Shown here: positions 1-10,210 of the stretch, piece by piece
Position numbering within the stretch: position 1 is the stretch's first letter
Layout of the letters: every line of letters begins with the position of its first letter
Assembly (NCBI GenBank): GCA_016867715.1
Contig: VGIW01000107.1
Coordinates: 1 to 10,210 of the forward strand
Reading direction: 5' to 3'
DNA from: Candidatus Eiseniibacteriota bacterium
GTDB taxonomy: Bacteria; Orphanbacterota; Orphanbacteria; Orphanbacterales; Orphanbacteraceae
DNA: 10,210 bases
The notes under the pieces: generated by a model
What the model saw: the letters and a program-made list of their open reading frames with translations, nothing else
Told to the model about the DNA's origin: nothing
The model's database searches: none
Position numbers and translations under genes: made by a program

Positions 1-1063
1 CACTCTCGCGCGTTCGCTGGACGGGATCTACTTCGACCTCGAACAAGAATCCGAGCGCCTCAGGCTCGACCTCGAGTGGGATCGCCTCGCGGCCGGGAAG
101 GACCTCGTGATCTTGGACGAGGCTCAAGGGTGCCCGGACACCTTCGCTCGTCTGCGCGGGACCATCGACCGAGATCGCAAGCGGAAGGGTCGCTTCCTGC
201 TTCTCGGATCCGTTTCCCCCTCGCTGATGATCCGCGTCTCCGAGTCGCTGGCGGGCCGCTTGTCGCTTGTCGATCTGACCCCGCTCCTCTTCAACGAGCT
301 CCGAACAAAGGCACCGCGCGAGCGCCTCTGGTTGTGCGGGGGCTACCCCGATGGCGGGGTGCTGAGGGCCGGACCGTATCCGCGTTGGCAACTGGATTAC
401 CTGGCTCTTCTGACGCAGCGCGATCTCCCGACCTGGGGTTTGCCCGCGAGGCCGCGGACGACCGATCGGCTGCTCCGCATGCTGGCCGCGCTTCACGGGC
501 AGGTGTGGAATGCCACGCAAGTGGGCCAGAGCCTCGGGCTCTCGTACCACACCGTCAACAGCTACCTGGACTATCTGGAGGGGGCTTTCCTGATCCGCAG
601 GCTACCTTCCTACCAGGCGAACATCCGCAAGCGTCTCATCAAGAGCCCCAAGATCTATTGGCGTGATAGCGGGCTCCTGCATGCTCTCTTGAATGTCTCG
701 AACGAACGGCGCCTGCTCAGCCAACCATGGGTCGGCGCGAGCTGGGAAGGCTTCGTGATCGAGCAGGCGCTGGGTGAGCTCTCCGCGCGTGGACGAAGTT
801 TCACGGCTCACTACTTTAGGACCGGTGACCAACACGAAATGGACCTCGTGTTGGATTTCGGGAAGGAGTGTTGGGCTGTCGAGGTGAAGCTCACATCCTC
901 CCCCTCACCGGAGGATATGGCGCGGCTGGACAAAGCCGCTGACCTTATCAAGGCGTCGCGGCGCTTCCTGGTTTCGCAGACCGGCCGTTCGAGCGGAGAC
1001 GACCGCCGCATCTCCTGCAACCTGTCGACGTTCCTGAAACACCTGAGAGATGACGGGTCGTGA
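1..1063 (+). CDS. AAA+ ATPase of the DUF4143 family (COG1373-like), 5'-truncated at the window edge
   Basis: The reading frame is open from position 2 and ends at TGA 1061-1063. The Walker B-like motif DLVILDEAQ lies at the N-terminal part visible here. The remainder (GSVSPSL...YLDYLEGAFLI...WEGFVIEQAL...) matches the DUF4143 C-terminal architecture from memory. Third-codon positions are GC-rich. Confidence 0.7.
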   Translation, partial: TLARSLDGIYFDLEQESERLRLDLEWDRLAAGKDLVILDEAQGCPDTFARLRGTIDRDRKRKGRFLLLGSVSPSLMIRVSESLAGRLSLVDLTPLLFNELRTKAPRERLWLCGGYPDGGVLRAGPYPRWQLDYLALLTQRDLPTWGLPARPRTTDRLLRMLAALHGQVWNATQVGQSLGLSYHTVNSYLDYLEGAFLIRRLPSYQANIRKRLIKSPKIYWRDSGLLHALLNVSNERRLLSQPWVGASWEGFVIEQALGELSARGRSFTAHYFRTGDQHEMDLVLDFGKECWAVEVKLTSSPSPEDMARLDKAADLIKASRRFLVSQTGRSSGDDRRISCNLSTFLKHLRDDGS

Positions 1064-1133
1064 GAGGGACGCGGGATCCTGGGAGTGCTGCCTGAACCAT
1101 GGTCGTGCTCGGCACACGGTTCCCCGACTCCCT

Positions 1134-1163
1134 CCTTGACCCTCCCCGTCGATCGGCTAGAAT
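1134..1163 (+). promoter_or_regulatory. sigma70-like promoter for the tRNA cluster (TTGACC, 18-bp spacer, TAGAAT)
   Basis: TTGACC lies at 1134-1139 and TAGAAT at 1158-1163. The -10 element ends about 15 bp upstream of the tRNA-Ser 5' end at 1178. Confidence 0.5.
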
Positions 1164-1177
1164 GGGATTCGTCTTCC

Positions 1178-1263
1178 GGAGGGATGGCCGAGCGGTTGAA
1201 GGCGGCGGTCTTGAAAACCGCTAACCCGTTTAGGGTTCGTGGGTTCGAATCCCACTCCCTCCG
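1178..1263 (+). tRNA. tRNA-Ser (anticodon TGA), type II with long variable arm
   Basis: Hand-folded. The 7-bp acceptor stem is GGAGGGA/TCCCTCC. The D arm is GCC..GGC and the anticodon stem is GCGGT/ACCGC. The anticodon loop CTTGAAA gives anticodon TGA. There is a long variable arm, T loop TTCGAAT and discriminator G. Confidence 0.9.
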
Positions 1264-1355
1264 CCGGCGAGGGCGCGGGGGGATGGGAAGTAGGGCGAGG
1301 GGATTCGCGCGGAATGCCGCCCCGAGCCTCCCCACCGGAAAATGAAACATCAGGC

Positions 1356-1446
1356 GGAGTGGTGCGTGAGATGGCTGAAACGAACCGCCTGCTAAGCGGT
1401 TGAAGGGTCAAAAGCCCTTCCGAGGGTTCGAATCCCTCCCACTCCG
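1356..1446 (+). tRNA. tRNA-Ser (anticodon GCT), type II, with CCA encoded at 1447-1449
   Basis: The acceptor stem is GGAGTGG/CCACTCC. The anticodon stem is ACCGC/GCGGT and the loop CTGCTAA gives anticodon GCT. There is a long variable arm, T arm GAGGG-TTCGAAT-CCCTC and discriminator G. Confidence 0.88.
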
Positions 1447-1650
1447 CCAGCTTTGCGTTTCGGATCGAGGGGCGGGACGCGGTTCGCGTGGCGAAGGCTC
1501 CCCGCGAGTCGTGAGTCCGAGAGGGAGGCCGTCGAAAGTCCTTCGGCCGATCGGGGAGCCGCCTCGCGCGCGGGTCGAAGAGAAGAGCGTGAGAAGGCGC
1601 TTGCCAGGCGGGCTCGAATCGAGTAACCTACTCCGCGCGAACGAACGAAC

Positions 1651-1724
1651 ACGCCCATAGCTCAATTGGACAGAGCGTCTGGCTACGGACCAGAAGGTTG
1701 GGGGTTCAAGTCCTCCTGGGCGTA
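1651..1724 (+). tRNA. tRNA-Arg (anticodon ACG)
   Basis: The acceptor stem is ACGCCCA/TGGGCGT, a perfect 7 bp but with an unusual A1:U72 pair. Positions 8-9 are TA and the D stem is GCTC/GAGC. The anticodon stem is TCTGG/CCAGA and the loop CTACGGA gives anticodon ACG. The T arm is GGGGG-TTCAAGT-CCTCC and the discriminator is A73. The overall layout matches E. coli tRNA-Arg(ACG). Confidence 0.8.
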
Positions 1725-1731
1725 GATGATC

Positions 1732-1763
1732 GGGCCCTCCGGATCGCCGGAGGGCCCTTTTCT
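1732..1763 (+). terminator. Rho-independent terminator closing the tRNA cluster
   Basis: An 11-bp GC stem GGGCCCTCCGG/CCGGAGGGCCC with loop ATCG is followed by TTTTCT, 8 bp after the tRNA-Arg 3' end. Confidence 0.75.
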
Positions 1764-1826
1764 CGAGCCTGGACTCCGCGTGCGTCTTCTGCTCCGGACG
1801 CGGGTCGGAGCCTGCGAGACCCGATG

Positions 1827-2579
1827 CTACCGTCCTTTCCGCGCGCCGCTGATCGAGAGGACGACGCGCGCCGCGGGCTCGATCACACGAAACGTGAACG
1901 ATTCGGTGATGAAGAGACGAACGCGCTTCGTCTCCTGCCATTCGTAGCCGATCGCGAAGTCCTCGCCGAGCGTGAGCAATCGGTCGCCGCCGCGCATCGA
2001 GGCGAGGATCCCCCCCTCGAGATGCGGGGAGTAGAGGACAGGGCCGCCGAGGAGATCCTCGATCTGGCGGAGCGGCGGATGGCAAGGACCGTGCGAGGCG
2101 AGCGTCTCGTATGGTTTTCGCCCGAGGACGAGCGCGCATGCCCCGTCGATCGAGGCGTCCCGAAGGAGAAGGAGCGCACGCTAAACGCCGTCGACGATCC
2201 CCTTGACGTCGGAAGGAATCGGGATCGGCTTGTGGGCCGACGAGCCGAGAAGACCGGCGATCTTTCCGGCGGCGGGACCGTCGAAGAGCGCGCCGTCCTC
2301 GAAGGCGACCATCCGCCGCGCGGCTTCCTCCGCCGGCCCAAGGTCGATGTCCGCCGCGCCGCGGGTCGCGTTGTCCATTGCCCAGATGTCGAGATGGAAC
2401 GAGGTCCGCGCCTCGACGAGAGGGAGCGCCTGGCGGACGCCGAAGGCGACCCCCTCGCACGGCTGCTTCGCCGGAAGCTCGATTCGGCCAAGGCCGATCG
2501 CGGAGAAATCCCATCCCTTGGGGCCGTCCACGTCGGCGATCCGCCGCCCCGCGAGCCCGGCCTTGAGGACGCGGCGCAC
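1827..2579 (-). pseudogene. same gene read through the in-frame TAG at 2181-2183: about 250-codon hypothetical protein, possible pseudogene or sequencing error
   Basis: The frame stays open for 117 more protein-like codons after the TAG (RALLLLRDASIDGACALVLGRKPYETLASHGPCHPPL…FTFRVIEPAARVVLSISGARKGR) down to a second TAG at 1827-1829. No start codon is available for the downstream part. Confidence 0.45.
2181..2579 (-). CDS. hypothetical protein, intact N-terminal ORF of an interrupted gene (GTG start at 2579, TAG at 2181-2183)
   Basis: The 132-aa ORF has strongly GC-biased third positions and a protein-like composition (…SFHLDIWAMDNATRGAADIDLGPAEE…). I do not recognise a family. Confidence 0.55.
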   Translation of the reverse strand: MRRVLKAGLAGRRIADVDGPKGWDFSAIGLGRIELPAKQPCEGVAFGVRQALPLVEARTSFHLDIWAMDNATRGAADIDLGPAEEAARRMVAFEDGALFDGPAAGKIAGLLGSSAHKPIPIPSDVKGIVDGV

Positions 2580-2619
2580 GGCCTCGTCGATCGCACCCCA
2601 CGCGGCGTCCGGGGAATAA

Positions 2620-2658
2620 GGTATCCGATACCGGTTCTAATTTGGTATCGGATACCGG
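2620..2658. repeat. REP-like palindrome pair: GGTATCCGATACCGG, 9-bp spacer, GGTATCGGATACCGG
   Basis: Two 15-bp perfect palindromes differ only at the central base. They lie in the 178-bp spacer between two minus-strand genes. Confidence 0.8.
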
Positions 2659-2697
2659 CTTGCTTGAGGACCCAGATGTAGTAGGTGCCGCAGCGGT
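2643..2697. repeat. roughly 55-bp imperfect direct repeat of 2745-2796 (a palindrome plus a copy of the last 10 codons of the TolB-like gene)
   Basis: GGTATCGGATACCGGCTTgcttgaggaCCCAGATGTaGTAGGTGCCGCaGCGGT was aligned by eye to GGTATCGGATACCGGCTTattccaagatCCAGATGTcGTAGGTGCCGCcGCGGT. Confidence 0.7.
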
Positions 2698-2728
2698 CCG
2701 GTCAATGTATCGGGCAAGGTACGATCAA

Positions 2729-2756
2729 GGTATCGGATACCGGTATCGGATACCGG
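2729..2756. repeat. tandem overlapping palindromes GGTATCGGATACCGG-TATCGGATACCGG immediately 3' of the TolB-like stop codon
   Basis: Perfect palindromic units of the same family as 2620-2658. Degenerate half-copies (GTATCGGGCAAGGTACGATC) occur at 2706-2726. Confidence 0.8.
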
Positions 2757-2757
2757 C

Positions 2758-3951
2758 TTATTCCAAGATCCAGATGTCGTAGGTGCCGCCGCGGTTCGAG
2801 GCGAAGGCGATCCGGTCGCCGCGCGGGGACCAGGCCGGCTCCCGGTCGTCGGCGAGATGGCTCGCGAGGATCTTCTTCCGGCCGCTCGCCGGGTCGACCG
2901 CCCAGATGTCGTACTGCACGTTCCGGTTGTCGGCGAAGGCGAGGAAGGGGCCTTTCGGGCAGAAGGCGGGGTGGATCTCGCGCACCATCGGGTCGTTCGC
3001 GCCGGGGACGAGGGAGAGGATCGGGTCGGGCGGCTCGACCGTCGCGAGGTCCGATCCGCCCAGCTGGTTCGAGACGAACGCGAGGGCCGTGCCGTCCGCG
3101 CGCCACGTGGCGGACGACTCCGCGGTGGCGGCGGCGGTGTACGCCTCCTCCGGTCCGGACGGTGCTCCGCTCGCGATGGCGACGGAGTAGATATTCCAGT
3201 TTCCGTCCCGGTTCGAATGGAACGCGAGGCGCGCGCCGTTCGGCGACCAGACGGGACCCCGATCCGCGAAGGAATTCGTCGTGACCTGCGTCTCCTCCCC
3301 CCCCTCCGCCAAAACGGTCCAGATGTCCCAGTTCCCCGATCGGTTCGATGCGAACGCGATCCGGTCCCCCGCCGGCGACCAGTGCGGCGAGGCGTCGTCG
3401 TTCGAGGACGAAACGAGAACGGAAGGCGAGCCCCCGGCCGAGGGGACTGTGTGGAGATCGCGAAGGCCGCTTACACCTCTTGATGCATAAACGATCGTGC
3501 TCCCGTCGGGAGACCAGGCCGGCTCCCGCTCCTCCTCGCTCGGGCTTCCGATCGAGCGGAGGGTTCGTTCGGCGAGGAGCGCGCTCACCGTGGCGGATCC
3601 CTTCGCGCCGTCGGCGTCCTCCGCCTCGACCGTGATCTCGATCGCGCCGGCATCGAAGAGGAACGCGGGGAAGTAGAGGGAGAAGGGGGAGGTCGAAGCG
3701 GTCGCGAAGATCGTTCCCGCGGCTTTCAGGCGGATCGCCGCGATGCCGTCCTCGTCGGACGCGAGGCCGGTGACGGTGAAGCCGACGCCGGAGAGCGTAT
3801 CGCCCGATCGCGGGGATTGGATCACGACCGAAGGGGGAGTCCCGCCGTTTGTCGGCGACTCGTGCTTCCCGCAACCGGCGGGAAGAAGGGCGAGTGCGAT
3901 TGCAAGAGCGAGAAGCCGCTCGAAAAGACGCGGCCGGTGCGTGGTCGACAT
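2758..3951 (-). CDS. TolB-like periplasmic protein: signal peptide/probable lipoprotein, Ig-like domain, PD40-type beta-propeller repeats
   Basis: The ATG at 3949-3951 has a GGAGGA Shine-Dalgarno sequence 7 nt upstream. The N-terminus MSTTHRPRLFERLLALAIALALLPAGC carries a non-canonical lipobox. The repeat pattern …PAWSPDG…IAFASNR.G.WDIW… recurs at least five times, which is the PD40/WD40-like TolB signature. The gene ends at TAA 2758-2760. Confidence 0.8.
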   Translation of the reverse strand: MSTTHRPRLFERLLALAIALALLPAGCGKHESPTNGGTPPSVVIQSPRSGDTLSGVGFTVTGLASDEDGIAAIRLKAAGTIFATASTSPFSLYFPAFLFDAGAIEITVEAEDADGAKGSATVSALLAERTLRSIGSPSEEEREPAWSPDGSTIVYASRGVSGLRDLHTVPSAGGSPSVLVSSSNDDASPHWSPAGDRIAFASNRSGNWDIWTVLAEGGEETQVTTNSFADRGPVWSPNGARLAFHSNRDGNWNIYSVAIASGAPSGPEEAYTAAATAESSATWRADGTALAFVSNQLGGSDLATVEPPDPILSLVPGANDPMVREIHPAFCPKGPFLAFADNRNVQYDIWAVDPASGRKKILASHLADDREPAWSPRGDRIAFASNRGGTYDIWILE

Positions 3952-4059
3952 GCTCGTTCCTCCGCGGGTTCGCCGCCGGTCGGGACTCGCCTCGAGGCCC
4001 TCTGCGAGTTGACGGCGCGAGGCGCCCGATGCTACGTTCCGCCGGATGGCGCGCCGACA

Positions 4060-6066
4060 ATGGGGAGGGCACCCGTGAGCTCCCGATGGATTCTCCCTCT
4101 ACTCCTTCTTATCGGCCTCGCGATGCGCCTCTATTACCTCCACGGCATCGAGGCGAGCCCCGAGTTCCGAGTCCCTCTCGTCGACAACCGATGGTATCAC
4201 GATCGAGCGCTCGCCTGGTCGGAAGGAAGGGCGGGGTCCGAGCTCGACCTCTTTCGCGCGCCGTTCTATCCGTTCCTCCTGGGACAACTCTACCGGGTCT
4301 TCGGATCCGGCCCGTATGTTGCGCGGATCTTCCAAATGCTTCTCGGGCTCGCGGCGATCCTGCTTGTGCACCGGATCGGGAACCGCGCCTACGGGCCTCC
4401 GGTCGGGCTCGTCGCGGCCGCCTTTTCCCTCCTCTACAATCCCTTTATCTATTATGAAAACGAGACGCTCACGACCTCGCTCCTTCTCTTTCTCCTTCTT
4501 CTCGGCTTCTTCTTGCTTCTCGGGCTCCAGGAGGGAAAGAGATTTTGGGCGCTCGCCGCGGGGGCGGTCCTCGGGCTCGCGGCGGCGACCTATCCGACGG
4601 CTCTCGCCCTTTACCCGTTCGTTCTCCTCTGGAGCGTGTGGTGCGCGCGGAGCCGCGCGATGCGGACGCTCCCCGTGCTCGCGCCTCTCGCGATCGGCCT
4701 CGCGCTCCCTCCCCTCGCGGCGGCGGCGTGGAACACGAGAACGCACGGCGCCTTCGTCCTCGCGACGCAAGGGGGCGTGAACCTTTATATCGGAAACAAT
4801 CCGAACGCGGACGGAAGGACGGCGATCGTTCCCGACTGGCGCGACATCGCCTACGAAACGAAGGAGTACGAGGACAACGTCTCCCTCGCGGCGATCCGGG
4901 TCGCCGAGCGGGAGACCGGACGGAGGCTCTCGCCGGGCGAGGCGGACCGCTTCTGGCGGGAGCGTGCGCTCGAGTGGATCGCCTCGCGCCCCGCCGACGC
5001 GCTCCGCCTCTTCGGGCGAAAGATCGTCTATCTCGCGAGCGACGAGGAGATCCCGAACAACCGTTTTCTCACCCCCCACATCGAGGAGTACGCGCCGCTT
5101 CTTCGGCGCCTCTCGCTCGGGGCGGGGTTTTTCATCGCGTTCGGGATCGCGGGGCTCCTTCTCTCGGGGGGGCGCGCCGGAGCGCGCTCGCTCCTTGCGC
5201 TCTTTCTCCTCGCGCAAGCGGCGGTTCTCGTTCTCTTCTTCGTGTGCGCGCGCTTCCGCCTTCCAATGATGCCCTTCTTCCTCGTTCTGGCGGCGCACCT
5301 CGTCGTGCGGCTCGCGCGCGAAGGGCGGCGCTTTCCGATTCGCGTCGTTCTCTTCGTGGCGGTGCCGCTCCTTCTCGTCGCGCACTCGAATGCTTTTGAC
5401 GTGAACGTTCCGGGGGATCTCGCCTCGCTCTACTTCTCGCGGGGCCACGCGTTCGCCGAGGTCGGGCGGCTCGATCGGGCGGAGGAGATGTACCGCGAGG
5501 CGCTCGCGCTCGATCCGAGCGATCCGCGAGTGCTCATCAACCTCGGGGCGGTCCTCGCGCGGGCCGGGAGAGCCGATGAGGCGGAGCGCGTGCTCCTGAC
5601 GGCGCTCGATCGGGATCCCCGCTACGCGCCGTTCGTTTGGAACAACCTCGCGCTCGCACGTCTCGTCGCCGGCGATCCGGAGGGGGCTCTTCGCTTCTTC
5701 GAGCGATCGATCGAGGCGGCTCCGGGGGACGCGGATGTGCACGCGAACGCGGCGAACGCGCTCCTCGCGCTCGGAAGACACGAGGAAGCTCTCGCGCGCT
5801 ACGACGAGGCGCTCGGACGAGGGACGGCGCGGGCGCTTCCGACGCGCCTCGGGCGCGCGCTCGCCCTCTCGGCGCTCGGAAGGGGGAAGGAGGCGCTGGC
5901 CGAGACGGAATCGGTCGCGGCCGCGGCGCCCGGCGTTCCAGAAGCGTGGGCGGTCCTCGCCGAGGTCGCCGCCGCCACGGGCGAGCCGGAGAGGGCGGAG
6001 GAGGCGCGGGCGCGCTTCCAGGCGCTGACCGGCCGCCGCCCGGGGCCGGCCGACCTCCCGTTTTGA
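4060..6066 (+). CDS. membrane glycosyltransferase of the GT39/PMT (ArnT-like, GT-C fold) family fused to C-terminal TPR repeats
   Basis: The N-terminal two-thirds has many hydrophobic segments (…PFYPFLLGQLYRVFG…ILLVHRIGNRAYG…FLLLLGFFLLLG…), typical of PMT_2/ArnT-type GT-C enzymes. The C-terminal roughly 220 aa is Ala/Leu/Arg-rich with TPR periodicity (…ALALDPSDPRVLINLGAVLARAGRADEAE…). The ATG at 4060 is one candidate start. An alternative GTG at 4075 has a GGAGG Shine-Dalgarno sequence 6 nt upstream. The in-frame extension up to 3817 is rejected because it overlaps the divergent gene start. The stop codon is TGA 6064-6066. Confidence 0.7.
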   Translation: MGRAPVSSRWILPLLLLIGLAMRLYYLHGIEASPEFRVPLVDNRWYHDRALAWSEGRAGSELDLFRAPFYPFLLGQLYRVFGSGPYVARIFQMLLGLAAILLVHRIGNRAYGPPVGLVAAAFSLLYNPFIYYENETLTTSLLLFLLLLGFFLLLGLQEGKRFWALAAGAVLGLAAATYPTALALYPFVLLWSVWCARSRAMRTLPVLAPLAIGLALPPLAAAAWNTRTHGAFVLATQGGVNLYIGNNPNADGRTAIVPDWRDIAYETKEYEDNVSLAAIRVAERETGRRLSPGEADRFWRERALEWIASRPADALRLFGRKIVYLASDEEIPNNRFLTPHIEEYAPLLRRLSLGAGFFIAFGIAGLLLSGGRAGARSLLALFLLAQAAVLVLFFVCARFRLPMMPFFLVLAAHLVVRLAREGRRFPIRVVLFVAVPLLLVAHSNAFDVNVPGDLASLYFSRGHAFAEVGRLDRAEEMYREALALDPSDPRVLINLGAVLARAGRADEAERVLLTALDRDPRYAPFVWNNLALARLVAGDPEGALRFFERSIEAAPGDADVHANAANALLALGRHEEALARYDEALGRGTARALPTRLGRALALSALGRGKEALAETESVAAAAPGVPEAWAVLAEVAAATGEPERAEEARARFQALTGRRPGPADLPF

Positions 6067-6121
6067 ACGTTTGTACCTGGTACGAAGTTGGGTAGACGTT
6101 TTGAACGTCTGTACCAGGTAC
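6061..6121. repeat. two copies of TTTTGAACGT(T/C)TGTACC(T/A)GGTAC, each containing the palindrome GTACC-N-GGTAC
   Basis: The copies lie at 6061-6083 and 6098-6121, and their palindromic centres are complementary. They sit directly at and after the GT39-TPR stop codon. Confidence 0.75.
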
Positions 6122-6143
6122 AAGGGGGACCAGGACTGGAGTA

Positions 6144-6159
6144 TGTATCGGATACCGAC
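6144..6159. repeat. REP-like palindrome TGTATCGGATACCGAC, same family as 2620-2756
   Basis: The GTATC-G-GATAC core is identical to the copies 3.5 kb upstream. Confidence 0.65.
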
Positions 6160-6226
6160 GCGCGCCATGAGGACGAAAAGGCTGATGGAGCGTCCGTTTC
6201 GGGGAAGATAGGCGAAAGAGGTAAAA

Positions 6227-6299
6227 GAGGTATCAGGTACGTCTCAACCAGGAAGAAAGAGGTATCAGGTACGTCTCAGGAAAGGTATCAGGTACCGTG
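6227..6299 (+). promoter_or_regulatory. array of three direct repeats with 31-bp period (AGAGGTATCAGGTACGTCTCA twice, AAGGTATCAGGTACCGTGG once) abutting the tadA start
   Basis: The core GGTATCAGGTAC sits at 6229-6240, 6260-6271 and 6284-6295. The last copy ends one base before the GTG at 6297. The local region is GC-poorer than its surroundings. Confidence 0.6.
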
Positions 6300-6776
6300 G
6301 ATCACGTACGCTGGATGCGCCTCGCGCTTCTTGAAGCGGAGGAGGCGGCACGAGAGGGGGAGGTCCCGGTCGGCGCGGTCGTCATCCACGAAGGGCGTGT
6401 GATCGGGCGGGGCCACAACCGGGTCGAGGGGACGAACGACCCAACCGCGCACGCCGAGATCCTCGCGATCGGCGCTGCCGCCGAGGCGCTCGGCTCGTGG
6501 AGGCTCGAAGGCGCGACCCTCTACGTCACGCTCGAACCGTGCTTCATGTGCGCGGGGGCGATCGTCCTCGCGCGTCTCGACCGTCTCGTCTTCGGCGCGA
6601 CCGACCCGAAGGCGGGCGCGTGCGTCTCGCTCGCCGGCGTCGTCCAGGACCCGCGCCTCAACCATCGGGTCGATCTCCTCCACGGCATCCTCGAAACCGA
6701 GTCGCGCGCGCTCCTCGAGGATTTCTTCCGAAAGAAGCGAGAGGAGGCCGAGGGGACCCCGCGAGAAGACGGGTAG
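6297..6776 (+). CDS. tadA: tRNA-specific adenosine(34) deaminase
   Basis: The CDA-fold zinc motifs HAE(ILAI) and (E)PCFMCAGA are present. The N-terminus [24 protein letters not shown] matches the TadA consensus. The product is 159 aa. The start is GTG 6297 (an ATG at 6315 is an alternative) and the stop is TAG 6774-6776. Confidence 0.88.
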
Positions 6777-6907
6777 AAGCGGGGAGACGACCCCGGTTCT
6801 CCGGCCCTCCTCGAAGAACGCGCGCGTCCCGCACCTCCCCGAGCTCCGCATCTGGATCGCCCCGGCGGCTGCCGAAGTCCGCGTGCGTTCCCCGCCAAAC
6901 CGAGTCT

Positions 6908-7013
6908 TGTATCGTGTCCCGGAATTCCCCCAACAGGGGATTTGTCCAATTCAGTATCGTGTCCCCGAATTTCTCGAATGACTTGATTCAGTATCGTGTC
7001 CCCGAATGTCTCC
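6908..7013 (+). repeat. three direct repeats (T/C)(T/A)GTATCGTGTCCC(C/G)GAAT at 6908-6927, 6953-6970 and 6989-7006, with GGAATTCC and CCCC-CAACA-GGGG palindromes between the first and second copies
   Basis: The repeats were read directly from the sequence. They lie in a 572-bp intergenic region whose GC content is clearly lower than the window average. Confidence 0.75.
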
Positions 7014-7293
7014 CGATCGGTTGCGCCGGCGTTCCCGAGTCCCTGAACTCGGTGGATGCCCAGGTTGCACGGATTCCGTCGACGGTCGCCGGATTTCCTT
7101 CGCCGAGTTCCGCCGCGATCGGCTGCGCGATCCCCCGGTCGCATTGCATAAGAAGAGCTGATAGATCCGATTCAATCCGTGCGAAGAAAAAGTAGCCGCC
7201 CGTTCCCCGTTCTCACTACCTTGCCCTCATCGCTCGCCCGGTCGGTCCGAGCAAGGGAGGATCCGACCGGCACGCGAAACCGCGCTCGCCTCT

Positions 7294-7302
7294 CCCCCCC
7301 CC
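7294..7302. repeat. homopolymeric C9 tract 47 bp upstream of the secreted-protein start codon
   Basis: The sequence is ctCTCCCCCCCCCacggg. Confidence 0.8.
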
Positions 7303-7348
7303 ACGGGCGGCCGGAAACGAAACACCCTTCGAAAGGAGTATCCAGAGC

Positions 7349-8137
7349 GTGAAGAAGGTACGGATGTTTGTTGCGAGCTTCGCGGCGGTCCTCATGCTGG
7401 CCGGAACCGGCTCGGCCGTGATGACGAACACTTCGGGCGATCAGCCCCTCATCCACAGCGGGCACGTTCTCACGAGCCCGGCGGTCACATCGGTCGGTCG
7501 CATTCTCTACGCGCCTTCTGAAGACGATGATCCGGCGTATCGCGCGGCGATCTCGGCGGCGGCCGGCGGAGCGGTCGTCGATTACTTCGACGCTCGCGTC
7601 GCGACCCCTGACCTCCCGTTGCTCCGCGAGTACGACTGCGTGCACACGTGGGCCAACTACCCGTACGCGGACAACGTTCTCTTCGGCGACAACCTCGCCG
7701 AGTACGTCGATATCGGCGGGCACGTGGTTCTCGGCGTCTTCTGCACGTTCACCTTGGGGAACTACCTGAGCGGGGCGATCATGACGCCCGCGTACAGCCC
7801 GGTCGTCTCTCCCTCGGGGAGCAACCATTATTCCTACAGCGCGTACGACGGTCACGGAACGACCTGCATCCACTCGGGCGTGTCGGCCTACGGATCGTCC
7901 TATCGTGACATGCTCGCGCTCCAGGGCGGCGGCCTCGTCGCCGGCAACTTCCAGGACGGCGAGATCGCCCACGCGTATCGCCCCGACTTCGCTGTGGTCT
8001 ACAGCAACGGCTCCGGCGGTTATCCGATCTACGGCGACGGCGACTGGCCGCTCCTCCTCGCGAACTCGTGCGCCTGCGACGGGTCGACCGCGGTCGAGGA
8101 GACGACCTGGGGCCGCGTGAAGACGTTCTTCCGGTAG
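7349..8137 (+). CDS. secreted Tyr/Gly/Ser-rich hypothetical protein, 262 aa with a Sec signal peptide
   Basis: The GTG at 7349 has an AAAGGAG Shine-Dalgarno sequence at 7332-7338. The signal peptide is MKKVRMFVASFAAVLMLAGTGSA. The mature protein is rich in Y, G and S, has 6 Cys and ends …CACDGSTAVEETTWGRVKTFFR. I recognise no domain. The stop codon is TAG 8135-8137. Confidence 0.7.
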   Translation: MKKVRMFVASFAAVLMLAGTGSAVMTNTSGDQPLIHSGHVLTSPAVTSVGRILYAPSEDDDPAYRAAISAAAGGAVVDYFDARVATPDLPLLREYDCVHTWANYPYADNVLFGDNLAEYVDIGGHVVLGVFCTFTLGNYLSGAIMTPAYSPVVSPSGSNHYSYSAYDGHGTTCIHSGVSAYGSSYRDMLALQGGGLVAGNFQDGEIAHAYRPDFAVVYSNGSGGYPIYGDGDWPLLLANSCACDGSTAVEETTWGRVKTFFR

Positions 8138-8166
8138 ATCGACGATTCTCATTGGAACCCTTGCAG

Positions 8167-8198
8167 GGGCGGCTCCGCGCAAGGAGCCGCCCATTTTC
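8167..8198 (+). terminator. Rho-independent terminator
   Basis: A 10-bp stem GGGCGGCTCC/GGAGCCGCCC with loop GCGCAA is followed by ATTTTC, about 30 bp after the stop codon. Confidence 0.65.
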
Positions 8199-8265
8199 GC
8201 GGGGACCCGAACCCCTCGCTTCGCGCGCGGCGGAAGCGCCCCGAGCGTCCGCTCTCGGAAGCCAC

Positions 8266-8294
8266 TTGCAGCAGGTCGCTCAACCCGGTAACCT
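8266..8294 (+). promoter_or_regulatory. candidate promoter for the second tRNA/ffs cluster (TTGCAG, 17-bp spacer, TAACCT)
   Basis: Only a hexamer match. It is followed by a GGCGGGC…GCCCGCC hairpin before tRNA-Ser at 8379. Confidence 0.3.
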
Positions 8295-8378
8295 ACCGGG
8301 GAGGATGCTCGAGACTCGAGGCGGGCCTTCGGTCCTTTGCAAGCCGCCCGCCCGAAAGCCGCGAGGTCCATCCTCGCC

Positions 8379-8465
8379 GGAGAGATGCCGGAGTGGTTGA
8401 ACGGGACGGTCTCGAAAACCGTTGAGGGGGCAACCCCTCCGAGGGTTCGAATCCCTCTCTCTCCG
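8379..8465 (+). tRNA. tRNA-Ser (anticodon CGA), type II, with CCA encoded
   Basis: The acceptor stem is GGAGAGA/TCTCTCC. The anticodon stem is ACGGT/ACCGT and the loop CTCGAAA gives anticodon CGA. There is a long variable arm (GAGGGGGCAACCCCTCC), T arm GAGGG-TTCGAAT-CCCTC and discriminator G, then CCA. Confidence 0.9.
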
Positions 8466-8543
8466 CCAGCGACGCGCGCGCGAGAAGCCGCCGGAGAGGA
8501 CTCGGAACCGGGTGACGTCTTCCTCCGGAGCTGATAGAATGCC

Positions 8544-8630
8544 GGAGAGTTGCGAGAGCGGTTGAATCGGCGTGATTGGAAATCACGTGTACGGGCAACC
8601 GTACCGAGGGTTCGAATCCCTCACTCTCCG
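8544..8630 (+). tRNA. tRNA-Ser (anticodon GGA), type II, with CCA encoded
   Basis: The acceptor stem is GGAGAGT/ACTCTCC. The anticodon stem is CGTGA/TCACG and the loop TTGGAAA gives anticodon GGA. There is a long variable arm (TGTACGGGCAACCGTACC), T loop TTCGAAT and discriminator G, then CCA. Confidence 0.9.
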
Positions 8631-8680
8631 CCATCAATGGGCGCGGCCGCTCGGGCCGCCGTTTGGTCGAGAGTCGGGTC

Positions 8681-8753
8681 GGGGATGTAGCTCAGTTGGG
8701 AGAGCGCTGCCTTCGCAAGGCAGAGGTCGGCGGTTCGATCCCGCTCATCTCCA
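8681..8753 (+). tRNA. tRNA-Ala (anticodon CGC), with CCA encoded
   Basis: The acceptor stem GGGGATG/CATCTCC carries the G3:U70 alanine identity pair. The D arm is GCTC-AGTTGGGA-GAGC. The anticodon loop TTCGCAA gives anticodon CGC. The T loop is TTCGATC and the discriminator is A, then CCA. Confidence 0.9.
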
Positions 8754-8775
8754 CCATTTCATTGATTGATCAAGG

Positions 8776-9092
8776 GTCGCCGCCTGAACAGTGTGGGTCG
8801 TGCTAGACGGGGAGTTAGCGGTGCCCTGAACCCGCAATCCGCTCCAGCGGGGTTGAATCCCTTTCCGAGGCCCGGCCTCGGCGGAGGCAGGGAACGAGAG
8901 ACGGCGTGGAAGGCCAGGTCCCGCGCGATGGGGGACCGTGAACCCCGTCAGGACCGGAAGGTAGCAGCGGTAAGCGGATCTTTCCATGCGCCGCGGGCTC
9001 GCTTGGTCTGAGCCGCGCTCTCGCCGACCGCTTCGTCCGGGAGGGTCGACGAAAGGTGCACGGCCTACTCCTCTCGTCCGGGTGAAACGCGG
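8776..9092 (+). ncRNA. ffs: signal recognition particle RNA, long form with extended helix 5; boundaries approximate
   Basis: The domain IV motif GTCAGGACCGGAAGGTAGCAGC at 8947-8968 matches the consensus GUCAGGNCCGGAAGGNAGCAGC, with the GGAA tetraloop at 8956-8959. Hand pairing shows that 8917-8935 pairs with 8980-9000 (CCCGCGCGAUGGGGGA with UCUUUCCAUGCGCCGCGGG). Further out, 5' GGCCAGG pairs with 3' CUUGGUC, and CGAGAGACGGCG at 8895-8906 pairs with CGCCGCGCUCUCG at 9012-9024. The helix is therefore longer than in a 4.5S-type RNA. The location immediately upstream of dnaX is the classical ffs position. Confidence 0.75.
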
Positions 9093-9116
9093 CGCCAGCG
9101 AAAGGCGGTTCCTCCG

Positions 9117-10210
9117 GTGAGCTATCTCGTTCTCGCCCGCAAGTGGCGCCCCGCGCGCTTCTCGGATCTCGTGGGCCAGGCGCACGTGGCCCGCACGCTC
9201 GAGAACGCCATCCGCCAGGAGTGCGTCGCGCACGCGTATCTCTTCGCCGGGCCGCGCGGGGTGGGGAAGACCTCGACCGCGCGCATCCTTGCCGCCGCCC
9301 TGAACTGCGAGAAGGGGCCGACCCCCGAACCGTGCGGGACCTGCCCGCACTGCCGGGAGATCGCCGCCGGCCGAAGCCTCGACGTCCTCGAGATCGACGG
9401 CGCCTCGAACCGCGGGATCGACGAGGTCCGCGACCTCCGCGAGAACGTCCGCTACATGGCCTCCGCCGGGAAGCGGAAGGTCTACATCATCGACGAAGTT
9501 CATATGTTAACCGTCGAGGCGTTCAACGCTCTTCTCAAGACGCTCGAGGAGCCCCCCTCGCACGTCCTCTTCGTGTTCGCGACGACCCGACCGACGAAGG
9601 TCCCCGCGACGATCCTCTCGCGGACGATCCGCTTCGATTTCCGCCGCATCGACGCGAAGAGCATCGTCGGGCGCCTCGAGGCGATCGTGAAAGCGGAGAA
9701 GATCGAAGCGGAGGAGAAGGCGCTCCATCTTGTCGCGCGCGCGGCGGACGGAAGCATGCGCGACGCGCTCTCGCTCCTCGAGCAGGCGCGCGCCTTCGGA
9801 GGCGGGAAGCTCGCGGCGGCGGAGACGGAGGAGGCGCTCGGGATTGTCGACGAAAACCATCTCTTCGCGATCTCCGCGGCGGCCCGCGCGGGGGATCCGC
9901 TCGCCGCGATGACCACGATCGACGAGGCGGCGAGCCGGGGGCGGGATCCTTCCGATTTCCTCATCGCCCTCGAGGAGCACTTTCGGAACCTCCTCGTCGC
10001 GCGCGTGAGCAAGAACCCGGGCGCCCTGATCGACGCCGCCGAGGAGACGATCGCGCGCTACCGAGAGGAGGCGGCCGCCTTCCACCCGGACGATCTCATT
10101 CGCATGCTCACTCTTCTCGGAGAGGGAGGGCGGGAGATTCGCTTCTCGCAGAAACCGCGCCTCGTCCTCGAGATGCTCCTTCTTCGTCTCGTTCGCATGG
10201 ACTCGACCGT
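9117..10210 (+). CDS. dnaX: DNA polymerase III subunit gamma/tau, 3'-truncated at the window edge
   Basis: The GTG at 9117 has an AAAGG motif about 9 nt upstream. The N-terminus is LARKWRPARFSDLVGQ. The Walker A motif is GPRGVGKTS and the zinc module is CxxCxxC…C (CGTCPHC). The Walker B motif is YIIDEVHML, and sensor and Arg-finger regions follow (LLKTLEEPP, SRT). The frame is open to the window end. Confidence 0.95.
   Translation, partial: MSYLVLARKWRPARFSDLVGQAHVARTLENAIRQECVAHAYLFAGPRGVGKTSTARILAAALNCEKGPTPEPCGTCPHCREIAAGRSLDVLEIDGASNRGIDEVRDLRENVRYMASAGKRKVYIIDEVHMLTVEAFNALLKTLEEPPSHVLFVFATTRPTKVPATILSRTIRFDFRRIDAKSIVGRLEAIVKAEKIEAEEKALHLVARAADGSMRDALSLLEQARAFGGGKLAAAETEEALGIVDENHLFAISAAARAGDPLAAMTTIDEAASRGRDPSDFLIALEEHFRNLLVARVSKNPGALIDAAEETIARYREEAAAFHPDDLIRMLTLLGEGGREIRFSQKPRLVLEMLLLRLVRMDST

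Follow-up and report, generated by a model that had tools for sequence, protein, structure and literature searches.

Dense extragenic palindromes in an Eisenbacteria-like genome are probably relatives of the repeats that flank Group 1 RAYT-like transposase genes

Results

A 6-1-6 palindrome occupies two intergenic spacers

The window analysed here, a 10,210-nt stretch of DNA, originates from an uncultured, Eisenbacteria-like freshwater population of Lake Tanganyika and includes an encapsulin (Linocin_M18) pseudogene (1830..2620, minus strand), a PD40-type gene on the minus strand (stop codon 2758-2760), and a PMT_2/TPR gene followed by tadA (GTG start at 6297). The pattern GTAYCNGRTAC has 10 exact matches in these 10.2 kb, starting at 2621, 2645, 2730, 2743, 6073, 6111, 6145, 6230, 6262 and 6285, against 0.01 expected from 200 shuffles, a result that agrees with an earlier note on this DNA, in which the motif was judged unlikely to arise by chance. 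The sites listed in that note exist, although four of its coordinates were off by one. The complete unit is the 13-mer GGTAYC-N-GRTACC, with 6-1-6 symmetry, and GGTAYCNGRTACC is its string form for genome-wide counting. Searching for the 13-mer with up to two mismatches returned the same 10 sites alone (0.63 expected), and even at this tolerance none fell in coding or RNA sequence, as had been claimed. All 10 copies are intergenic and confined to 2597-2757 and 6067-6296, with a density in the window of about one copy per kb. In one copy, at 2740-2756, the perfect palindrome extends to 17 nt, CCGGTATCGGATACCGG; the remaining ones are either 13-nt palindromes or T/G hybrids (GGTATCAGGTACS). The palindromes are flanked by AAGG, TTGG, CCGG or TTTG, and a GTAG/GTGG foot is absent.

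The first spacer opens with one of the two inverted doublets in the window (2620-2656 and 6072-6122). This REPIN-like doublet (2620..2656, no strand assigned) consists of GGTATCCGATACC, an 11-nt spacer and GGTATCGGATACC, all exact matches, and its left copy directly borders the encapsulin remnant at the latter's truncated 5' end. Its right copy, at 2644-2656, adjoins a stretch left over from the 3' end of a PD40-type gene (2657..2700, minus strand; repeat family D6). The two combined are an 84% copy of 2742-2798, such that the window contains two occurrences of a gene-end-plus-repeat module. A head-to-tail pair of exact matches, GGTATCGGATACC/GGTATCGGATACC (2729..2754, no strand assigned; repeat family D4), begins 4 nt past the stop of the PD40 gene itself.

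In the second spacer, an inverted doublet of exact matches, TTGTACCTGGTAC ... GTACCAGGTACAA (6070..6124, plus strand), starts 4 nt past the TGA that ends the PMT_2/TPR gene and encloses a second small hairpin, AGACGTT-TTG-AACGTCT. It is followed by a single exact copy, TGTATCGGATACC (6144..6156, no strand assigned), the fold of which is unstable alone, and by the hybrid unit GGTATCAGGTACS in three direct copies (6224..6296, plus strand) at 6229, 6261 and 6284. The first two hybrids sit within a 23-nt repeat, AAAGAGGTATCAGGTACGTCTCA, and the third abuts the tadA start codon. Relative to the genes, four copies in the window lie beyond the PD40 stop, two immediately past that of PMT_2/TPR and three upstream of tadA.

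Inverted doublets form stable hairpins

Folded as single-stranded DNA, the 2620..2656 doublet yields a 14-bp stem with a dG of -13.7 kcal/mol (z = -6.0) and the 6070..6124 doublet reaches -17.7 kcal/mol (z = -6.0). Inverted doublets give stems of 13-14 bp with z about -6, and lone units of 13-17 nt fold unstably. As RNA, 6060-6300 folds with z = -4.7. Pairing is retained in 87% of cells versus 22-46% when the partners are slid; the column pair 7-11 is T-A, C-G or T-G and never unpaired, and the T..G hybrid still pairs as a wobble on the plus (sense) strand. A terminator and promoter scan called no site at the motif clusters, there is no T-tract 3' of the hairpins, and no sigma-70-like promoter in the window overlaps the palindrome sites. 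At the gathering cut-off, Rfam identified only tRNAs and SRP RNA in the whole window, and positions 6000-7400 gave no match even at E <= 1.

A 27-nt direct repeat is a separate family

The earlier note had counted at least 13 palindrome copies in three intergenic regions, including three regarded as diverged (6909, 6954 and 6991). Those three are real repeats, but they are copies of a non-palindromic 27-nt sequence, and the palindrome family therefore numbers 10; the restriction to intergenic DNA stands, with the palindrome in two regions and the 27-nt repeat in the third. The latter, ATTCAGTATCGTGTCCCCGAATKTCTC, occurs three times on the plus strand (6904..7012; repeat family D8), with spacings of 45 and 37 nt. 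It has only GTATCG in common with the palindrome, which amounts to 4 mismatches of 13, and its region gives no folding signal (z = +0.6). In reverse complement it reads GGGGACAC plus a GATAC half-site, and GGGGACAC matches the TIRYT-TIR consensus GGGGWSAS (PMC3733652). We treat the 27-nt repeat as a family apart, and its kinship to the palindrome is unproven. A look-alike, GGTATCGCGTCCTCCGAAT, adjoins the motif cluster on a contig from the same lake (L137).

The palindrome is absent from close relatives and recurs on other contigs from the lake

Relatives with conserved gene order contain no exact palindrome copy in 64 kb, and their PMT_2/TPR-to-tadA spacer measures 35 nt versus 230 nt in the window. 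Specifically, the closer relatives L139 and L143 (neighbour protein 69% identical), and also L140/L141, have no palindrome upstream of tadA or elsewhere in the syntenic region; in L144, an Eisenbacteria relative at greater distance, tadA is preceded by 3-4 degenerate units of the GGTATC type. Two loci from the same lake, L134 (a cluster of 8 copies) and L137/L138, carry the same mix of GTATC, GTACC and hybrid units as the window and are otherwise dissimilar to it; that they come from the window's own organism is unproven. These data are best read as an expansion of the palindrome repeats in the window's lineage.

Among the population contigs there was neither insertion/absence polymorphism nor any SNP within the repeat regions. 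A metagenome scan for the GTATC-type doublet found only 6 loci, none with a RAYT, in a collection that is incomplete, as it missed the window's own contig. The longest contig over the locus is 10.4 kb, and Logan contigs end at or near the motif. As breaks at inverted repeats can be an assembler effect, contig ends were left out as evidence of dispersal.

Consistent with the earlier note, the window contains no RAYT or regulator gene. RAYT-like ORFs were also lacking from L133-L144, including the other Lake Tanganyika contigs, and no Eisenbacteria-named RAYT appeared among the best 120 profile-search matches. The cognate enzyme of this organism is therefore assumed.

In other genomes the palindrome flanks RAYT-like transposase genes

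Using a paired-motif scan, we found paired palindromes at no fewer than 120 loci (at least 120) in more than 10 phyla, where a rough estimate for random sequence is a few loci. When the neighbouring ORFs of these loci were clustered, the only recurrent families were ABC ATPases, which are generic and lie at variable distance, and Y1_Tnp; no regulator gene recurred beside the motif among the at least 120 loci listed. A RAYT-like Y1 (HUH) tyrosine transposase gene adjoins the palindrome in 9 loci (L019, L031, L051, L072, L076, L107, L115, L127 and, with the GGTGCC variant, L119), on both sides in 7 of them, and these genes span at least six phyla. L019 is from Pseudobdellovibrio and L076 from Acidobacteriota; culturable carriers include Bacillus dakarensis and Halanaerobium. 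In the 0.87 Mb covered, every RAYT-like ORF (9/9) has the motif or its GGTGCC variant no more than about 200 nt from its ends. Typically a doublet precedes the gene and 1-3 copies follow 5-25 nt past its stop; in one case, from Bacteroidia (L031), the motif is of the GTATC type. Several of the genomes that bear a RAYT-like gene have doublets on further contigs as well (L071, L023, L065 and L016).

The RAYT-like proteins exceed the Pfam cut-off of PF01797 and obtain 57-82 bits on the NCBIfam model REP_Tyr_transpos, the cut-off of which is 80; the RAYT model outscores the IS200 model for the transposase homologues. Those encoded at the palindrome show the motifs that mark subclass 2.1, NH[VY]H, FQ/WQ and Y[IV]HxNP, and some have a C-terminal HTH-like tail. 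Proteins flanked by GGTACC units are 24-66% identical to one another and form no visible subclade. Three RAYT homologues chosen regardless of the motif were flanked by GGGGTCTGACCCC-type palindromes and none by GGTAYC, and the link with our palindrome therefore concerns a variant rather than the whole RAYT class.

Among the matches listed across genome loci, doublets are inverted in 70 cases versus direct in 30, and heptamer runs of the form (GGTACCN)n occur in 25 of the at least 120 loci. Coding placement was assessed with ATG-to-stop ORFs, split by GC, since a stop-to-stop test is uninformative at high GC, where the motif is traversed by spurious ORFs. Of the motif clusters in low-GC loci, 17% lie within ORFs, versus 79% of random segments, an intergenic bias like that in the window.

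Comparison with known repeat systems

REP-type repeats and domesticated transposases are well studied in Proteobacteria only. The transposases flanked by the palindrome match in their signatures a class that has been named TIRYT (Di Nocera et al. 2013, PMC3733652), TnpA_Y1 subclass 2.1 (Quentin et al. 2018, PMC6006769) and Group 1 RAYTs (Bertels et al. 2017, PMC5581495). The arrangement resembles TIRtrons/TIRYTs in that a subclass 2.1-type transposase is flanked by the palindrome (the 9 loci in other genomes), the repeats on its flanks are self-complementary in part or in full, and dimers or clusters occur away from the transposase gene, as in both window regions, in L134 and at second loci in RAYT-bearing genomes. 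The GGGGWSAS motif is common to many TIRs (PMC3733652) and, as GGGGTCTGACCCC, flanks the three sampled homologues. In contrast, the core of our palindrome is GGTAYC-N-GRTACC rather than GGGGWSAS; GGGGWCNGWCCCC occurs in the window at chance level, and GGGGACAC is confined to the separate 27-nt repeat. The window also differs in its one copy per kb, which far exceeds the published "moderately abundant" families, and in that no TIRYT gene was found for its organism in the window and L133-L144.

Exact-string literature queries for the core motif returned unrelated primer sequences only. The earlier note had called the family undescribed; this holds for the core sequence, which had no mention in text, but TIRtron/TIRYT repeat families were described in 2013 (PMC3733652).

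With the canonical REP/BIME and REPIN-RAYT systems of E. coli and Pseudomonas, the palindrome has in common its short extragenic form, inverted doublets that give long hairpins, a post-stop position between co-directional genes, the presence of the same repeats around a single-copy Y1 HUH transposase gene, and lineage-specific expansion. However, it lacks the 5' GT[AG]G foot, its unit is a near-perfect 6-1-6 palindrome of 13 nt rather than an imperfect, bulged stem of 20-40 nt, and the associated transposase class was reported to be without REPs (PMC6006769). The ends of IS200/IS605 elements and their miniature derivatives are likewise recognised by Y1 HUH enzymes that bind small DNA hairpins, but the palindrome elements have no internal tnpA or tnpB, they are symmetric where IS200/IS605 ends have distinct left and right subterminal hairpins, and the homologous transposases score best on the RAYT model. 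CRISPR was ruled out because the spacing is wrong and no array is present, and integron attC sites on anatomy.

Discussion

The flanking of RAYT-like genes in 9 loci, the predominance of inverted doublets, the placement after stop codons and the absence from orthologous regions support the REP/BIME-type reading offered in the earlier note. We propose that the GGTAYC-N-GRTACC units are probably non-autonomous REP/REPIN-like repeats of the type that flanks Group 1/TnpA_Y1 subclass 2.1 (TIRYT) RAYT-like genes. This is most likely a known type of element, with novelty in the sequence version and in the little-studied phylum. A subclass 2.1-type transposase encoded elsewhere in the genome would bind the palindrome, either as a symmetric duplex site or, like E. 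coli TnpA-REP, as a single-stranded hairpin exposed at the replication fork. The enzyme may then nick and rejoin DNA at the palindrome, by which units would be copied or maintained.

On this proposal, the palindrome offers a concrete, testable substrate for Group 1/subclass 2.1 RAYTs, the most widespread class, as well as a marker for intergenic-repeat annotation in candidate phyla, and the repeats would account for contig breaks, expanded spacers and local gene debris. A broader claim, which we put forward tentatively and think may well not hold, is that GGNNNC-N-GNNNCC, in GGTACC, GGTATC, GGTGCC and GGGGTC versions, is the conserved cognate site of Group 1/subclass 2.1/TIRYT enzymes across more than 10 phyla. 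Were it true, the largest and least understood RAYT class would have REP/REPIN-like partner repeats, against the 2018 survey that reported none for it (PMC6006769), and the population in the window, at about one copy per kb, would be an unusually dense expansion. On this broader claim, the perfect dyad symmetry would also suggest that a dimer recognises the site in duplex or cruciform form, unlike the asymmetric hairpin-plus-GTAG recognition of E. coli TnpA-REP.

The perfect 6-1-6 symmetry could also indicate operators, with a dimeric helix-turn-helix or Fur-like regulator that binds duplex sites and controls tadA and its neighbours. Arrayed operators such as the 7-1-7 boxes of the Fur family are likewise perfect inverted repeats with an odd spacing, some of them overlapping or tandem. 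Moreover, tadA is immediately preceded by three copies, the last of which touches its start codon, and L144 has its degenerate units upstream of this gene too. Yet the closer relatives L139 and L143, as well as L140/L141, have no sites in the orthologous promoters, six copies follow the PD40 and PMT_2/TPR stops, no regulator gene is linked to the motif or recurs among the at least 120 loci listed, and the sites overlap no sigma-70-like promoter. We know of no match to the palindrome among the operator boxes of LexA, Fur, NrdR, CsoR and IdeR. We consider an operator array, which the earlier note had also entertained, unlikely. The C-terminal HTH of some subclass 2.1 RAYT-like proteins (PMC6006769) makes duplex binding by the transposase itself conceivable.

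It is similarly improbable that the units arose without a transposase as 3'-end RNA hairpins, i.e. terminators, mRNA stabilisers or processing sites. Strongly folding doublets 4 nt past the stops of co-directional genes, and hybrids that retain a G-U wobble on the sense strand, are what such elements would look like, but there is no T-tract, terminator call or Rfam match, orthologous 3' ends in relatives lack the units, and the flanking of RAYT-like genes would be left unexplained. A role at the RNA level more probably follows from the repeats than accounts for how they arose: under the transposase reading, the hairpins would be part of transcripts at the 3' ends of genes and may serve to stabilise or punctuate the mRNAs.

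Purely local slippage or duplication within spacers, with neither dispersal nor a dedicated enzyme, would fit the head-to-tail pair at 2729-2754, the duplication of 2742-2798 in 2644-2700, the hybrids inside 23-nt direct repeats and the heptamer runs, which show that slippage occurs in such sequence, but we give it very little weight, as variants occur in two window spacers 3.3 kb apart, identical ones lie on unrelated same-lake contigs, and the same 13-mer recurs across phyla and beside RAYT-like genes.

Several results speak against the transposase proposal: the absence of a RAYT-like gene from the window and the other Lake Tanganyika contigs, the missing GT[AG]G foot, the unstable fold of lone 13-nt units, the GGGGTCTGACCCC-type flanks of the three homologues chosen regardless of the motif, the low and scattered identity of the GGTACC-flanked proteins, and the lack of insertion/absence polymorphism among the population contigs. 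Perfect 6-1-6 symmetry would also make a fitting target for a dimer that binds duplex DNA.

If the repeats are REP/REPIN-like, their copies may also act as recombination points, and recombination between them would explain both the duplicated PD40 gene end and the beheaded encapsulin pseudogene. The latter, which is bordered by the repeat cluster, covers profile positions 13-253 of 253, with about 12 N-terminal positions missing; it has no start codon and contains an in-frame TAG at 2181-2183. In the relative L143, encapsulin is absent at the equivalent position and a tRNA-Arg directly follows the PD40 gene.

Palindromic repeat units in the window

Ten matches to GTAYCNGRTAC were found in the 10,210-nt window (at 2621, 2645, 2730, 2743, 6073, 6111, 6145, 6230, 6262 and 6285) versus 0.01 expected from dinucleotide-preserving shuffles. 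The full repeat unit is the 13-mer GGTAYC-N-GRTACC, and a 2-mismatch search for it over the window returned the same 10 sites, none in coding or RNA sequence. They occupy region A (2597–2757), after the PD40 stop codon, and region B (6067–6296), from the glycosyltransferase stop codon up to the tadA start. Two inverted doublets with complementary central bases, each starting 4 nt after a stop codon, lie at 2620–2656 (11-nt spacer) and 6072–6122 (25-nt spacer containing a second small hairpin); the others form a head-to-tail pair (2729–2754), a lone unit (6144–6156) and, on the plus strand, three units of T..G 'hybrid' type (GGTATCAGGTACS).

The earlier note had claimed at least 13 copies, of which these 10 exact palindromes stand. 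Its three 'diverged' copies (6909, 6954 and 6991) are real, but belong to a non-palindromic 27-nt direct repeat (ATTCAGTATCGTGTCCCCGAATKTCTC, three copies, 6904–7012) sharing only GTATCG with the palindrome; we treat this repeat as separate, though the two may be related. It sits in an unusually long, 587-nt spacer ahead of the 257-aa gene, and its reverse complement includes GGGGACAC, a match to the consensus GGGGWSAS published for TIRs, the repeats flanking TIRYT transposase genes (PMC3733652). A look-alike, 1 nt longer, lies beside the motif cluster of lake locus L137 (7669–7687).

As single strands, the doublets fold into 13–14 bp stems (-13.7 and -17.7 kcal/mol; z ~ -6 for both); no T-tract lies 3′ of these hairpins, and a terminator scan called no terminator there. 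Pairing was compared over 21 copies, taken from the window plus two more lake contigs and with the orientation of some chosen by us: 87% of cells were paired versus 22–46% with partners slid, and the variable column pair was T-A, C-G or T-G, unpaired in no copy.

The palindrome in other genomes

With each species represented by one genome, a scan for pairs of units at most 30 nt apart yielded at least 120 loci, where by our own estimate random sequence would give a few matches. The loci listed span Actinomycetota, Bacteroidota, Planctomycetota, Bacillota, Bdellovibrionota, Omnitrophota, Gemmatimonadota, Chloroflexota, Acidobacteriota, Verrucomicrobiota and others. Among the 120 listed, 70 loci carry inverted doublets, 30 direct ones and 25 heptamer runs (GGTACCN)n. 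Hosts of these tandem runs, which have 3–7 units (L048, L049, L052, L055, L059, L062, L079, L080 and others), belong to Gemmatimonadota, Dehalococcoidia, Acidimicrobiia and Luteitalea; the runs may derive from the palindrome by slippage or may be a microsatellite unconnected with it. In low-GC loci, whose ORFs serve as a reasonable stand-in for genes, ORFs contained 17% of motif clusters versus 79% of random segments.

A second palindrome, GTGGACAGTGTCCAC, occurs between or beside GGTACCWGGTACC units in L040, L111 and L118 (Bacillus dakarensis), suggesting that there are composite elements in Bacillaceae. Streptomyces sp. R302 (L090, 5584–5701) carries six exact copies of a 21-nt tandem repeat, GGTACCCGGTACCCGACCACG.

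A RAYT-like transposase gene beside the palindrome in nine loci

All-against-all ORF comparison among the loci listed revealed one specific recurrent gene family near the motif, and a profile derived from it found nine members in 0.87 Mb of these loci: in Pseudobdellovibrio (L019), Acidimicrobiales (L051, L127), Acidobacteriota (L072, L076), a deltaproteobacterium (L107), Planctomycetia (L115), Actinomycetota (L119) and, degraded, Bacteroidia (L031), where the flanks are of the GTATC version dominant in the window. The members score above the Pfam cut-off for Y1_Tnp (PF01797), and among NCBIfam models they match 'REP-associated tyrosine transposase' best (RAYT; 57–82 bits, cut-off 80). The palindrome lies close to the gene ends in 9/9 members (in L119 as the variant GGTGCC-W-GGCACC), usually as a doublet 40–200 nt 5′ of the start and 1–3 copies 5–25 nt past the stop; four of these genomes have doublets on additional contigs. 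With HUH and tyrosine motifs NH[VY]H, FQ/WQ and Y[IV]HxNP, the members appear to fit TnpA_Y1 subclass 2.1 on our reading of Table 1 of Quentin et al. (PMC6006769), as opposed to a formal classification; Bertels' Group 1 and Di Nocera's TIRYT are other names for this subclass.

In the reverse direction, three RAYT homologues were picked by protein similarity only (Omnitrophica, Gaiellaceae and Alkalihalobacterium). None was flanked by GGTAYC units; instead, 13-nt palindromes of the same 6-1-6 design (GGGGTCTGACCCC, GGGGACAGACCCC or GGGGCCAGACCCC) were present (L145 ~2950–3000; L146 ~2850–2960 and 3580–3600; L149 ~2800–2860 and 3575–3595), the GGGGTCTGACCCC type again fitting the TIRYT-TIR consensus. 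GGTAYC-N-GRTACC is therefore one version of GGNNNC-N-GNNNCC rather than the site used throughout the class. The GGTACC-flanked proteins are only 24–66% identical and form no obvious subclade.

The best account of the palindromes is as non-autonomous repeats, REP/REPIN-like and of TIRYT type, that have expanded in this lineage. One defining feature of canonical REPs, the GT[AG]G foot, is missing, so they are not filed as such. The earlier note had also proposed an operator array, and the symmetry of the unit would suit a dimeric duplex binder too; this reading is disfavoured because the sites stand after stop codons, are not kept in orthologous promoters and have no linked regulator gene that we could find. 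Nor was the family wholly undescribed, as that note had it: repeats around the TIRYT class were described in 2013 (PMC3733652). The GGTAYC-N-GRTACC core was not found in literature text, to which the search was confined.

Distribution in the lineage and local rearrangement

Metagenomes of Lake Tanganyika (JGI 3300020074 and its sister samples) are the source of the contig, whose glycosyltransferase has its nearest named homologues in Candidatus Eisenbacteria. Since it differs from L006 (JGI Ga0194113_10011549) at nine positions (99.91% identity), the window stems from another assembly of the same population; no differences among population contigs fall within the repeat regions. The gene order PD40, glycosyltransferase, (extra gene), tadA is conserved at five related loci, which lack any exact motif copy in 64 kb; relative L144 has 3–4 degenerate units upstream of tadA. 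The glycosyltransferase-tadA spacer is 230 nt in the window versus 35 nt in L140. The window's GTATC/GTACC/hybrid mix recurs, between co-directional genes, at two further lake loci, L134 (8 copies in 300 nt) and L137/L138, which otherwise share nothing with the window. In L134 (3934–4204), the motif lies inside a larger ~56-nt repeat, GGTATCAGGTACCGGAACAACACCGGAACAACATTTGGCGGTACA, whose 2–3 copies reach the contig end. No RAYT-like ORF was found in the window, as the earlier note had stated, or in the related and lake loci; any cognate enzyme would be encoded elsewhere in this organism's genome.

The window's plus strand carries a DUF4143 ATPase (107–1063), two tRNA-Ser and one tRNA-Arg (1178–1724), a PMT_2/TPR glycosyltransferase (4075–6066), tadA (6297–6776), a 257-aa hypothetical protein (7364–8137), three tRNAs (8379–8756), SRP RNA (8798–9063) and dnaX (9117 onward); the minus strand carries an encapsulin (Linocin_M18) remnant (~1830–2620) and the PD40 beta-propeller protein (2758–3951). 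The encapsulin gene has no start codon, is truncated exactly at motif copy 2620–2632, where the repeat cluster stands in place of its first ~12 profile positions, and has an in-frame TAG (2181–2183); it is probably a pseudogene. Relative L143, in which tRNA-Arg directly follows the PD40 gene, has no encapsulin at the corresponding position. Positions 2644–2700 are an 84% copy of 2742–2798, comprising the motif and the last PD40 codons, and recombination at repeated palindromes may have produced both this duplication and the truncated encapsulin. Sigma-70-like promoters (TTGACC-N16-TAGAAT, TTGCCA/TTGCAG..TAACCT), none overlapping a palindrome in the window, precede the tRNA genes (1136–1163, ~1600–1630, ~8270–8300 and 8512–8540), so the organism uses ordinary promoters.

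Follow-up and report, generated by a model that had tools for sequence, protein, structure and literature searches.

The repeats upstream of the tadA gene most likely belong to a hairpin family scattered over a few Candidatus Eisenbacteria genomes and are not a control region dedicated to tadA. The window, i.e. the whole stretch of DNA analysed, is a contig of 10,210 nucleotides from a metagenome-assembled genome (MAG) assigned to Candidatus Eisenbacteria. From the 10.2 kb of this genome that were read, we consider it probable that the repeats represent, at this locus, a family of short intergenic palindromes that is lineage-specific and resembles REPs and REPINs. The units differ in number, sequence variant and arrangement among related genomes and are located at sites of rearrangement.

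The palindrome family

The features discussed below are as follows.

2618-2757, no strand assigned: array A, same family, four perfect GGTATCSGATACC(GG) 13-mers starting at 2620, 2644, 2729 and 2742
4075-6066, plus strand: PMT_2/TPR glycosyltransferase gene, upstream of tadA
6059-6083 and 6097-6121, plus strand: two 25-nt direct repeats CGTTTTGAACGTYTGTACCWGGTAC, 92% identity, spacing 38
6070-6124, plus strand: REPIN-like hairpin doublet, 13 nt, 100% complementary
6145-6155, no strand assigned: solitary palindrome GTATCGGATAC, core as in the four copies of 2618-2757
6215-6296, plus strand: locally amplified unit (one partial copy, two full copies, one shorter copy)
6297-6776, plus strand: tadA (tRNA adenosine-34 deaminase), identified by Pfam and a 100% protein match
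6904-6930, 6949-6975 and 6986-7012, plus strand: second repeat family, three (A)GTATCGTGTCCCCGAAT, downstream of tadA

The pattern GTAYCNGRTAC was matched exactly ten times in the contig, against an expectation of 0.01, and none of 200 shuffles reached this number. Some of the ten are tandem duplicates of others and do not count as independent, which leaves a minimum of about five founder units. All ten are non-coding and fall in two intergenic regions, 2621-2753 (3' of a PD40 gene) and 6073-6295 (between the PMT/TPR glycosyltransferase gene and tadA), where the arrays begin 0-6 nt past the PD40 and PMT/TPR stop codons. The region of divergent promoters (3952-4075) has no match, nor do the sequences preceding the tRNA genes. 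The core of this first family is GGTAYC-N-GRTACC, or more broadly GGT-RY-C-N-G-RY-ACC, and its unit pattern is written GGTRYCNGRYACC.

The stem that a single unit of 11-13 nt can form by itself is limited to 5 bp, with a loop of 3 nt, and doublets in the window give stems of 13 bp. Perfect inverted pairs with complementary centre bases are found at 2620/2644 (C/G) and 6071/6111 (T/A), direct copies at 2729/2742 and 6230/6262/6285. The arrays expanded through local tandem duplication: the duplicated segments include unique flanks (23-mers 100%, 25-mers 92% and 57-mers 84% identical), and those of 25 and 57 nt take in the 3' ends of genes. The cores are spaced, start to start, by 38, 34, 85, 32 and 23 nt in the tadA spacer and by 24, 85 and 13 nt in array A, so neither array has the constant spacing in multiples of the helical turn of a phased operator array or iterons. 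A MITE was also considered and rejected, since only the 11-mer cores match as terminal inverted repeats and the borders are without target-site duplication.

The array upstream of tadA

The identification of the open reading frame 6297-6776 as tadA, proposed in the earlier note, was confirmed by Pfam (MafB19-deam, 2.4e-42; dCMP_cyt_deam_1, 1.3e-30), and the product is a 100% match to a Candidatus Eisenbacteria protein named tRNA adenosine(34) deaminase TadA. This identical protein occurs only on a contig of the same sequence; the nearest TadA otherwise is 85% identical. The GTG at 6297 is the first start codon past an in-frame TAA (6222-6224), and similarity to the relatives starts at codon 2 (GAT CAC). 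The spacer 6067-6296 is indeed GC-poor, with 51.3% against 66.4% across the window. An independent Logan assembly (L001, five samples) is 100% identical over 3184 bp spanning the array, which is thus not an assembly artefact.

Repeats are truly present in front of tadA: two copies of AAAGAGGTATCAGGTACGTCTCA (6224-6246 and 6256-6278) are 100% identical, and they are accompanied by a partial copy AAAGAGGTA at 6215-6223 and a third, shorter copy GGAAAGGTATCAGGTACC at 6279-6296. The three pre-tadA copies represent one unit with its purine-rich flank, multiplied by tandem duplication of the slippage type. The exact 31-bp period claimed earlier is wrong; the three copies of GGTATCAGGTAC start at 6230, 6262 and 6285, and with spacings of 32 and 23 bp there is no constant helical phasing. 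The last copy was correctly placed one base short of the GTG as far as its GGTAC is concerned, which ends at 6295, and its complete palindrome GGTACC directly adjoins the start codon. The one sequence resembling a Shine-Dalgarno for tadA is the purine run GGAAAGG (6279-6285) of this third copy. In the predicted fold of 6215-6296, copy 1 pairs with copy 2 and copy 3 with tadA codons 1-7 (-29 kcal/mol, z = -2.3, 4 of 200 shuffles equally good).

A pair of repeats further upstream had also been reported. It exists as the 25-nt direct repeat listed above, the first copy of which overlaps the TGA stop (6064-6066) of the PMT/TPR gene, but it is better read as a single perfect inverted repeat of 13 bp. 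The arms TTGTACCTGGTAC (6071-6083) and GTACCAGGTACAA (6111-6123) are perfectly complementary and enclose a 27-nt loop that contains a small inner hairpin, GACGTTTTGAACGTC. Folded as RNA, 6070-6124 reaches -29.7 kcal/mol (z = -5.7), which none of 200 shuffles equalled. The stem lies 4 nt past the PMT/TPR stop codon and is followed by AAGGGGG, without a T-run. The solitary palindrome at 6145-6155, the sixth in this spacer, had been overlooked in the earlier note.

A sigma-70-like promoter, TTGACG-N18-TACGTT, precedes the PMT/TPR gene at 4009-4038. In 5900-7300 neither promoter-like sites of this class nor terminator-like sites were found, and no GC-rich hairpin with a T-run, as in an intrinsic terminator, occurs there. 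A canonical terminator is located elsewhere in the contig, after tRNA-Arg (about 1731-1760). Since no promoter of its own was detected, tadA is probably transcribed from the PMT/TPR promoter, as part of an operon in which the PMT/TPR gene probably comes first. The repeats would then be carried as intercistronic RNA.

Transcribed REP copies in operons stabilise upstream mRNA. The hairpin past the PMT/TPR stop could likewise act as a 3' exonuclease barrier or partial block, as intercistronic REPs do in E. coli. Translation is reportedly reduced when a REP lies at most 15 nt from a stop codon (Liang, Rudd and Deutscher, 2015). The last unit, as the putative ribosome-binding site of tadA, may lower its translation by pairing with the first codons. 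Such effects on tadA would be by-products of the repeat family and not the work of a purpose-built regulator; a regulatory side-effect may exist, but an incidental one.

Against the suggestion that the array encodes a dedicated small RNA or leader, a scan of the whole window with the Rfam covariance models gave no match at E <= 1 between 6000 and 6300. The array is moreover conserved neither in sequence nor in arrangement. A more specific proposal is that TadA regulates itself by substrate mimicry, the repeat UACG imitating the anticodon loop of tRNA-Arg(ACG) and being bound or edited. TadA recognises UACG in a stem-loop, the tRNA-Arg(ACG) gene (1651-1724) lies in the same window as the UACG-bearing repeats, and TACG occurs on the plus strand at 6081, 6238, 6270 and 6307 where roughly 0.9 would be expected. 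This enrichment results from duplication of the unit, however, and the units of three relatives (L003, L212 and L246) are without TACG. Mimicry of the tRNA-Arg anticodon arm finds no support in the predicted folds, none of which has UACG correctly positioned within a 7-nt loop like that of an anticodon, and we regard autoregulation of this kind as very improbable.

Array A and the second repeat family

The second array, 3.5 kb away, directly adjoins the 3' end of the PD40 gene on the minus strand (stop 2758-2760). It contains a 57-nt duplication of a unit together with the 3' end of that gene (2644-2700/2742-2798), and its minus-strand fold reaches -51.3 kcal/mol (z = -4.6). By synteny it occupies the position of the EncFtn gene in relative L002 (GCA_043818685.1). 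The nearby encapsulin gene is truncated at its 5' end (Linocin_M18 profile positions 13-253, E = 4e-67) and carries an in-frame stop. Array A sits at a site of deletion and decay, with encapsulin truncated and EncFtn missing in comparison with L002.

The three copies of the second family downstream of tadA each start with the first-family half-site GTATCG. This unit was also found as an inverted pair in relative L246 (72-124; ERZ24794656 assembly) and downstream of tadA in L002 (5957-5978). No RNA structure was predicted for 6904-7012 (z = +0.3).

Comparison with related genomes

Similarity to L002, the sole relative with which the spacer was aligned, stops at the last PMT codons and starts again at tadA codon 2. 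No homology was detectable between the 230-bp spacer and that of L002, and the non-homologous stretch extends a few codons into each flanking gene. The spacer was also considered as a relic of the TMEM260-type glycosyltransferase gene that is present in L003, L004, L005, L246 and L247; this was rejected, as blastx of 6067-6296 gave no significant match.

The comparison of tadA upstream regions proposed in the earlier note yielded related units in only three of 12 close relatives (L003, L212 and L246), in differing arrangements. L003 (GCA_043809585.1) carries GGTATCGGATTCC, GGTATCGGGTTCC and GGAATCTGATACC, with a pre-tadA fold of -39.3 kcal/mol (z = -2.9). Four units, paired, precede tadA in L212, one of them overlapping a stop codon. 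L246 has a perfect 21-bp hairpin, AGTAACCAGATACCCTATT...AATAGGGTATCTGGTTACT (-30.9 kcal/mol, z = -8.1). A second copy of its unit AATAGGGTAYCYGGTT is found at 9429-9494, 15 nt past an unrelated histidine-kinase gene, so that two non-syntenic loci lie within 11 kb, with doublet stems of 16-21 bp. The L246 unit is not itself palindromic; its inverted copies are separated by 5-nt and 34-nt spacers. In L002 two copies of GGTGCCAGGCACC are located 3' of PD40. Among the genomes the middle dinucleotides vary (AT, AC, GC) and the symmetry is retained.

No units precede tadA in L002, L004, L005/6, L127, L207, L210, L244, L245 and L247. Two of these nine have a tadA that overlaps its upstream neighbour or almost touches it, L004 being one in which it overlaps the preceding gene and is operonic; L127 and L245 have a promoter of the same sigma-70-like type directly before tadA. 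Units were also absent from 79 more distant tadA loci, and exact GTAYCNGRTAC from all 80 metagenome tadA loci L127-L206 (360 kb), one of which is 84% identical and the others 66% or less. The sampling of relatives is biased, every locus having been fetched via tadA.

A universal element shared across phyla was considered as well. The double-palindrome pair pattern gave at least 120 matches in genome contigs, with no Eisenbacteria record among those listed, and 15 in viral contigs, where two control palindromes of matched composition gave 6 and 10. Chance matches to this pattern are raised, as a hairpin with one matching arm counts twice and (GGTACCN)n heptamer tandems match too. The universal element was therefore rejected, the control counts in viral contigs being of the same order.

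Four genomes (the window, L003, L212 and L246) carry first-family units right before tadA, an observation that speaks against the REP-like interpretation; it could reflect selection for a function there rather than neutral repeat turnover, although the sampling is biased. One form of selection would be an intercistronic hairpin of the PMT-tadA operon that sets the dosage of TadA in a subgroup of Eisenbacteria, through partial termination, processing or occlusion of the start codon. The strong hairpins that separate tadA from its upstream gene in the window, L003 and L246, and the paired units of L212, would fit, as would the predicted pairing of the GUG and first tadA codons with unit 3, the seeming lack of a tadA promoter and the operonic tadA of L004. 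The four genomes, however, conserve neither the sequence, number and spacing of the units nor their distance to the start codon, and the nine other close relatives are without a pre-tadA hairpin element. The tadA-proximal fold only marginally surpasses its shuffles, and such units are also found without a cistron following them, in array A and at 9429-9494 in L246. Such a selected element has a small but appreciable probability. Slightly less probable in our estimation, and still tentative, is an undescribed, untagged Eisenbacteria family of REP/REPIN type with palindromic arms, repeatedly co-opted as an intercistronic hairpin that sets TadA versus glycosyltransferase expression; this would explain why units were kept before tadA in four genomes despite complete turnover of the sequence around them.

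Palindrome symmetry and the fapO operator

Cooperative binding of a regulator to phased sites, as first suggested for the array, gains no support from the irregular spacing and the lack of the element before tadA in most close relatives and all 79 distant loci. The perfect 6-1-6 palindromes also suit recognition by a dimeric DNA-binding protein, a second point against the REP-like interpretation. A FapR-like or other helix-turn-helix dimer might bind GGTAYC-N-GRTACC and repress or activate tadA and its neighbours. The units are perfect or near-perfect palindromes, the last copy coincides in part with the region of ribosome binding and translation start of tadA, three other genomes have related palindromes before tadA, and symmetry is kept while the middle dinucleotides change. 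The three copies next to tadA moreover share their 11-nt core, GTATCAGGTAC, identically with the Bacillus subtilis FapR operator fapO, TTAGTATCAGGTACTAA (PMC5788913), and the consensus GTAYCWGRTAC also covers the other window copies with A or T at the centre.

The complete 17-bp inverted repeat of fapO, TTAGTAYCWGRTACTAA, is not present, however: the core agrees in 11 of 11 positions, and the outer bases, TTA/TAA in fapO and GAG/GTC here, in none of six (PMC5788913). fapO lies in promoters of fatty-acid or phospholipid synthesis genes in genomes that encode FapR, whereas no promoter-like site to be occluded was found in the spacer and the Pfam scan of the window showed no fatty-acid or phospholipid gene nearby, the neighbours being PD40, the PMT/TPR glycosyltransferase, tadA and the encapsulin pseudogene. 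The present palindromes further differ from fapO in belonging to another phylum and in their many copies, half of which are 3' of genes with nothing to regulate, array A bordering a pseudogene. Their spacing is irregular, most orthologous tadA upstream regions are without units, and the non-palindromic L246 unit, inverted with two different spacers, is easier to reconcile with a hairpin than with a fixed protein dimer. FapR is not known to have been described outside the Firmicutes. An operator array is accordingly judged unlikely, and the 11-nt identity to a known operator should not be taken as evidence of regulation.

Significance

A dispersed REP-type element, named in the earlier note as an outcome that would refute regulation, is favoured by the second array, by the units of relatives, including a non-syntenic locus, and by the position of all copies just 3' of genes, in hairpin doublets. 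If this is true, the elaborate array before the essential tadA gene is explained without a new regulator, as repeat DNA expanded in an operon spacer. This DNA even provides the sequence around the start codon that tadA now uses, and it shortens both neighbours by a few codons. As a dispersed family the repeats are a fairly ordinary finding. Their value is mostly descriptive: they add a family of short palindromic repeats to a phylum that is represented by metagenomes alone, and they provide a clear example of repeats at sites of gene loss (encapsulin, EncFtn) and of gene-end duplications. The importance would be greater if the hairpins tune TadA dosage.

Comparison with known repeat systems

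No REP family is known to have been described for this uncultured FCB-group phylum. REPIN doublets are mobilised by RAYT transposases, which are of the IS200/IS605 Y1 type and flanked by REPs; no RAYT or other transposase was found among the window ORFs scanned against Pfam. REPs are dispersed in tens to hundreds of copies per genome, and the 10.2 kb read here contain two separate intergenic regions with units. REPs are short stem-loop repeats, located mostly downstream of coding regions and often as dimers, and untagged REP-like families are known (PMC3733652). REPINs are characterised as two inverted REPs with a spacer (PMC3337134). Like the REP/BIME/REPIN elements, the present repeats are short palindromic intergenic units lying mostly just 3' of genes, in clusters and in inverted doublets with long hairpins, variable among related genomes and associated with rearrangements. 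All ten copies in the window are extragenic and mainly downstream of coding regions, and the inverted doublets and clusters typical of REPIN and BIME are present. Classical REPs measure 20-40 nt with stems of 5-13 bp, whereas the present unit is shorter (11-13 nt) with a 1-nt centre, so that both arms of a doublet are palindromes in their own right.

The REP tag GTAG adjoins none of the ten units and CGTC three, in GGTACGTC (6237-6244 and 6269-6276) and AACGTCTGTACC (6104-6115). CGTC-tagged REP families are likewise without a dedicated transposase and 3' of genes (Di Nocera et al. 2013, PMC3733652). They differ in their 8-9-bp stems that begin with A/T pairs, 4-5-nt loops and CCA tail, all missing here (PMC3733652).

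A further likeness is to the mycobacterial MIRUs. The units here are 23-32 bp, non-coding and palindromic, whereas MIRUs are 40-100-bp units whose small ORFs overlap with the stop and start codons on either side. As in MIRUs, the tandem copies occupy an operon spacer and reach as far as the start codon of the gene that follows.

Gene content of the window

The window is a contig from a Candidatus Eisenbacteria metagenome-assembled genome (MAG). Genes were mapped by third-position GC content, Pfam and ARAGORN/Rfam.

Features of the window (coordinates, strand, description)
107-1063, plus: DUF4143/AAA_14 ATPase fragment
1178-1724, plus: tRNA-Ser, tRNA-Ser and tRNA-Arg(ACG), the last at 1651-1724
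about 1770-2636, minus: encapsulin pseudogene
2758-3951, minus: PD40/Big_7 lipoprotein
4075-6066, plus: PMT_2/TPR glycosyltransferase
6297-6776, plus: tadA
6904-7012: three direct copies of (A)GTATCGTGTCCCCGAAT downstream of tadA (family 2)
7349-8137, plus: secreted protein, family unknown
8379-8756, plus: tRNA-Ser, tRNA-Ser and tRNA-Ala
8798-9063, plus: SRP RNA

The encoded TadA has a 100% identical match in a protein named for Candidatus Eisenbacteria. Its gene has tRNA-rich surroundings (four tRNA-Ser, one tRNA-Ala and tRNA-Arg(ACG)), with the SRP RNA downstream; tRNA-Arg(ACG), the substrate of TadA, lies 4.6 kb upstream. In relatives L004 and L247 the tadA neighbourhood is followed by dnaX-ybaB-recR, an order known from Bacillus. 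The long minus-strand ORF at 7172-8371 is non-coding (GC3 0.62), the true gene being the plus-strand ORF of 262 aa at 7349-8137 (GC3 0.87), which has a signal-peptide-like N-terminus. A 262-aa gene was called at the matching place in relative L245, and a plus-strand call sharing the stop was found at this place in Logan contig L001. Sub-threshold Rfam matches to Plastid-psbl-rps4 and Plastid-ycf2 at 1221-1446 and 8414-8630 (minus strand), antisense to tRNA genes, were dismissed as spurious echoes of tRNA sequence.

The repeats before tadA

The spacer upstream of tadA (6067-6296) is GC-poor, with 51.3% GC against 66.4% for the whole contig. Two copies of AAAGAGGTATCAGGTACGTCTCA were found without mismatch at 6224-6246 and 6256-6278, the first preceded by a partial AAAGAGGTA; a shorter third copy, GGAAAGGTATCAGGTACC (6279-6296), runs up to the GTG at 6297. 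The exact 31-bp period described in the earlier note was wrong: the starts of the palindrome cores (6230, 6262 and 6285) are 32 and then 23 bp apart. The repeat pair noticed further upstream is present, but its members measure 25 nt instead of 23 (6059-6083 and 6097-6121, 92% identical), and the first of them includes the TGA that ends the glycosyltransferase gene. A Logan contig from an independent assembly, recorded in five samples, shows no difference across 3184 bp covering the whole region, so the array is not an assembly artefact.

The shared core of the repeats is an 11-mer palindrome, GTAYCNGRTAC (family 1), observed 10 times in the window versus 0.01 expected; none of 200 shuffles reached 10.

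Copies of GTAYCNGRTAC in the window (start positions)
6073, 6111, 6145, 6230, 6262 and 6285: six copies in the tadA spacer
2621, 2645, 2730 and 2743: four copies in the first array, as perfect 13-mers GGTATCSGATACC

The first array is located 3.5 kb from the tadA spacer, directly after the minus-strand PD40 stop codon. Coding sequence, the divergent PD40/PMT promoter region and the DNA ahead of the tRNA genes hold no copy in the window; the latter two regions have ordinary promoters of sigma-70 type, for example TTGACC-N16-TAGAAT and TTGACG-N18-TACGTT.

Two inverted pairs have complementary centre bases and form perfect 13-bp stems, GGTATCCGATACC with GGTATCGGATACC at 2620/2644 and TTGTACCTGGTAC with GTACCAGGTACAA at 6071/6111. 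Predicted folds reached -29.7 kcal/mol (z = -5.7) for the hairpin at 6070-6124 and -51.3 kcal/mol (z = -4.6) for 2612-2760 on the PD40 strand. The direct tandem copies take along flanking unique sequence: the two identical 23-mers before tadA, the 25-mers with the stop codon of PMT, and a duplication of 57 nt (2644-2700 / 2742-2798, 84%) that takes in the last PD40 codons. Such an anatomy is characteristic of a palindrome around which DNA was amplified locally by a slippage-type process. Independently placed binding sites, one of the readings offered in the earlier note, would look different. An operator array for a transcription factor is quite improbable.

Distribution in related genomes

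The tadA loci of 12 relatives, with TadA 75-85% identical, were compared, and units were found upstream of tadA in three.

Units upstream of tadA in close relatives
L003: four units, GGTATCGGATTCC, GGTATCGGGTTCC, GGAATCTGATACC and GGTATCTGGTCAG, in a 111-bp spacer
L212: units in two pairs
L246: one perfect 21-bp hairpin, TCAGTAACCAGATACCCTATT-acagc-AATAGGGTATCTGGTTACTAA (fold z = -8.1)

No unit precedes tadA in L002, L004, L005/6, L127, L207, L210, L244, L245 and L247. In L004 tadA and the preceding gene overlap, and in L127 and L245 tadA lies directly behind a promoter of the type found ahead of the window's PMT gene. The exact palindrome was absent from 79 more distant tadA loci and L127 (360 kb in all).

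Family 1 is not confined to tadA. The L246 unit forms a second doublet at 9429-9494 of that locus, 15 nt after an unrelated histidine-kinase gene, and in L002 two perfect GGTGCCAGGCACC palindromes were found 3' of PD40, where the window has its first array. A functional reading is kept alive by a single observation, namely that four genomes carry units in the spacer before tadA, but every locus was fetched through tadA and the sampling is therefore biased. A selected RNA module setting TadA dosage is considered unlikely.

In L002 the family-2 repeat GTATYGTGTCCCCGAMTTT follows tadA in one to two copies (5957-5995), and in L246 it forms an inverted pair at an unrelated place (72-124). Eisenbacteria loci totalling 119 kb hold its core TGTCCCCGA 7 times, versus 2 occurrences in 355 kb from other tadA loci. 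For the window array at 6904-7012 no RNA structure was predicted.

Genomic context of the arrays

The first array is located at a site of gene decay. The gene order in L002 is encapsulin, EncFtn, PD40, and the EncFtn gene is absent from the window. The encapsulin frame still matches Linocin_M18 profile positions 13-253 (E = 4e-67), with its 5' end and start replaced by the repeat array and one in-frame stop.

On alignment with L002, no homology was detectable between the tadA spacers; it ends in the final glycosyltransferase codons and restarts exactly at tadA codon 2 (GAT CAC). The TadA N-terminus in the window is about six residues shorter than in relatives, and the GTG and the sole Shine-Dalgarno-like run (GGAAAGG) are supplied by the repeat unit. 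Most relatives (L003, L004, L005, L246, L247) carry a PMT_2/TPR and then a TMEM260_N/TPR glycosyltransferase gene before tadA; the window and L002 have the first only, and no remnant of the second was detectable in the window spacer.

Similar hairpins in other phyla

A scan for two family-1 13-mers within 30 nt, in which a hairpin with one matching arm always counts twice, gave more than 120 loci from many phyla. The matches were either heptamer tandem repeats, (GGTACCN)n, or intergenic hairpins belonging to genome-specific families. In a viral collection the pattern matched 15 times versus 6 and 10 for two composition-matched control palindromes; because these numbers are similar, a special cross-phylum element was rejected.

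Many unrelated phyla contain heptamer tandem repeats of the form (GGTACCN)n or (GGTAYCN)n (L009, L040, L042, L046, L049, L073, L074, L084, L091 and others); in Streptomyces locus L084 they make up an array of 21-nt period. Bacteroidota MAG loci (L010, L021, L025, L041, L052, L061, L067, L087, L093, L097, L106) share a sequence-conserved intergenic hairpin, GGTATCGGATACC-N5-GGTATCCGATACC, whose 13-mer is that of the first array. In genomes of Saprospiraceae, Chitinophagales and Bacteroidia it is found at unrelated loci, mostly right behind the 3' ends of genes, and it has no Rfam family. In Omnitrophota JACPAY01, a GGTATCaGATACC...GGTATCtGATACC hairpin lies inside two c-di-GMP-I-type riboswitch matches (L020 6008-6114, minus; L024 4700-4816, plus). 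It belongs to a family with dispersed copies in that genome (5 loci among the first 120 matches listed) and seems to have been inserted into a riboswitch stem or to form one.

Possible effects on tadA expression

Given that the tadA spacer holds no promoter-like site and that relatives carry tadA in an operon, transcription of the repeats probably starts from the promoter at 4009-4038. In E. coli operons, intercistronic REPs stabilise the message upstream and lower expression downstream, and REPs close to a stop codon reportedly reduce translation. By analogy, the hairpin 4 nt past the PMT stop codon could act in the same way. The last unit before the GTG may pair with codons 1-7 of tadA, which would hide the GUG; this modelled fold has a marginal gain over shuffles (z = -2.3). 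Mimicry of the TadA substrate through UACG motifs is hardly credible.

Comparison with known systems

The 11-mer GTATCAGGTAC at 6230-6240, 6262-6272 and 6285-6295 is identical to the core of fapO, the B. subtilis FapR operator TTAGTATCAGGTACTAA (PMC5788913). fapO is used in malonyl-CoA biosensors. The match was treated as a short-palindrome coincidence, because the six outer operator bases mismatch in the window copies, the gene context has no link to lipid synthesis, half of the copies are located 3' of genes, and the L246 unit is not itself palindromic, with inverted copies 5 or 34 nt apart, a geometry that fits a hairpin and not a fixed protein dimer.

The alternative raised in the earlier note, that the array belongs to a dispersed REP element, is favoured, as units occur at unrelated loci, between genes and in doublets. 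The array before tadA is real, yet a fairly ordinary feature. With copies counted in the 10,210-bp window, it is rather likely that the repeats form a short, untagged REP/REPIN-like family. They are filed as REP-like and not as a proven REP family because a classical REP is longer than this unit, the units bear no GTAG or CGTC tag in the defined sense, and no RAYT lies within the window. REPs and REPINs are described as repeats that are intergenic, lie just 3' of genes, form inverted doublets or clusters, vary among relatives and occur at rearrangement sites (PMC3733652; PMC3337134, PMC2817692). The window family is alike in all these respects: its units are intergenic and just 3' of genes, are arranged as inverted doublets and clusters, differ between related genomes and mark sites of rearrangement.

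Follow-up and report, generated by a model that had tools for sequence, protein, structure and literature searches.

Previous studies described RAYT-like genes that have long terminal inverted repeats (TIRs) on their two sides and not REPs, named their products TIRYTs and the units TIRtrons, and noted that many TIRs share the motif GGGGWSAS and that TIR families occur as single copies, dimers or groups (Di Nocera 2013, PMC3733652). TIRYTs were equated with subclass 2.1 of the TnpA_REP proteins, and a C-terminal HTH-like domain was reported for this subclass, in another study (Quentin 2018, PMC6006769). Related to these are the REPs, classically imperfect palindromes of 20-40 nt that form clusters (BIMEs) or head-to-head doublets able to form hairpins (REPINs), and the bacterial MITEs (Correia/NEMIS, RUP, ERIC), which are non-coding elements of the TIR-loop-TIR type. 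TnpA_REP and IS200/IS605 enzymes act on single-stranded hairpin DNA; to our knowledge no TIRYT has been characterised biochemically, and we know of no biochemical evidence that TIRYTs move TIR repeats.

The window analysed here, which is the whole stretch of 10,210 nt from a Candidatus Eisenbacteria contig (VGIW01000107.1), contains tadA at 6297-6776 (Pfam MafB19-deam, dCMP_cyt_deam_1) and, downstream of it, a gene for a 262-aa protein with a signal-peptide-like N-terminus, which starts with GTG at 7349 and has AAAGGAG upstream at 7332-7338. The spacer from the tadA end at 6776 to this GTG is 572 nt long, has a GC of 0.57-0.63 against 0.65-0.70 in the flanking DNA, and shows no third-position GC periodicity across 6780-7348, which was consistent with the original prediction of a long, lower-GC intergenic region with no coding ORF. 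With the tadA sequence we found one 3.2-kb Logan contig identical to window 5232-8415, and a metagenome scan with the window-specific 20-mer TCAGTATCGTGTCCCCGAAT returned 3 unrelated contigs. The 262-aa and 170-aa proteins of the window had no exact match in protein look-ups. Three copies of a unit of about 27 nt, and a doubtful fourth, were located on the plus strand of the spacer:

6904-6930, plus strand: putative TIR-type unit copy 1, GTCTTGTATCGTGTCCCGGAATTCCCC, 74% identical to the reference copy, 2/18 mismatches, family profile E 9.6e-06
6948-6974, plus strand: putative TIR-type unit copy 2, ATTCAGTATCGTGTCCCCGAATTTCTC, exact match to the cross-phylum 18-mer GTATCGTGTCCCCGAATT, family profile E 7.2e-09
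6986-7012, plus strand: putative TIR-type unit copy 3, ATTCAGTATCGTGTCCCCGAATGTCTC, family profile E 2.4e-07
7073-7099, plus strand: doubtful fourth, decayed unit, ATTCCGTCGACGGTCGCCGGATTTCCT, 63% identity

The 18-mer AGTATCGTGTCCCCGAAT is exact at 6953-6970 and 6990-7007, has 2 mismatches at 6908-6925, had zero matches in 200 shuffles, and can be extended to the 27 nt of copy 2. A family profile of 179 non-window units matched exactly the three copies and nothing else in the 10 kb, and by this profile the possible unit at 7073-7099 was undetected or not significant. Three direct repeats had been predicted with spacings of 45 and 36 bp; the three same-strand copies stand, but they are spaced 45 and 37 nt start to start and copy 1 is imperfect. 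Copy 1 is degenerate, has CGGGACAC, and lacks GGGGWSAS because its core is CCCGG in place of CCCCG, while copies 2 and 3 carry the motif as GGGGACAC on the minus strand (6959-6966 and 6996-7003). The units start with GTAT, contain no inverted repeat within a single unit, and, with as many as 5 mismatches allowed, lack an inverted partner. The palindromes said to be interleaved with the repeats, GGAATTCC (6921-6928) and CCCC-N5-GGGG (6927-6939), occur once each between copies 1 and 2 and at chance frequency, and therefore they are not interleaved with them.

The core of the repeat is the 17-mer GTATCGTGTCCCCGAAT, often extended by T to 18. When 185,579 species genomes were scanned for exact matches to the 17-mer, 91 loci were obtained, a count that alone proves nothing because by our own arithmetic (about 1.2e12 positions over 4^17) chance would yield about 70. 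An inverted head-to-head partner was present within 130 nt in 58 of the 91 loci, and the layout of the pairs was always AATTCGGGGACACGATAC - loop of 10-67 nt - GTATCGTGTCCCCGAATT, with the GTAT head facing the loop; some variants in other genomes start with GTAA. The bases beyond the 17-mer were also non-random: the upstream ones read AATT(A/C)C, and 87/111 units had T at +18. The window units share this outside-core pattern (ATTCA...T). The hosts are Myxococcota, Acidobacteriota (including Aminicenantes), Alphaproteobacteria (Sphingomonas, Phenylobacterium), "Deltaproteobacteria" and Candidatus Eisenbacteria, and a single Myxococcales MAG supplies dozens of paired elements. According to crude gene calls, the paired elements are intergenic in 66/70 cases, and they lie mostly between convergent or co-directional genes, mainly downstream of genes; by eye, no target-site duplication was evident in their flanks. 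The 17-18-nt core was absent from the paper texts and supplement text that we searched, and its literature matches were unrelated primers.

The two arms of a pair are not always alike. In the Myxococcales MAG SMAG_U7511 (L017, L024, L042, L077, L085, L088), the arm subtypes GTATCGTG and GTAAGGTG are mixed within single head-to-head pairs, and two loop-adjacent positions are therefore non-complementary, and in other genomes both arms vary in concert (GTATTGTG in L049/L053, GTATAGTG in L041). Mixed versus co-varying arms could help to decide between a hairpin reading and separate binding sites. The Phenylobacterium contig L041 also has a near-threshold Rfam match to whalefall-1 RNA at 2162-2215 (33.4 bits vs gathering 37), which is unrelated to the repeat.

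The same arms were also found around transposase genes. In L023 (Acidobacteriaceae) they are 784 nt apart, at 2967 (minus strand) and 3751 (plus strand), around an ORF of 229 aa (3025-3714) that matches Pfam Y1_Tnp (PF01797) above cutoff. Homologues of this protein with the flanking motif were located by tblastn; Y1_Tnp genes flanked by arms are present in L023, L069, L018, L036 and L081 (all above cutoff), the one in L025 being frameshifted, and these loci span Acidobacteriota (L023, L036), Myxococcales (L018) and Alphaproteobacteria (L081). Over 216 aa, the protein of L018 shows 57% identity to GSU2396 (E 2e-92), that of L023 shows 53% identity to BBta_5382 (E 6e-81), and the flanked proteins are 38-52% identical to the L018 protein; GSU2396 and BBta_5382 are both listed as TIRYTs in supplement 5 of Di Nocera 2013 (PMC3733652). 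The best solved relative is E. coli TnpA_REP (4ER8, E 5.8e-07), and the C-terminal block TGRPxG..F...E...GR....GR.P is conserved in the flanked proteins and common to published TIRYTs. Unlike the reported TIRYT subclass, the 5 proteins tested have no C-terminal HTH detectable by Pfam (Bac_DnaA_C, HTH_23 or HTH_28), since Y1_Tnp was the only match in each of them at E <= 1. The window gave no TIRYT gene by tblastn, and a search with a TIRYT-alignment profile gave no Eisenbacteria label among the best 120 of at least 7,995 matches.

The TIR of some TIRtrons extends into the transposase ORF at its 3' end: in L018 it encodes at 5638-5655 the ORF end ...RIVSPN with the stop, and in L069 at 5985-6002 the end ...MYRVPE with the stop of the ORF as called. 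The Acidobacteriaceae contig L025 carries its frameshifted TIR-flanked TIRYT copy about 1.5 kb from a 41%-identical paralogue (genes 447-1250 and 2732-3439), and the second paralogue resembles Koribacter Acid345_2776.

We filed the window units as a TIRYT-type TIR family because of their GGGGWSAS core and of the flanked proteins that are 53-57% identical to published TIRYTs. Therefore, we presumed that the three repeats are probably non-autonomous copies of the TIR sequence of a TIRYT element, that is, of an IS200-like Y1/HUH transposase gene with GGGGWSAS TIRs, and so would represent selfish-DNA debris and not a regulatory hub or a small RNA gene. The likeness to TIRtrons lies in the shared core signature, in the inverted copies of the same sequence that flank the genes of these proteins in other genomes, and in the occurrence of copies as singles, dimers and groups in intergenic DNA. 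The window itself presents a "grouped" cluster of three same-orientation units, downstream of tadA and ~190-290 nt upstream of the inferred promoter of the next gene. It differs from TIRtrons in that the units have the same orientation only and no transposase gene is in the window, and in its host, since the available text of PMC3733652 and PMC6006769 does not list Candidatus Eisenbacteria with the other phyla. New here are this host phylum and the direct-array form; the kind of repeat itself is already known.

Like REP/BIME/REPIN sequences with their RAYTs, the family is a short, abundant, intergenic repeat that flanks an IS200-like Y1 transposase gene in inverted orientation, and it forms hairpin-capable head-to-head doublets as REPINs do and clusters of units as BIMEs do. 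However, a single unit is not a palindrome, its head is GTAT and not a GTAG or CGTC tag, and the L023 ORF scores 71.2 bits with the equivalog model NF047646 (REP_Tyr_transpos), below the cutoff of 80. The members in other genomes also resemble bacterial MITEs, as non-coding TIR-loop-TIR elements of 46-103 nt, and these short members have the look of derivatives that arose from the transposase-bearing element by internal deletion; gene-less short head-to-head pairs and clusters are far commoner than TIR-flanked transposase genes. The differences from MITEs are a Y1/HUH and not a DDE transposase, the lack of an evident target-site duplication and, in the window, of an inverted partner.

Further evidence was provided by the orthologous site in relatives, which delimits one more feature:

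6908-7130, no strand assigned: lineage-specific 223-nt block with the repeat cluster inside, corresponding to 20 nt in L096/L097 and absent from L102

Two close relatives, GCA_020061515.1 and GCA_020060305.1 (L096/L097, 91% protein identity), keep the tadA-to-gene synteny and have a spacer of 372 nt with one diverged unit, GCATGGCGTCCCCGGATTTC (family profile E 1e-3), and the syntenic L102 (68% protein identity) has a spacer of 223 nt and no unit. Because the relatives have one degenerate copy or none, the cluster was regarded as a lineage-specific block. The original prediction had named a lack of conservation of the repeats in related genomes as one half of what would count against it, and the single degenerate copy at 91% identity and the lack of any at 68% bear this half out. 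The left flank of the single copy in L096/L097 is as that of window copy 1, and its right flank resembles that of the unit at 7073-7099; these flanks fit either a deletion between direct units or an expansion within an old unit. Filled and nearly empty sites (the window, L096/L097 and L102) could serve for studying cluster growth. From the non-conservation we infer that the units probably play no dedicated part in the control of the genes on either side.

How the units came to the spacer can be proposed in outline. A TIRYT may have deposited or amplified them in trans, or they may stem from local recombination of one unit with another. If the transposase works as TnpA_REP and IS200/IS605 enzymes do, its target would be the single-stranded hairpin DNA of paired TIRs, so that head-to-head pairs would be its sole substrates. 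Such hairpin-based mobilisation would be inapplicable to the present window units because they all have the same orientation and no inverted partner. As no two of them can pair, the units are probably relics that do not move.

A related arrangement was observed in the Eisenbacteria MAG JBDROZ01, which has clusters of mostly same-orientation units on two contigs, as well as a gene for a homologue of the window's 262-aa protein, so that the grouped direct arrangement recurs in Eisenbacteria. It is a doubtful but conceivable extension that in this phylum the TIRYT-type repeat grows mainly as same-orientation arrays (the clusters of the window, L009 and L092), while elsewhere it is mostly found as head-to-head pairs. 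Because same-orientation arrays cannot form the hairpins that a Y1 enzyme would use, they may reflect another mode of propagation or co-option by the host as protein-binding arrays. In the former case single double-stranded units might be recognised, perhaps by the conserved C-terminal domain. If true, the identical 17-18-nt core across at least four phyla, with proteins only 38-52% identical to that of L018, would mean an unusually rigid shared recognition code. One TIR core is letter-for-letter identical in Myxococcota, Acidobacteriota, Alphaproteobacteria and Eisenbacteria, and such a defined consensus substrate would be useful for TIRYT biochemistry.

Among the other explanations, co-option by the host of a transposase-derived repeat survives best and is nonetheless unlikely. 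The units would then serve, for example, in the tadA 3' UTR (mRNA stability or termination) or offer a domesticated TIRYT a place to land; such roles, including a proposed landing pad, are credited to REP/BIME elements in the literature, and the position of the family members mainly downstream of genes agrees with them. The identity of two units with the pan-phylum consensus would suggest constraint, or else a recent origin. However, units of the same orientation give no stable hairpin, no T-tract terminator was found in the spacer, and the cluster is missing from the close relatives.

The original prediction of a regulatory hub, in which the repeats would form an array of transcription-factor sites controlling the secreted-protein gene, is less probable still and appears very unlikely to us. 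It could draw on three well-preserved units on one strand upstream of the gene, two of which match the family consensus exactly, and on the Aminicenantes loci L029 and L075, in each of which a unit closely precedes a ribosome-binding site with its start codon. Against this, the cluster is absent from or reduced in the orthologous spacers though the gene and its promoter region are conserved, the inferred -35 lies ~190-290 nt downstream of the units, their spacing (45 and 37 nt) shows no helical phasing, and the same sequence adjoins unrelated genes in other phyla, mostly downstream of them, and flanks transposase genes.

A separate small non-coding RNA containing the repeated motif, to which the long, non-coding spacer would lend itself, is hardly credible, as the Rfam scan that had been proposed (Rfam 15 covariance models) gave zero matches at E <= 1 within 6777-7348 and none at canonical paired elements in 13 other loci, the folding of the repeat cluster was no better than that of shuffles on either strand (z = -0.97 and +0.52), a consensus scan found neither a promoter-like nor a terminator-like site in the spacer, and the region is not conserved in relatives. 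With the cluster non-conserved, the repeat dispersed and linked to transposases, Rfam empty and no excess of folding, neither half of the hub-or-RNA reading was retained for the repeats. The TIRYT-type reading explains ~200 nt of the long spacer as repeat DNA, which averts a false annotation of a small RNA or an operator.

Several other candidates were considered and rejected. The ends of Tn7-, Mu- or IS21-like transposons with subterminal direct repeats did not apply, with no inverted partner and no DDE transposase in the window, and TGT is not an outer end because the GTAT head faces the loop in other genomes. A sigma54 promoter, a resolvase res site and an integron attC were set aside as the sequence misfits their consensus sites. 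A CRISPR array was rejected on its 27-nt units with irregular gaps of 18 and 10 nt and on the lack of cas-like genes among the Pfam matches of the window.

Conservation of the spacer is confined to its last ~200 nt, which contain the promoter region and the leader of the secreted-protein gene:

7193-7222, plus strand: inferred promoter of the secreted-protein gene, -35 TAGCCG (7193-7198), 18-nt spacer, -10 TACCTT (7217-7222), from positional homology to relatives
7238-7248 and 7259-7270, plus strand: hairpin CCGGTCGGTCC/GGATCCGACCGG, close to where the mRNA is predicted to begin, invariant in L096/L097

Sites of the form TTGNNN-N16-18-TANNNT are found 150-166 nt upstream of the start codon in L096, L102, L103, L099 and L104. 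The -35 of the window, TAGCCG, is weakened compared with TTGCCC, TTGCAC or TTGCCA of the relatives, and as the window site fails the consensus scan, the promoter was placed by homology only. From sequence comparison we therefore predict that a sigma70-like promoter precedes the start codon by about 155 nt and that transcription starts near 7229-7232; a 5' UTR of ~120 nt, with the 7238-7270 hairpin at its beginning, is plausible. This hairpin and the AT-richer stretch (7140-7195 in the original prediction), of which 7140-7192 lies directly upstream of the inferred -35, were located where they had been reported. The 5' UTR had been put at about 150 nt or more; a long leader survives, given the conserved last ~200 nt and the homologous promoters, but its predicted length is ~120 nt. 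Hairpins of other sequence were seen by eye at the same place in L102 and L103, and the upstream regions of non-syntenic homologues gave no alignment. The consensus structure of six leaders was weak (-1.99 kcal/mol, few compensatory changes), for which reason no conserved RNA element is claimed in the leader.

The sigma70-like promoter 150-166 nt upstream is kept in homologues even with a different upstream neighbour, and as its position is kept across homologues, a leader of ~120 nt seems typical of the secreted-protein family. In addition, a short block, CCCCCC..GGGC(G/A)GCCGGAA, is conserved upstream in the closer homologues. The 262-aa secreted protein (7349-8137) has no Pfam domain. Its homologues number at least 174, most of them from Eisenbacteria and some with a Planctomycetota label, and they assign the window to Candidatus Eisenbacteria. 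The end of the 262-aa protein, ...TWGRVKTFFR, may represent a sorting tag at the C-terminus. Some homologues are longer (~350-450 aa), and two of these carry PF13948.

At the other end of the spacer, the last ~75 nt of tadA recur, inverted and imperfect, just 3' of the stop codon:

6703-6826, plus strand: long imperfect hairpin spanning the tadA stop, tadA 3' end 6703-6758 against inverted 6795-6826

Its arms are 6703-6721/6808-6826 (I1: 19 nt, 89%) and 6741-6758/6795-6812 (I2: 18 nt, 72%), and its predicted fold has -69.3 kcal/mol (z -1.68). The inverted repeat region is kept in the 91% relatives and absent from L102.

Elsewhere in the window, 1725-2700 has no clear coding frame, the ORF 2758-3951 (minus strand) has a strong coding-like GC3 of 0.86, and the 456-aa ORF 2702-4072 (minus strand), in another reading frame, has no Pfam match. 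Two tRNA clusters at 1178-1724 and 8379-9063 comprise four tRNA-Ser (TGA, GCT, CGA, GGA), tRNA-Arg(ACG) and tRNA-Ala(CGC). A large-type SRP RNA was found at 8798-9063 (185 bits), and the mechanical ORF 8745-9503 (minus strand), which overlaps it, is probably spurious.
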